Of a stretch of DNA of 64,000 bases, positions 1 to 64,000 are shown in pieces. A model generated the notes under the pieces. The model was not told the DNA's origin and searched no databases. It worked only from the letters and a program-made list of their open reading frames with translations. The stretch covers positions 1,120,001-1,184,000 of the forward strand of contig CBDDCX010000008.1 of assembly GCA_965226375.1 (NCBI GenBank), in the 5' to 3' direction. This DNA is from Longimicrobiales bacterium. GTDB lineage: Bacteria > Gemmatimonadota > Gemmatimonadetes > Longimicrobiales > Gaopeijiaceae. The stretch's first letter is position 1. Each line of letters starts with the position of its first letter. The position numbers were made by a program, and so were the translations under genes.

Positions 1-413
1 TCGCGGTGAACCTCAAGGGCGCCTTCAACATGACAAAGGCTCTCGCCCGGTCCATGATGAAGCGGCGGGGTGGCGTGATCCTCAACATCACGTCGGTAGT
101 CGGCATTACCGGAAACGCCGGCCAGGCCAACTACGCGGCGTCCAAGGCGGGGCTGATCGGCTTTACCAAGAGCATTGCCAAAGAGCTGGCTTCCAGGGCG
201 GTGCGATGCAACGCCATTGCCCCGGGTTTCATCACGACCGACATGACAGCCGAGCTTCCCGAGGCGACCGTGGAACAGCTCTATTCCATGATCCCTCTGG
301 GTCACTTGGGCGAGCCGTCCGACGTGGCCGGACTCGTGCGCTTTCTCGCCGGACCTGCTGCCCGCTACATTACCGGCCAGGTCATTTCGGTGGACGGCGG
401 GATGGCGATGTGA
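1..413 (+). CDS. fabG: 3-oxoacyl-ACP reductase, 5'-truncated by window edge
   Basis: SDR motifs [14 protein letters not shown] and [13 protein letters not shown]; directly upstream of acpP-fabF. Confidence 0.93.
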
Positions 414-479
414 GATAGACCTACCCCCGAGAATTCATCGTTACCGATAGCAGCAAGAAATCACCCGTATGGAGGTACC

Positions 480-719
480 ATGGCTGACAACACGGCATCG
501 AAGGTCAAAGAAATCATCATCAACGAGCTGGGCGTCAACCCGGAAAAGGTCACAGGAGAGGCGTCGTTCGTGGATGACCTCGGAGCCGATTCCCTGGACA
601 CGGTTGAGCTCGTGATGGCCTTCGAAGAAGAGTTCACCATCGACATCCCCGACGAAGACGCGGAGCAGATGAGGACCGTTGGGGACGCCGTCGCTTATAT
701 CGAGAAGCATTCTGAGTAG
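480..719 (+). CDS. acpP: Acyl carrier protein
   Basis: 79 aa acidic protein with [29 protein letters not shown]. Confidence 0.97.
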
Positions 720-752
720 TCACTCCCGCATGCTTCGGCTGGGCACTCCATC

Positions 753-2021
753 ATGACACCACCCACCGAGGGCCGGAGAGTCGTTATCACTGGCCTCGGT
801 GCGGTCACGCCTCTGGGCAACGATGTGGGGTCCACGTGGGATGCCCTCTTGGCCGGCAAGAGCGGGGGCGCCCCGATCACGCGATTCGAGACCACCGACG
901 AATTCCCGACTCGATTCGCCTGTGAGGTAAAGGACTTCGATGCGTCCCACCTCCTGGAGCCGAAGGAGGTTCGACGCTTCGACCGCTTCGCCCAATTTGG
1001 AATCGTCGTGGCCGACGAGGCTATGAAGTGGGCGGGACTGGACATCGAGGCAGACGGTATCCAGCCCGAGCGTTTCGGCGTGATCTTCGGCAGCGGAATC
1101 GGTGGCATATCCACGCTTGAAGCTCAGCACGACATCATCAGGGAGAAGGGCCCGAAATGGGTGAGCCCGTTCTTTATTCCGATGTTCATACCCGACATTG
1201 CCGCCGGCCTCATTTCCATTCGATACGGGGCCAAGGGCGCGAACTACGCGACGGTTTCGGCATGTGCCTCGAGCGCACACGCGATCGGTGATGCCACCAG
1301 GTTCATACAGCGGGGCGACGCGGACGTGATGATCGCGGGTGGCGCCGAGGCCACGCTCACTCCCCTGGCGGTGTCCGGGTTCGCCAACATGAAGGCGTTA
1401 TCAACCCGCAACGACGACCCGGAGGGCGCTTCTCGACCTTTTGATGCCGGGCGGGACGGTTTCGTGATCGGCGAGGGCGCCGGATGTGTGCTCCTCGAAG
1501 CACTCGAGACCGCGGTGGGCAGGGGCGCGTCCATTGTGGCTGAGGTTGTCGGGTATGGTGTGTCCGCAGATGCCTACCACATAACCATGCCCGCTCCGGA
1601 GGGGGCAGGGGCTCAGTATGCCATGCGCATGGCTCTCGAGGACGCCGGTCTGGAACCATCGGACGTGGACTATATCAACGCCCACGGAACGTCGACTCTG
1701 GCCAATGATCGGAACGAAACGGCAGCCATCAAAGAGGTGCTGGGCGCCGCCGCGTACTCCGTCGTCGTGAGCTCGACCAAGTCCATGACGGGGCACCTTC
1801 TCGGAGCGGCCGGTGGCGTGGAAGCGGTGATCTGCGCCCTCGTGTGCCAGCATAATCTGATCCCGCCGACCATCAACTACTCCGATCCGGACCCGGACTG
1901 CGATCTCGACTACGCCCAACATGGGGTCGTGGAACGAGACGTGTCCGTGGCCCTCTCCAACTCGTTCGGATTCGGAGGACACAACGTCTGCCTGGCCATC
2001 CGGGCCTGGAACGGGGAGTAG
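753..2021 (+). CDS. fabF: Beta-ketoacyl-ACP synthase II
   Basis: RRVVITGLGAVTPLG, SACASSAHAIG, INAHGTST, KSMTGHLLGAAG, SNSFGFGG. Confidence 0.96.
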   Translation: MTPPTEGRRVVITGLGAVTPLGNDVGSTWDALLAGKSGGAPITRFETTDEFPTRFACEVKDFDASHLLEPKEVRRFDRFAQFGIVVADEAMKWAGLDIEADGIQPERFGVIFGSGIGGISTLEAQHDIIREKGPKWVSPFFIPMFIPDIAAGLISIRYGAKGANYATVSACASSAHAIGDATRFIQRGDADVMIAGGAEATLTPLAVSGFANMKALSTRNDDPEGASRPFDAGRDGFVIGEGAGCVLLEALETAVGRGASIVAEVVGYGVSADAYHITMPAPEGAGAQYAMRMALEDAGLEPSDVDYINAHGTSTLANDRNETAAIKEVLGAAAYSVVVSSTKSMTGHLLGAAGGVEAVICALVCQHNLIPPTINYSDPDPDCDLDYAQHGVVERDVSVALSNSFGFGGHNVCLAIRAWNGE

Positions 2022-2056
2022 ACCCACCCGCAGTTGGTAGATCGGACGGAAACGCC

Positions 2057-2569
2057 ATGAGGATCGGGTTCGGATACGACTCGCACCGCTTCGACTCGAC
2101 TCGTCCGTTGATGTTGGGTGGAGTCGAAATTCCGGAGCACCCCGGGCTGGCCGGCCATTCCGATGGTGACGCCGTGGCCCACGCGATCGTGGACGCGCTC
2201 CTGGGAGCGGCGGCGGCCGCTGATGTGGGACGCCTTTTCCCTCCGGGTGATGCACAGTGGAAGGATGTCGATTCCATGGACCTTCTGGCCCGAGCCGTCG
2301 TGGTTGTCGAAGAACTCGGTTATCTCGTCTCCAATGTGGACGTCACGGTCATCTGCGAGCATCCCAAGATGTCCGATCACTCGGACTCGATGCGACAACG
2401 ACTCGGGCAGGTGCTCGGGCTTGGGACCGACGCCGTCTCGATCAAGGGTAAGACCGACGAAGGCATGGGATGGATCGGGTCCGGCGAGGGACTGGCGGTC
2501 CACGCAGTGGCTCTGCTCACCACCGCCGAGGAGAACTCCCCGCCGACGCATGACCCTCGCGCCTCCTGA
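2057..2569 (+). CDS. ispF: 2-C-methyl-D-erythritol 2,4-cyclodiphosphate synthase
   Basis: MRIGFGYDSHRF, GHSDGDAVAHAIVDALLGA, VSIKGKT. Confidence 0.95.
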   Translation: MRIGFGYDSHRFDSTRPLMLGGVEIPEHPGLAGHSDGDAVAHAIVDALLGAAAAADVGRLFPPGDAQWKDVDSMDLLARAVVVVEELGYLVSNVDVTVICEHPKMSDHSDSMRQRLGQVLGLGTDAVSIKGKTDEGMGWIGSGEGLAVHAVALLTTAEENSPPTHDPRAS

Positions 2570-2617
2570 GACGACCCCCGGTACTCCTTCAACAGCCTTC
2601 TGAGCATCTTTGATCAA

Positions 2618-3280
2618 GTGGACCAGATCCTAGGCCTCCTGAGCGAAAGTTCTCCCCTTCTCATCTATGTGCTGCTCGGGGTCGGGGCCGCCATCGAAAA
2701 CATCATTCCCCCTATTCCGGCGGACACCTTCGTTCTCCTGGGGGGATTCCTCGCCGCCCGGGGCCACGCCAGTGAAGGCGTAGTGTTCTTGGTGACCTGG
2801 ACCTCCAACGTGCTCTCCGCCCTGGCGGTGTATGCCGCCGGATACCGGTACGGTTCTTCGTTCTTTCGGACACGCCTCGGGCGTTACGTGCTCGATCCCG
2901 ACCAGCTGCAGACGTTGCGCCGGTTCTATCGACGCTGGGGGACCAAGGCCATCTTCTACACGCGTTTCCTGCCCGGCCTGAGAGCCGTCGTGCCGGTCTT
3001 TGCAGGTGTGTCGCATCAGAAGCCACTGCTTGTGGCGTTTCCCATCATGACAGCCTCGGCCATCTGGTATGGTGTCATCGTGTGGGCAGGGGCCTTTGCG
3101 GGTCACAATCTCGAACGAGTCCTGGCGCTGCAGTCCCGCGTGAACCTGACTCTAGCGGCCATCGCGATCCTCTTGGTCGGGCCGGTCGCCTTGTGGTGGT
3201 TCCGATCCCGAAAGAGACGGGGCCGCGAGGCCACCCCGGATGCGGACGTCGCCGCATCCCGCGGACGGGAAGAAGACTGA
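2618..3280 (+). CDS. DedA family membrane protein
   Basis: ENIIPPIPAD and RFLPGLR motifs, several hydrophobic helices. Confidence 0.85.
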   Translation: MDQILGLLSESSPLLIYVLLGVGAAIENIIPPIPADTFVLLGGFLAARGHASEGVVFLVTWTSNVLSALAVYAAGYRYGSSFFRTRLGRYVLDPDQLQTLRRFYRRWGTKAIFYTRFLPGLRAVVPVFAGVSHQKPLLVAFPIMTASAIWYGVIVWAGAFAGHNLERVLALQSRVNLTLAAIAILLVGPVALWWFRSRKRRGREATPDADVAASRGREED

Positions 3281-3282
3281 CC

Positions 3283-4182
3283 TTGGATCCAGGCGGTGCC
3301 TTCCGAGTCGAGCAGTACCTAGACCACCTCAACTTCGAGCGAGGGCTGTCTCCACGAACGGTAGACGCGTACCGACGAGATCTCCTCCGGTTCGTGGAGT
3401 TCGTGGGCGAAGAGGGGCGGAGCAGTCCGGAGAATGTCATGCCCTCCGACGTTCGCAGCTACATGTTGCACCTCAGTGGGTTGGGTCTGGCTCCCACCTC
3501 TGTACGCCGGGCGCAGTCGGCTCTTCGCACCTACTTCAGATTCCTGGTCGAGGAAGGGGTCTCGGACCAGGACCCCACAGAAGGGCTCGAGAGCCCGAGG
3601 GTGGGTCGTCCGCTGCCCGATGTTCTCAACTCGCGCGAAATTCTGGGGCTCCTGGAGGCGCCCCGTCTCGACTCTCCTGTCTACTGGCGGGACAAGGCCA
3701 TCCTCGAGGTGCTGTATGCTACAGGCGTGCGTGTTTCGGAGCTCATCGGCCTGAAGATCACCAACGTCGATCTCGATCTCGGACTTTGCACCGTATGGGG
3801 AAAGGGGGCCAAGGAGCGCATCGTGCCGTTGGGAGGGCCGGCTCGGGTGGCCCTGCACCGTTTTCTACAGGACGTGCGGCCAGAGCTGGACCGGGGATCG
3901 AGTGGCGGTCACGTGTTCCTAAACAGGAAGGGTGGGCCACTCTCTCGAACGGCGATCTGGAATCTTGTGCGAGAGGCGGCGCGCGCCGCAGGCCTCAGCA
4001 AAAAGGTCTCCCCGCACACCCTGCGCCACACCTTCGCGACCCATCTTCTGGAGGGGGGTGCCGACCTTGTGGCGGTGCAGGAGCTACTAGGTCACGCCGA
4101 CATCTCGACCACTCAGATCTACACACATGTGGATCGAGAATACCTACGGGGTGTGCACAAGAAATATCATCCCAGGTCCTGA
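3283..4182 (+). CDS. xerD: Site-specific tyrosine recombinase XerD (start approximate, TTG)
   Basis: ERGLSPRTVDAYRRDL N-terminus, LYATGVRVSEL, GKGAKERIVP, SPHTLRHTFATHLLEGGADL, LGHADISTTQIYTHV, ends HPRS. Confidence 0.88.
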   Translation: MDPGGAFRVEQYLDHLNFERGLSPRTVDAYRRDLLRFVEFVGEEGRSSPENVMPSDVRSYMLHLSGLGLAPTSVRRAQSALRTYFRFLVEEGVSDQDPTEGLESPRVGRPLPDVLNSREILGLLEAPRLDSPVYWRDKAILEVLYATGVRVSELIGLKITNVDLDLGLCTVWGKGAKERIVPLGGPARVALHRFLQDVRPELDRGSSGGHVFLNRKGGPLSRTAIWNLVREAARAAGLSKKVSPHTLRHTFATHLLEGGADLVAVQELLGHADISTTQIYTHVDREYLRGVHKKYHPRS

Positions 4183-4204
4183 CCGCACATCACCGTCGCA
4201 CCGT

Positions 4205-5824
4205 CTACCGGCTCCGCGAGTCTTCCTCGTCCTTGTCCCCCTTCAGGCCGGCTGCGGCCGTGAAGAGCTCGGACTGCGTGCTGGCGTCACCCAGGAGTCG
4301 AATGGCTTCGGCGAGCACTGGATCGCGCTCAGAGCGAATCTCCATGGAGCGACCCATCTGCTCCATGCGCTCGGCGACGCGTGCGGATACGCGCCACTCC
4401 AGGTAGTCACCGATCACCTGACTTTCGACGTATCGTGCTTCTACGCCTTCTTCCGAGAGTGCGTCGAGGAACGCCTCGAAATCACTCGGATCGACTCCGG
4501 GCGCCTCGCCGGTGTTGCGGCGGGAGTCGGCCTGGGAGAACGCAAATTCCTCGATGCGTAACACGAGGGGAACTTGATCCCGGGCCGCCTGAGACAGAAA
4601 CTCCCGCTCGATCAGGGTCAGAGTGTCGTTGGCGATCTCGAGATCGGGAAAAATTCCGCCGCCCGCCACCAGGTTACGACCAGACTTGGTCGTAACCACA
4701 GGAAACGTATCCGGATCCTCGGGAAGGGGCCGCCCCTGTGCCGTCCTGGGCCGGTGAAGAGATCGCCCCAACGGCGTGAACCACTCGCCGGTGGTAAGGC
4801 GCAAGTGCCGCGTTTCCGTCAGGCGAAACACATTCTGGAATATGCCCTTGCCGAATGTTCGCTCACCGATCACGAGGGCCCGATCGTGATCCTGGAGCGC
4901 CCCCGCTACGATTTCTGCCGCGGAGGCGGAGTAGCGATCGACGAGCACGATGACCGGCTTGTTCGGAAACATGTCCGGCATCCGAGCATCCCAGGTCTCG
5001 TCCTGATTGCGGCCGGCCTCACCGGGAACACGGCTCTCTGCGCTGGCGAGCCGAAGGCCCCGGTCGAGGAACAGGTCGCCGATCATCAGCGACTCGTCCA
5101 GATACCCGCCCGGATTGCCCCTCAGGTCGAGGATCACTCCCTTGGCCGAACGGAACTTCACCAGGGCAGAATCCACTTCCTGAGACGCCGCACGAGCCAC
5201 CCGGTCGAGCCCGATGTACCCCACTTCGTCACCGACAATACCGGACACCACGGCCGAGACGTGTACGCTGTCTCGCCGAATGGTGGGGTTCAGGGCGGCC
5301 ATGAGGCCCTCCCTGGCGATCGCGAGCCTTACGGGCGTGCCCACCGGGCCGCGGATGGAGTCCGAGGCCTGCCCGGTGCTCCAGCCTTCGGTGCTCTGAT
5401 CGTTCACCCCGATGATCAGGTCTCCGACCTGGATGCCGGACCGTTCCGCCGGCGTTCCCCTGAAGACCGCAGTGATGGTGATGGCTTCATTGAGATTCGT
5501 GATCTGTACACCGATGCCGGCGTAGTTCCCGGTGTTGTCTTCCTGGAACTGATCGAACTGCTCCGGGGTGAAGACCTGGGCGTACGGGTCGGCCAGCTCA
5601 CGAATCAGGCCTTCCACGGCCCGGTCCCACAGAGCCGAGTCGCCCACAGCCTGCAGCCCGTAGTCACGAATGGCCTGGAAGGCACCCAGGAACGTCTGAG
5701 CCCCACTGGAGACGGATGGCAGCGCATTGTCTCGCACCGACCCATTGGTTCCGGCGGTTTGGCCGGCTACGGGCGCGACTACGAGAACGGCCGACAGCAG
5801 GCCGATGAGCGTCTTCCGAGTCAT
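4205..5824 (-). CDS. S41 family C-terminal processing peptidase (PDZ + S41), signal peptide
   Basis: DLRGNPGG, SASAAEIVAGALQDHDRA, GERTFGKG; start placed at MTRKTLIG. Confidence 0.9.
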   Translation of the reverse strand: MTRKTLIGLLSAVLVVAPVAGQTAGTNGSVRDNALPSVSSGAQTFLGAFQAIRDYGLQAVGDSALWDRAVEGLIRELADPYAQVFTPEQFDQFQEDNTGNYAGIGVQITNLNEAITITAVFRGTPAERSGIQVGDLIIGVNDQSTEGWSTGQASDSIRGPVGTPVRLAIAREGLMAALNPTIRRDSVHVSAVVSGIVGDEVGYIGLDRVARAASQEVDSALVKFRSAKGVILDLRGNPGGYLDESLMIGDLFLDRGLRLASAESRVPGEAGRNQDETWDARMPDMFPNKPVIVLVDRYSASAAEIVAGALQDHDRALVIGERTFGKGIFQNVFRLTETRHLRLTTGEWFTPLGRSLHRPRTAQGRPLPEDPDTFPVVTTKSGRNLVAGGGIFPDLEIANDTLTLIEREFLSQAARDQVPLVLRIEEFAFSQADSRRNTGEAPGVDPSDFEAFLDALSEEGVEARYVESQVIGDYLEWRVSARVAERMEQMGRSMEIRSERDPVLAEAIRLLGDASTQSELFTAAAGLKGDKDEEDSRSR

Positions 5825-5982
5825 CAATTCTCTCTCAGTGGATGCGATGTATTCGGGCCGGGTTTCTAACCCCAAGCCGTAGGCCCGCGTTCCCTCTTGA
5901 AGATAGGGCTACGACTTAGACGCCGGACTCCTTACTTTTGCCAAAACACCTTTCCCCGTCGACGTCCTGGGAGACGCCGCCG

Positions 5983-7791
5983 ATGACACGACCGAACCAA
6001 CGAACCCACCTCAGGGTGGGGCTGGCCCAACTCAAGCCGAAGAAGGCGGCCGTCGAGGCCAATCTGGCCGGCATCCGTCGGGTTATGGACTCCCACGCCG
6101 GTGCGGTCGATGTGCTTGTATTTCCCGAGGCCGCCTTGAGTGGTTACTTCCTCGAGGGGGGGGTGGCGGAGGCCGCACGGTCTGCCGGCGAGGTAGCCGA
6201 GGGCCTCGGTGACGCGAGTCCGGACGCTGCGGACGTGGTTCTCGGGTTCTACGAGAGACACAACCGAAAGCTCTACAACAGCGTAGCGTACTTCACCCCT
6301 GGCAAGGCCGGTTACGAACCGGTGCATGTCCATCGCAAGATGTTCGTACCCACCTACGGCGTGTTCGACGAGGCTCGCTTTGTCGAAGCCGGACGGGATG
6401 TACGCGCTTTCGATACCCGGCTCGGGCGGGTGGGCATGCTGGTTTGCGAGGAAATGTGGCACTCGTTACCGACGGCGATTCTCGCACTGGGTGGCGCGGA
6501 GCTGATCATCGGCGTCAGCGCCTCGCCCGCCCGAGATTTCACGCCCAGCCGCGAGGGACGACCAGACAACCTTCGGCGATGGGACGCCCTGGCCCCGGCC
6601 ATCGCCCTCGAGCACGGCGTGTTTGTGGTCGTGAGTCAGCTCGTGGGATCAGAAGGCGGAAAGGTTTTTCCGGGAGGATCTCTGGCGGTGGGACCGGAGG
6701 GCGAAGTGTTGGCGCGAGGACCGCTTCTGGAGGAGGGCGTCACCGTGGCGTCCCTCGAGTCGGCGGCGATTGACCGAGCCCGAGTGAAGTCGCCTTTACT
6801 GGCGGACCTCGAACACGCGTTGCCGCATCTTCAGAGGGCCCTCGGCCGTTCTCAAGAACCCGAAGTGACCATCGGAGAGGCTGCAGAGGAACCTGTTGGA
6901 GCCCCGGTGGGAGAGGCTCCAGCACTGGAACACTCCGGGATTGCGGCGCACCCGCCTGTCAGCCCAGACGACACGTCTGTGCTCGATCTCGACGTGGCGC
7001 TCGTGGAGCGAGTGCTCATCGAGTTTGTTCGCGAGGAAGTCGTCCGCCACCGGGGATTCGAGAAGGTCGTCATCGGACTCTCCGGGGGAGTGGACTCCGC
7101 CGTCTCCCTTTCTCTTGCAGTGCGGGCGCTCGGAGCGGAGAACGTGGTGGGATTTCGGTTGCCCTACGCCACCTCGAGCCAGGAGAGCCTGGATCACGCG
7201 GCCCTCATGCTCGAGACCGTGGGGGCGGAGGGTCGCACCATCGAGATCACAGGTACGGTGGACGCCTACGTGGACGAGTACGAACCCGCCGTTTCGCCCC
7301 TTCGGAGGGGGAACCTGGCGGCCCGTATCCGGTCGGTCATCCTCTTCGACCAGTCGGCCAAGCTACAGGCGCTGCCCTTGGGTACGGGCAACAAGTCGGA
7401 GCGGCTGCTGGGCTACTACACCTGGCACGCCGACGATTCACCCCCCATCAACCCGCTGGGTGATCTGTTCAAGACTCAGGTCTGGGCCCTGGCGCGTCAT
7501 CTCGGTGTGCCCGACGTCATCGTCGACAAGCCGGCCTCCGCCGATCTGGTTCGAGGTGTACACGACGAGGACGAGTTGGGCATTTCCTACCATCGTGCGG
7601 ACCCGATTCTGCACTGGCTACTCAAGGGATACCGCCCTGACGAACTGAAGAAGCACGGGTTCGTCGAGGAGGATGTCGACCGGGTATGGCAGCTCCTCTC
7701 GTCGACCCACTGGAAGAGGGAGTTGCCGACGGTGGCGATGCTCTCCTCCAGCGCCATCGGTGAGTTCTACCTCCGGCCGGTGGACTACTAG
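5983..7791 (+). CDS. nadE: Glutamine-dependent NAD+ synthetase (CN-hydrolase + synthetase)
   Basis: N-terminal FPE / HRK..PTY / VCEEMW triad; C-terminal GLSGGVDS, GTGNKSE, PLGDLFKTQV, KPASADL. Confidence 0.9.
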   Translation: MTRPNQRTHLRVGLAQLKPKKAAVEANLAGIRRVMDSHAGAVDVLVFPEAALSGYFLEGGVAEAARSAGEVAEGLGDASPDAADVVLGFYERHNRKLYNSVAYFTPGKAGYEPVHVHRKMFVPTYGVFDEARFVEAGRDVRAFDTRLGRVGMLVCEEMWHSLPTAILALGGAELIIGVSASPARDFTPSREGRPDNLRRWDALAPAIALEHGVFVVVSQLVGSEGGKVFPGGSLAVGPEGEVLARGPLLEEGVTVASLESAAIDRARVKSPLLADLEHALPHLQRALGRSQEPEVTIGEAAEEPVGAPVGEAPALEHSGIAAHPPVSPDDTSVLDLDVALVERVLIEFVREEVVRHRGFEKVVIGLSGGVDSAVSLSLAVRALGAENVVGFRLPYATSSQESLDHAALMLETVGAEGRTIEITGTVDAYVDEYEPAVSPLRRGNLAARIRSVILFDQSAKLQALPLGTGNKSERLLGYYTWHADDSPPINPLGDLFKTQVWALARHLGVPDVIVDKPASADLVRGVHDEDELGISYHRADPILHWLLKGYRPDELKKHGFVEEDVDRVWQLLSSTHWKRELPTVAMLSSSAIGEFYLRPVDY

Positions 7792-7816
7792 AGGCCCAGG
7801 GCGGCTCAGGTAGGGC

Positions 7817-8845
7817 TCAGGCTCCGATCACCTTTCGCCGCAGGTTTTCCAGAACGGGCAGGGGAGTCAGCTCACCGTCGATGATGGACGCCAACTCCTC
7901 CTCCTCGAGCCAGTGAGCCTCCAACTCCGACAACTCGAGCTCCAGAAGACGCTGCTCTATCGCCTCGTTGGCAGCGATTTCGAGCGCGATGGCTCCGGTC
8001 CTCTGCAAGTCACCCAACCGACGTCCCTCTTTGATCACGATACGCGTCAGGTCGTGAGGGCTCCCTGCCTCCTGAATCAGCCGAGTGGCGGAACGCACGC
8101 GGCTCTCGGTGGCCCCCGCATGGTGATGGTACGCCAATAGGCGCCTGGTGGTGTGCTCGCCTTCTCTACCCTCGAGTCGGAGGCCTCCTTCGCGAAGATC
8201 TCCACAGACCGGACAGCGCTGAGTCACCGCGAGCGAATCTCCAGGATCGCCGCCGGAGGTCAGGATCAGGTGCCTCCGGTCCCGAAACGCCAGCGAGCGG
8301 AACTGGTGTCCGCAGTGTGCACAGGAGTGCCGACCGCGCCACGCATTGCTTCCGAAACGAAGCCAGCGAGCGGCCTCGGCGACCTTGTCTGGTGCGTTTT
8401 CCCAAAGGAACCAGGCACCCAGCCATCCGATGCCCCCCGTAGCCCAACCGCCGGCGATGGCCGCCCCGGCCGCTGCCGTACCCATGAACATGAGCTTCTT
8501 ATGCGTGGTGGCGCGCTCGGTAAGCTCTCTGCCGTACCGCCACCACGCTTCTTCGGTAAGATTGGCGCGACCCACGCGGACCACATCGAGGTTTCCGGAT
8601 CGGAGCAGCGCTACGTTGTCGGTTTGGGAGAGAAGTCGGGAGCGGTCGGTCACCACCTTCTCGAGTTCTTCGAGGGCCTCCCAGCGGTCTTCGATAGGAG
8701 CCAGGGACCAACGTTTGCAGGACTTACAGACGGCCCAGAGACGTCCCCGCTCGGGGTCGTACGCCACCCGTGTGGATGTGGGGAAGTGCTCTAACTCCTC
8801 ATTCGCGGGAAAGGGCGTGTGACAGACCAGACAGTGGGTGAACAG
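7817..8845 (-). CDS. Conserved hypothetical protein with four CxxC pairs and one hydrophobic segment; probable CTG start
   Basis: ORF extends in frame upstream of 8767 to CTG at 8845 (LFTHCLVCH...) after a GGAG; CxxC at CLVC, CKSC, CAHC, CPVC. Confidence 0.65.
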   Translation of the reverse strand: MFTHCLVCHTPFPANEELEHFPTSTRVAYDPERGRLWAVCKSCKRWSLAPIEDRWEALEELEKVVTDRSRLLSQTDNVALLRSGNLDVVRVGRANLTEEAWWRYGRELTERATTHKKLMFMGTAAAGAAIAGGWATGGIGWLGAWFLWENAPDKVAEAARWLRFGSNAWRGRHSCAHCGHQFRSLAFRDRRHLILTSGGDPGDSLAVTQRCPVCGDLREGGLRLEGREGEHTTRRLLAYHHHAGATESRVRSATRLIQEAGSPHDLTRIVIKEGRRLGDLQRTGAIALEIAANEAIEQRLLELELSELEAHWLEEEELASIIDGELTPLPVLENLRRKVIGA

Positions 8846-8949
8846 ATGAGGGCTCCGTAGACCGAAGTGAGGGGTATCGTCGATACACCGATCGCCGTAC
8901 CCAGGTTACGGGTCTACCGGCCACTCTCTTCTGAAACAGGCGAACGCTC

Positions 8950-9528
8950 ATGCTCCTGGTTCTCGACAACTACGACTCCTTCACCTTCAACCTGGTCCAA
9001 TACCTTGGGGAGCTCGGAGCCGATGTCGTCGTGGTTCGAAACGACGAACGGTCGGTCGAGGAGATCATCCACCTCGCTCCGGATCGTGTGGTGGTATCCC
9101 CGGGTCCCTGCACCCCACAGGAGGCTGGGGTGAGCATCGAGTTGTTTCGTTCCCTGGGGTCGTCCACTCCCATGCTCGGAGTTTGCCTCGGCCACCAGGC
9201 CCTGGGAGAAGCGTTCGGCGGACGTACCGTCCGGGCCGAGCGGGTCATGCACGGTAAGACGGCGCCGGTCAGGCACACAGGTGAAGGAATCTTCACCGAC
9301 ATCCCCTCTCCCTTTGTCGTGGCCAGATATCACTCGCTCGTAACGGACGTCGTCGCTCTACCCGACACACTCACGCCCGTGGCCTGGAGCGGCGTCGACG
9401 AGGGTGATTCATCTGAAATTCAAGCTATTCGGCACCGAGAGCACCCGCTCTGGGGAGTCCAGTTCCATCCAGAGTCGCTGTTCTCAGAACACGGCAAGAC
9501 ACTACTAGCCAACTTCTTGGCGCTCTAG
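8950..9528 (+). CDS. Anthranilate/aminodeoxychorismate synthase component II (TrpG/PabA-type glutamine amidotransferase)
   Basis: DNYDSFTFNLVQYL, SPGPCTP, GVCLGHQ, RYHSL, GVQFHPES. Confidence 0.95.
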   Translation: MLLVLDNYDSFTFNLVQYLGELGADVVVVRNDERSVEEIIHLAPDRVVVSPGPCTPQEAGVSIELFRSLGSSTPMLGVCLGHQALGEAFGGRTVRAERVMHGKTAPVRHTGEGIFTDIPSPFVVARYHSLVTDVVALPDTLTPVAWSGVDEGDSSEIQAIRHREHPLWGVQFHPESLFSEHGKTLLANFLAL

Positions 9529-9603
9529 AACCCTCTCTGCCAACGTACGTGAGACACGGAGCACGCAAAGAATTAGAGTAGGGCGAAGGCAGAGAAAACG
9601 AAC

Positions 9604-10053
9604 ATGTTGGGACTGCGAGAGAGAATGGCAGAGAATGGTAGTGCCCCTGGAACCGGGGAGGCCAAGCGAAGCGCGGCAGCTCCTGCGGACCCGGAGGTAG
9701 TAGATAGGCCGCTACGGCGGCGGTTCAGTCCGTCGTACAAGCTGCGGATCGTCGAAGAAGCGGACCGGTGCACCGAGCCCGGCGAGGTGGGTCAAGTCCT
9801 GCGGCGAGAGGGCCTGTACTCGTCGCACCTGACGACGTGGCGCAAGGCGGCGCATAGCGGGTCGCTGAAGGCCCTGTCGAAGAAACGCGGCCGCAAGCCG
9901 GAGCGAAATCCGCTGGATGAGAAGGTACGCAAGCTGGAGCGGCGAAACGCACGGCTCGGGAATGAGCTCAGGAAGGCACACCTGATCATCGACGTGCAGG
10001 GAAAAGTTGCGGGGCTGCTGGGGATAAGCCTCGACGACGGGACAAACTCTTGA
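9604..10053 (+). CDS. IS3 transposase OrfA (HTH)
   Basis: RRRFSPSYKLRIV..LRREGLYSSHLTTWR, coiled-coil tail; start may be 9625. Confidence 0.88.
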   Translation: MLGLRERMAENGSAPGTGEAKRSAAAPADPEVVDRPLRRRFSPSYKLRIVEEADRCTEPGEVGQVLRREGLYSSHLTTWRKAAHSGSLKALSKKRGRKPERNPLDEKVRKLERRNARLGNELRKAHLIIDVQGKVAGLLGISLDDGTNS

Positions 10054-11057
10054 AGGCGGCCGATGAGCTGGCTAAGCACGTCGGTGTAAAACCGGCGTGC
10101 GCGGCCCTCGAGGTCTCCCGATCGACGTTGTACCGTCGTCGAGGCCCATCAACCGGGCAACAGCAGCCCCGCCCGACGCCCGCCCGGGCATTGAGCGAGA
10201 CGGAACGAGGCGAGGTCTTCGACACGCTGTGTTCGGAGCGGTTCGTGGACCGCTCACCCGCCGAGGTGGTGGCCACGCTGCTCGACGAAGAGGTCTACCT
10301 GTGCAGCGAACGCACGATGTATCGTGTTCTGGCCTCCGAGGTGCCGGTTCAGGAACGCCGGGCGCAGCGCACCCATCCCGAGTACAAGAAGCCCGAGTTG
10401 ATGGCCACGGCGCCGAACCAGGTGTGGTCCTGGGATATCACGCGGCTGCTCGGGCCGAAGAAGTGGAGCTATTACTACCTCTACGTCATCATGGACATCT
10501 ACAGCCGCTACGTCGTGGGCTGGATGGTGGCGGACCGGGAGAACTCGGCCCTGGCCGGCCGGTTGATCCAGCAGAGCTGCCTGAAGCATGGCGTCCAGCC
10601 CCGGGTCCTGACCCTGCACTCGGATCGGGGAGCTCCAATGACGAGCCAATGCACCGCTCAACTTCTCGCTGACCTCGGCGTGACCCGCTCGTTGAGCCGG
10701 CCTCAGGTGTCGGATGACAACCCGTTTTCCGAGGCTCAGTTCAAAACCTTGAAGTACCATCCCTCGTTTCCCGGACGGTTCGGGGATCAGGGCCAAGCCA
10801 AGACGTTCTGTCGATCGTTCTTCCGCTGGTACAATGCCGAGCACCGCCATGGCGGCATCTCGATGCTAACCCCCGAGCAGGTCCACTTCGGGAACGCCGA
10901 TCAGGTCATTGCCGGCAGGAAATCCGTGCTCCGCGAAGCATGGGCCGCTCATCCCGAACGCTTCGTCAGAGGTGTGCCGAAGCCCAAACCGCTCCCGGAG
11001 GCCGTCTTCATCAATCCTCCCATCCCTTCCCTCACCACACAGGACATTGCTCTCTAA
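10050..11057 (+). CDS. IS3 transposase OrfB (rve/DDE)
   Basis: PNQVWSWDIT, DIYSRYVVGW, HSDRG, DNPFSEAQFKTLK; -1 frame relative to OrfA with TTGA overlap. Confidence 0.93.
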   Translation: MKAADELAKHVGVKPACAALEVSRSTLYRRRGPSTGQQQPRPTPARALSETERGEVFDTLCSERFVDRSPAEVVATLLDEEVYLCSERTMYRVLASEVPVQERRAQRTHPEYKKPELMATAPNQVWSWDITRLLGPKKWSYYYLYVIMDIYSRYVVGWMVADRENSALAGRLIQQSCLKHGVQPRVLTLHSDRGAPMTSQCTAQLLADLGVTRSLSRPQVSDDNPFSEAQFKTLKYHPSFPGRFGDQGQAKTFCRSFFRWYNAEHRHGGISMLTPEQVHFGNADQVIAGRKSVLREAWAAHPERFVRGVPKPKPLPEAVFINPPIPSLTTQDIAL

Positions 11058-11114
11058 TTAATCCCGTAGAGTGTCCCATTGTCGTTGACAGGTTCCGGAA
11101 GGCTGTTCAGGCCG

Positions 11115-11143
11115 TTGCCACGTCACCCGGGCTCGGATAACTT
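11115..11143 (+). promoter_or_regulatory. Putative sigma70 promoter for the kdsB operon
   Basis: TTGCCA-N17-TAACTT, 36 bp upstream of the kdsB ORF. Confidence 0.4.
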
Positions 11144-11179
11144 AACTGGCGTGATATTTGCATCTTCGGCCTCCGCCTC

Positions 11180-14459
<3,280 letters not shown>

Positions 14460-14465
14460 ACGCTT

Positions 14466-15035
14466 ATGGAAGAGCGACGAGAAGACATCCCCCCCGACCT
14501 GGCGCTTGCCATTCGGCTCGTGGTGCTGGATGTCGACGGGGTTCTCACCGACGGGGGGATCTACGTCGGGGCCCAGCCGGGTGGCGAGACCTCGGAGTTC
14601 AAGCGCTTCGATATCCAGGACGGCCTAGGCGTGAAGATGCTCGGATGGGCCGGGATCGAGGTGGTCATCGTGTCAGGACGGATATCGGAAGCCACCACGA
14701 GAAGGGCCAGCGAGCTCGGCATAACGGAGTGCCACCAAGATCCGGGAGCCGCCAAGCTTCCCGTAGTGCAAACGCTCCTTGACGAGCGTGGAGTAGCATG
14801 GGAAGAGACCGCGATGGTCGGTGACGACTTGGCGGACCTGCCCGTCCTCGAGCGAGTCGGCCTTCCGGTTGCCGTGGCCAACGCCGTCCCCGAGGTACAT
14901 GACGTATCCGGGTGGATCACCACGGCTCGGGGTGGAGCGGGTGCCGTGCGGGAATTCGCTCGGGCCTTACTCATGGCAAGGGGCGAGTGGGACCGATTGG
15001 TCCAAGAGTACTGTGACGCCCGCTCGGGGTCCTGA
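14466..15035 (+). CDS. kdsC: KDO-8-phosphate phosphatase (HAD)
   Basis: LDVDGVLTDG, DGLG, GDDLADLP, GGAGAVRE. Confidence 0.93.
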   Translation: MEERREDIPPDLALAIRLVVLDVDGVLTDGGIYVGAQPGGETSEFKRFDIQDGLGVKMLGWAGIEVVIVSGRISEATTRRASELGITECHQDPGAAKLPVVQTLLDERGVAWEETAMVGDDLADLPVLERVGLPVAVANAVPEVHDVSGWITTARGGAGAVREFARALLMARGEWDRLVQEYCDARSGS

Positions 15036-15039
15036 CGCC

Positions 15040-16029
15040 GTGAGCGGCGAGCCCGATGTCCCCACCGATTCCGAGCGGGTTCTCCAGGAGGCCAGGCGAG
15101 TCCTGACCGTCGAGGCCCAGGCCGTACAGCGCCTGGCGGAGCGCATCGGCGATGATTTCGTGGAGGCAGTGAATCTTCTGACCGGCTGTACCGGCCGAAT
15201 CATCGTATCGGGCATCGGCAAGAGCGGAATTATCGGTCGTAAAATGGCCGCCACGTTCACATCCACCGGCACGCCCGCGAACTTCCTTCACCCGGTAGAA
15301 GGACTCCACGGGGACCTGGGGATCGTCGGGGCAGACGACGTGGCCATCCTGATATCCAAGAGTGGGGAGACGTCGGAGCTGTCGGGACTGGTGGATTATT
15401 TCCTCCAAGCAGGGGTTCCGATCGTGGCGCTGACGGGCGATCCGAAATCTCCTCTCTCTGCCCTTGCCGCTGTGGCGCTGGACTGCTCGGTGGACGAAGA
15501 GGCCTGTCCCATGGATCTGGCTCCCACCTCCTCGACCACAGCCACACTGGCTATGGGGGACGCCTTGGCCGTGGTCCTACTCCAGCAAAAGGGTTTTCGG
15601 GAACAGGATTTTGCCCTGCTCCACCCCGGAGGATCCCTGGGACGAAAGCTCACGTTGCGTGTAGAAGACGTGATGATCACCGAAGGGTACCCATACCTCC
15701 GAAGGGAGGCCTCGATGCGGGACTGCATCGTCCCGTTGTCCGAGCAGCGAGGGACGGTGCCTATCGTCGATGAGGACCAACAAGTCGTCGGAGTCGTTAC
15801 CGCTGGCGATCTGACCCGCTTGATGGAGCGCCGGGAGGATTTCCTGGACGTGCCTGTCACGGTAGCGATGACCCTTGCACCCAAGGTGGCCCACGCCGAG
15901 GAGCTAGGCTCAGCGGCGATCCACCGCATGGAAACTCACGGCATCATGGCCTTGCCCGTGGTCGATGAAGACCAACGTTTGGGGGGAATCGTCCACCTTC
16001 ATGATCTCATGAAGGCAGGGGCCCTATAG
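15040..16029 (+). CDS. kdsD: Arabinose-5-phosphate isomerase (SIS + CBS)
   Basis: GIGKSGIIGRK, HGDLG, EACPMDLAPTSS, HPGGSLG, CBS pair; GTG start. Confidence 0.93.
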   Translation: MSGEPDVPTDSERVLQEARRVLTVEAQAVQRLAERIGDDFVEAVNLLTGCTGRIIVSGIGKSGIIGRKMAATFTSTGTPANFLHPVEGLHGDLGIVGADDVAILISKSGETSELSGLVDYFLQAGVPIVALTGDPKSPLSALAAVALDCSVDEEACPMDLAPTSSTTATLAMGDALAVVLLQQKGFREQDFALLHPGGSLGRKLTLRVEDVMITEGYPYLRREASMRDCIVPLSEQRGTVPIVDEDQQVVGVVTAGDLTRLMERREDFLDVPVTVAMTLAPKVAHAEELGSAAIHRMETHGIMALPVVDEDQRLGGIVHLHDLMKAGAL

Positions 16030-16031
16030 TC

Positions 16032-16583
16032 ATGGTACGTAATATTTTACGAGTGATCGTCCTGATCTTGGTGGGGGGTCTGACGACTTGCGAAAACCCA
16101 CGCCAGGAGGCGGTGGTCGATCCGGAACTGGAGAATATCGAAGCCGACTATATCATCTTCGGCAACCGCCACTACCTGACACGCCAGGGGATCCGTGAAG
16201 CCCTCGTGGTGGCAGATACTGCCTATTTTTTCAACGACTCCACGGTGGTACTTCTCAGGGGCAACGTGACGTTGACCGCCTACCACGAGGACATTGGGAC
16301 CGAGAAGGCCGTGGTCACCTCAGACCGCGGCCGCCTGAACACCAACGACAACTCCATGGTCGCGTACGGTAACGCCGTGCTCGTGATTGCCGAGGGCCAG
16401 CGTCGTATCGAGAGCGCCGAGCTCAACTATCATCCGGAGCAGGACCGGATCTGGAGTGATTCAGCGACGGTTATGTACGAGGGCCAGAGTATCGTGGAGG
16501 GAAGCGGATTCGACGCCGACCTCGACTTCGACCAGGTGCTGGTGCGGAACGCCCGCACCCGGGGCGGCACCGTCCGCTTCTGA
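16032..16583 (+). CDS. lptC: LPS export periplasmic protein LptC
   Basis: N-terminal hydrophobic segment, beta-jellyroll-like sequence, position between kdsD and lptA/lptB. Confidence 0.75.
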   Translation: MVRNILRVIVLILVGGLTTCENPRQEAVVDPELENIEADYIIFGNRHYLTRQGIREALVVADTAYFFNDSTVVLLRGNVTLTAYHEDIGTEKAVVTSDRGRLNTNDNSMVAYGNAVLVIAEGQRRIESAELNYHPEQDRIWSDSATVMYEGQSIVEGSGFDADLDFDQVLVRNARTRGGTVRF

Positions 16584-18313
16584 TGCGGCGCCATCTCTCG
16601 CTGCTTTATATCCTGCCGGTCGTGTTCCTGTGGGGGGTAACGGCTGTCGTCGCTCAGGATCGTACGTGTGACCTGATCGACTCCCGCCAGGTCAACTCCA
16701 TTACCCAGACCGGTGGGCGGGTAAGCCACGTCACTCGTCCACGCTTTCTGTGTACCGACGGCACGCGCATCGAAGCCGACTCCTCGGTGACGTTCGAGGC
16801 GAATTCCTTCACGCAGCTCTTCGGTAACGTGCTCTTCCGTGACGGCCCCCAAGAGCTCTTGGCAGAACGAGCCCAGTACTTCAGCCGCGCGGGCCGTCTT
16901 CAGGCTCAGGGCTCGGTGAGCCTGACCGATCTAGACGACGGGTCGACCATCACAGGCGAGAACCTGATCATGCTTCAGGCCGGGGACGACCGCCCGGAAG
17001 ACGACATGACCATGCGCGGCGGCCGCCCACATGCTCGCTTCCTGTCGAAGGCGGTGCCCGTATCCGACAGCCTTCCGGCCGACGAACTCGCGCCGGACAG
17101 TATCGAAGTCGAGCCTCGGCTCGCGGACTCGCGGCCGGATTCGCTGCCGGACTCGATCATGGTTGAACCTGATACGATGGCTCTTGAGGAGGCCTCGGCA
17201 GACACGTTGGAAGTCGAGGTCGTCGAACCCGAACCACCGGCCCCTCCGACAACCTTCGATGTCGATGCCGATATGATCCGTCTGGTGGGAGACCAACTGT
17301 TCCAGGCGCGCGGGCGCGTAGAGATTCGCCAAGACTCGCTTTTCGCGTACGGTGACTCGATGCAGTACGCGGAGGACATCGGCACCCTCACGCTGTTTCA
17401 TAATGCACGCATCCTCTCTCCGAACGAGGAATCCGGTGACACGCTCGACGTGAGGGGTGACACCATCGATATGCGACTTCCGAACAATCGCATCGATGAA
17501 CTCGAGGCGCGTGGCCACGCCCACCTGGTCACGGAGTCCGTCGACATGAGGGGCCCCATCGTCCGGATCTTCTTTGTACGTGAAGAACTGGATCGTATCG
17601 TCTCGGTCTTGGGCGCATGGCAGGAAGAAGCGCCCGTCGAGGAAGATCCGTCCGTTGAGGAAGAGAGTGATTCTCTCGAGGTCGAGGTGCCCGACCCCTT
17701 CGCGCGACCACAGGCGACGGCCGAGGACTTTCTCCTGACGGGGGACTCCATAGAGGTGAAAACGCCTGGGGGAGACTTGGAGAGCGTCTTCGCGTCCGGT
17801 GGGGCCCACGGAGTCTCCAGCGGCCGGAGCTCCCTGAACGCCGAGAACGCGCCCGAGTTCATTCGGAACGATTGGATCGAGGGTCAGACCATCACCGCGA
17901 CATTCGTCGAGAACGTGCCCGATTCCACCCCTCGGTCGTCCGCCCCCGGCGAGAGTCGCTACCGTCTCGACTTGTTGGTGGCGCAGGGCGGGGCCCGAAG
18001 TTTCTACCGCTCCGCTGCGGATTCGACCGCCGAGCCCGGCGCCAGCCCGAGCCCACTCGAGCTCAACTATGTGATCGGGGACGAGATCAGGCTGTTCATG
18101 GACAACGGAGAAGTCGATCGTGTGGAGGTGGACAACGCTACGGGAGCCTATTTCCAGCCGGACGGCTCCGGGGCCCCGGCGGGTGAGGCCCCAGTGGGTG
18201 ATACGCTAACGGCTCCACCGCCAGATACTTCGTCCACGTCGCGCGGGCGTAGCAACCCAACAGAGGAAAGCCGCACCAATGAGCGACTTCAACCGAGACT
18301 TCGAAATCGCTGA
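16583..18313 (+). CDS. OstA/LptA-like periplasmic beta-jellyroll protein with acidic low-complexity linkers
   Basis: Signal peptide, repeated beta-strand motifs (GNV, ARGRVEI, GDSI), located between lptC and lptB. Confidence 0.7.
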
Positions 18314-19169
18314 CGCTTCCGAAGAAAACGCGGTGAGTGCCGTGATTTCTCAGCTCCCGACCAAGAGTCGCCTCTTCGGTGAGGGTCTGACCAAGGCCTA
18401 CCGAAAACGGCGTGTCGTAGACGGAATCGCCATTTCAGTCGAGCAGGGCGAGATCGTCGGGTTGTTGGGTCCGAACGGCGCAGGCAAGACCACCACGTTC
18501 TATATGCTCGTAGGGCTGATTCCCTCCGATGACGGTAAGGTCTATCTGGACGACCAAGAGCTCACCTCCATTCCGATGTACCGCCGGGCGCGAATGGGAG
18601 TGGGATACCTCGCCCAGGAGCCGTCTGTATTTCGGAAGCTCACGGTCGAACAAAACGTGAAGGCCATCCTCGAGACGCTCAAGCTTTCCCGGGCGGAAGA
18701 GAAGGCCCGTCTGGAGGAACTGTTGGGCGAGCTCTCCCTCGGGCACCTGCGTACCAACAAGGCCTACTCGCTCTCGGGAGGGGAGCGGCGGCGGCTGGAG
18801 ATCACACGTGCCTTGGTACAACGGCCCAAGTTCATGCTGCTCGACGAGCCGTTCGCGGGCATCGATCCCATTGCCGTTCACGATATTCAAGCCATCGTGG
18901 CCAGCCTGAAACAAAGGGGGATCGGGGTCATCATTTCCGACCACAACGTTGAACAAACCCTGGAGATCGTGGACCGAGCGTACATTATGTATGAGGGTAA
19001 GATTCAGGTTAGCGGCACCGTTTCGGAGTTGGTCTGGAACGAAGACGTGGCCGAAATCTACCTGGGGCCGACGCTCACGGAGCGTATGCGGGGCCGATAT
19101 GACCGGCCTCCCGGCGCTGAAAGCAAGATGGCGCCGCCGGCGCCGGAGACCGACGAAACCGATTCGTAG
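18279..19169 (+). CDS. lptB: LPS export ABC ATPase
   Basis: [44 protein letters not shown]. Confidence 0.95.
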
Positions 19170-19187
19170 CGAGTTGCACACGACTTC

Positions 19188-20693
19188 ATGAGCGGATTCA
19201 GCACGAGGCTCTTCCAGAGCCAACAGCTCCGTCAGGAGATGAAGATCAACCCTCGCCTCTACCAGGCGATGGAGTTGCTCTATATGCCGCTCCTGGACCT
19301 TCAGCAGCACCTGAAAACGGAGATGGAAGAGAACCCGTTCTTGGAGATGACCGAGGCCGATGTTCAGGATGAGGTAGAACTCCAGGAGGATGACAAGGAC
19401 GATACGCCCGACGACGACATCGACTGGGAGGAAATTCTCCTGGACGGCTTCGATGCCGGGGGACGACGGGAGCAATACGAGGTGCGAGAGCACTTCGAGC
19501 GGGCCCCGGTCGAAACAACGGACCTGAGGGATCACCTCTACGGACAACTTCGGATGCTCGACATCACCGAGCGAGGAATGCGCCTCGGAGAGGAGATCAT
19601 CGGTAACGTGAACGATGTCGGCACGCTAACGTGTCATCTCGACGCCGTCGTTCTCGGGGTGAATGGTTGGCTTTCCGACCTACGTCCGTCCGCACAGGCC
19701 GAAATCGAGGCCATCGATGACGAACACGAGCGAAAAGCGGGGCAGGAGGAGCTGGATGAGCTCTTCAGGCCCTACGACATCGGTGAAGCCGAAGCGATGC
19801 TCGACAAGGTGCAGGCATTCGATCCCCCGGGTGTTGCGGCGAGGGATCTCCGGGAGTCCATCCTGATTCAGCTCCGCTTGCTAGGGAGGGGCGAGTCCCA
19901 GACGTATGAGGTCGTGGCCGGTCACTTCGAGGACCTCATCAATCATCGCTGGGTCGACGTCGCCCGGGACCTGGGAATCAAGCCCATCGAGGTCCAGGAC
20001 GCCGCCGATGAGATCTCCAAGCTCGACCCGAAACCCGGCCTGAAGTACTCGGCCGACCCCGAGCGTTACATCATTCCGGACCTCATCGTCGAGAAGATCG
20101 ACGGGGAATACATGGTCTTTGCCAACGACACCAGCCTTCCTCGGCTTCGCCTCTCCCAGTCCTACCGGGACGTGGCCAGAAACAAGGGTCAGTTCAAGGG
20201 AGAGAACAAGGAGTTCATCTCCCGGAAGCTGAACTCGGCGAACTGGATGATCCAGGCGATCGAGCAGCGTCGACAGACGATGCTGAAGGTGATGGCGTTC
20301 ATCGTGGACCGGCAGCGCGACTTCTTCGAGTACGGTGTCCAACATCTGAAGCCGCTCACGCTGCGCGAGGTCGCGGACCACATCGAGATGCATGAGTCGA
20401 CCGTCTCCAGGGTCACGAACGAGAAATACGTGCAGACGCCGCGTGGGGTGTTTTCACTCAAGTTCTTCTTCTCCAGTGGACTCGCTACCACGAGTGGAGA
20501 GGACATTTCGGCCAGGGGCGTGAAGGACAAGATGCGGAAGCTGGTCGACGAAGAGGATGCCCGGAAACCCCTCACCGACCAGAAGATCGTGGAGCTTCTC
20601 AGGCTCGATGGCGTGAAGATTGCCCGTCGGACTGTCGCAAAGTATCGGGATCAGTTGGGTGTCTTGCCGGCTCGGATGCGGAAGCGGGTCTGA
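19188..20693 (+). CDS. rpoN: RNA polymerase sigma-54 factor
   Basis: Gln/Leu-rich N-terminus, ENPFLE, HESTVSR, RpoN box ARRTVAKYR. Confidence 0.96.
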   Translation: MSGFSTRLFQSQQLRQEMKINPRLYQAMELLYMPLLDLQQHLKTEMEENPFLEMTEADVQDEVELQEDDKDDTPDDDIDWEEILLDGFDAGGRREQYEVREHFERAPVETTDLRDHLYGQLRMLDITERGMRLGEEIIGNVNDVGTLTCHLDAVVLGVNGWLSDLRPSAQAEIEAIDDEHERKAGQEELDELFRPYDIGEAEAMLDKVQAFDPPGVAARDLRESILIQLRLLGRGESQTYEVVAGHFEDLINHRWVDVARDLGIKPIEVQDAADEISKLDPKPGLKYSADPERYIIPDLIVEKIDGEYMVFANDTSLPRLRLSQSYRDVARNKGQFKGENKEFISRKLNSANWMIQAIEQRRQTMLKVMAFIVDRQRDFFEYGVQHLKPLTLREVADHIEMHESTVSRVTNEKYVQTPRGVFSLKFFFSSGLATTSGEDISARGVKDKMRKLVDEEDARKPLTDQKIVELLRLDGVKIARRTVAKYRDQLGVLPARMRKRV

Positions 20694-21655
20694 TGGAGCA
20701 GGCCCTGCACACCAAGGAGTCCGTCGGTCGGCTTTCACCAGAAGCGCGCCGCGACTTCGCGGTGGTGATTCCCGCCTTCAATGAGGCTCCGGTGGTGCCA
20801 GACCTCATCGCCGAGCTCAGGGCCACTTTCGAGCGTTTTGATCTGGACGGTGAAGTCCTGGTGGTGGACGATGGCTCCACCGACGGCACTGGGGACTTGG
20901 CAGAGGAGCAGGCCGGCGACTGGAGCTCGGTGCGCGTTCTGCGTCATCGGACCAACCTCGGAAAGACCGAGGCCATGCTCACCGCGGCGCGTTCCACCGA
21001 CCGAACGTTCTTGGTTCTTTTCGATGCGGATCTACAGCATCTACCCGATGAGATTCCACGTTTCCTGGAGGCGCTCCATGCCGGCTCGGACATCGTCACC
21101 GGTCGCAAGGTAGGAGCATACGACAAGCGCGCGGTCTCGTCCCTCTATAACGGCTTGAGCCGGCGCATTTTCCGAGTCCCTGTCAGCGACCTCAACTCGA
21201 TGAAGGGCTTCCGGAGAGAAATTCTGGACGAGCTCCATCTTCGCCACGACTGGCATCGTTTTTTTGTAGTCCTGGCCCACGCTCGAGGTTACTCCGTGAG
21301 CGAGATCGACATCGATCTTCACCCGAGGCGAGCTGGAGTGTCCAAGTACACCGGGCTTTTCCGGATCGGCGGTGGGTTGATGGATCTCCTTTCGGTCTGG
21401 TTCCTGCTCCTCTTTTCCCGCAAGCCGCTCATCCTCTTCGGGTTCAGTGGCATGGTACTCATCGGCCTTGGAGCCGTGGTAGGTGGAGTGGCTTTCTGGC
21501 TCCGCTTCGTGGAAGGCTTCGGCTTCAGGCCCCTCCTTTATCTGGTCATCCTGCTCGAGACGGTGGGCTTTCTTCTTGTCGGCGTCGGCCTGCTTGCCGA
21601 GATGATCGCTCAGCTTCGGGAAGAGGTCGACTCCCTCAGGCGCGGCGCTCGTTGA
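20693..21655 (+). CDS. GT2 glycosyltransferase, ArnC/GtrB-like with C-terminal TM helices
   Basis: VVIPAFNE, VDDGSTD, DADLQH, two C-terminal TM segments. Confidence 0.88.
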   Translation: MEQALHTKESVGRLSPEARRDFAVVIPAFNEAPVVPDLIAELRATFERFDLDGEVLVVDDGSTDGTGDLAEEQAGDWSSVRVLRHRTNLGKTEAMLTAARSTDRTFLVLFDADLQHLPDEIPRFLEALHAGSDIVTGRKVGAYDKRAVSSLYNGLSRRIFRVPVSDLNSMKGFRREILDELHLRHDWHRFFVVLAHARGYSVSEIDIDLHPRRAGVSKYTGLFRIGGGLMDLLSVWFLLLFSRKPLILFGFSGMVLIGLGAVVGGVAFWLRFVEGFGFRPLLYLVILLETVGFLLVGVGLLAEMIAQLREEVDSLRRGAR

Positions 21656-21662
21656 GCGCGTT

Positions 21663-22892
21663 TTGTCCGGGGCACTCGTCCAGAGCCCTAAGGCGTGGCG
21701 CTCGTTGAGCGCTTCGTCGGTCCGACCTCCGCGAGTACTCGCCGTGGTCGGGACCCGGCCGGAGGCCATCAAGATGGCCCCGGTCGTGGCCGCCCTAAGG
21801 AAGAGCAGTCAGGTGGAGACCCGACTCGCGATTACCGGGCAACACAGCGACCTCTTGGAGCAGGCCCTGGGCGCCTTCCGACTCGAGGCCGACTACGACC
21901 TCGGTATCATGCGAGAGGGCCAGACCCTGTACGATGTCGGCCACGGTTGTCTCGACGGCCTGAGGGAGGTCGTCCAGGGTTATAGACCGGACATGGTGTT
22001 GGTTCAGGGGGACACCGCGACGGTGTTTTTCGCCTCTCTCGTGTCCTTCTTCGAGAAGGTCCGGGTCGGCCACGTAGAGGCGGGCCTTCGCTCCGGAGAT
22101 AAGTGGGCCCCTTTTCCCGAAGAGGTGTTTCGGCGGCTCACCGATGTGATCACGGACCTCTACTTTGCCCCGACTCTGTTGGGGGCCGAGAGGCTTGTGG
22201 CCGAGGGTGTCGCACCCGAGCAGGTCTATGTTACGGGCAATACAGTCGTCGACGCGCTCCTCGAGGCGATCAGAGCCCACCGAGAGTCGGAGGATCCCTC
22301 ATTGGCCGCTATCCTCGCTGATCGGGACACCCGCCTGGTGCTCCTGACCGCGCATCGCCGAGAATCGTTCGGGCAGCCTTTGAGAGACGTTTTCACTGCG
22401 GTACGTCGCATCGTGGACGAGCAACCGGACGTGGAAGTCCTCTACCCCGTGCACCCCAACCCGAACGTCACCGAGCCGGCGAGGGAGCTCCTCGGCAATC
22501 ATCCGAGAATCCATCTGGTGGAGCCCTTGGTGTACCTGGATCTAGTGACGGCGCTAAAACATGCCGATCTGATCCTCACGGATTCCGGGGGCATTCAGGA
22601 AGAAGCACCGACCTTCGGTACGCCGGTCCTCGTGTTGCGTGAGGTCACAGAGAGGCCCGAGGGCGTAGAGGCCGGGGTAGCCCGGCTCGTGGGCACGGAT
22701 ACAGAGAGAATCGTGGCAGGGGCCCGCGAGCTCCTCGCCGAGCACCCAGCTTCGAGTAATGACGTTCCCAAGGCTCCGGTGAGTACCCCCAATCCGTACG
22801 GAGACGGGAGGGCAGGGGAGCGCATCGCCGACATCGTGATCTCGACTCTGACCGGCTCCACTCGTTCGACATCGGACTGGGACGGGCCGTGA
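21663..22892 (+). CDS. wecB: UDP-N-acetylglucosamine 2-epimerase (non-hydrolysing); true start may be TTG 21705
   Basis: GTRPEAIKMAP, VQGDT, HVEAGLR, HRRES, DSGGIQEE, ERPE, NPYGDG. Confidence 0.94.
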   Translation: MSGALVQSPKAWRSLSASSVRPPRVLAVVGTRPEAIKMAPVVAALRKSSQVETRLAITGQHSDLLEQALGAFRLEADYDLGIMREGQTLYDVGHGCLDGLREVVQGYRPDMVLVQGDTATVFFASLVSFFEKVRVGHVEAGLRSGDKWAPFPEEVFRRLTDVITDLYFAPTLLGAERLVAEGVAPEQVYVTGNTVVDALLEAIRAHRESEDPSLAAILADRDTRLVLLTAHRRESFGQPLRDVFTAVRRIVDEQPDVEVLYPVHPNPNVTEPARELLGNHPRIHLVEPLVYLDLVTALKHADLILTDSGGIQEEAPTFGTPVLVLREVTERPEGVEAGVARLVGTDTERIVAGARELLAEHPASSNDVPKAPVSTPNPYGDGRAGERIADIVISTLTGSTRSTSDWDGP

Positions 22893-24031
22893 ACGTGGCC
22901 ATGCACTGCGTCTACTTCCCACCGGAGGTAGGCGGATTGGAGAGCCATGTCCATTACCTTTGCCGAGGACTTGTCGATCGGGGGTGTGGCGTGTCGGTGG
23001 TCACGTCTCGGTCTCGGAAGGGACTCCCCGCCTACGAGGTCATGGACGGTATCCACGTCTGGCGGACATGGATGCCGGCTCGTAACACTCTGGGCTGGTC
23101 TCTTCACGGCGCGAGCTCCACGCCCAAGCTGGGTCAGGTCGCGCTGCAAGCCGACATCATCCACGCCCAGGCGTTCCAGTCGGTGCTTCCAGCCTTTGTA
23201 GCCAAGCGAGCCGCAAGGATCCCGCTGGTCTCGACCTGGCATACCTCCCACTTCCTCAAGAGGGCCGAAAGCCCGTTCTGGCGCCCGATCTTTCAACGCT
23301 TGTTGCGATGGTCGGATCACAACCTGGCGGCCAGTGTAGAGATCGCTGAGGTGGGCGAGAGCATCGCTCCCGGCGTCAAGGTGGAAGCGCTGGCAAACGG
23401 TGTGGAGACGGATGTCTTCCGCAGGGTCACACCGACTCTGCCTGACACGGAGCGAAGGCGCGTCATCGTGCCCAGACGCCTGTTTCACAAGAACGGCGTG
23501 GAATTCCTGATAAAGGCCATACCACTCATATCGGAGGAGGTGGATGTGGAGGCCGTCATCGTGGGGGACGGGCCTGAGCGGACGACCTTGGAAGCATTGG
23601 CGGGGGAGCTAGGTATAGTCGACCGCGTCCGCTTTCTCGGTGCACAAACACATGCGGAAATGCCTGGACTACTGAGTTCAGCCGAGCTCGCCGTCTTCCC
23701 GTCTCTCATGGAGGCCACGTCCGTGGCGGCCCTAGAGTGTATGGCCTGTGCACTTCCGGTTGCCGCCTCCAACGTGGGCGGTCTTCCCGAGTTGATCGAT
23801 GACGACGTTGGAGGATTGTTCGAGGCCGGCAATCCTACGGCGCTTGCCCGGACCGTACTCTCTCTCTTGCGTCGTGATGACCTTGCGACGGTCGGGACCC
23901 GCGCGAGAGCCAGGGTCGTGGAGCGGTGGAGCAACGCTCGCCTAGTCGATCGGCATCTCGAGATCTACAGGGGGCTTATCGAAGGGCGACGGTCCTCCGC
24001 GAACTCGGCGTCGGTTGTAAGGGGAGAGTAG
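22889..24031 (+). CDS. GT4 glycosyltransferase
   Basis: YFPPEVGG, NGV, GDGPE, EATSVAALECMA, VGGLPE. Confidence 0.9.
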   Translation: MNVAMHCVYFPPEVGGLESHVHYLCRGLVDRGCGVSVVTSRSRKGLPAYEVMDGIHVWRTWMPARNTLGWSLHGASSTPKLGQVALQADIIHAQAFQSVLPAFVAKRAARIPLVSTWHTSHFLKRAESPFWRPIFQRLLRWSDHNLAASVEIAEVGESIAPGVKVEALANGVETDVFRRVTPTLPDTERRRVIVPRRLFHKNGVEFLIKAIPLISEEVDVEAVIVGDGPERTTLEALAGELGIVDRVRFLGAQTHAEMPGLLSSAELAVFPSLMEATSVAALECMACALPVAASNVGGLPELIDDDVGGLFEAGNPTALARTVLSLLRRDDLATVGTRARARVVERWSNARLVDRHLEIYRGLIEGRRSSANSASVVRGE

Positions 24032-26562
24032 TGGGCAAGAACAAGCGACTCGGCGGTTCCGAAACCTCGCCCGACCGAAGTCCGGGTACGGGAGTGGAGA
24101 TCCCGGCATGGCTGCCCCCGGTGTTGTATGGGGCAGCCACTCTGTTTCTCTTCCGAGCCTTCGTGTTCTCCGACGCCATGCTGTACGGCTCCGACACGGA
24201 AAGCCTGGGCTATATGGCGCGTGAGTTCTACGCCAACGCGGTGAAAGGGGGAGGGGGGTTCCCGTTGTGGAATCCCATTATCCTCGGGGGCACTCCTTTC
24301 ATCGAGTCGCTGGCCGGGGGAGACTCCCTTTACCCGCCGAGCGCCATTCTCCTTTTTCTGTTGGATCCTCACCGTGCTTTGGGGTGGAAGCTGGTCTGGC
24401 ACGTCTTCTTCGCCGGCATCTTCATGTACGGCTGGATCCGCTGCTTGGACCTGTCTCGGGCCTCGGCGCTCCTGGCCGGGTTGGCGTACGGGTCAGCGCC
24501 CTTCATGGTGTCGCTGGTTCACGGAGGGCAGGACGGGAAGATCTTCGTCATGTCGCTCACTCCGCTGCTGTTCTGGGCCACCGAGTCGTTTTTCATCCGC
24601 TCGACTCCTGCCCGTTTCGCGGTTGTCAGCCTGGTCATCGGTGGCATCATTCTCACGACTCACTTCCAGACCGCCTACTTCCTGTTCTGGGGAGTAGGGG
24701 CGTATGCGCTCCTGCGCACCATCCAGTTGTGGCGCCAGGGGGCCACCGAGGACGGGAGTTCTGCTCCCGTGGGGCACGGCGAGAGCGGTCGTGCTGCCTT
24801 CGCCCGATTCGGCGCCTTCATGTTGGCCGCCATCCTGGGAGCCGGGATCGCGGCCGTCCAGCTTATTCCGGCGAGCACTTATGTGGTCGACCACTCCCGT
24901 CGGACCTCCACCACTACCCAGGCGGATGACCGGGAGGCGATCGCCTACTCCAGTTCCTGGTCTCTGCATCCAGAAGAGATCGTAGGACTGGTCGTCCCCG
25001 AATTCGTGGGCGTGTCGGGAGCCGAAGCCGACTGGGCCCAGGGCACCTACTGGGGCCGCAACGGTTTCAAGGGTAATCACGAGTACGGCGGCCTCGTCGT
25101 CCTCCTGCTGGCGGCGGTCTCCTTCTTCGGTGGGGCGCGGAGATACCTTCGCTACTTTCTGGCCGGTCTCGGCGGCTTCGCCCTGCTTTTCTGTCTGGGG
25201 AGCCACACGCCGGTATGGAGGCTCACCTACGAGCTCATCCCCGGAATCTCCCTTTTCCGCGCGCCTTCTCTCGCGATTTTTCTCTTCGGCTTCAGCACGG
25301 CGACGCTCATGGCGTTCGGAGTGGAACGGCTTCTCGAACTGTCCAGGGAGGGAAGCGAGAGCCAGTGGACTCGACCTGGACGCTTCCTCTGGATGTCGTC
25401 CGGACTGTTTCTGCTGGGCCTCCTCCTGGCGGCCTCGGGTATCCTTACGAGTGTGTGGACCGCGGCCATCTATCGGGACATCCCGGAAAGGTCGGTCGAG
25501 ATTCTCGTCCGTGCCCAGCCGTTTATTCTTCGGGGGTTCATGGTGGCCGTGTTGCTTGCGACGGCCACGGCCGCCGTCGCCTGGGGTCTTCGCACCGCTC
25601 GGCTGGCGCCGGCGGGAGCCGTGCTGGCACTTGCGATACTGATCGGTGGGGACCTCGTTCGGGTCGATAACGCGTTCATCCGCACCACGGACTTCGGGCT
25701 CTTTCGAGGCACCGACCCCAACATCGACATGTTGCTTGAGCGACAACGTACCGAGGATCCGTTTCGGGTGTTCTCCCTACAGGGGTTCCAGGGCCAAGAC
25801 GTACGACCCGGCATGTTCGGTCTCGAGCTGGCCGGCGGGCATCATCCCAATGACCTGGCTCGGTACCGGGACGTGATCGGAATGGTTGGAAGTAGCCTTC
25901 CCGTGAATCTGGTCGGCTCGGCGAACGTGCTGCGCATGTTGAACGTGCGATACATCCTGTGGCCGGAGCAGCTAGGCACCCCCGAGGACCAGGGACTGCC
26001 GGCGCCCGTCACGGACAACCTGGAGCTGGTCAGCCAGACGACCATCGGGGGCCGTCCCTATGAGTCGGTCTACCGCTTTACGGACCTTCCCAGAGCCAGG
26101 CTGGTGGGGAGCGCCGTCGTCCTTCCCGATGATCAGGCCGTGCCCTTCATGCTCAGCGAGGGCTTTGACCCGGCCGTACAGGTGGTCCTCAACGCCCCTC
26201 CTCCAATCGATCTGCCGGGCGAGCCGGTCGAGGGATCCGTGGAGTGGCTCGAGCGGGGCAACAATCGGATGAGCCTCCGGGTGACCGCAGACCGTGCTGG
26301 GCTTCTGGTGCTGGCGGACAACTGGTTCCCCGCATGGCGAGCGCGGGTAGACGATGAAGATGCGCCCGTCCTCAGGGCGAACCACACGCTGCGCGCCGTA
26401 CCGGTGCCGGCCGGCGTCCATGAAGTGGCGCTCTCATACGAGTCGCCGCAGCTCGGTTGGAGCCTCCGGCTCACGGTCTTGAGCCTGGTGCTGGTATCGC
26501 TGCTGCCGGGCGCGCAGTGGGTGCTCGAGCGGAGGCGAGGGAGAGGACGAGAACCCCAGTGA
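24031..26562 (+). CDS. YfhO-family polytopic membrane protein (putative GT-C glycosyltransferase)
   Basis: PLWNP..LGGTPF, many TM helices, FRAP, LNVRYI, LVLADNWFPAWRA..LRANHTLRAV C-terminal module. Confidence 0.8.
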   Translation: MGKNKRLGGSETSPDRSPGTGVEIPAWLPPVLYGAATLFLFRAFVFSDAMLYGSDTESLGYMAREFYANAVKGGGGFPLWNPIILGGTPFIESLAGGDSLYPPSAILLFLLDPHRALGWKLVWHVFFAGIFMYGWIRCLDLSRASALLAGLAYGSAPFMVSLVHGGQDGKIFVMSLTPLLFWATESFFIRSTPARFAVVSLVIGGIILTTHFQTAYFLFWGVGAYALLRTIQLWRQGATEDGSSAPVGHGESGRAAFARFGAFMLAAILGAGIAAVQLIPASTYVVDHSRRTSTTTQADDREAIAYSSSWSLHPEEIVGLVVPEFVGVSGAEADWAQGTYWGRNGFKGNHEYGGLVVLLLAAVSFFGGARRYLRYFLAGLGGFALLFCLGSHTPVWRLTYELIPGISLFRAPSLAIFLFGFSTATLMAFGVERLLELSREGSESQWTRPGRFLWMSSGLFLLGLLLAASGILTSVWTAAIYRDIPERSVEILVRAQPFILRGFMVAVLLATATAAVAWGLRTARLAPAGAVLALAILIGGDLVRVDNAFIRTTDFGLFRGTDPNIDMLLERQRTEDPFRVFSLQGFQGQDVRPGMFGLELAGGHHPNDLARYRDVIGMVGSSLPVNLVGSANVLRMLNVRYILWPEQLGTPEDQGLPAPVTDNLELVSQTTIGGRPYESVYRFTDLPRARLVGSAVVLPDDQAVPFMLSEGFDPAVQVVLNAPPPIDLPGEPVEGSVEWLERGNNRMSLRVTADRAGLLVLADNWFPAWRARVDDEDAPVLRANHTLRAVPVPAGVHEVALSYESPQLGWSLRLTVLSLVLVSLLPGAQWVLERRRGRGREPQ

Positions 26563-27506
26563 AACAGGCAGGCCTCCGAATCGCCCAGATCGGCCTCACG
26601 GTGATCGTCACCTGGTTCATCCTGGACCGAGTGGGTGTCGACCTGGCCGCGCTCGGTACGGTGGAGCCGGCCGAATGGAGACCCAACCTGCTCCTTCTGG
26701 CCGTTTCATGCCTCGTCCTTCTTCTGGGCTACCTCTTCTCGGCCTGGCTTTGGGGACGGATCGTCCGTGACCTCGGAGGTCCCACCCTTTCCGCGTGGAC
26801 GGCTATGCGGCTCTTCATGGTCGCCAACCTCGGCCGATATGTGCCAGGAAAGGTGTGGCAGATTGCCGGCTTGGCCTACTTGGCCAAAGGAGAGGGCGTT
26901 TCGGGCGGCGTGGCCACGGGAGCGGCCGTGCTGGGGCAAGGTGTGGCGCTCCTGGCCGCCTCCCTCCTGGGCCTCGGTACGTTGTTCGGGCCCGACGAAG
27001 TCTGGCGTCGGTTCAGCTGGATGGGCCTGGTGGGCGGTATCGCCGTTGCGGTGGTCATCATCGCGGCGGTCACTGTGCCATCCCTCTTCCGGCGTGTGGT
27101 ACGCGGCTGGTGTCGGCTGACCCGCACGGCTCCGCCCGAGCACCCACGGAACGGGAGTAACGTCGGTCTCCGGTGGCTCGCCTTATACGTGCTGAACTGG
27201 GGGATCTACGCCACGGCGTTTTGGTTACTTTACCTCAGCTTCGGCGAATGGAAGACGTTCATGCAGGTTGGTCCCGCCTTTGCTGCGGCCTATGTCGCAG
27301 GGTATCTGGCCATCTTCGCTCCCGCTGGAGCAGGCATACGCGAGGGTTTCTTGATCGCCTTGCTACAGCCGACCATGAGCGGGGAGACGGCACTCGTGGT
27401 CGCGCTGGTGGCGCGGGTCTGGACCACTGCGGTGGAGCTCGTGCCGGCGGCGTTCTTTGCCGTCATGCATACTCGAACCTCCAACTTCCAACTGACCGAT
27501 AAGTGA
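26559..27506 (+). CDS. LPG-synthase-TM / flippase-like membrane protein
   Basis: NLGRYVPGKVW and PAGAGIRE motifs; multiple TM helices; GTGA overlap. Confidence 0.8.
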   Translation: MKQAGLRIAQIGLTVIVTWFILDRVGVDLAALGTVEPAEWRPNLLLLAVSCLVLLLGYLFSAWLWGRIVRDLGGPTLSAWTAMRLFMVANLGRYVPGKVWQIAGLAYLAKGEGVSGGVATGAAVLGQGVALLAASLLGLGTLFGPDEVWRRFSWMGLVGGIAVAVVIIAAVTVPSLFRRVVRGWCRLTRTAPPEHPRNGSNVGLRWLALYVLNWGIYATAFWLLYLSFGEWKTFMQVGPAFAAAYVAGYLAIFAPAGAGIREGFLIALLQPTMSGETALVVALVARVWTTAVELVPAAFFAVMHTRTSNFQLTDK

Positions 27507-28234
27507 CAGATCCGACGCCACGTATCCTGGTGATCATCCCCACGTTCAACGAGGCGGACAACCTTCTCCGCATCGTGCCGCTCGTCCTGAACCAGGACCC
27601 CAGAATCGAAGTGTTGGTCGTCGACGACAATTCGCCCGACGGCACGGGCGACCTCGCCGACGACCTGGCAGAAGACCTCGATCGGGTACACGTCCTACAC
27701 CGCCTGGGAAAGCAGGGACTGGGACGGGCCTACCTGGAAGGCTTTCAGTGGGGCCTCGATCGAGACTACGCACTCTTCATCGAGATGGACGCCGACTTTT
27801 CACACGATCCCGACGCGTTACCCGAGTTTATCGAGAAGGCGAACGAGTTCGACGTGGTCCTTGGATCGCGTTATGTGGGGGGACGCGTGACAGTCATCAA
27901 TTGGCCCATGAGTCGCCTTCTCATCAGCTACTTCGGCAGTCGTTACGCACGCATCGTAACGGGTCTGCCCGTGCGTGATGCCACCGGGGGTTTCAACTGT
28001 TGGCGCAGGGAAGTCCTGACGGCTTTGAACCTCGAGAAGATCGAATCGAACGGATACACGTTCCAGATCGAGCTGAAGTTGAGGGCATGGCGCCGCGGAT
28101 TTTCTCTGACCGAAATACCGATCATCTTCGCGGAGCGGGACTCGGGGGAGTCGAAGATGTCGAAGGCCATCGTGTTCGAGGCGGTCTGGAAGGTCTGGAA
28201 GCTCCGTTTGCTCCACCTTTTCGGTCGACTGTAG
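27503..28234 (+). CDS. Polyprenol-monophosphomannose synthase-like GT2 (Ppm1/DPM1)
   Basis: IIPTFNE, VDDNSPDGT, KQGLGRAY, MDADFSH, GSRY, DATGGF, GYTFQIE, GESKMS. Confidence 0.9.
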   Translation: MTDPTPRILVIIPTFNEADNLLRIVPLVLNQDPRIEVLVVDDNSPDGTGDLADDLAEDLDRVHVLHRLGKQGLGRAYLEGFQWGLDRDYALFIEMDADFSHDPDALPEFIEKANEFDVVLGSRYVGGRVTVINWPMSRLLISYFGSRYARIVTGLPVRDATGGFNCWRREVLTALNLEKIESNGYTFQIELKLRAWRRGFSLTEIPIIFAERDSGESKMSKAIVFEAVWKVWKLRLLHLFGRL

Positions 28235-28245
28235 TCCGTCGCTCC

Positions 28246-28857
28246 ATGCCGATCCAGCACCTACTCTACCGATGCCCCCGGTGCGGCCACGACCCCACGA
28301 CCGCGACCACCAGTGGCGCTCGATGTGACTCTTGCGGGACCACGTTCGAGCAGGGAAGGGCCGCGGTGGTCCTCGTTCGCTCCCCCGACGGGGACCTGGA
28401 AGAAGCCTCTGCCTGCACTCTGATTGCCGCCATCGACGCGTTTGGTGGTGCGGCCGAGGGTGCGGAGGGGAACGTTTCATACGAAGCCCAGGTGGTGGTG
28501 GCACGCGGAAATCAACATCAGGCGGTGTGGTGGAAGCGCAGGGTCGTGGGTTTTTTCGAGCTCCTGACCGAACGCAGAAAGGCGACGCTCCGGCTCGACG
28601 GCACGAAGTTGACGGTTACCTCCATCGATCGGGAACCGCTCATCTGGAAGGTGGAGAACATCCGGGCCATGCAGATCAGCTCCACGTCCATCCAGCTCAA
28701 CATCCGGGGCGTCGGGCTTTATCAGATGGAGTTTCTGAGCGACTCGCCGAAACGCTGGGAGGACCTGCTGAAGGCCGCCCTACGCCGCGTCCACGCGGCC
28801 CTCGGCCGGGAAGTCATGGAGTTTCAGCCGCAGATCATCACGAGAGCGCAGTCGTGA
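28246..28857 (+). CDS. Hypothetical protein with N-terminal zinc ribbon
   Basis: LLYRCPRCG..CDSCG; coupled by GTGA overlap to the acyltransferase. Confidence 0.65.
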   Translation: MPIQHLLYRCPRCGHDPTTATTSGARCDSCGTTFEQGRAAVVLVRSPDGDLEEASACTLIAAIDAFGGAAEGAEGNVSYEAQVVVARGNQHQAVWWKRRVVGFFELLTERRKATLRLDGTKLTVTSIDREPLIWKVENIRAMQISSTSIQLNIRGVGLYQMEFLSDSPKRWEDLLKAALRRVHAALGREVMEFQPQIITRAQS

Positions 28858-29483
28858 TCCTCCTTCGTACAGCACGTGCGATTGCCGGAGTATACTTCAG
28901 AACCATCATCAAGCTCCGCTTCGAAGGGACGGAACACGTCCCGGTGAAGGGGGCGTTCCTCCTCGTGATGAACCACCAGAGCCACCTCGATCCTTTGCTG
29001 GTACACACCTATTGTCCGCGGTTCCTCTTCACCATGACAAAGAGTTCGGCCTTCCGTAACAGGGTGATGCGATGGGTTGAGCCACGGGTCGGGGCGTTTC
29101 CCACCCGCCGCTACCAGGTGGATCCCCAAGCCGTTCGGGTGGCGCTCCGATATCTGGAAGAAGGCAAGGCCGTAGGAGTGTTTCCCGAAGGAGAACGCTC
29201 CTGGGACGCCAAGCTGCAGAAGCTGCGCCCCGGCACGGTACGCCTCATGCTCAAGGGTGGGGTTCCGGTGATCCCTTGTGGTATCGTCGGCACCTATGAG
29301 ATCTGGCCCCGATGGGGAAGCATGAACTGGTTCAAAATTGGCCCCGGGCGACCGCGCGTGACCATCCGGTACGGTGAGCCGCTACACTTCGGGAAGCATG
29401 ACGACAAAGCCGGCCGGGAGGCGATCCTTCCCGAGGCGACCAAACGGGTCGAGGAGGCCCTTCTGGGCCTCATGACGCCGTGA
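28854..29483 (+). CDS. Lysophospholipid acyltransferase (PlsC-like)
   Basis: NHQSHLD, FPEGER, PVIP motifs. Confidence 0.88.
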   Translation: MILLRTARAIAGVYFRTIIKLRFEGTEHVPVKGAFLLVMNHQSHLDPLLVHTYCPRFLFTMTKSSAFRNRVMRWVEPRVGAFPTRRYQVDPQAVRVALRYLEEGKAVGVFPEGERSWDAKLQKLRPGTVRLMLKGGVPVIPCGIVGTYEIWPRWGSMNWFKIGPGRPRVTIRYGEPLHFGKHDDKAGREAILPEATKRVEEALLGLMTP

Positions 29484-30181
29484 GCGACGAGCGCATCGAC
29501 CGGGAGTTCTATGATCGGTCCGACTACTTCGACGAGGACACCCAGCACCTTCAGGACCTCGCGAGCCCGTTCCAGCGCTACCGCGTGGACAAGATCCTTC
29601 AGCTCTACGAACCGTTGCGGGAAGAACGGGTGCTCGACCTGGGGTGTGGGTGGGGCACGTTCTGCTGGGCATTGGCACACCGAGTGCGGGAGATGGTGGG
29701 TCTGGACTTCAGCCAGAAGAGCGTGGACCTGTGCGAGTCCCGGCTCGCACAATCCGTCTTGGACAACGTCTCCTTCGTCTGTGCCGACGCACGGGACACC
29801 GGCTTGGAGGAGGAGAGCTTTGACCTGATCATCGCCGCGGACCTGATGGAGCACTTGTATCCCGACGACAGCCAGGCTGTGATCGCCGAGGCGTTTAGAC
29901 TCCTCGGGAAGGGCGGTCGCCTCGTCATCTGGACTCCTCACCGTGGACACATCCTCGAGATCTTGAAGGCCCGTAACCTCATCATCAAACGAGACGTGAG
30001 CCACGTGGACTACAAGTCCATGGACAGATTGAAGGACATGCTCAATCAGGAGGGCTTCCTGGTGGAGAAGGCCTACTACGCCGAATCGCACCTCCCGGGG
30101 CTTCGCACCGTCGAGCGGGCCCTGTTGTCCCGAATACCCGTGCTGCGGCGCCGGATCGGCGTTCTGGCTCGAAAGCCCTGA
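29480..30181 (+). CDS. Class I SAM-dependent methyltransferase
   Basis: VLDLGCGWG, GLDFS, FDLII..MEHL, LGKGG. Confidence 0.88.
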   Translation: MSDERIDREFYDRSDYFDEDTQHLQDLASPFQRYRVDKILQLYEPLREERVLDLGCGWGTFCWALAHRVREMVGLDFSQKSVDLCESRLAQSVLDNVSFVCADARDTGLEEESFDLIIAADLMEHLYPDDSQAVIAEAFRLLGKGGRLVIWTPHRGHILEILKARNLIIKRDVSHVDYKSMDRLKDMLNQEGFLVEKAYYAESHLPGLRTVERALLSRIPVLRRRIGVLARKP

Positions 30182-30236
30182 TCGTCGCAACTTGAGCTAC
30201 GAGAGTTGGATGGCCCCGGACGCGCGAGGGCAAGAC

Positions 30237-30782
30237 ATGGGGAGAATCGGGGGACTGACAGCGGCAGCCACAGCTGCCATGCTTCTGCAGGGGTGTACGT
30301 TGCTCGCGAGCGGTCCAGTCGTGCCCAGCCCGGGAGACGGGATGAGCATTCCCGTCACCGATGTGCCGGATGCCGTTCCGAAGCCCGAGGTGAAGACCCG
30401 ATCCGGGAATCCCGCGTCGTACGAGGTCGATGGACGCGAATACCACGTCCTGGAGACCAGCGAAGGGTACCGCGAGGTCGCCATAGCCTCCTGGTATGGT
30501 CAGGCGTTTCAGGGTCGCCGCACGTCATCGGGCGAACCCTACGACATGTACCGGATGACGGCAGCCCACAAGACGTTGCCGCTACCGACCTACGTGCGGG
30601 TCACCAACATGGAGAACGGGCGCAGCGTTGTGCTGCGCGTAAACGACCGGGGCCCGTTCATCGAGGGCAGAATCATCGACGTTTCGTTCGTGGCCGCCCA
30701 AAAGCTGGGCATGGTCGGAAGTGGCACCGTCCAGGTCGAGGTGGTAGCCCTCGACCCACCGGCGCGCGATCCCGGTGTGTGA
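30237..30782 (+). CDS. rlpA: Septal ring lytic transglycosylase RlpA family lipoprotein (DPBB, no SPOR domain)
   Basis: Lipobox LQGC, ASWYG, TAAHKTLPLP, VNDRGPF, RIIDVS. Confidence 0.88.
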   Translation: MGRIGGLTAAATAAMLLQGCTLLASGPVVPSPGDGMSIPVTDVPDAVPKPEVKTRSGNPASYEVDGREYHVLETSEGYREVAIASWYGQAFQGRRTSSGEPYDMYRMTAAHKTLPLPTYVRVTNMENGRSVVLRVNDRGPFIEGRIIDVSFVAAQKLGMVGSGTVQVEVVALDPPARDPGV

Positions 30783-30873
30783 GGGGAACCGCAGGGTGCG
30801 GTCTCAGGGTCTGGGAGACGCCTAGGTGATTCTTACTTAATGGAAGTGAAAGAGGGGGTAGTGACCTCCGGGT

Positions 30874-30901
30874 ACTTAACATAATATATATTATACGAAG
30901 T
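30874..30901 (-). other. dif site (XerC/XerD); left junction of the island
   Basis: Minus strand ACTTCGTATAA-TATATA-TTATGTTAAGT: 11-6-11 layout, XerD arm 10/11 identical to E. coli TTATGTTAAAT; intergenic; strand bias flips across this locus. Confidence 0.9.
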
Positions 30902-31208
30902 TACAGACAAAGCTATTTTCTAACTCTATATATATCAATACTTTCGGGGATCGCTAGTACTTATCATAATACCGGCGAGGCTGGATTGCTGGCCCCCTTC
31001 CTCCAGTTCAAAATGCTGGATGGTCCCCTGTCGAATCAAGCCTGCCGGACTCGATCCGCCCGACAGCCATCTCCCGTCATGCCCAGAGGCCAATAGTTGG
31101 TACGTCCAATCCCACTGGCGTATAATATCCGCATGGCCAATTATTCGACAAGAAAATGGAGAGCGGAGACCCGGCCATAACCTCCGCTCCCCAGACAGGA
31201 GGCACAAT

Positions 31209-31598
31209 ATGACGGGATTCGCAAAGCTCACCGTGAAAGCTCTTCGCGCCCTGGCGGAAGAGTATGAGATCCAACTCCCCGCTGGACGGATCACCAAGGG
31301 CAAGCTGATCGAGATCTTGGAGGCGGAGAACATTCAGCCCCCTTGGGATGGTCCGGAATGGAAATGCCCGACTCCGGCCAGCTTGATGAAGGCGGGACTC
31401 CTTCTCGGGATCGCCCCCCGGCCGATCTGGCGGGCAGTTCAAGCTCGCTGGCCCGACTATCGGGGAGCCTCGGGATTAGGATCGGTCGGAGTCTACCGCC
31501 GGGATCTCCAGAAAGAGAAGCTGCTTAACCGCACAGCCCGGATCACTCCGGCAGGTCGGGAGATCTTGGCCGGATTGCAGGGGGTGAAGGACGCCTAG
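31209..31598 (+). CDS. Small island protein with Rho-N/HeH-like N-terminal helix pair
   Basis: AGGAGG RBS; KLTVKALRALAEEYEI..TKGKLIEILE; followed by a terminator hairpin. Confidence 0.65.
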   Translation: MTGFAKLTVKALRALAEEYEIQLPAGRITKGKLIEILEAENIQPPWDGPEWKCPTPASLMKAGLLLGIAPRPIWRAVQARWPDYRGASGLGSVGVYRRDLQKEKLLNRTARITPAGREILAGLQGVKDA

Positions 31599-31624
31599 CC
31601 CCGATCCCTCCCCCTGGAGGAGAG

Positions 31625-31654
31625 AGGCTCCCTGGCTTCGGCTAGGGAGCCTTT
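31625..31654 (+). terminator. Intrinsic terminator-like hairpin
   Basis: AGGCTCCCTGGC-TTCG-GCTAGGGAGCCT then TT, 26 bp after a stop codon. Confidence 0.6.
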
Positions 31655-31720
31655 CCTATTCGGAACCATATTTAGATCATTTGACATGGCTGGGTAATTC
31701 CCTTAGAGGAGAATAAAATC

Positions 31721-32050
31721 ATGAGATCCCGAGGTCATGCTGTCCTTACTCCGGAGAGATGGCGGTCGCCGACAGTGGGTGGATTGTGGCACCAGCACAG
31801 GGATGCTCAGTGGATGAGCAGAGACATCACCACCATGTGGAACTATTGATTGATGCGGGCCATGCCCAATGGAACGATCAAAAGGTAGTGGCTAGGATCA
31901 CGAATGCTGGCTACGACTTCATTGACGGATGCCGTTGAGAAGCAAGAAAGAGTCCGTACGAAGTTTGACCTTGAACTCTTCAAGGCCGGTATGCCCTATC
32001 TCATGGCCGTCAAGGCAGCGCTGGGCGTTCTGAATCTGACGGCGGGCTAG
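31721..32050 (+). pseudogene. Frameshifted DUF2513-like gene
   Basis: Joined frames give MR/DPEVMLSLLR/EM..HHVELLIDAGH..RITNAGYDFI/DAVEK..; TTGACA at 31681 and GAGGAG upstream. Confidence 0.55.
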
Positions 32051-32084
32051 CACAGGGGCCTGCCCCGAGATGATCCAGGCGAGT

Positions 32085-32128
32085 AGAGAGGGCTCCCTAG
32101 CTATCGCGGCTGGGGAGCCTTCTTCTCT
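32085..32128. terminator. Hairpin between convergent island genes
   Basis: GGCTCCCTAGC-TATCGCG-GCTGGGGAGCC with AGAGAG / TTCTTCTCT flanks. Confidence 0.5.
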
Positions 32129-32385
32129 AGGGAAGTATTGACATGATGTCTTCCACCTTGATCCAAGGATAATCATCCGAGTCTCCCCTCTTCTGCTTTA
32201 CTAGTGCCTTGAATTTCTTTGAATCTAGCTCCTTCTTCCCGAGCTTTTCATCCTTCAGAAATTCGAGCGCCACCGGAAATATTGTATGTACCGCAGTCCT
32301 CACATGGAATGAGGGTTCCGTCGCCCGTACTAGCTAGGCACTTCGCGGGCTTCTCGCAGACTGGACAGGTATCTCGCATAATCAT
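32127..32385 (-). pseudogene. Frameshifted small zinc-ribbon protein gene
   Basis: AGGGAGGG RBS; MIMRDTCPVCEK..CEDCGTYNISG, continuing in another frame as ALEFLKDEKLG..IMSILP*. Confidence 0.55.
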
Positions 32386-32533
32386 CCCTCCCTATAAGCT
32401 CGATCAAATTGGCCCATCAACGAGCTGCCCGTACCCTGGATCCACCCGAAGGGGCCGAAACCCTCTCTGCGTGCGTACGTGAGACACGGAGCACGCAAAG
32501 AATTAGAGTAGGGCGAAGGCAGAGAAAACGAAC

Positions 32534-32982
32534 ATGTTGGGACTGCGAGAGAGAATGGCAGAGAATGGTAGTGCCCCTGGAACCGGGGAGGCCAAGCGAA
32601 GCGCGGCAGCTCCTGCGGACCCGGAGGTAGTAGATAGGCCGCTACGGCGGCGGTTCAGTCCGTCGTACAAGCCCGGATCGTCGAAGAAGCGGACCGGTGC
32701 ACCGAGCCCGGCGAGGTGGGTCAAGTCCTGCGGCGAGAGGGCCTGTACTCGTCGCACCTGACGACGTGGCGCAAGGCGGCGCATAGCGGGTCGCTGAAGG
32801 CCCTGTCGAAGAAACGCGGCCGCAAGCCGGAGCGAAATCCGCTGGATGAGAAGGTACGCAAGCTGGAGCGGCGAAACGCACGGCTCGGGAATGAGCTCAG
32901 GAAGGCACACCTGATCATCGACGTGCAGGGAAAAGTTGCGGGGCTGCTGGGGATAAGCCTCGACGACGGGACAAACTCTTGA
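32534..32982 (+). pseudogene. IS3 OrfA, frameshifted
   Basis: GCTGCGGATC in copy 1 is GCCCGGATC here (about 32671), splitting the ORF. Confidence 0.85.
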
Positions 32983-33983
32983 AGGCGGCCGATGAGCTGG
33001 CTAAGCACGTCGGTGTAAAACCGGCGTGCGCGGCCCTCGAGGTCTCCCGATCGACGTTGTACCGTCGTCGAGGCCCATCAACCGATCAACAGCAGCCCCG
33101 CCCGACGCCCGCCCGGGCATTGAGCGAGACGGAACGAGGCGAGGTCTTCGACACGCTGTGTTCGGAGCGGTTCGTGGACCGCTCACCCGCCGAGGTGGTG
33201 GCCACGCTGCTCGACGAAGAGGTCTACCTGTGCAGCGAACGCACGATGTATCGTGTTCTGGCCTCCGAGGTGCCGGTTCAGGAACGCCGGGCGCAGCGCA
33301 CCCATCCCGAGTACAAGAAGCCCGAGTTGATGGCCACGGCGCCGAACCAGGTGTGGTCCTGGGATATCACGCGGCTGCTCGGGCCGAAGAAGTGGAGCTA
33401 TTACTACCTCTACGTCATCATGGACATCTACAGCCGCTACGTCGTGAGCTGGATGGTGGCGGACCGGGAGAACTCGGCCCTGGCCGGCCGGTTGATCCAG
33501 CAGAGCTGCCTGAAGCATGGCGTCCAGCCCCAGGTCCTGACCCTGCACTCGGATCGGGGAGCTCCAATGACGAGCCAATGCACCGCTCAACTTCTCGCTG
33601 ACCTCGGCGTGACCCGCTCGTTGAGCCGGCCTCAGGTGTCGGATGACAACCCGTTTTCCGAGGCTCAGTTCAAAACCTTGAAGAATCCCTCGTTTCCCGG
33701 ACGGTTCGGGGATCAGGGCCAAGCCAAGACGTTCTGTCGATCGTTCTTCCGCTGGTACAATGCCGAGCACCGCCATGGCGGCATCTCGATGCTAACCCCC
33801 GAGCAGGTCCACTTCGGGAACGCCGATCAGGTCATTGCCGGCAGGAAATCCGTGCTCCGCGAAGCATGGGCCGCTCATCCCGAACGCTTCGTCAGAGGTG
33901 TGCCGAATCCCAAACCGCTCCCGGAGGCCGTCTTCATCAATCCTCCCATCCCTTCCCTCACCACACAGGACATTGCTCTCTAA
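32979..33983 (+). CDS. IS3 transposase OrfB (one-codon deletion KYHP>KNP, substitutions)
   Basis: 334 aa versus 335 aa in copy 1; DDE motifs retained. Confidence 0.88.
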   Translation: MKAADELAKHVGVKPACAALEVSRSTLYRRRGPSTDQQQPRPTPARALSETERGEVFDTLCSERFVDRSPAEVVATLLDEEVYLCSERTMYRVLASEVPVQERRAQRTHPEYKKPELMATAPNQVWSWDITRLLGPKKWSYYYLYVIMDIYSRYVVSWMVADRENSALAGRLIQQSCLKHGVQPQVLTLHSDRGAPMTSQCTAQLLADLGVTRSLSRPQVSDDNPFSEAQFKTLKNPSFPGRFGDQGQAKTFCRSFFRWYNAEHRHGGISMLTPEQVHFGNADQVIAGRKSVLREAWAAHPERFVRGVPNPKPLPEAVFINPPIPSLTTQDIAL

Positions 33984-34127
33984 TTAATCCCGTAGAGTGT
34001 CCCATTGTCGTTGACAGGTTCCGAAATGGCTCCAGGGGCGCTTCCAGGAGCTCTCAAGGGAAAGGAGAAGCCCCTCCTCCGGAATCACTCCGAGGGAGGG
34101 TTCTCTCTTGCGAATGATATTGCCAAA

Positions 34128-35195
34128 GGGGGTATTCCCTTAAGTCCACCGACCCCAAGATATAGTGGTTACCGGGGCTCTGCGGGCCGTTTCCCACGTC
34201 CGGTGCCGAGGTAAAGGGCCGAAGCTGGCGTGGGAGCACACTGAACAGCCTGCTCAAGCAAGCGGTAGAACAACAGGCCGCGAGCCCGGGATGTGCGTCG
34301 GTTGAAGCGAAAGGTGAACTCGTCCAGATAGTAGGGGAGGTGTTCGCGGGCGATCCCTCCTTGGAGGGTTCCGAGGACCCAGCGCTTGAGGAGAGACGCC
34401 ACCCGATGTACGGCCGACATGAGCACGTGAGCGGGATCGCCGGAGGTCGAGAGGTTCGTGACCGTGTGGCGAAAGCCCAGTTTGGCGAGTCCCTGATAGC
34501 TTGGCCATCCGTCGGTATGCACCGTGCTTGCCGGTGCGATGCTATCCTTGACGAAGCCTCGCAGAACCGGAGCGGAGAGGTCGGGCACCCAACGCAGCCG
34601 TATTCTCCCGATCTTGCGTCCGTCGACCTCGGCGGCGATCGCGACGATGGCCTTCTTGATCGTCTCGCGGCCCCGCACTCCAGCCTCCACGCCCCCGACA
34701 TAGCTCTCGTCCACTTGCACAACGCCGCTCAGCTGGTCGCGATCCGGTCGGACCATGGCCCGGCGGAGCTTGTGGAGCCAGACCCACGCTGTCTTGTAGC
34801 TTCCCAGTCCGAGCACGCGCTGGAGCCCGAGAGCATTGGCTCCGTATTTCTGGCTCGTGAGCTCCCAGGCAGCGAGAAACCACAGACGCAGGGGCGAGCG
34901 CGTGCGGTGGAACACGGTTCCCGCCAGCACCGAGGTCTGCCTTCGACAGTGTGGGCAGACGAGACGCCCCCGCGATGCTCGCCAGACCTCTCCCAACCCG
35001 CCACAGCCCACGCACACAAACCCTTCCGGCCAGCGCAGACCCTCCACGTACTCCAGGCATGCCGCATCGTCGGGGAAGAACTCGTCCAACTCCAGCCGCG
35101 TACGGGGATAGTCCACGCCGCCACGGAGCTGAGAAGCCGGAACCGCCATGACCACAACATGTAGTGGGCGGTGGACTTAAGGCTCATACCCCATT
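34128..35195 (-). mobile_element. IS1595-family element, copy 1, 8-bp target duplication TTGCCAAA
   Basis: IRs GGGGTAT..CTTAAGTCCACCG at both ends; TTGCCAAA at 34120-34127 and 35196-35203; ends uncertain by 2 bp. Confidence 0.88.
34169..35155 (-). CDS. IS1595-family transposase (Zn ribbon + DDE)
   Basis: LRWPEGFVCVGC..CPHC, VQVDESYVGG, HTDGWPSY, YLDEFTFRFNRR; identical protein at 60118-61104. Confidence 0.93.
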   Translation of the reverse strand: MVMAVPASQLRGGVDYPRTRLELDEFFPDDAACLEYVEGLRWPEGFVCVGCGGLGEVWRASRGRLVCPHCRRQTSVLAGTVFHRTRSPLRLWFLAAWELTSQKYGANALGLQRVLGLGSYKTAWVWLHKLRRAMVRPDRDQLSGVVQVDESYVGGVEAGVRGRETIKKAIVAIAAEVDGRKIGRIRLRWVPDLSAPVLRGFVKDSIAPASTVHTDGWPSYQGLAKLGFRHTVTNLSTSGDPAHVLMSAVHRVASLLKRWVLGTLQGGIAREHLPYYLDEFTFRFNRRTSRARGLLFYRLLEQAVQCAPTPASALYLGTGRGKRPAEPR

Positions 35196-35245
35196 TTGCC
35201 AAATTACATGAGGGGGTTGGCAAAACGCACGGGAGACTCTTTGAA

Positions 35246-35964
35246 ATGAATGCGAAGAAAGGACAAAGACAACATTCGCCGCAGGACTTGTGCCTCAATT
35301 CCTTCTTCGTAATTGGATCCGACTCTGACAATAGAGTCGGTGTTTTCCGGAAAAATATTCCCGGAATGCCTTACAGCCGTCTCAGTCCAAGAGCTACAGG
35401 GTATGAGGAGGGAGTCTATTCGTTGAAGGGGGTCCGAGATGTAGATTCGCGGATATAAATCTCGTGGAAGAGAGAGTCCTTAGCCTCATCGATAGCAATA
35501 GCGCGCAGGTCATCAATAAGCTACTTAAGTCTGGACTTTCTGAGATGGCTAATAAAGATGTTGAATGGTTGTATATTCTTGTGGCGTCTCTGGAGTTACG
35601 TCATCCTGACCACATTGAGAGCGTCAAGGAAATGGCCTACTCCGTGATAGCCGATGATATAGACGACGGGTTTGAGTTAACTAGACAGGTTCTCGAAACG
35701 ATGGAGAAACACCCGGAAATAGCCAGTAACCTACCTCGAAAGAACCTAGGTCTCCACATCTCGAGTCGAGCCAATATTTTACGAAAGGAGTTGCGATCGT
35801 TGGCATTAATGGACTTCACAGATGAAAGGGACCATCTGCTTCTGTCTGATCTTCCGCTCATTCGGACAAAGGGAGTAGAGGATCCAAATGTGGTTGTTGC
35901 GCTACCTATCAGCCCCTGGAAGCTAGTCTTGGGATTCAAGACGCCAATGTTCGAAACAGTCTAG
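35246..35964 (+). pseudogene. Frameshifted, truncated DUF4238-like gene
   Basis: QH.PQ start, SPRATGYEEGVY, frameshift near 35455, then EERVLSLID..SLELRHP..LLLSDLP..ALPISP. Confidence 0.6.
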
Positions 35965-36019
35965 GAGCCCAAGAAGAAACCCGAGGAGGTGTTCCCTTGG
36001 GAAAGGGTATCTCTCAAGG

Positions 36020-36056
36020 TTAGTTAAGGGGTCGACTTTTGCCCCCCTTTAACTAA
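36020..36056. terminator. Hairpin between convergent genes
   Basis: TTAGTTAAGGGG...CCCCTTTAACTAA imperfect inverted repeat. Confidence 0.45.
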
Positions 36057-36057
36057 T

Positions 36058-36384
36058 TTATGAAAGGATGCTCGGTTCCGGATCCTCGGGATCGGGGAAC
36101 CAATACACATGCTTCCTGCCCCGCACTTCCCATTCGAGAAGTCCATGATCCCGGAGAGCGCGTTTCGCCGCCTGAACGGTCCTCATGGAGAGCGAAGCGC
36201 GCTGAGCGATGGTCTGCATGGTGGGGAAGCATCGTCCGGTCGAGGAATTCTTGAATGAGCGGATGCTGACGTAGGTAGCTAATTCAGAACCCTTCAACCC
36301 GATAGCCTCCCAGGGAACAGGAACGAAACGCCGGGGGAGCCCTTTGCAGAGCGGACAGAGGATAGTCTTCTTTTTCTTGGTCAT
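36058..36384 (-). CDS. Helix-turn-helix protein (HTH_36-like, as in phage/plasmid replication protein N-termini)
   Basis: CFPTMQTIAQRASLSMRTVQAAKRALRDHGLLEW; N-terminal CPLC. Confidence 0.7.
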   Translation of the reverse strand: MTKKKKTILCPLCKGLPRRFVPVPWEAIGLKGSELATYVSIRSFKNSSTGRCFPTMQTIAQRASLSMRTVQAAKRALRDHGLLEWEVRGRKHVYWFPDPEDPEPSILS

Positions 36385-36746
36385 TGATGGTTCAATCATA
36401 CTACAGTGATGTAGTAGTATAGAATTCACAGAATCCTCAAAATTCAGGAATTCTTAATTCTTGATATGGTTATGAGGAGTCGGTGCAAGGGAGGTCCCCT
36501 CCGGAACAGTGAAGTTCTCGTGAGTGACTCTCCCTCGCAAAGCAGGATGTCAATGAGTCTGCCAGCGCGTTATAGGGTCGGAACTGTAGGCCGCTCCGAT
36601 TCGGTCCAAGCCTCCCCGCCCGCCCGATGGAATCTATTAGTGAGTCGCCCGCAGGGATCACCCGACGACTCATACCCTGACTTCAAGGGAGATTCCTTCT
36701 AGACGAAAGATAAGGGGTCCATTATCTCGGAGCAACGCACTGTCAT

Positions 36747-37202
36747 TTAACATACGCCCCCTGCCCGCAGGTCACTCTCGGACCACCAGACTCCTTTGGG
36801 TCCATTCCCTAACGCCCGGCCTGATTTCGTATGAATCAACTTCCAATGACCAGGGGGACCTCCCTCCGATTCCAATATGAAGTCCTTCTCAGCCGCCCTC
36901 TCATGCAAGCGGTCCTCCGGAGTCATCTCCGCCGTCCCGATCCTCTCCCGCGCTTCCGATCCTTCAGTCTGAAGTGGTGGGACTCCGAGCCGCTTTGCTA
37001 CATCCATCGTGTGCCAGGAATATTCTAGTCGACTCCAGGTGGTGCCGGGGAGATCGTATCCCTTCTTGTCGATGAGTCGCCAGCACTCGAAATCGATAGC
37101 TAGGGGATCTCTCCGGAGGGATTTCAACAGGACAAGTCCCTGACGAGATGCAGCTCTTCGAAGCCTGTTCTCATAGACCTTCTGCTGGATCGAAATCGCC
37201 AA
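36747..37202 (-). CDS. Hypothetical island protein with an internal two-fold repeat
   Basis: Purine-rich RBS before TTG; ENRLRRAASRQGLVL..WRLID resembles EDRLHERAAEKDFIL..WKLIH. Confidence 0.6.
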   Translation of the reverse strand: MAISIQQKVYENRLRRAASRQGLVLLKSLRRDPLAIDFECWRLIDKKGYDLPGTTWSRLEYSWHTMDVAKRLGVPPLQTEGSEARERIGTAEMTPEDRLHERAAEKDFILESEGGPPGHWKLIHTKSGRALGNGPKGVWWSESDLRAGGVC

Positions 37203-37267
37203 GTCCCTCTCCCCCTGAGGAGAGAGTATGGAGAAGGGTCCTGGGCGATTTTTCGGATAGGTCGAGG

Positions 37268-37300
37268 TATGCCGGAGAGTATGCCGGAAGATATGCCGGA
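37268..37300 (+). repeat. Three direct repeats TATGCCGGA, 12-bp period
   Basis: 37268-37276, 37280-37288, 37292-37300, in non-coding DNA. Confidence 0.85.
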
Positions 37301-37489
37301 AAGGATGGGAGCCAGCCCGAGAGGAAAAATCCTGCTGAGGCTGTCGAGATATCCTAAATATATGTAAGGAAAGGACTTAGAGTCCGTCGAGTGAAAGGAC
37401 TTTCGGTGCTGCCAACTTTCATGTAAAACGCGATGAGAATGGGCCTATCCTCTTGAAAGATAAGGGGTTAGCCCCTCGGTCCAGTCAGA

Positions 37490-37517
37490 ACGCCAGACAA
37501 TATATATTATACGAACT
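37490..37517 (-). other. Degenerate dif-like site; right junction of the island
   Basis: Minus strand AGTTCGTATAA-TATATA-TTGTCTGGCGT: XerC arm 10/11 and spacer 6/6 identical to the left site, XerD arm 6/11. Confidence 0.8.
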
Positions 37518-37597
37518 AACGCCGGATTACGTTAAAAGAGCAGAATCCCCGTCATTCATGGCGAATTCGGCCCCTTCAACGATTGAGTGGAGCTCCC

Positions 37598-38302
37598 TCA
37601 GCCCAATCCTTCGGCCACTCCCCGCATCTCGGCCAACCGTAACTCGTAGACTCCGCGTCCCGGGTCGTCGACCTCGAACGTCGCTAGAATCCGCTCGTAC
37701 AACTCGGCCGCACCCTCGATGTTCTGTTGGCGATGTCGTGCCCGTGCACCGCTCTCCAGGGCGTCGTGGATCTGGAAATCCAGATCCGCCCTATCCGCGA
37801 TGCGCAGATACAGGCCCTCGGCGTCCGACCAGCGACCCTGGTCCTCGTAGGCTCGAGCCAGGAGCGCACTGCCTTGCAGTCCCAAGGCGTCACCGAGCGA
37901 CAGGCCGCCACGCTCCAGCACGCTGATGGCCACTGCAGCGTCACCCGCCTCCAGATGCAACCGTCCCAGGAGGACCACCGCCTCCTGCGCCTCATTGGTC
38001 CCCTCGAAGCGGTCGAGGAACGTACTCAACTGTGCCTTGGCGTCCTCGAAAGCCGAAATCGATATCGACTGGTAGATGGATTCCAACTGGTTCATGGCCT
38101 GTATCGCCACCGAACGCTGGAAGTTGAGATAGTACAATCCACCGAAGATCAGCAGGGCCAGTACGACGCTGCCGAGCACCAGGAGCTGACGATTTACGCT
38201 CGCCCATCGCGACAGGTCCATGACACCGGCGACAAAGGCGTCGTCCTGTTGCTCGGGAGTGTGCGGCTGACGCCGCGACGCGGGGTGGCGGCGCTTCGAC
38301 AT
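37598..38302 (-). CDS. Membrane-anchored TPR protein (YfgM-like)
   Basis: Single N-terminal TM helix followed by TPR-like helices. Confidence 0.75.
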   Translation of the reverse strand: MSKRRHPASRRQPHTPEQQDDAFVAGVMDLSRWASVNRQLLVLGSVVLALLIFGGLYYLNFQRSVAIQAMNQLESIYQSISISAFEDAKAQLSTFLDRFEGTNEAQEAVVLLGRLHLEAGDAAVAISVLERGGLSLGDALGLQGSALLARAYEDQGRWSDAEGLYLRIADRADLDFQIHDALESGARARHRQQNIEGAAELYERILATFEVDDPGRGVYELRLAEMRGVAEGLG

Positions 38303-38413
38303 CGTGACTGATCCGACCTCGTGGGGAATTCCGCTAAAGAATTGAAAAACCTACCCTTAGCCGAATTTCCGGTCAACGGGTCGACCGCTTCGGGTAGCGG
38401 GTCGACCGACCCA

Positions 38414-39103
38414 CTACGACCGCTTCCGGGGTCGCCGTCGTGACGCCTCCGAGCCGGCCTTTCGTAAGGCGCCCGGTTTGGTGACGATCAAGGCACGGGG
38501 GCTTTGGCGTAGCACGCCATCGTAAATCCAATCGTTGATTGCGGTCGTAACCGTAGACCGGTGCGCCCCGGCGAGGTCTGCGAGCTCCTGATGTGTGAAC
38601 CAGTGCTCCAAACGGATCCGGCGTCCATCATCATCACCCAGCCGGTATGCCAGGTCCAGGAGGACATCGGCGATCCGTGCCCTGGACGAGGAACCGGAAG
38701 ACCCTGCGATGCGGCGCGCCTCCCGCAGGTCGCGGTCGTAGCTCGACAAGAAGGTCCCGAGTGTCTTGGGAGACCCTCTGAGGGCCTTGAATACTGCCAC
38801 GCCACTCAGGGACAGGATGACGCACGCGGAGCCTGCCACGGCCGCGTAGCGACGTGGTACGTCCGTTGTAACCGCCTCTTCGCCAAACAACTCGGCAGGT
38901 CCGGCGACGGCGACCGTACGCTCGGTCTCCTCTCCGGTGCGCGGAAGCGTCAGCCGGACATGACCTTCTTGTACAAGGAAGACCACATCCGCCTGTTCGC
39001 CACGACTGAAGATGGACTGTCCCTTTCGGTAGACCAAAGGCGTGGCAGCCTTGATCAGTCTATTCAGCTTTCGATCCCTTCGTGGGATCACCTTGAGTGG
39101 CAT
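38414..39103 (-). CDS. Crp/Fnr family transcriptional regulator
   Basis: cNMP-binding fold (IFSRGE, ELFGE) plus HTH FTHQELADLAGAHRSTVT. Confidence 0.9.
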   Translation of the reverse strand: MPLKVIPRRDRKLNRLIKAATPLVYRKGQSIFSRGEQADVVFLVQEGHVRLTLPRTGEETERTVAVAGPAELFGEEAVTTDVPRRYAAVAGSACVILSLSGVAVFKALRGSPKTLGTFLSSYDRDLREARRIAGSSGSSSRARIADVLLDLAYRLGDDDGRRIRLEHWFTHQELADLAGAHRSTVTTAINDWIYDGVLRQSPRALIVTKPGALRKAGSEASRRRPRKRS

Positions 39104-39113
39104 TCTTGCCTTT

Positions 39114-40328
39114 CTATGCGTGGCGCGCCCACCGGTGAGTCTTCAGGGCCGGGTGGAACGCCAGACCTGTACCGACGAGTAACACCGGAATCGAAATCAA
39201 AGCAGCGGTGCGAGCATCCATCAAGTCACCGAGGACCCCGGTCCCCAGAACAGCTACAGATCCGACGGCCCAGGCCAACCCCATGACGATCCCCGACCCC
39301 ACCGCGGTACTCTCGGGAACGATCTCCTGCGCCATCACGACGATGGGCGGTAGGAGGGCCATATTGAGGAATCCCGCGGCCGCCGCAAGGAGGAGCGCGC
39401 CGGCCGACCCCGCCGGGAGCCAGACCGCCAGCATATGGACGGGCACCGCCAAGGCGGTGATCCATGCGAGCAGCCGTACTCGATCTACCCGATCTGTCAG
39501 CATGCCGCCAGTGATCGTGCCCGCTCCCTGGGCGCCCAGGTAGATGCTCAGGGTCACGGCACCCATGGCTTCGGAGACCCCCGCGTCCGATGCAATGATG
39601 GGCACCATGGTCACGAACACGCGCTGAACGAAAGCGGCGAGGGCACTGATGCCGAAGATCACGCCCAGGGGCCCTCTGAGACATCTCATCACCTCACGGG
39701 GAGACGGTGGGGGTGCTGCGGCGGGATGTGGCCGATCGGCGGGGAGCACCCGGATGAGAATCACCGTGGCGACGATGGCCGGAAACATGGCCACCCAGAG
39801 TCCCCTCATGCCCCCCATCGACACCAGGGCAACGGCGATCAGGGGGCCGAACGCATAGCCCATGGTGCCCCCGAAAGAGAACAGAGACAGTCGCAGGCCA
39901 CTCCCCTTCCCCTCCGACGCCCGAGCGGACATGGCCGCCGCCGGCGGGTGGAAGACCGCGCTGCCCATACCTCCGAGAATCAGAAGAACCACCAACAGAC
40001 CGAAGGTCGGCGCAAACCCCATGAGCGACAGGAACACCCCCGATAAAAGCGGACCGGCGATGACCAGCGGCTTGCGACCGTAGCGATCGGCCCAGTACCC
40101 GACGAGAGGTTGTATGAGCGACGCGGCCAATGACAGCGTCATGACGAGCGACGCGGCCAGCGTGATGGAGAGCCCGAGGTTCTCCATGATTCTGGGGAGC
40201 AGTGGATGCAGAAATGAGGCGTATGCGTCGTTCAGCGCGTGGGCAACACCGACCGCCAAAGCCACACCTCTTGCCCCACCACCGAATCTGCGGATCCGGT
40301 GAGATTGTTCGACGCTGGTGACGTGCAT
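39114..40328 (-). CDS. MFS transporter (Fsr-like)
   Basis: HALNDAY, QPLVGYWADRYGRK, AVFHPPA, about 12 TM helices. Confidence 0.88.
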   Translation of the reverse strand: MHVTSVEQSHRIRRFGGGARGVALAVGVAHALNDAYASFLHPLLPRIMENLGLSITLAASLVMTLSLAASLIQPLVGYWADRYGRKPLVIAGPLLSGVFLSLMGFAPTFGLLVVLLILGGMGSAVFHPPAAAMSARASEGKGSGLRLSLFSFGGTMGYAFGPLIAVALVSMGGMRGLWVAMFPAIVATVILIRVLPADRPHPAAAPPPSPREVMRCLRGPLGVIFGISALAAFVQRVFVTMVPIIASDAGVSEAMGAVTLSIYLGAQGAGTITGGMLTDRVDRVRLLAWITALAVPVHMLAVWLPAGSAGALLLAAAAGFLNMALLPPIVVMAQEIVPESTAVGSGIVMGLAWAVGSVAVLGTGVLGDLMDARTAALISIPVLLVGTGLAFHPALKTHRWARHA

Positions 40329-40475
40329 GCCGGGAGCTTACAGGTCCAGGTTCACACGCGCTACCAGGCCTCGAGCCCGGCTACGAGCGACCCGTGAGAT
40401 CCTGGCTCAGCGCCCCGTGCTCCCCTATGCTCCCCGTCAACGGACAGGCGTCCGGGCCGCTCAGACCCCCTTCCC

Positions 40476-40859
40476 ATGGCCGAGGAGATCATGGAACGGA
40501 CATTCGCCCTGATGGGATCGCTCCTGGCCATGATAGCCGTGGTCCTCGGCGCCTTCGGCGCACACGCACTTCGAGGACGCTTGAGCCCGGAAGATCTGGC
40601 CACGTTCGAGACGGGAGTTCGCTACCAGATGTACCATGCTCTGGCGCTGTTCGCCGTCGCCTGGGCTGCATCGCGGTGGCCGTCGGGTGCCTCCACGGCC
40701 GCGGGGTGGCTCTTCGTGGTCGGCATCGTCGTCTTTTCCGGCAGCCTGTACGTGCTGGTGATGACCGGACAGCGCTGGCTGGGCGCGGTCACGCCTCTGG
40801 GAGGATTGCTGATGATCTGCGGGTGGGCGGCCCTGGGCTGGGCCATCTTCCGAGGCTGA
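40476..40859 (+). CDS. DUF423 family membrane protein
   Basis: GAFGAHAL, FETGVRYQMYH, FSGSLY, GAVTPLGG; start may be 40491. Confidence 0.9.
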   Translation: MAEEIMERTFALMGSLLAMIAVVLGAFGAHALRGRLSPEDLATFETGVRYQMYHALALFAVAWAASRWPSGASTAAGWLFVVGIVVFSGSLYVLVMTGQRWLGAVTPLGGLLMICGWAALGWAIFRG

Positions 40860-40899
40860 TCGAAAGGCCAGCCGATGACGGCGATGATCGGTCGGGTCC

Positions 40900-41715
40900 T
40901 TGCCTGAGAGGGATCTGGCGTTCAGCGAAGTCAGACGCCTGCTTCAGTCGGCCAAGAATATGCTCGTGCTCACGGGTGCCGGGGTAAGCGCGGAGTCGGG
41001 CGTTCCCACCTTCAGGGGACCCGACGGGCTCTGGAAAAAGCACCGGCCCGAGCAGCTCGCGACCGCCGAAGCGTTTCGGGCCGATCCGCGCCTCGTCTGG
41101 GAGTGGTACGGGTGGCGGAGACAACGTGTGGCTGCCTGCAGCCCGAACGCGGCCCACGAAGCGATGGCCCGCTTGACGGTTCGTGACCCCCGCGTCCGTA
41201 TCGTGACCCAAAACGTCGATGGTTTACACGAGCTCGCTCTCCAGGAGGTGCTCGCAGAAGGGACCGATTCGGACGGCTCGATGCCGGACGCGCGCCCTGC
41301 CATGTCACCTGCGGCACTTTCACTCGAGCTGCATGGTTCTCTCTACCGCGTGCGCTGCCTGGCGTGTCGATTTCACCAGGGCGATCGGAACCCGATCGAC
41401 GCCACCAGCGCGGGTTCTCTGCCTCACTGCCCCGAATGCGGCAGCCTCCTTCGGCCGGACGTGGTGTGGTTCGGCGAGTCACTCGACGAGAACACGTTGG
41501 AAGCTGCGGTCACCACAGCCCAGGGTGCCGAGGTCTGTCTGGTGGTGGGCACCAGTGCCGTGGTGCACCCCGCCGCCTCCCTTCCCCTCCTGACCCGGCA
41601 GAACGGGGGCGTCATCGTGGAGGTCAATCCCGAGCCGACCCCACTGTCTGCCGTGGCTCGCGTGAGCCTCCGGGCGCCGGCAACCGAAGTCATTCCTTTA
41701 CTCCTCGATCCATGA
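40900..41715 (+). CDS. cobB: NAD-dependent protein deacylase (sirtuin)
   Basis: TGAGVSAESGVPTFRG, TQNVDGLH, ELHGS, CxxC..CxxC, RPDVVWFGE, VGTS. Confidence 0.92.
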   Translation: MPERDLAFSEVRRLLQSAKNMLVLTGAGVSAESGVPTFRGPDGLWKKHRPEQLATAEAFRADPRLVWEWYGWRRQRVAACSPNAAHEAMARLTVRDPRVRIVTQNVDGLHELALQEVLAEGTDSDGSMPDARPAMSPAALSLELHGSLYRVRCLACRFHQGDRNPIDATSAGSLPHCPECGSLLRPDVVWFGESLDENTLEAAVTTAQGAEVCLVVGTSAVVHPAASLPLLTRQNGGVIVEVNPEPTPLSAVARVSLRAPATEVIPLLLDP

Positions 41716-41972
41716 GGGGACGGGAGGTGCGACGTGGCGGAGGCCAAGGCTGAACCGACACAGAGCCTGCCGAGCCGGGTGACATGACCGGCACGCCCGT
41801 GACGTACATAGAAGCGTACCTGTGCGGGAACCGGGACACTCGATCTGGGTCTTTTACTTCTGTACGCGACTTGTCCAATCCCCGAAGTGGAGCGTACTCT
41901 TGAATCATGTGCCATGGGCTGAGCTTGTGGCTTCCCAAGGATGGCACTCGGAATTGCCGGAGGCTCGTAGGC

Positions 41973-43871
41973 ATGCGTAGATCAGCTCTCCTTCTGTTCG
42001 TTCTGTCTCTCACACTTCTCGCTGCGTGCGGCGGTGGAGGGGGAGACAACATCCCGACGGCACCACCCGCGACACCACCGCCGCCGCCGCCGCCGCCGCC
42101 GCCAACCCCACCGCCACCTCCGCCCGTGGCGGAGGTACTCTGTCCGCCGGGTGGTGAACTCGGCTTAGCGGTGGGTGAGCAAGTGATCTTTCGGAATCAA
42201 TCCACGTATTGCTTCAATTTCGCTTCTTCCGGCTCCGTCACCGAATACCTCGTGGGAGTGCAGTCGGTGGGCGAGGCCGGGATCGCGATCAGAAACATCA
42301 CAGTCAGGGGTGAGCGTGTTACCACGACGGCCCTTCAGGCGTCGGTACAGGAAACCCCTCCCATCCGGCCCGATGTCGGTGGGGCCCCGCGCTTCTCTCC
42401 TGCGCTCTCGGGCAATCCCGGCTTCAAGCTCTTGCGGGATCATCGGAGCGCCCACAATGCAATGCTCGCCCGGATGATCGGACCCTTACGTGAACCCGGT
42501 GCTCGCCAGCCTCTAATCGACCGTGCAGCACAGGGGGCCCCGGCTCAAATGCTCGGCGTCGTCACGGGCAATGAAGAGATCGGTGATCAGGTCGAATTGC
42601 GAGTCCGGGACCTCAACTCCATCGACTGCGAGGCACCCGCGACCGAATTGGTCATGGCCGAGCTCAGGATCGTGAATGAGCAATCCATGTGGTTCGTCGA
42701 CATCGAGAATCCGACCGGCGGCTTCACGGACGAACAATTGCAGGAAATGGCCGACATCTTTGACGAACATATCTACGCAACGGAGACCGAGTACCTCGGT
42801 GTGAGCAACGACCTAGACGGCAATGCACGCATCGTGATCGTCGTGACGCAGCAACTAAACATCGGCAGCGGTGACCTGGGGTTGGTGCTCGGGTTCGTAA
42901 ACCCCTGTGATTTTTTCACCAGAGGAGAGGACGTCGGAGGTCAGACCATCCACTCCACCAACGAAGGGGAGTTCTTCTATGCGCTGGCGCCTGATCCCGA
43001 GGCGTCCGTCGGGGAGACGGTCGACACAGAGGCGTTGCTGGGCCTGCTCCCGTTGATCATATCCCATGAATTCGCTCACATCATCCAGAACAGCCACCGC
43101 TTCACTCAGGACGGGGCGTTGATGGCGGCGTTCATGGCCGAGGGTCAAGCGACGCTCGCCGAGGAGGTGGTGGGGCACTCCATACTCGGGAACGCTACTG
43201 GCCAGAACCTTAATGCGGCTGAAGCTCTCGACTACGATAACATCCCCTTTCCCTTCTGGTATGCGAACCCGTGGACGGATCTCGTCAACTACTTTGGCTG
43301 GCCCGGCGTACCGGACTTCAACGAAAATACCCCCCGAATTGAAGGAGCACCGCAGGAGTGTACCTGGACGGACGCCGGCGAAGATGATCCGTGTATAAGT
43401 CGCCCGCTATGGTACGGTGTCACATGGTCATTGCTCCGCTGGGCAGCGGACCAATTTGGCGAGGACTTCGGGGGCGAGCCCGCACTACATCAGGCTATCA
43501 TCCGCAACAACATCGCCGGATTCGACAACCTCCGAGAAGTTTTGGCCCCATATGGCCTCCTGGAGGATCTTCTGGCCCAATGGGCAGCCGCATTCTACAT
43601 GGACGATCGTCCGGGACAGTCGGACCCGAGACATAGCGTATCGAGCTGGGACTATTTCAGCGCCGATACCCGCTTGTTTGAGCAAGCCTGGCTCGAACCT
43701 ATTACGAAGTCCTACAGCGACTTCACGGAGAACGTGAGAGTCCGGGATCCATCCACTGCCTTCTTCCTGGTCGGGGGGGGGATCGCCCCCCAATATTCAA
43801 TCAAGGTGGAAGGAGCCGGCGGCGGCAGCCTGGGGTCGGACATTCAGGTATGGATCGTGCGAACGAAGTAG
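41973..43871 (+). CDS. Lipoprotein with polyproline linker and HExxH zinc metallopeptidase-like domain
   Basis: Lipobox LAAC, long Pro run, DLDGNARI, SHEFAHII..EGQATLAEE. Confidence 0.75.
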   Translation: MRRSALLLFVLSLTLLAACGGGGGDNIPTAPPATPPPPPPPPPPTPPPPPPVAEVLCPPGGELGLAVGEQVIFRNQSTYCFNFASSGSVTEYLVGVQSVGEAGIAIRNITVRGERVTTTALQASVQETPPIRPDVGGAPRFSPALSGNPGFKLLRDHRSAHNAMLARMIGPLREPGARQPLIDRAAQGAPAQMLGVVTGNEEIGDQVELRVRDLNSIDCEAPATELVMAELRIVNEQSMWFVDIENPTGGFTDEQLQEMADIFDEHIYATETEYLGVSNDLDGNARIVIVVTQQLNIGSGDLGLVLGFVNPCDFFTRGEDVGGQTIHSTNEGEFFYALAPDPEASVGETVDTEALLGLLPLIISHEFAHIIQNSHRFTQDGALMAAFMAEGQATLAEEVVGHSILGNATGQNLNAAEALDYDNIPFPFWYANPWTDLVNYFGWPGVPDFNENTPRIEGAPQECTWTDAGEDDPCISRPLWYGVTWSLLRWAADQFGEDFGGEPALHQAIIRNNIAGFDNLREVLAPYGLLEDLLAQWAAAFYMDDRPGQSDPRHSVSSWDYFSADTRLFEQAWLEPITKSYSDFTENVRVRDPSTAFFLVGGGIAPQYSIKVEGAGGGSLGSDIQVWIVRTK

Positions 43872-43892
43872 CGTGCGCGGAGGCGCCGAGGG

Positions 43893-44864
43893 TCAGCCGC
43901 GAGCTTCGGTCGCCTCGCGTATGCACTCCGCTGAAACGTTCCCGCCGCTGACCACGACGGCTACGGGGGCTCCTGCGTGCTGAGGAGTCCACGCGCCGGT
44001 GAGCGCGGCTGCGAGTGTCACGGCTCCTCCGCCCTCTACGACCAGGTGTAATTCGCGCGCGGCGTAGCCCATGGCCTGGGCGATGGCCTCTTCCGGTACC
44101 GTCACGTGATGATCGACGTAATCCCGGACGATGGCGAAGCTGTATCGATTCTCGAGTCCGATCCCGCCGGATAGGGCGCTTGCCAGAGTCGTCTCTTCTT
44201 CCATCTCGATGGGATGGCCCGCCTCGAGGCTTCTCAGCATCACGGCCGCCTGTTCCGCGGACACGGCGGTGATGACGACGTCGGGACGGGCCTGCTTGAT
44301 CGCGTAAGCGATGCCACCTGCCAGGCCACCCCCCGACAGAGCCACGAGCACCTCCGACACGTCGGGAAGCTCTTCGAGGATCTCCCACCCCACGGTCCCC
44401 TGTCCCGCGATCACCCAGGGATCGTCGAAGGGATGCACAAAGGTGAGTCCCCGCTCACTCTCGAGTTCCCAGGCCCTCGCGTCGGCTTCGTCGTAGGTCT
44501 CGCCCGCGAGCAGGACTTCCGCGCCCGCAGCCTCCATGGCACGGTGCTTTACCGGATCCACCCAGTCCGGAACACAGATGGTGGCCGGAATGGCCATCAC
44601 GCCCGCCACGTGGGCCACCGCTCGGCCGTGATTTCCGCTGGAGCACGTGACCACACCCTTGGTCCGTTCCTCTTCGGTCAGCGCCATCATGCGATTCGCG
44701 GCCCCGCGGATCTTGAACGAGCCCGTGACTTGAAGGCTCTCCAGCTTCAGGTATATGTCCGATCCCACACGTTCCGACAGATCCGAACCCCACAGAAGAG
44801 GGGTCCGAACCACGAAGCCGCGCACTGCATTGCTGGCAGCGTTCAGGTCCAGTTCCTTATTCAT
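43893..44864 (-). CDS. PLP-dependent threonine/serine dehydratase family protein
   Basis: KLESLQVTGSFKIRGA, SSGNHG, HPFDD..AGQGT, SGGGL, SGGNV. Confidence 0.9.
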   Translation of the reverse strand: MNKELDLNAASNAVRGFVVRTPLLWGSDLSERVGSDIYLKLESLQVTGSFKIRGAANRMMALTEEERTKGVVTCSSGNHGRAVAHVAGVMAIPATICVPDWVDPVKHRAMEAAGAEVLLAGETYDEADARAWELESERGLTFVHPFDDPWVIAGQGTVGWEILEELPDVSEVLVALSGGGLAGGIAYAIKQARPDVVITAVSAEQAAVMLRSLEAGHPIEMEEETTLASALSGGIGLENRYSFAIVRDYVDHHVTVPEEAIAQAMGYAARELHLVVEGGGAVTLAAALTGAWTPQHAGAPVAVVVSGGNVSAECIREATEARG

Positions 44865-44868
44865 GGGG

Positions 44869-45546
44869 CTAGTGTAGCGTCACAGGTCGGCGCCCGAAGT
44901 TCGCCCCGCCCGCTCCCTGGTATAGGTAGCGAATCGTGACACAGCCGGCGGTCGCCCCCGGGCAGTAGTAGCTCAGAATCTCGAATATTCCGTGGTGCCC
45001 GTCCGCCGTCCGGACCGCGAACACCTTGGGCTTGGGCTTTAGAATGTGGCTCGTCCAACTGTAGGTGTACCACCGGGCGACGGCCGGGTTGGCCGTTTCC
45101 GCATTCGCCTCATTGGTCGCGTAGCCGTCCGTAGGCACTCGGGTAACGGAATCCAGAGAGATCTCGCCGAGGTCCAGGATACCGCCCTGCCCGCTCAGGC
45201 CCGGACCCCCGTTGGCCAAGATGGTGAATCGTCGAAACGCCAGATCCCATCCGAGAGGATCTGGATCCCCCTCGACCACGGAGCCCGTAGAGAAGTCGAA
45301 GTAGGTGAGTTCATTACGCCTGCCGTCCACCGTGTAGACGACCGGCCCGATAAGACTGTCTCCGACCTCTTCCGGAGCGACGGCCGAGACCGTGTACCAT
45401 TCGAGGTCGGGGCTCTGAAGGCTCTCCATCACGAACCAGACGGCGGCAATGAGCAGTCCACAGACGACGACCAGAGCCACCCACGGTATCCCGGGCAGCT
45501 TGCGTGGTGTTTCGTCCTGTGATGATAGGGGCGTCTGGACTGACAT
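44869..45546 (-). CDS. HmuY family protein, membrane anchored
   Basis: YFDFSTG, WDLAFRR..ILANGG, WYTY, VRTADG..ILSYY. Confidence 0.75.
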   Translation of the reverse strand: MSVQTPLSSQDETPRKLPGIPWVALVVVCGLLIAAVWFVMESLQSPDLEWYTVSAVAPEEVGDSLIGPVVYTVDGRRNELTYFDFSTGSVVEGDPDPLGWDLAFRRFTILANGGPGLSGQGGILDLGEISLDSVTRVPTDGYATNEANAETANPAVARWYTYSWTSHILKPKPKVFAVRTADGHHGIFEILSYYCPGATAGCVTIRYLYQGAGGANFGRRPVTLH

Positions 45547-45706
45547 GGCTCATTCGAAGAAGTGGGCCTCAAGTCTATGCGAAGCCACCCAGTCCCTTCA
45601 AGGCGTCTCGGTTGAGCAAAAACATGTTGCCCGTTCTGTTGACCGTTAGCATGTTTGATATAGCATTGACATTCGCCCCCCAAAGCCGGAGTATTTACAA
45701 CGTAAC

Positions 45707-46219
45707 ATGTTGCATCCTCGCATAAAGCAGTGGGAAGACGCTGCCACACTCCCGGTAGTTGATGTCCCATTCGTATGGCGTGGTCGCAGACCGCCTCACT
45801 CCGACCCATCCCCAGAGACCACAAGGGACGACCTCAAACGCTCGCAGCGTGATCGTCTCCGCAAACGGACCGCCGCCGTCCATGGCCTTCGCTTATCCCT
45901 GCTCCTCGGCCTGCTGGTCGGCTGGGTCTATGCGGAGGTGAACGCGCTCGGCTCCGGCACGGCTCTCGGGCCCACCCTCAAGCAGAAAATCCGAAAATCG
46001 CTCGGCACCCGTGGGGCCCCACCTGGACAGGACAACGCACTGAGCATGAAGGTGTGTGATCCTCAGCTCATGGCCATCCTTCCCACCCTCAGCGCTCAGA
46101 TCGCCAAATCACCTGAGTTCGTCGAGGTCGCCAAGCTGTTCAAAGGGGGCAAGGACGACGTGAGCACCATGTCGCTGCTCAAGACGCTGATGTCGAGTGG
46201 GGCGAAGCGAGGGCCCTGA
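45707..46219 (+). CDS. Hypothetical ORF, possibly a gene remnant
   Basis: Longest ORF in the gap; 3' half has coding-like codon usage; no recognisable motif. Confidence 0.3.
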   Translation: MLHPRIKQWEDAATLPVVDVPFVWRGRRPPHSDPSPETTRDDLKRSQRDRLRKRTAAVHGLRLSLLLGLLVGWVYAEVNALGSGTALGPTLKQKIRKSLGTRGAPPGQDNALSMKVCDPQLMAILPTLSAQIAKSPEFVEVAKLFKGGKDDVSTMSLLKTLMSSGAKRGP

Positions 46220-46222
46220 CCT

Positions 46223-46987
46223 TCAGGCTCTAGCTCTACCCGGAACATCGCCTAGCAGGGCCACGATGTCCTCCACCGCTTTCAGTTCGGGACGATCCTG
46301 AAATAGGCACGCCAGGACACCCGTAGTGTTGGCCGCCGCGAAGCTCACTCCCTTCAGGTTTCGCTCCGGGGAGACGCCGGGGATGGGTCGAGGGAAGCCC
46401 GAGGCGACGAAGACGGGTTCGTGCCCCTCGAGGCAAATCACTCCCAGTTGATCTCTCGGGCACTCCCAGTCCAGGACGACTCCTCCGGCGCCCTCCAGGC
46501 TGCCCGGTAACCAAGCCCGTCCCTCGTGCGCCTTGGGCGACACGATGAGCGCGCCTGCACTCCGAACTCGATCCACAGCCGCCCACAGGGTCAGCTCGTG
46601 CTCAGGCCGGGCCGTGCCCAGGCTCAAATTGATGAGGCGAGCGCCCCGTGTGATCGCCTCGTCGATGGCCTGCACCAAGACGCCGGTGGAAGTCGACAGC
46701 GTACGTCCGAAGACCTTGATCACGTAGATGTCCGCCTCGGGAGCCTTCTCCTTGATCGCCGCCGTCACCGCCGTACCGTGCCCGAGTCGATCCACGTAGT
46801 CGTCATGGCGGCTCCCGTCTTCTTCGATCGCGATCCCGCCGATCACCCCCTCCACGTGCGGATGGTCGGCGTGCACTCCGCTGTCGATCACCGCGACGAG
46901 GACGCCTCGGCCGGTACGCCCCTGCAAACCAGGATGTTCCGGCGAAATCCACGTACCGGCCCCGGTACGTGCGGAGGAGTCGCTCAC
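46223..46987 (-). CDS. qhpE: Subtilisin-like (S8) leader peptidase for QhpC
   Basis: VAVIDSGV, GHGTAV, GVSFAAA; no signal peptide; last gene of the qhp cluster. Confidence 0.8.
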   Translation of the reverse strand: MSDSSARTGAGTWISPEHPGLQGRTGRGVLVAVIDSGVHADHPHVEGVIGGIAIEEDGSRHDDYVDRLGHGTAVTAAIKEKAPEADIYVIKVFGRTLSTSTGVLVQAIDEAITRGARLINLSLGTARPEHELTLWAAVDRVRSAGALIVSPKAHEGRAWLPGSLEGAGGVVLDWECPRDQLGVICLEGHEPVFVASGFPRPIPGVSPERNLKGVSFAAANTTGVLACLFQDRPELKAVEDIVALLGDVPGRARA

Positions 46988-47003
46988 GCCCGAATTCCGC
47001 CGA

Positions 47004-48746
47004 TCACAAGGCACTCCCCTGTGTATCGTCTCCAAAAAGGGCCCTGAACGGCCCCTCCCGGTCTGCCAACGTCTGTGGCGTGCCCTCGGCAACTATCCTC
47101 GCGCCGTCGATCACGAGCACACGGTCGGCTCGTCGAGCCAGCTCCAGCCGGTGCGTGATCAGCACGGTCGTACGATGCCGCATGACCGCCTCATATCCCT
47201 GGATGACCTGCGCCTGCGCCACCGGATCGAGAGCGGCCGTCGCTTCGTCCAGGACCAGCACCGCGGGATCGGCCACGAGCGCCCGGGCCACGGCGATGCG
47301 CTGACGCTCCCCGGCCGAGATGGCCAACCCACGGTCCCCGACCGTCGTCTCGAGCCTCTCCGGAAGCCGGGCGATGAACTCCGACAATCCGGCAGCGTCC
47401 GCGGCAGCGGCGATGTCGTCACTCGATGCGTCAGGCCGTGCGTACCCGATGTTTTCTGCGATCGAAGTGTTGAACACGAAGGGCTGCTGATCCACCGTGA
47501 CCACGCACCCTCGGATGTCAGCGAGTGACAGGTCCCGGAGGTCGTGCCCATCCAGCAGGATCCGACCCGAATCCGGGTCGAGGTGACGAGCCAAAAGGTC
47601 CGAAACGGTGGACTTGCCACCTCCACTCGGTCCCACGATCGCGAGAATCTCACCCTGGCCGACCTGAAAGGAGATGTCCTCCAAGACCGGACCGCCTCGG
47701 TCGAAGGAAAAGGTCACTCCCTCGAACACCACATCGCCCTTGACCTGGTCCAGTGCGACCGGTGCTTCCGACTCCACGACCTCGGGCTCTACGTCGAGTA
47801 TCTCGTGCACGCGACGCAGAGACACCTTGGCCGTGGCGAAGTTGGTCCACAGCCCCATGAGGCCTTGCACGGGGGAGAGCAGCCTCATCTGGTAGGCCAT
47901 GAACGCCACGAACGTGCCCAGGGAGATCGCCCCTCCGATCACCCGTGATCCTCCGTAGAGGAAGACGACCGCCGTGCCGGCGGAAAGGATGAGGCCGGGC
48001 AGTCCACCCGCCAGGTAGGTCAACCAGCGCATGGCCATGAGGGAGTCCACGAACGAGTCGTTCTTTCCGCTGAAGCGGGACACCTCGCGGCCCTGCGCGT
48101 TCGAGGCCACCACCAGCTTCATTCCCTGAAGCGTCTCGATGAGAAACGTGCCGATGTCAGCGCTTCTCTGCCGAAGATCGGCCACCTTGACCTCGAGCTT
48201 GCGGCGAAAGCGTACCAGGGCCCACAGGCTGGGCGGCATCATGATCAGGCTCACCAAGAACAGCCGCGCGTCGAGCCAGATCAACATGGCCACCGTGCCG
48301 ACCAGGAAGATCACGTTCCCCAACCAGGCGAGCGCCGTCTCCGCTGCCACTCGTTGGATCTCGCTGATGTCGCTGTTGATCCGTGATACGATCTCGCCGA
48401 GAGTGGTCCCGGCGTAGAAACGCGGAGATAACCTCTGAAGGTGCCGGTAGAGCTCGAGCCGCATGTCGAACAGGATGTCGGCCGAGACCCGGGTATAACG
48501 CAGACCGCTGGCCACGTTCATGACGAAGGAAACGACGGTGATGCCGACGAAAAGTCCGGTGATCCGCACCAGAGCGCTCATATCCCGTCCCAGCAACGCG
48601 GAATCGACGAGCAGCTTCGACAAGTATGGGATGAACAGCGAGAGGACGGTCCCCGTGAGACTCAGCACCAACACGAGGACGAGGCGTCGCCAGTAGGGAG
48701 CGACGTACGAAAGGACGCGCCTCAGGTCGGAACGATCCTGTTCCAT
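47004..48746 (-). CDS. qhpF: ABC exporter (TM + ATPase), QhpF-like
   Basis: ABC membrane domain, GPSGGGKS, ISAGERQR, LVLDEAT; within the qhp cluster. Confidence 0.8.
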   Translation of the reverse strand: MEQDRSDLRRVLSYVAPYWRRLVLVLVLSLTGTVLSLFIPYLSKLLVDSALLGRDMSALVRITGLFVGITVVSFVMNVASGLRYTRVSADILFDMRLELYRHLQRLSPRFYAGTTLGEIVSRINSDISEIQRVAAETALAWLGNVIFLVGTVAMLIWLDARLFLVSLIMMPPSLWALVRFRRKLEVKVADLRQRSADIGTFLIETLQGMKLVVASNAQGREVSRFSGKNDSFVDSLMAMRWLTYLAGGLPGLILSAGTAVVFLYGGSRVIGGAISLGTFVAFMAYQMRLLSPVQGLMGLWTNFATAKVSLRRVHEILDVEPEVVESEAPVALDQVKGDVVFEGVTFSFDRGGPVLEDISFQVGQGEILAIVGPSGGGKSTVSDLLARHLDPDSGRILLDGHDLRDLSLADIRGCVVTVDQQPFVFNTSIAENIGYARPDASSDDIAAAADAAGLSEFIARLPERLETTVGDRGLAISAGERQRIAVARALVADPAVLVLDEATAALDPVAQAQVIQGYEAVMRHRTTVLITHRLELARRADRVLVIDGARIVAEGTPQTLADREGPFRALFGDDTQGSAL

Positions 48747-48750
48747 CTTG

Positions 48751-48794
48751 GGGTCCCGGATCAGAACCTCCTTCGGGTCCCCGATCAGAACCTC
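48751..48794 (+). repeat. Two 20-bp direct repeats, 24-bp period
   Basis: GGGTCCCGGATCAGAACCTC (48751-48770) and GGGTCCCCGATCAGAACCTC (48775-48794). Confidence 0.8.
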
Positions 48795-48824
48795 GTCGGC
48801 TGAAGGCTGCCCGAGGAGGCCCTG

Positions 48825-49958
48825 CTACTGACCGTCGGTCCCGGGAAGGAAGACGAAGCCCCTCATGTCTCCACCGACATCCACGGTCTTCAACAGCTCG
48901 TAGGTCTCGGAGTCGTAGACGTCAATCGTGTTCCCCGCCACATGGATGTACAGGTACTTGCCGTTCGAGCTCACCGCGAGGCCCATGCGGGAACGCCCGG
49001 CGAACGGCTCTCTGTGCGTCACCCTGCCCTCTTCGAGATCGATGGCCCAGAACTCGTAGTGGCCGACTTCATTATAGAGGGCCCACGCCTTCTTGCCTCC
49101 CGGAGCCATCGCGAATCGATTGACGGGCTGGTTCGGCCCCAGGGTGTAGAAATCCATCTCCCGCTCTGCCAAGTTGACCCGAGCGATGCCCATCATCCGT
49201 CGATTATTGATGGGGTCCGTCATCCGCACCAGCCCCGTGAAGAACCCCGGCTCCTCGTAGTAACTGGATCCGAAGCTTGGCCTCACCATGCCCCGTCCCG
49301 GCTCGGCTTCCTCGGAAATCGCCCAGCGGTCCACCTCGGTGAAGTTCTCCGTCTCGAGCACGATCATGTCCTCGGCCATGAAGTAGGCGAGGCTTCCGTC
49401 CGGGGAGAACCTGAAGGTCGCCCGAGTGCGCTCGTAATCGCCGGGCCAGGGAATGGTGTCCATCACCTCGTGATTCTTCAGGTCGTACCGGATGATGACA
49501 TTCGAATGTATTTCGTATCGATCTGCCTGTCTGATCCGGCTCGACCCGATGATCAGGGCATAGGTCTCTTGGGGGTTTACAGCAAAGCCCCCACGGATTC
49601 GGAAGCGCCGGTTCCCGTCATTCAACGTGAACTGGTCGATGGACTTCCGGGTGGCCAGATCGATGACCTCTACATGCTCGTATGTGGCATCTGTTACGTA
49701 GATGCGTTCACGATTGTCAGACACGACCAGCCGGCCGACAATACCGTTTTGTGTGGGGATCGTATCGATCAGCGAGAGCGTCTCCTCATCGACCACGTGG
49801 ATCCGGTCGGCGTAGGTGCCGGTGTAGAAGATGCCACTCCCACCCGAGATGTTCTCACTCGTCTGGCCTATCAGAGGAGCCGACGCTGGCCCTACCATCG
49901 CGAGGAGAAGAACGGCGAGGCAGCCCACCACGTTCGTAATGTCAGACCATCTGATCAT
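48825..49958 (-). CDS. qhpB: Quinohemoprotein amine dehydrogenase beta subunit-like beta-propeller
   Basis: Signal peptide, YVTN-like blades, position after qhpC; call rests largely on context. Confidence 0.75.
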   Translation of the reverse strand: MIRWSDITNVVGCLAVLLLAMVGPASAPLIGQTSENISGGSGIFYTGTYADRIHVVDEETLSLIDTIPTQNGIVGRLVVSDNRERIYVTDATYEHVEVIDLATRKSIDQFTLNDGNRRFRIRGGFAVNPQETYALIIGSSRIRQADRYEIHSNVIIRYDLKNHEVMDTIPWPGDYERTRATFRFSPDGSLAYFMAEDMIVLETENFTEVDRWAISEEAEPGRGMVRPSFGSSYYEEPGFFTGLVRMTDPINNRRMMGIARVNLAEREMDFYTLGPNQPVNRFAMAPGGKKAWALYNEVGHYEFWAIDLEEGRVTHREPFAGRSRMGLAVSSNGKYLYIHVAGNTIDVYDSETYELLKTVDVGGDMRGFVFLPGTDGQ

Positions 49959-50034
49959 GCTTGATTCCTCTTCGTTCGATGCAGCCCACGACCCTACCCG
50001 CTGATACTGAATTTTACCCGTTGCCGCTCGTGTC

Positions 50035-50394
50035 CTACGGGAAGATCAGGTCGAGCTTACGCCAATCCTGCTGCGCAGTAGCACACTTGGACGTCCAATC
50101 CGGCGCGTGATTGAGGTGGTCCGGCACCTGGACCGGCCAGAAGCAGCCGTTGTAGCAGTCGAATAGATCACGCTCGACCGGCTGACAGAGTCCGGCGGTA
50201 CCACCGCTCGAATCCACCTCCCAACCCGGAGCGAAGACGAGCGAGCACCCCAGCGGAATGTGCGGCCCGGGCTGTCCGCTCTCGAGGGCGACCACGTCGT
50301 GATCGCCATTGGCGCTTGAAGCCGCTTCACGCTCCTGGTGCGCGTGGTGCTCGATGCGAACCGCCTTCTGGTTGATAGCCCTGATGTGCTTCAT
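50035..50394 (-). CDS. qhpC: Quinohemoprotein amine dehydrogenase gamma subunit precursor (CTQ peptide)
   Basis: Leader MKHIRAINQKA; core GCSLVFAPGWEVD..LCQPVERDLFDCYNGCFWPVQVPD..DWRKL. Confidence 0.93.
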   Translation of the reverse strand: MKHIRAINQKAVRIEHHAHQEREAASSANGDHDVVALESGQPGPHIPLGCSLVFAPGWEVDSSGGTAGLCQPVERDLFDCYNGCFWPVQVPDHLNHAPDWTSKCATAQQDWRKLDLIFP

Positions 50395-50404
50395 TCTCTC
50401 CCCC

Positions 50405-51850
50405 TCAGGCGGGCACTGAAGCAGCTGTGTCGTACTGCTTCAAGAAGTCCGGATTGTGGGTCGCGATCTCGCCGTAGACCCTCAAGCATGTATCGGTCCA
50501 ACTACGCACCCAATCGCAGTAGTGGAGATTCGGCGTTGCCGTGGTGCCGTACCGTGTGTTGGCCTCATGGTAACACCCTCCAGCGCACAAGGGACGGGCC
50601 CAACATGTGTGGCAATCCGTCTTGTGAGCAATGTGATGCGTCTCCAGGAATCGACGTTGTACTTCGCGATCCAGGCCGTCCTGTACCGTACCGATCTTGT
50701 GGTCGTCCGAGCCGGCGAAACGATGGCACAGCGCCACGTCGCCGTCTGTAGCCACTCCCACCAAGCCCAGGCCTGCACCACACGGAAACGCCTTGCTCAT
50801 GCCCTTGTGAATTTCGGCCAGGGTCTCGTTCAGATTGGAGAATCCATGGTGGCGATTCTCCAGAGCGGCCTCCTTGAACTCCTCGGCCAGTTCGTCGAAC
50901 TGCCCCAACATGTCGTAGTACTGGTCCCCCTCGATGGCATAGTCTCGCCCATCCGCGGTCGTCACCGGTGCGAAACCCACCGACCAGAATCCCATCTCGT
51001 CCGTGAGGTGCCGAAAAATCTTCATGACGTTCAGGTTCTGCTTGGTCAGCGTCACCCTCGCACCGATCGGACGTGTGTTGTGGCGCTTCAGCAGCTCTTT
51101 GATTTTGGGCAACACCAACTCGTAGCTGCCCATCCCGTTGCTGAAGACGCGAAACTGGTCCTGAGACTCCTTGGGCCCGTCGATGGAGATGGTCACACCC
51201 ACTTCGTTGTCCACTAGCCACTCGATGACCTCGGGGCGCAGCAGGGTGGCGTTGGTCGTCAGGCTGAACTGCACCCCCTTCCCCAGAACGGCCGCCCTCT
51301 CATTGGCGTAGGCCAGGGTCTTCTTCAAGACCTTGAAGTTGAGGAGCGTCTCCCCACCGAAAAACGTCAGATTGGCCACATCGTTGTCGCCCGACTCCTT
51401 GAACATGAAGTCGACCGACTCACGCGCCGTCTCTTCCGTCATGAACTTCGGTTTCTTCCCGTTCTCCGTGTCGACAATCTTGTCCTCGCCGTACTCGTAG
51501 CAGTACGTGCACGCCAGGTTACACTTGTTGGTGACGTTGAGGACCATGGTGGTCAGCGGAAAATTGTCCGGCGGAATCACCGGTAGAGACTTCGTAGGAG
51601 GCAGGCGCACGTCGCCGATCGCCCGAATATCCTGGAGCTCTTCGACCGCGTTGGCCACCTCGCCCGCCCCAAAACGATCCGTGAGCGACTCGGTCAGCTC
51701 TTCCACGGACATTGGACCCTCATCCAGGGCCCTCAGCACCTCCCAGGACGGCTCGTCGACATGGAAGACGCCGGCACTGGGCACCATATACAGGAAGTGC
51801 TCCCCGGCCGCCTCAAAAGGATGAAACTCACGTAAGCCCAAAGCGTTCAT
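50405..51850 (-). CDS. qhpD: Radical SAM/SPASM thioether-forming maturase
   Basis: CNLACTYC, FFGGE, PCGAG..CHRF, CHTCWARPLCAGGCYHE..HYCDW; ATGA overlap with qhpA. Confidence 0.92.
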   Translation of the reverse strand: MNALGLREFHPFEAAGEHFLYMVPSAGVFHVDEPSWEVLRALDEGPMSVEELTESLTDRFGAGEVANAVEELQDIRAIGDVRLPPTKSLPVIPPDNFPLTTMVLNVTNKCNLACTYCYEYGEDKIVDTENGKKPKFMTEETARESVDFMFKESGDNDVANLTFFGGETLLNFKVLKKTLAYANERAAVLGKGVQFSLTTNATLLRPEVIEWLVDNEVGVTISIDGPKESQDQFRVFSNGMGSYELVLPKIKELLKRHNTRPIGARVTLTKQNLNVMKIFRHLTDEMGFWSVGFAPVTTADGRDYAIEGDQYYDMLGQFDELAEEFKEAALENRHHGFSNLNETLAEIHKGMSKAFPCGAGLGLVGVATDGDVALCHRFAGSDDHKIGTVQDGLDREVQRRFLETHHIAHKTDCHTCWARPLCAGGCYHEANTRYGTTATPNLHYCDWVRSWTDTCLRVYGEIATHNPDFLKQYDTAASVPA

Positions 51851-53571
51851 CGAATATCTCCCCAAGGATCCCAGCGCATGTAGAGAGGCACTGTGACTAT
51901 GAGATGGCTGCGGGCCCTCAGGGGCCGCTCGGACGGTGCACCATCCGGCTGGAGGCTAGCCACCACCCAGACGTCACCGATGTTGTTGCGATCGCCGATC
52001 CGTTCGGGGTTGGGACCGTCGACGGCCGGCGTGAACAGCCCATCCTGGTCGATCGTGCCGACGTACTCGATGTCATGGTCCACAAAAGTGGCGGAGTACT
52101 CCTCGATGGACCACGTGGCATCGACCACGCCGAGGTCGACGTCGTCATCGGTGTTCGTCTTCCCGTCCGGCCCGTCGTGGTATGCCCGTGCCTCGAACTG
52201 TACGTAACCCTTCGGCATGGCCACACCGCCGACGCGCGCCATACCCCATTCGGGACTTACTCGGATCGAGTTGATTTCGTCATAGACGACGCCAGCCTCG
52301 GGAAGGCGGGCGCCGGCCACATAGATGTCCCGAGGCCCCACTAAAGCGTCGGCGTCGACATCCACGCGGAGGGTCGTCACACCCTCATTGGCAGACACGA
52401 CCTGACGCACGGTGATGCCGGGTCCGAGGTCGACCGCATCCTGGGCAAGAACTTCGGGAAGGTTGGCACCGAAGATCGTCACGGTCTGGTCGCGGGTGCC
52501 GATCTTCAGCGCCCGGGGCTCCATGCCGGCCACGACCGGATCCCTTCTCACCCGCTGGAAACGCACATCGAACCCGAACTCATCGTAGTCGCCGGCGAAC
52601 CAGCGCCCGGAGATTTCTTCCCAATCACGTTCGACGATCAGCACTTCGCGGAGAGGATCGAGTCCCGTATCGAGCGTAGAACGGCCCCGCCACTGGTAGC
52701 CCGTGTACACCGTGGTGCTACCCTGCCGGGTAACCGTGCGGCCCGAGCGGGCATAGGCGAGGGTGGTCGTGGTCGTGAACTGGTCATCCGAACCCGGCAC
52801 GGCTTCGATCACCGCGGTGCCGAAGAGGCGGCCATACCCGGTCTGGGTGGCCGAGACCACCCACGTCCCAGCGAGACGCGCGGGCCGCATGGTGGCCGAC
52901 CAATCCGTCCACTCGGGGGTCTCGAGCGGGAACACCTCGGAGAGGTGAGCTACGGCCTTATCCATCGGGTGACGAGTGTCGTCCGGCGCGCGCGGGCTGC
53001 CCGGTGGCGGGCCCCTATAGAGCAATCCGGTGCCCTGACTCTCCGAGACAGGATAGAGGCCCCGGTGCGTGGCCATGAGCAGGTCCCACTCCTCTTTGGT
53101 CCGGCGCTGGGTGATCACCCGTCCCATCGAGTGACACTGCGAGCACGTCGCTTCGACACCACTGTCGGCCTCGTAGTCGTAGTCGATCATCCGGCGTTCG
53201 ACCTCGAAGTTACCGGGGCGCAGCTCTTCCGGGGCAAGACCATGGTTGTTGGACAGGTATCGTACGATCTCGCGTGCCGCCGCCGGATCTACATTGACTT
53301 CGTTCAGTGCGATCATCCTGCGAAGCGAACTCTGCCACCCTTCCGGCGTCTTCCGCAGGTAGGAAAGTCGGGTCATCCGTCCCGAGTCGTCTCGCGTATG
53401 GCACGCGGAACAGTTCTGGATGACTGCCGGGTTGTCGATGGGAATCCCGGCGGCCTCTCGGTCCGAGTCGGACGCGGACTGCCCCGGACCGGCGGCGGGA
53501 ACCGGGACAAGAGCCAACCCGCCGACGAGCGCCAGAGTGGCGGAAATTCGTGTGCCTGCGAGTTCCTTCAT
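51847..53571 (-). CDS. qhpA: Quinohemoprotein amine dehydrogenase alpha subunit (di-heme c); start approximate
   Basis: CSACH and CSQCH heme motifs, RKTPEGW, ARVGG, GPNPER..NNIG, LIVTV. Confidence 0.92.
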   Translation of the reverse strand: MKELAGTRISATLALVGGLALVPVPAAGPGQSASDSDREAAGIPIDNPAVIQNCSACHTRDDSGRMTRLSYLRKTPEGWQSSLRRMIALNEVNVDPAAAREIVRYLSNNHGLAPEELRPGNFEVERRMIDYDYEADSGVEATCSQCHSMGRVITQRRTKEEWDLLMATHRGLYPVSESQGTGLLYRGPPPGSPRAPDDTRHPMDKAVAHLSEVFPLETPEWTDWSATMRPARLAGTWVVSATQTGYGRLFGTAVIEAVPGSDDQFTTTTTLAYARSGRTVTRQGSTTVYTGYQWRGRSTLDTGLDPLREVLIVERDWEEISGRWFAGDYDEFGFDVRFQRVRRDPVVAGMEPRALKIGTRDQTVTIFGANLPEVLAQDAVDLGPGITVRQVVSANEGVTTLRVDVDADALVGPRDIYVAGARLPEAGVVYDEINSIRVSPEWGMARVGGVAMPKGYVQFEARAYHDGPDGKTNTDDDVDLGVVDATWSIEEYSATFVDHDIEYVGTIDQDGLFTPAVDGPNPERIGDRNNIGDVWVVASLQPDGAPSERPLRARSHLIVTVPLYMRWDPWGDIR

Positions 53572-53678
53572 ACCAAGCCCTATCCGTTGGCGGCCCACAC
53601 GTCTGGGAATCCCCTATGATCTCGTCCACAGAATACGAGGGAGACGCAGGTCAGGCGAGGGTTACGTGGATGGGGAGG

Positions 53679-55208
53679 TCAGTCACGATCGGCACGGTTG
53701 ACCAGGATACCCCGCGACAGCAACACCGAGAGGGCACCGATGAAGTCGGGGAGAATGACGGCCTTGTCGAGCCGACAATAGGCTTCGAACAGATCCGGCA
53801 CCTGCGAATACTCTCCGGCAATTTCCAGGACTCGCCGCACGTCGACCCCCCTCAGGTATCGAAGGCCTGAAGGTGCGGAGGGTGAGGCGAGCCGCTGCTC
53901 GAGGACCACTTCGTTGCCGACGATGACCGGACGATCCACGACCGTCAGGTCATCACCTTCCACAAGGTTGATCGCTGAGCTCCTGCGCAGTGCGTCGAAG
54001 GCGGCAAGAACCGACGGGTCGTTACGGAGTTGTTCGATATCAGGCTCTCCGTCCTCGTCGAACGCATCCGGACCTTCCTGCTCCTGTCCTCTCCGGTCCC
54101 AGAAGGCGTGCCGGTGATCCTGGCCGGCGGCTCGAAACACCTCGGCAGACTGATCCTTATAGCTGGAGTAGACGCGACGCTCACGGCCCTCGTGTAGTTC
54201 CACGGCGGCCGCTTCCATATCGGGCTTCTCCAGCACCGTGTGCACCACAACCGCTGCCCGCCATGCGGAGGCGAGCGCCTTCTTCACACCGAACGACGAG
54301 ACCGGATCCAAGGCCGTGGCCGCATCCCCCACCAGGAGGATGCGTCCCTCAGCGTATCGAGAAGCGGAGTACATGGATGCGCTACACGCCCATGCGTCTC
54401 CCTCCATGCTCGCCCCTTCGAGAATGGCCACCATCCGCTCAGCCTTGGTCAACTCGGACCGATAGATGGACCCTAGCTCTTTGCTGCGTTCCATCTCCGT
54501 CACCCTGGGGTCGACCATGACCGTGAAGTAACGGACCTGATCATCGACGGGAACGGACCATGCCCAGCCGTCGGCAAAGCTCTCGACAAGCGTGTGGGTT
54601 TGGTCTGGAATAGGCCAACCCTCTGCCCGGCGCCACACTCCTACCAAGGCCAGGGTGGCTTGGCCTTCCGTCTGCCGCCGATAGTTGCGTGCGACGACCC
54701 CTGAGCGGCCAGAGCAATCGAGCACCCAGCCCGCCCGGACGACCTGAGTCGAGCCCGCGGCTGTCGCACCCCCAATCGTATAAGCGATTCGGTGAACGTC
54801 ACCGTCGAGTTCCACATCCCTGACGGTGGCGTCGCCCTCTACCCGAGCTCCGGCCTGGGCGACCAAAGCGAGAAGAACTCGGTCGAGGTCGGACCGCAGA
54901 ATTTGGAACCCGGTCTCCCCTTCGGGAAACGCCTCCACCCGCCCCTCAGACTGGCCCCACCATACCGTGTGCCCCGTGCTCCGAACGAAGCCTGCGGCTT
55001 CCACGGCCTGCAGAGCACCCACCCTATCGAGAATCTTGCGAGTGCTCGGTGGAAGGGACTCCCCCAGTAAGGAGGACTGCGATCCGGGCCGAGTGAGGAC
55101 GATGACGGAGTGTCCCCACTGGGCGAGAAGGCGTGCCGCTGCCGACCCCGCCGGGCCACCACCAATTACGGCGACGTCTACGTCGAGAGTCGGTGGATGC
55201 CCTTTCAC
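53679..55208 (-). CDS. qhpG: FAD-dependent monooxygenase, QhpG-like
   Basis: VIGGGPAG, GESLPP, DCSGR, GWAW, VGDAATALDPVSSFGV; immediately upstream of qhpA. Confidence 0.8.
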   Translation of the reverse strand: MKGHPPTLDVDVAVIGGGPAGSAAARLLAQWGHSVIVLTRPGSQSSLLGESLPPSTRKILDRVGALQAVEAAGFVRSTGHTVWWGQSEGRVEAFPEGETGFQILRSDLDRVLLALVAQAGARVEGDATVRDVELDGDVHRIAYTIGGATAAGSTQVVRAGWVLDCSGRSGVVARNYRRQTEGQATLALVGVWRRAEGWPIPDQTHTLVESFADGWAWSVPVDDQVRYFTVMVDPRVTEMERSKELGSIYRSELTKAERMVAILEGASMEGDAWACSASMYSASRYAEGRILLVGDAATALDPVSSFGVKKALASAWRAAVVVHTVLEKPDMEAAAVELHEGRERRVYSSYKDQSAEVFRAAGQDHRHAFWDRRGQEQEGPDAFDEDGEPDIEQLRNDPSVLAAFDALRRSSAINLVEGDDLTVVDRPVIVGNEVVLEQRLASPSAPSGLRYLRGVDVRRVLEIAGEYSQVPDLFEAYCRLDKAVILPDFIGALSVLLSRGILVNRADRD

Positions 55209-55565
55209 TCGCTGCTCCGATTACCTCTCGATGCCACGTTGGACCAGTCGACGCCAGGCCATGCTGTCAGCTCCAAGAGGGTGATAACGCTGTACGACGG
55301 GAGGCGAACCGAATCGCCGATCACCTCTGTTGTGGGAAGGGCGGGACAAGGCTCGCCATGAGTCTAGTGAAACGACCAGAAGGGAGGCAACAACGGGCGG
55401 CACACTCCCCATAAAAGGTCGAGACCGTCCCCAGTGGCACTGGGAAGTTTGTTGCGCTGACGGGGGTGCGCCACCGATGATGGGACGGATACGGCAGTAG
55501 AAATGGGAGTTAAAGAGCCTCGCTTCGGGTAAGCCGGTGGGCCCCTCACAGATACCTGAAATCAG

Positions 55566-55667
55566 ATGACCGCATTTGAGTTCCTATCGGTCGCGCTGTC
55601 CTTCGTTCTGGGCTTGGCGGTCACAAGGAGCGGGTTGGGAGTTGACCCTTATCGCACAATGGCCTGA
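55566..55667 (+). pseudogene. 33-aa 5' remnant of a membrane protein gene
   Basis: MTAFEFLSVALSFVLGLAVTR then stop, overlapping the next gene. Confidence 0.4.
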
Positions 55668-56577
55668 ACTCGGTTACGACCGGTGGAGCGAGACCTTGGA
55701 AACGCTCCATATGTGGAGCCAGATCGTCGGCAAGGTCCGCCTGGAATGCACGCCGTGGACGAACCACTCGTGGCACGTCCCTCTCTACGTTACTCCGAGC
55801 GGGCTGACGACTTCGACGATTCACCATGGAGCCGGTCAGTTCGACATTGAGTTCGATTTCAGCCAGCACGACTTGACTGTCCGGACCGGCGATGGACAAC
55901 GCCGGACCTTGGCACTCCGTCCTCGGACGGTGGCTTCCTTCTATGAGGCACTGCCAAGGTACCTCGATGAGCTGGGATTCCCCGTACGAATCTACGAAGT
56001 ACCCAGCGAGGTCATTGATCCGATCCGGTTCTCGGAAGACACAGTCCATGGCGCCTACGATCCAGCGGCGGCTGCTCGTTTTGCTCAAGTTCTGAATCAA
56101 GCAGTCCGAGTCTTCACGGAGTTCCGTGCGCAGTTTCTCGGCAAGTGCAGCCCGGTTCACTTCTTCTGGGGCAGCTTCGATCTCGCGGTAACCCGTTTTT
56201 CGGGGCGGAAGGCACCGGACCATCCGGGTGGCGTTCCCGGGCTGCCGGATTGGGTGACCCGGGAGGCGTACTCACACGAGGTGTACAGCTGCGGCTTCTG
56301 GCCTGGCGGGCCATCGAGTCCCTCAGCCGCCTTCTACGCATACGCCTACCCGGTCCCCGACGGCCTGAGCGAAGCTTCCATCGCACCCCCGCAAGCGTTC
56401 TGGAGTGGCGAGATGGGTGAGTTCTTCCTCCCGTACGAAGCGGTGCGGACGGCCGATGACCCCGCCGATGTGCTGATGAGCTTTCTCCAAGACACCTACC
56501 AGGCCGTCGCCGATTTAGGAAATTGGAATCGCGGGGAACTCGAGGTTGCCGATGGATTTCCTCATGCGAAGACTTGA
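55642..56577 (+). CDS. DUF5996 family protein; start approximate
   Basis: WPEL..TLHMWSQIVGKVRL, NHSWHVPLY, SPVHFFWGSFDLAVTRFSGR, EAYSHE..GFWPG. Confidence 0.85.
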   Translation: MTLIAQWPELGYDRWSETLETLHMWSQIVGKVRLECTPWTNHSWHVPLYVTPSGLTTSTIHHGAGQFDIEFDFSQHDLTVRTGDGQRRTLALRPRTVASFYEALPRYLDELGFPVRIYEVPSEVIDPIRFSEDTVHGAYDPAAAARFAQVLNQAVRVFTEFRAQFLGKCSPVHFFWGSFDLAVTRFSGRKAPDHPGGVPGLPDWVTREAYSHEVYSCGFWPGGPSSPSAAFYAYAYPVPDGLSEASIAPPQAFWSGEMGEFFLPYEAVRTADDPADVLMSFLQDTYQAVADLGNWNRGELEVADGFPHAKT

Positions 56578-56759
56578 TCAAGCCAGCCGAGGTGCACGGC
56601 GATCCGTGGGCAACCGTTAGATCGGTTTCGCAGCCACGCGCTTGGCCGAAACTGTGGCGCCTCCAAGCTCGCGCGTCGCTGCGGCAGCCACCAGATTGAG
56701 GAATGCAGGTGCCGGGCGCGTATCAGGTTGTGACCCTCACACCCACTGTCCCCGAGTAA

Positions 56760-57554
56760 ATGGCTGACGAACGCAAGTACCAGGACGACGAGGTCAAGGA
56801 GATCTTCGACCTCGCAATCGGCGAGGACCCTATCGGGCGCCCCCCCACATCCGATGAGGCTGGGTTATCGCTTTCGGAACTCCAGGAAGTCGGACTCGAA
56901 GTCGGCATGGAGCCTGAGCGAATCGCGGAAGCGGCCTTGGCTGTCGACAGCAGGCGGGGCATTCTGCCGAGCCGAAGGTACTTGGGCATGCCCATTTCCG
57001 TGGGCCGAGTCGTCGAGTTGCCTGGGCCCGTGACCGATCAGGAATGGCAGTTGCTGGTCGCGGAGTTTCGAGAGGTATTCGGCGCGAGAGGCCGAATTGC
57101 GTCCCACGGAGGTGTTCGCGAGTGGACCAACGGTAACCTGCATGCACTAGTGGAGCCGACTGCGACCGGCCATCGCTTGCGGCTGGGCACGCTCAAGGGA
57201 GGTGCCAAGGCCTTGATGACGATGGGAGTCGCCGGTCTTGCGAGCGGGCTGACCCTACTCACGGTGTTCCTGACCACGGGCGTATCGGCCGTGAACATGG
57301 AAGTCGCCATGATGATGTTAGTGGGTGCGGGTGGAGCGGCTTTGACCTCGAATGTACTTAGTCTCCCCCGCTGGGCTCGTGCGCGAAAGGGGCAAATGGA
57401 ATACATCGCCGGTCGCGTTGGCGCGTTGGTTGGAGCGCCCCCGCACGTCGGTGTAAAACCGGCGTGCGCGGCCCTCGAGGTCTCCCGATCGGAGGAGTCT
57501 AACCTAGAGAAGAACAGCAGTTACTCCGCACCCGAGTCAGGAAGCATCGAATGA
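56760..57554 (+). CDS. Hypothetical membrane protein (two C-terminal TM helices) containing an IS3-derived insert
   Basis: GLSLSELQEVGLEVGM motif, two hydrophobic helices, ATGA overlap with the next gene. Confidence 0.7.
   Translation: MADERKYQDDEVKEIFDLAIGEDPIGRPPTSDEAGLSLSELQEVGLEVGMEPERIAEAALAVDSRRGILPSRRYLGMPISVGRVVELPGPVTDQEWQLLVAEFREVFGARGRIASHGGVREWTNGNLHALVEPTATGHRLRLGTLKGGAKALMTMGVAGLASGLTLLTVFLTTGVSAVNMEVAMMMLVGAGGAALTSNVLSLPRWARARKGQMEYIAGRVGALVGAPPHVGVKPACAALEVSRSEESNLEKNSSYSAPESGSIE
57443..57491 (+). repeat. 49-bp exact copy of IS3 orfB internal sequence
   Basis: Identical to 10076-10124 and to the same stretch of IS3 copy 2. Confidence 0.9.
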
Positions 57555-58717
57555 CGACAACGCGACGTGACTTCATCGCACGTTCGGCAGCCGCCTACGG
57601 CGCGCTCACGCTGGGCCTTCCCGATGCGGTGCTCGGCGGGGCTCTACACCCGGTCAAAGGGCCGAGTCAGACCCCCCTCCGCATTCTCTTCATCGGGGGT
57701 ACGGGCTTCATCGGTCCCCACATGGTGGAGGCGGCCATGGCGGCCGGACACACGCCGACTTTGTTCAACCGAGGACGCACCAATCCGCACCTCTTCCCGG
57801 ACGTCGAGAAGCTCAAGGGAGATCGGGACGGTGGGTTGGGCGTCCTCGAGGGCCGCGAGTGGGATGCCGTTATCGATACCTCGGGCTACGTGCCCCGGCT
57901 GGTCCGGGACTCCGCAGAGCTCCTGAAGGACGTCGTGGACCAATACCTCTACATATCGACCACAGACGCCTACCGGACCTATAACATCGTCGACATGGAC
58001 GAGGACGATCCGATGGCCGTCCTCGAGGATCCGTCGACCGAGGACGTGGGCTCATTCTACGGGCCTCTCAAGGCCCAATGTGAGCAATGTGAGCGGGAGG
58101 TACTGGAGGTCTATCCGGATCGCACGACGATCGTACGTCCTACGTGGATCGTCGGCCCCGGAGATCGCTCGACCCATTTCTCGTATTGGTTGCAACGCAT
58201 CAACGGCGGCGGCGAGGTCCTGGCTCCCGGCGACCCAACCGATCCAGTCCAGATCATCGACGCGAGGGACCTGGCCGACTTCGTCGTCCACCTTCTCAAC
58301 GAGAGGACGTTCGGCACATACAACGCCGTCGGGCCCGAGGCCGAGCTTTCCATCGCCGAGTTCCTATACGGGATCCGTGCCGTGACGACCGCCCCGACAC
58401 GCTTCACTTGGGTCGACGCCGACTTCTTGAAGGAAAACGAGGTCCACGCGTGGAGAGATCTCCCACTCTGGTGGCCTCCTCGTGACGACTATCCGCCCAC
58501 CCCGGGAATGAGCATCGGAGGTGGTACCGGGTTCGGACTCATCAGCCGTGAGCGGTCGGTCGCCGCCGGACTCAGGTTCCGGCCCCTGGCCGTCACCGCC
58601 AAGGAGACGCTGGACTGGTTCATGACGTGGGCTGACGAGTGGGAAACACGGCAGCGCTCGGGTCTGACGTTGGGGCGCGAGGCGGAGATCCTGGCTGCCT
58701 GGCACGCGAGGGGCTAG
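57551..58717 (+). CDS. NAD-dependent epimerase/dehydratase (atypical SDR) with Tat-like signal
   Basis: TRRDFI, GGTGFIG, YGPLK, RPTWIVGPGD. Confidence 0.88.
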   Translation: MTTTRRDFIARSAAAYGALTLGLPDAVLGGALHPVKGPSQTPLRILFIGGTGFIGPHMVEAAMAAGHTPTLFNRGRTNPHLFPDVEKLKGDRDGGLGVLEGREWDAVIDTSGYVPRLVRDSAELLKDVVDQYLYISTTDAYRTYNIVDMDEDDPMAVLEDPSTEDVGSFYGPLKAQCEQCEREVLEVYPDRTTIVRPTWIVGPGDRSTHFSYWLQRINGGGEVLAPGDPTDPVQIIDARDLADFVVHLLNERTFGTYNAVGPEAELSIAEFLYGIRAVTTAPTRFTWVDADFLKENEVHAWRDLPLWWPPRDDYPPTPGMSIGGGTGFGLISRERSVAAGLRFRPLAVTAKETLDWFMTWADEWETRQRSGLTLGREAEILAAWHARG

Positions 58718-60051
58718 CGGATTCGCCAACCGTTCACGGGCCCGCCGTGGAAGAACTTTTCGGGCGTCATGACGCCGCCCTGCTTGAACACCACGCCGTC
58801 CTTCATGACGAACTGAACGTCGCGTAGCGCGTTGATGTCCTCCAGTGGATTACCCGACACGGCGATCAGGTCGGCGGCCAATCCGGTCCGGATCGGGCCG
58901 CGCTCGTCTTCCGTCTCGCTGACTCGGTAGCCATTGACGGTCATCGCCCGCAGGATGTCCACGTTCGGGATCCCGGCGTCTTGCCAGGTCAGAATGAACT
59001 CGATCGCAACTTCACCCCGGGTCATCCCCGGAACGTAGTAGTCGGCGTCGGTCGAGTACGTGAGAGGCACACCGTTTTCATAAGCGTTCTTGAGCCCGGC
59101 GAGCGTCCGCTCGTAGCGCCCTTCCGAGGTGTGCCCCACGAGAGTGATCGGAGTCTCCGTACCGGCGCGGAAGATCCCCTTCTCCGCCATGCGTTTGTGC
59201 ATCTCATCGTTCAAGCCGCTGTCGTGGGCGATGGACCAGATGCCGGCTTCGATGGCGCGGTCCGCTCCCCGCTCGGTCTGCACGTGACCCTCCACCTTGA
59301 GACCGATCTGCGCAGCCTCGTCGATGAAGAGCCGGATCTCGTCGACCGAGTAGCCCCACGGCTTGCAGTCCACGCAGATCTTGATGACGGTGGCGCCGAA
59401 GAGGGCGTTCTGCCGGACCGCCTTGATGATCTCGTCCCTGGTATCGGCGTCCAGGTACTCGGGATAGACGATGTTCCTGTCGATCGCCATCTCGGGCGGG
59501 GGTGAGAACTGCCCCCCCATGCCTCCGATGATGATGCCGGAGTTGATGATCATGGGCCCCGGAATCCACCCCTGCTCGATGGCCTGACGAAGCGCGGTGT
59601 CGGCGTAATTCCCGTTGTTGCCCATGTCGCGAACAATCGTGAACCCAGCCGAGAGCATCTGCATGCCGTTCGAGGCCGCCTGAATCGCGCGTAGGGCCGT
59701 GCTCTCCATGACATAGGTGAGGTAGTAGATGTTGCTCTCGGGATCTTCCTTGTAGGTGAGCGCGAGGTGGTTGTGCGCGTCCACCAAACCGGGAACGATC
59801 GTGAGCTCCGACAGGTCGATGACCTCGGCCCCGGAGGGGATCGTCACGTCCGCCCCGATGGCCTGGAACGTGCCACCCTCCACCAGGATGATCTGGTCAG
59901 TGGCGATCGTGCCCGCTTCGGGATCCACGAGACGACCCGCCCGAATCGCGGTCACCTGTGCTGCTGCCGTAGATGCTGAAACGGTGGACGCCGCGACCAG
60001 CAGCAATCCCGCAACGAACAGCTTATGCGTGGCCTTCACTACGATCGTCAT
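58714..60051 (-). CDS. Secreted amidohydrolase family protein
   Basis: Signal peptide, PGLVDAHNH, GFTIVRDMG, GLAADLIAVSGNPLEDI; GGGAG RBS before ATG 60051. Confidence 0.88.
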   Translation of the reverse strand: MTIVVKATHKLFVAGLLLVAASTVSASTAAAQVTAIRAGRLVDPEAGTIATDQIILVEGGTFQAIGADVTIPSGAEVIDLSELTIVPGLVDAHNHLALTYKEDPESNIYYLTYVMESTALRAIQAASNGMQMLSAGFTIVRDMGNNGNYADTALRQAIEQGWIPGPMIINSGIIIGGMGGQFSPPPEMAIDRNIVYPEYLDADTRDEIIKAVRQNALFGATVIKICVDCKPWGYSVDEIRLFIDEAAQIGLKVEGHVQTERGADRAIEAGIWSIAHDSGLNDEMHKRMAEKGIFRAGTETPITLVGHTSEGRYERTLAGLKNAYENGVPLTYSTDADYYVPGMTRGEVAIEFILTWQDAGIPNVDILRAMTVNGYRVSETEDERGPIRTGLAADLIAVSGNPLEDINALRDVQFVMKDGVVFKQGGVMTPEKFFHGGPVNGWRIR

Positions 60052-60078
60052 CTCTCGACTCCCGCCGTTTTTTGTGCG

Positions 60079-61145
60079 AATGGGGTATTGCCTTAAGTCC
60101 ACCGCCCACTACATGTTGTGGTCATGGCGGTTCCGGCTTCTCAGCTCCGTGGCGGCGTGGACTATCCCCGTACGCGGCTGGAGTTGGACGAGTTCTTCCC
60201 CGACGATGCGGCATGCCTGGAGTACGTGGAGGGTCTGCGCTGGCCGGAAGGGTTTGTGTGCGTGGGCTGTGGCGGGTTGGGAGAGGTCTGGCGAGCATCG
60301 CGGGGGCGTCTCGTCTGCCCACACTGTCGAAGGCAGACCTCGGTGCTGGCGGGAACCGTGTTCCACCGCACGCGCTCGCCCCTGCGTCTGTGGTTTCTCG
60401 CTGCCTGGGAGCTCACGAGCCAGAAATACGGAGCCAATGCTCTCGGGCTCCAGCGCGTGCTCGGACTGGGAAGCTACAAGACAGCGTGGGTCTGGCTCCA
60501 CAAGCTCCGCCGGGCCATGGTCCGACCGGATCGCGACCAGCTGAGCGGCGTTGTGCAAGTGGACGAGAGCTATGTCGGGGGCGTGGAGGCTGGAGTGCGG
60601 GGCCGCGAGACGATCAAGAAGGCCATCGTCGCGATCGCCGCCGAGGTCGACGGACGCAAGATCGGGAGAATACGGCTGCGTTGGGTGCCCGACCTCTCCG
60701 CTCCGGTTCTGCGAGGCTTCGTCAAGGATAGCATCGCACCGGCAAGCACGGTGCATACCGACGGATGGCCAAGCTATCAGGGACTCGCCAAACTGGGCTT
60801 TCGCCACACGGTCACGAACCTCTCGACCTCCGGCGATCCCGCTCACGTGCTCATGTCGGCCGTACATCGGGTGGCGTCTCTCCTCAAGCGCTGGGTCCTC
60901 GGAACCCTCCAAGGAGGGATCGCCCGCGAACACCTCCCCTACTATCTGGACGAGTTCACCTTTCGCTTCAACCGACGCACATCCCGGGCTCGCGGCCTGT
61001 TGTTCTACCGCTTGCTTGAGCAGGCTGTTCAGTGTGCTCCCACGCCAGCTTCGGCCCTTTACCTCGGCACCGGACGTGGGAAACGGCCCGCAGAGCCCCG
61101 GTAACCACTATATCTTGGGGTCGGTGGACTTAAGGGAATACCCCC
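60079..61145 (+). mobile_element. IS1595-family element, copy 2, 8-bp target duplication TTTGTGCG
   Basis: Inverted near-identical copy of 34128-35195; TTTGTGCG at 60071-60078 and 61146-61153. Confidence 0.9.
60118..61104 (+). CDS. IS1595-family transposase
   Basis: Identical 328-aa translation to 34169-35155. Confidence 0.93.
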   Translation: MVMAVPASQLRGGVDYPRTRLELDEFFPDDAACLEYVEGLRWPEGFVCVGCGGLGEVWRASRGRLVCPHCRRQTSVLAGTVFHRTRSPLRLWFLAAWELTSQKYGANALGLQRVLGLGSYKTAWVWLHKLRRAMVRPDRDQLSGVVQVDESYVGGVEAGVRGRETIKKAIVAIAAEVDGRKIGRIRLRWVPDLSAPVLRGFVKDSIAPASTVHTDGWPSYQGLAKLGFRHTVTNLSTSGDPAHVLMSAVHRVASLLKRWVLGTLQGGIAREHLPYYLDEFTFRFNRRTSRARGLLFYRLLEQAVQCAPTPASALYLGTGRGKRPAEPR

Positions 61146-61197
61146 TTTGTGCGAATTGGGCACTCCCATATTAATGCCTCCAGAATGCCGCTAGCGG

Positions 61198-62598
61198 TCA
61201 GGAAATGGGTCTCTGGACCCCGTCGGGACCGTTGTCGTAGTCCTGTACGCTCGAGCTGTTGGGCATGCCCCAATCGTTTCCGTTCCAGCCGTCGAATCCG
61301 TCCATTTTGACCGCCCAGAAGCCCGTCGTCATGTCGCTGATGACGACCAGTCCATCGTGGTTGCGTACGTCCACGCCCCAGGCGCCGTCGTATACGCCCC
61401 AGGTAAAGTTCCCGCGGCCACTGGCATCTCCCATGCTCCCTGCGTTGTGCGGACCGTCGAACGTATCGTAGTAGCCCACGGTGTAGGGATTTTCCGGGTC
61501 CATCATGTTGAAGACCGAAAGGCCGGTCTCGTAGCCGGAGACGAACACATACGGCCAACGCACCTCATGGTTATGGGCGATGGTCTCCCAGTCGGGGGTC
61601 CACGCCCCGATGGCGCGGTTGATGTTGAGCATCTCTCCCCGGGCCGCCGCCTGGTTGCCCGCCCCGAGGTCGAACACCCGCAGGGGCTGGTATTGCCACT
61701 CGGCCTCACCGATGGCGTAGCGCCCGTCCGGCGTCGGAGTGAACGTGTGTCCCCAGTTGAATCCCGCCACACCGGTGATGGTGAACTGAATCTCCGGCTC
61801 ATCGGGGCGGGTGATGTCCCACACGTAATACCCACCTCCGCCTGCACCGTAAAAACGGTCTTGCTGGGTGCTGGGATCGAACATGGCATAGAGGTCATGG
61901 TACCCGGTGGACAGATCTCCCGGATTCGCGGGAACGCCGATGGTCCCGATCAGTCCTTGATCGTCATCCCCTGCCACGAACTCGCCCAGGTCATACAGCT
62001 TGGTGCCGCTCGACGTGGCGAAGAGGATCACCCTGCCGTCCGAGTGCTTGTAGATGAAGATGTTGTGGAACCCCCCCGGGTTGTCCGGCACCCGGAACCG
62101 TCGCACTTCTCGCACCTGCGAAACGTCGGGAAGCCCGGTCACGTCGAAGACGATGCCTGCGACCTCCGAGTCGGGACCGCCGCTCCCGAATTGCGTGGAC
62201 TGCAGGTAGTAGTAGCGGTCGTCGATCTTGAAGTACTTTCCGTCGACGGCTCCCCTGCCCTGGTGGAGCGGAGAGTTCTCGATTCGCCACTCGTAGATGA
62301 TCTCGGCGTTGTCGGGGTCCTCGAGGTTGATGATGTCGAAGCCGGTTTCGCGAAGTCGAGAGACATACGCGTAAGGCCTCTCCGGATCCTGTTCGAGCTC
62401 GATGTCGCCGGTGGTGTACTTGCCGCCGAGCGTAATGTGCGACAGAACCTGGACGTTGGTGCTGCCTTGGAGTCCCAGAGGCCGTGGTGAGGTCGCCGAC
62501 GTCCGACCGCCCGACGTTTGTCCCAACGCGCCCACGGCAGAGACGCTCAACGTTACCAGGAGCCACACTCCGATCGACCAAGACCGTCTGCCAAACAC
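61198..62598 (-). CDS. Secreted LVIVD-repeat-like beta-propeller protein; start approximate
   Basis: Signal peptide; repeated blades with HN/HD/HT motifs (GFHNIF, YHDLY, GHTF, AHNHEV); GAWGVD. Confidence 0.65.
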   Translation of the reverse strand: MFGRRSWSIGVWLLVTLSVSAVGALGQTSGGRTSATSPRPLGLQGSTNVQVLSHITLGGKYTTGDIELEQDPERPYAYVSRLRETGFDIINLEDPDNAEIIYEWRIENSPLHQGRGAVDGKYFKIDDRYYYLQSTQFGSGGPDSEVAGIVFDVTGLPDVSQVREVRRFRVPDNPGGFHNIFIYKHSDGRVILFATSSGTKLYDLGEFVAGDDDQGLIGTIGVPANPGDLSTGYHDLYAMFDPSTQQDRFYGAGGGGYYVWDITRPDEPEIQFTITGVAGFNWGHTFTPTPDGRYAIGEAEWQYQPLRVFDLGAGNQAAARGEMLNINRAIGAWTPDWETIAHNHEVRWPYVFVSGYETGLSVFNMMDPENPYTVGYYDTFDGPHNAGSMGDASGRGNFTWGVYDGAWGVDVRNHDGLVVISDMTTGFWAVKMDGFDGWNGNDWGMPNSSSVQDYDNGPDGVQRPIS

Positions 62599-62688
62599 TG
62601 GACCACCTCCGTCTGGATTGAACCGCGGCCCACGACACACCGCGAAGCTGCAACATATGGGCGAGAGACCCCCTGCGACAGCAAAGGG

Positions 62689-63579
62689 TCAGGCGGCCTC
62701 GGCCGCCGGAAGCAGACGTTCCACCCAAGCGGACCGGAGCATGGCGACCGCCGCGTAGGTCACCACCACCACGACCAGCCAACGCATGGTGGTCAGCGGC
62801 AGGGATCCGACGATAAAGGCCGCGACGAGCACGGCCGGGACACCACCGATGGCCAGCCCCAGAGCCGGAAGATGCTCGTAGGCGTTGGCCTTGAGGAAGC
62901 GTACGGCCGCCACGGGCATGAGAAACGCCGAAGAGCCCATCATGATGGGAAAGGCGACCGCCGGGTTCAGCCCGAGCAGGCTGATCACGATCATCGCCGG
63001 CGCATACATGCCCATGCCCAACGTCATGAGCGCGCCGAGGATGAAGAAGCACACCATACCGACCGCAAGGAAGAGGCCGGCAAGGGCGATGGCCTCACCA
63101 CCGACCGGGGCGGACCCCAGGTTTGCCATCACGAAGGTCGCTCCCGCCAGCAGCAGGGCGGTGCCCATGCCGATCTGAATTTTGCGGCGAGGCCAACCGG
63201 CCACCACGCCCGCTCCCAGCCAGGCCCCCAAGACCGAGGCCCCGATGAGCGTGGTGAGCGTGAGCATGTCCACTTCGATGATGGCGATGAAGATGAACGC
63301 CTGCACGATGACAGCCAGGGTATGACCCACGTGCATGGTCCCCGGAATGCGCTCATCGGGGACGAGCTTTTGCAGCTTGTACCAGGACGTCGTGGGCGCG
63401 AACGAGCCGATGCCCAAGGTGTCGAAAAAATTGGTGACGAAGCCGATCGTGGACAGAATCGGCGAGGGGAGTCTAGCGTTCTCTTCTTCGCCTCGACCGC
63501 CCGCGCGGACGCTTTGGACCCAGCGCGTCACGTAGACGACGCCGAAGATGGCGAGCACGAGGAAGAGCAAGTTGCGCAT
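62689..63579 (-). CDS. Sulfite exporter TauE/SafE family permease
   Basis: GFVTNFFDTLGIGSFAPT, GMGMYAP..FPIMMGS; multiple TM helices. Confidence 0.8.
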   Translation of the reverse strand: MRNLLFLVLAIFGVVYVTRWVQSVRAGGRGEEENARLPSPILSTIGFVTNFFDTLGIGSFAPTTSWYKLQKLVPDERIPGTMHVGHTLAVIVQAFIFIAIIEVDMLTLTTLIGASVLGAWLGAGVVAGWPRRKIQIGMGTALLLAGATFVMANLGSAPVGGEAIALAGLFLAVGMVCFFILGALMTLGMGMYAPAMIVISLLGLNPAVAFPIMMGSSAFLMPVAAVRFLKANAYEHLPALGLAIGGVPAVLVAAFIVGSLPLTTMRWLVVVVVTYAAVAMLRSAWVERLLPAAEAA

Positions 63580-63643
63580 GGGCCCCGAACGTATGCGGTC
63601 CGAAAGCCAGGTGCGAATAAGTGGGGGGTCGGCCCAGGTCGCC

Positions 63644-64000
63644 TTAGCCTTCCCAGAGCTGCGTGCTCGGCACAAAGGTGGCCCACGCGAACCAGAAGGA
63701 CACGTACGCCTGCGGAACTCCCTCCAGCCTTTCCCCCAGCAACGCCCCGGATACCGCCACACCCTCCAGCGACCACACGCTCCCGGTATCCACGTCCACA
63801 ATCAGATCTCCGCGCGCCTCGAATTCCACGTTGGAGCCACCGTAGGAGGGCCGAAAGGCCACGGCCGCTTGTGCCTCGCGATTCCAGAAAATGACCACGG
63901 GTCTTCCGGCTGCGCGGTCGTGGATGACACGTACCGGCTCCCCATTGTCGAGAGCGCCGAAAGGAAACGCGATGGCCCCGCCGATCACCTCACGGTCGTA
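63644..64000 (-). CDS. DUF3179-like protein, C-terminal part (runs off window)
   Basis: DTGSVWSLEGVAVSG.L.G..L and SFWFAWATF.P. Confidence 0.7.
   Translation of the reverse strand, partial: YDREVIGGAIAFPFGALDNGEPVRVIHDRAAGRPVVIFWNREAQAAVAFRPSYGGSNVEFEARGDLIVDVDTGSVWSLEGVAVSGALLGERLEGVPQAYVSFWFAWATFVPSTQLWEG

What the first reader, a model, noticed from the sequence alone, without database searches (positions are those of the whole stretch)
30874..37517. Integrase-less element integrated at dif: candidate new IMEX with a degenerate XerD arm
Seen: a canonical dif (ACTTAACATAA-TATATA-TTATACGAAGT) and, 6616 bp away in direct orientation, ACGCCAGACAA-TATATA-TTATACGAACT. Recombining them restores a full dif (ACTTAACATAA-TATATA-TTATACGAACT) and releases a circle whose attP has a good XerC arm, an identical spacer and 5 of 11 mismatches in the XerD arm. 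The interior is AT-richer, has no recombinase, and is about 3970 bp once the two ISs and their duplications are removed. Known: IMEXs (CTXphi, VGJphi, TLCphi, gonococcal island) hijack host XerCD at dif, and TLC and GGI have degenerate XerD arms. Inference: a small satellite- or plasmid-like IMEX in a lineage where I know of none described. No filamentous phage (Zot/pI), HUH Rep or T4SS genes are visible, so it fits none of the known types on gene content.
Basis: partly seen in the sequence, partly recalled or inferred. Interest (0 to 1): 0.85.

Follow-up and report, generated by a model that had tools for sequence, protein, structure and literature searches.

The report
Capsid-forming satellite remnant integrated at dif
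This is the broken remnant of a small phage satellite that sits in the chromosome's dimer-resolution site (dif), and intact elements of the same design carry their own virus-head genes but no integrase, so they most likely borrow the host's XerC/XerD recombinases, a combination I did not find described.

Summary
Observation confirmed. The left 28-mer is the real dif (GC-skew peak, KOPS polarity flip, family-conserved position); both congeners carry exactly the predicted empty site, and a genome of another genus has an 85-91% identical element at the same site with a different degenerate XerD arm. But it is not a minimal plasmid-like IMEX: it is a decayed copy of an ~11-kb head-forming satellite. 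A close relative (G193) keeps a ~7-kb HK97 module (terminase, HNH, capsid, protease, portal) exactly where the window has a deletion scar, and has its own integrase where the window has orf151 plus the half-dif. Three other genomes hold ~10-kb head-forming elements bracketed by dif and a degenerate half-dif, with no integrase found; their capsids lie in different clades. So cf-PICI-like satellites in this family come as integrase-type and dif-type. Xer use is inferred, not shown; no circle junction was seen, no activator identified, and an intact dif-type member of the window's own lineage is supported only by contig-length matching. The scan noted TLC-type IMEXs earlier in other phyla; none combined with a satellite head module.

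The parts
30874..30901 (+). attL = functional chromosomal dif (host XerD-side arm, spacer, element-derived XerC-side arm)
   Evidence: Matches family dif consensus, matrix scores 22.0/13.2/22.0; C8 GC-skew maximum at window 36,590; GGGNAGGG polarity 141:49 left, 69:199 right; last bases differ from congener empty sites as predicted
30902..31208 (.). conserved non-coding left end
   Evidence: left end with orf129 is 90% identical in G184
31209..31598 (+). orf129: Rho_N/SAP-like helix-extension-helix plus winged-helix-like C-terminus; probable DNA-binding regulator; shared by dif-type and integrase-type relatives
   Evidence: weak Pfam Rho_N E 0.009; 49 protein clusters; distant family of 23; present in G193 and G164; model pLDDT 57, no fold match
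31655..32427 (.). variable cargo slot with frameshifted small ORFs, bounded by terminator-like hairpins
   Evidence: absent in G184; skipped by a contig in run X8 (table 5c); 32082-32368 is 78% identical in G193; no Pfam or PHROG match
32461..34023 (+). IS3-family element, passenger
   Evidence: NF033516 above cut-off; 31 near-full copies in the genome; IS-free allele in G184 and in run X9
34128..35195 (-). IS1595-family element, passenger
   Evidence: NF033547 above cut-off; 40 near-full copies; 8-bp duplication
35237..35964 (+). DUF4238 gene, frameshifted and 3'-truncated; possible anti-phage cargo
   Evidence: PF14022 E 1e-7; three-frame translation shows breaks; intact 298-aa copy in G193; a DUF4238 protein protected E. 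coli against T7 (PMC9122126, one passage)
35954..35963 (.). deletion scar: about 7 kb (portal, connector-like ORF, two protease-like ORFs, capsid, HNH, terminase, Zn-finger ORF, most of a 194-aa ORF) missing relative to G193
   Evidence: similarity jumps from L097:10608 to L097:17636; three read contigs stop matching at 35947-35949 while the records go on (table 8)
36058..36384 (-). HTH_36 / DnaD-N-like protein, like the N-terminal domain of phage replication initiators; an inverted repeat follows at about 36020-36060
   Evidence: PF13730 E 5e-11; PHROG replication initiators E 5e-11; same length in G184 and G193
36385..36746 (.). conserved non-coding stretch (possible origin or control region; function not tested)
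   Evidence: within an 81% match to G193 and an 85% match to G184
36747..37202 (-). orf151, unknown function; occupies the position of the integrase of G193; candidate integration helper
   Evidence: similarity to G193 ends at window 36750 = L097:18444, at the integrase stop codon; 9 close clusters at 76-95%; predicted alpha-beta-beta-beta-alpha N-domain, best match T7 gp1.2, Z 6.5, rmsd 2.5, 69 aligned, a lead only
37203..37489 (.). conserved non-coding right end
   Evidence: 91% identical in G184
37490..37517 (+). attR = degenerate element XerD-side arm (ACGCCAGACAA), spacer, host XerC-side arm
   Evidence: XerD-arm matrix score -8.8 against 5.5-22 for 39 natural sites; spanned by read contigs in two studies with 1 and 8 differences
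30192..30782 (+). host rlpA, left flank
   Evidence: TIGR00413; adjacent to the single dif in G001, G002, G011
37598..38302 (-). host TPR gene, right flank
   Evidence: Pfam TPR; follows dif directly in G002 and G011 and follows attR in G184, G305, G325, G300
3283..4182 (+). host xerD, 27 kb from dif (xerC and ftsK lie elsewhere on C8)
   Evidence: TIGR02225 above cut-off; XerC best match TIGR02224, 309 bits, under the 335 cut-off; FtsK gamma domain above cut-off

Best explanation
The window holds the decayed remnant of an ~11-kb head-forming phage satellite that integrates at dif through the host XerC/XerD. SHOWN: the left site is dif; the empty site exists; the junctions are reciprocal; a sister element sits at dif in another genus; a close relative away from dif has the full HK97 head and packaging module and its own tyrosine integrase in place of orf151 plus the half-dif; other ~10-kb head-forming elements are bracketed by dif and a degenerate half-dif with no integrase found. 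INFERRED: the circular satellite carries an attP with a good XerC arm, the host's spacer and a degenerate XerD arm; XerCD exchange within the 17 shared bases regenerates a working dif on the left and leaves a poor site on the right, which FtsK-activated XerD does not use, so the element is stable (as reported for GGI and TLC). I favour a two-exchange, TLC-like pathway with an element-coded helper (about 0.55) over a XerC-only exchange resolved by replication (about 0.35). The intact form is induced by a helper phage, replicates using its HTH_36 protein with host or helper helicase, builds small heads and takes the helper's tails. The window's copy has lost the head module, gained two ISs and is probably immobile unless complemented.
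For: unique, true dif; 2 of 2 congeners carry the predicted empty site; G184 element 85-91% identical, host genes 68-71%; G193 head module, integrase swap, deletion scar; G305, 10,395 bp, and G325, 9,911 bp: head genes, dif plus half-dif, TPR flank, 0 of 127 ORFs of 75 aa or more match any integrase or resolvase; G300, same design, spacer matches that host's variant; 18 of 40 contig lengths bearing orf151 and 24 of 47 bearing orf129 recur among contigs bearing the capsid, including contigs of 13.9, 18.0 and 20.7 kb; host xerC, xerD, ftsK; dif-type capsids rejected as one clade, p-AU 6e-6.
Against: No attP circle joint and no empty-site joint among the 15 joints listed; 26 were hidden. Neither dif-located copy of the window's own lineage (G000, G184) has the head module, so an intact dif-type member of this lineage rests on contig-length matching, not on DNA I read. 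G305 and G325 have no orf151 or orf129 homologue, and the orf151 N-domain also occurs in two head-forming elements not at dif (G304, G196), which weakens orf151 as a dedicated activator. No primase, AlpA or TerS was recognised, and G305 has a weak tape-measure-like ORF, so some could be tail-deleted prophages. G300 is split over two contigs and was tested for integrases only by tblastn.
Confidence: 0.78

Rival explanations
1. Same element and same site, but integration is by a single XerC strand exchange with the junction resolved by replication (VGJ/CTX-like); the XerD arm is simply unused and drifts, and no activator is needed.
For: The five degenerate arms share little (5, 6, 5, 8, 6 mismatches); G184's arm lacks both the first-position T and fifth-position G that PMC9226527 (passages) finds important; no shared candidate activator across dif-type elements.
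Against: Spacers are fully identical to the host's in 5 of 5, whereas CTX/VGJ overlap regions prohibit the second exchange (10.64898/2026.06.12.731946, introduction); 4 of 5 arms keep the innermost T.
Confidence: 0.3
2. The 4-kb form is a complete minimal IMEX or a streamlined parasite of the full satellite that is still mobilised in trans.
For: Both ends, orf129, HTH_36 and orf151 are intact; G184 also lacks the head module.
Against: The loss truncates DUF4238 and fuses it to the tail of another ORF; G184's loss has different, IS-bounded ends; read contigs of variants continue differently at the scar.
Confidence: 0.1
3. dif is only a target: insertion was made by an integrase supplied in trans (integrase-type relative or helper) or by microhomology, not by XerCD.
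For: Integrase-type relatives exist in the same family; the genome has 20 tyrosine recombinase matches.
Against: Five elements in three capsid clades all keep exactly spacer plus XerC arm and regenerate a canonical dif; integrase-type relatives are not at dif.
Confidence: 0.07
4. The head-forming elements are tail-deleted prophage relics, not helper-dependent satellites.
For: No primase or AlpA found; neck-protein matches in G305 and G325 and a weak tape-measure match in G305.
Against: Both att sites are intact around 10-11 kb units; the same compact head module recurs at 31 places in 24 of 314 genomes and in 218 capsid clusters, many on 9-12 kb contigs.
Confidence: 0.12

Closest known systems
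TLC-phi of Vibrio cholerae (TLC-type IMEX; PMC9226527 passages; 10.64898/2026.06.12.731946 first fifth and passages)
   Same: No integrase; attP with good XerC arm, host-identical spacer and degenerate XerD arm; new dif formed on integration; a satellite.
   Different: TLC depends on filamentous helpers (recalled) and encodes XafT; here the lineage carries an HK97 dsDNA head module and no XafT-like protein was recognised.
cf-PICI, prototype EcCIEDL933 (10.1101/2022.09.08.507074 passages; SatelliteFinder PMC10085698 passages)
   Same: 10-15 kb; capsid, protease, portal, HNH, large terminase; few or no tail genes.
   Different: cf-PICIs carry int, alpA and primase-replicase; PMC10085698 calls integrases core genes of all satellites. 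Dif-type elements here have no integrase found, and no AlpA or primase was recognised; the window's copy has lost the head module.
Vibrio dif-type versus int-type double jelly-roll prophages (PMC12715192 passages)
   Same: One virus-like backbone in two integration versions, with 17-bp half-dif attP in some.
   Different: Those are autonomous tailless phages with a shared P15/XafT-P16 lysogeny module; these are HK97-head satellites in another host group.
Gonococcal genomic island and Legionella LME-1 (PMC9765430 passages)
   Same: Wild-type dif on one side and a modified dif on the other, giving stable integration.
   Different: Much larger elements with other gene content; fewer arm changes (3-4 against 5-8 here); LME-1 uses a single recombinase.

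Membership tests
IMEX | Integrated at the chromosomal dif | tested here: met
IMEX | dif-like attP; reciprocal hybrid junctions; empty site in relatives | tested here: met
IMEX | No integrase of its own | tested here: met
   window; G305 and G325. G184 carries a P4-type integrase module between IS3 copies, 68% GC, with relatives scattered in G000, read as a passenger
IMEX | Host has XerC, XerD, FtsK | tested here: met
   (XerC best match is under the curated cut-off)
IMEX | Integration depends on XerC/XerD | not testable with these tools
   needs genetics or in vitro recombination
IMEX | Free circular form with attP | tested here: inconclusive
   no such joint among those listed, 26 hidden, contigs only
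TLC-type IMEX | Identical overlap region and degenerate XerD arm | tested here: met
   5 of 5 elements
TLC-type IMEX | Xer activation factor (XafT/XafV-like HTH) beside attP | tested here: inconclusive
   orf129 and orf151 flank attP; no profile or fold match to a known Xaf; no direct comparison with XafT was made
CTX/VGJ-type IMEX | Filamentous phage genes and mismatched overlap region | tested here: not met
   no such genes; spacer identical
cf-PICI | Capsid, protease, portal, HNH, large terminase | tested here: met
   met in G193, G305, G325; NOT met in the window's copy
cf-PICI | Integrase | tested here: not met
   absent from the window, G305, G325; present in G193, G164
cf-PICI | AlpA-like regulator and primase-replicase | tested here: not met
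   no match among 127 ORFs of G305/G325 or 12 chosen ORFs of G193; only an HTH_36 initiator-like domain
cf-PICI | Small terminase and head-tail connectors | tested here: inconclusive
   no TerS recognised; neck-protein matches in G305 and G325; conserved 126-aa ORF without profile match
cf-PICI | No tail or lysis genes | tested here: inconclusive
   none in G325 or the G193 ORFs scanned; weak tape-measure match E 1e-7 in G305
cf-PICI | Helper-induced, small heads with helper tails | not testable with these tools
   needs induction and electron microscopy

The most novel reading that the evidence does not exclude
A class of HK97-head-forming, tail-stealing satellites that are also IMEXs: the integration module has been exchanged repeatedly between an own tyrosine integrase and a half-dif site across at least three capsid lineages, and in the window's lineage orf151, which stands where the integrase stood, is a Xer activation factor unrelated to XafT and XafV. 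The class-level part alone I put near 0.7; the activator part near 0.2-0.25.
Probability: 0.2. Interest if true: 0.87.

Novelty: new variant of a known kind. Interest (0 to 1): 0.7.

Why it matters
Satellite surveys treat the integrase as a core gene (PMC10085698) and read integrase-less chromosomal satellites as probably inactivated (PMC10690885, passages). Intact head-forming satellites bracketed by dif and a half-dif show another reading: they can be integrated by the host Xer system and would be scored as incomplete. It joins two known strategies (cf-PICI packaging, TLC-type attP), gives five natural degenerate XerD arms to test how FtsK-independent Xer recombination is activated, and offers a near-isogenic integrase-type versus dif-type pair. 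The window's own copy is defective, so the value lies in the family.

Tried and rejected
orf151 scans of JGI metagenome, GTDB and IMG/VR contigs found no relative; the left-end pattern gave 10 metagenome matches, all unrelated to the element by blastn, and 0 viral matches; the capsid scan of IMG/VR found none. Distant orf129 homologues are not dif-linked: G380 (HNH fusion, no dif-like site in 40 kb) and one IMG/VR head-gene region, so orf129 as a dedicated Xer activator was dropped. Complex prediction of the XerD catalytic domain with orf151 gave no answer (score 0.01). An internal duplication in orf151 suggested by the model has no sequence support (790 of 5000 shuffles score as high). PADLOC, NCBIfam and ESM Atlas did not name the cargo. 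A DUF2513 likeness of 31721-32050 is recalled, not supported by Pfam. G001's 8.8 kb after dif has no second dif and is ordinary gene gain. G272's two hits are two canonical-like sites on separate contigs; the second hits of G156 and G243 were not in the regions fetched. No att core was found for integrase-type G193 or G164. Read depth at the element ends (100-760 in three of four runs, 36-54 in the fourth, against 0-18 just right of attR) is summed over organisms and was not used as copy number. The host phylum is not given by any tool; my guess of Gemmatimonadota (used as a search term) is unverified.
Full report
OBSERVATION. The shared core occurs twice in the window and never in 100 shuffles, and there is no third copy in the 4.23-Mb genome. 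The left site is the real dif: the cumulative GC skew of the 2.27-Mb contig peaks inside the element, GGGNAGGG octamers flip from 141:49 to 69:199 across it (that this octamer is KOPS is recalled), and it fits a matrix built from family dif sites, against which the right site's XerD arm scores -8.8 while 39 natural arms score 5.5 or more. The host has xerD (27 kb away in the window), xerC and ftsK. Removing the IS3 and IS1595 with their duplications leaves 3974 bp; these ISs have 31 and 40 near-full copies genome-wide, while the rest is unique in the genome.

EMPTY AND OCCUPIED SITES. In G002 and G011 it lies directly between rlpA and the TPR gene. Of 314 family genomes searched with the left end, only G184, of another genus, holds the element: same flanks, same left end, a right junction with a different degenerate arm (ACGCAAATTAT), about 15 kb with ISs, an inversion and a passenger integrase module. 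Element pieces are 85-91% identical, host genes 68-71%, which indicates horizontal spread. Contigs from four runs of four studies cover the core; in two of them contigs reach attL with 0 differences and span attR with 1 and 8 differences, though one may be the source sample. IS3-free and cargo-free variants occur. No circle or empty-site joint was among the 15 listed (26 hidden).

WHAT THE ELEMENT IS. A weak left-end hit led to G193 (third genus). There an ~11-kb element, 800 kb from dif, shares the orf129 domain, hairpins, DUF4238 (76%) and the HTH_36 region (81%) with the window. Between DUF4238 and HTH_36 it has portal, two protease-like ORFs, HK97 capsid, HNH and large terminase. In the window the match jumps across these 7 kb at 35954-35963, truncating DUF4238 and leaving the tail of the next ORF; the module is nowhere in G000. 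At the other end the match stops at the stop codon of G193's tyrosine integrase, exactly where the window's orf151 ends. G164 repeats the integrase-type layout and G120 has a split integrase. So the window is a remnant of a head-forming satellite whose integration module is orf151 plus a half-dif instead of an integrase.

INTACT DIF-TYPE ELEMENTS. The G193 capsid matched 31 places in 24 of 314 family genomes. I scanned 23 places over 14-20 kb for dif-like sites: 2 of 23 are bracketed by dif and a half-dif, G305 (10,395 bp, arm GCTGGCGAGAA) and G325 (9,911 bp, arm CGAGGCTACAA); 7 places were never scanned. Both end at the same TPR gene; none of their 127 ORFs of 75 aa or more matches an integrase or resolvase in Pfam, while head genes and a neck protein do. 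A half-dif pattern over all 314 genomes hit 213, 8 of them twice: the four above, G300 (dif, terminase split over two contig ends, capsid, portal, half-dif GTTGGGAATAA, TPR; its spacer TACATA equals that host's), G272 (two canonical-like sites on separate contigs) and G156 and G243 (unresolved). All 5 resolved elements have 0 spacer mismatches and 5-8 XerD-arm mismatches. On the capsid tree G305 and G300, G325, and the G193 lineage fall in three deep clades; one clade of the three dif-type capsids is rejected (p-AU 6e-6, 14 of the 29 rows, quick tree, group defined by att type). For the window's own lineage the link is indirect: 18 of 40 contig lengths bearing orf151 and 24 of 47 bearing orf129 recur among 154 lengths bearing the capsid (from; lists are partial, and on megabase contigs a match does not show adjacency, but 5 of the 18 are under 50 kb). 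Those capsids group with G193/G164/G120. orf151 marks the dif-type in only two genomes read (G000, G184).

MECHANISM. Shown: site, junction polarity, module swap, absence of integrase. Inferred from TLC and GGI: XerCD recombines attP with dif, rebuilds a working dif at attL, and leaves at attR a site that FtsK-driven XerD does not use, which stabilises the element; the three GGGNAGGG octamers inside point toward attL (small number, one in the IS3). Identical spacers favour two exchanges as in TLC; a XerC-only route is the main rival. orf151 is the positional candidate for an activator, but G305 and G325 lack it and its N-domain occurs in two non-dif elements. Packaging by own heads with helper tails is inferred from cf-PICI biology. 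DUF4238 may be anti-phage cargo. The window's copy is probably immobile; some of its indels, also seen in its IS copies, could be long-read errors.

KNOWN AND NEW. It meets the sequence-level tests for an IMEX with a TLC-type attP. The family works like a cf-PICI but fails its integrase, AlpA and primase criteria, so I do not file it as one. Integrase-type versus dif-type versions of one backbone are known for Vibrio double jelly-roll prophages. Six paper searches (listings only, library limited to open papers) showed no head-forming satellite integrating at dif. Papers were seen as passages, plus the first fifth of the 2026 preprint; no supplements. Earlier scan notes report TLC-type IMEXs in Planctomycetes and Bacillota (unchecked), so an IMEX outside Proteobacteria is not unique; none of the 8 notes listed for capsid-forming satellites involved dif, and no note resembled this sequence.

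VERDICT. Real; new variant of a known kind; interest 0.70. The window's copy is a ruin, but it exposes integrase-less, head-forming satellites at dif in at least three capsid lineages of one bacterial family.

Noticed in passing
window 3283-4182; G304, G196, G325, G305, G164: xerD lies 23-28 kb from dif in the window and in five other family genomes, a conserved linkage.
   Followed up: partly
window 32461-34023 and 34128-35195: Very high IS load (31 and 40 near-full copies); the IS3 is 98-99% identical in G001, G002, G005 and G184, that is across genera.
   Followed up: partly
window 32461-35195: The IS copies inside the element carry small indels absent from sister copies: decay or long-read error.
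   Followed up: no
L066:18900-20000 and L067:1-2452 (G184): A 68% GC module with a P4-type integrase and an unknown 367+ aa gene sits inside G184's element; several relatives at 72-79% are scattered in G000.
   Followed up: partly
P0049, P0069, P0074: Three orf129 variants share one contig length (428,528), as do capsid variants on other contigs: possible tandem arrays.
   Followed up: no
L096:3-557, P0106, L098:1-1998: The orf129 C-terminal domain is an unnamed small family, fused to HNH, to SprT, and to a phage head-region protein.
   Followed up: partly
L129:14056-15672 (G305): 539-aa tape-measure-like ORF inside a 10-kb dif-type element.
   Followed up: no
L097:12465-13467 (G193): Two tandem, overlapping-frame prohead-protease-like ORFs, repeated in several relatives.
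   Followed up: no
L068, L069 and other capsid loci: Many compact HK97 head modules away from dif with no integrase seen by tblastn; their integration route was not examined.
   Followed up: no
L056:3200-12040 (G001): 8.8 kb of transporter, membrane genes and two IS110-like transposases right after dif, with no second dif (the IS110 label is recalled).
   Followed up: yes
L017:1429-2490 (G000 C7): 353-aa recombinase with integron-integrase-like scores, under cut-off.
   Followed up: no
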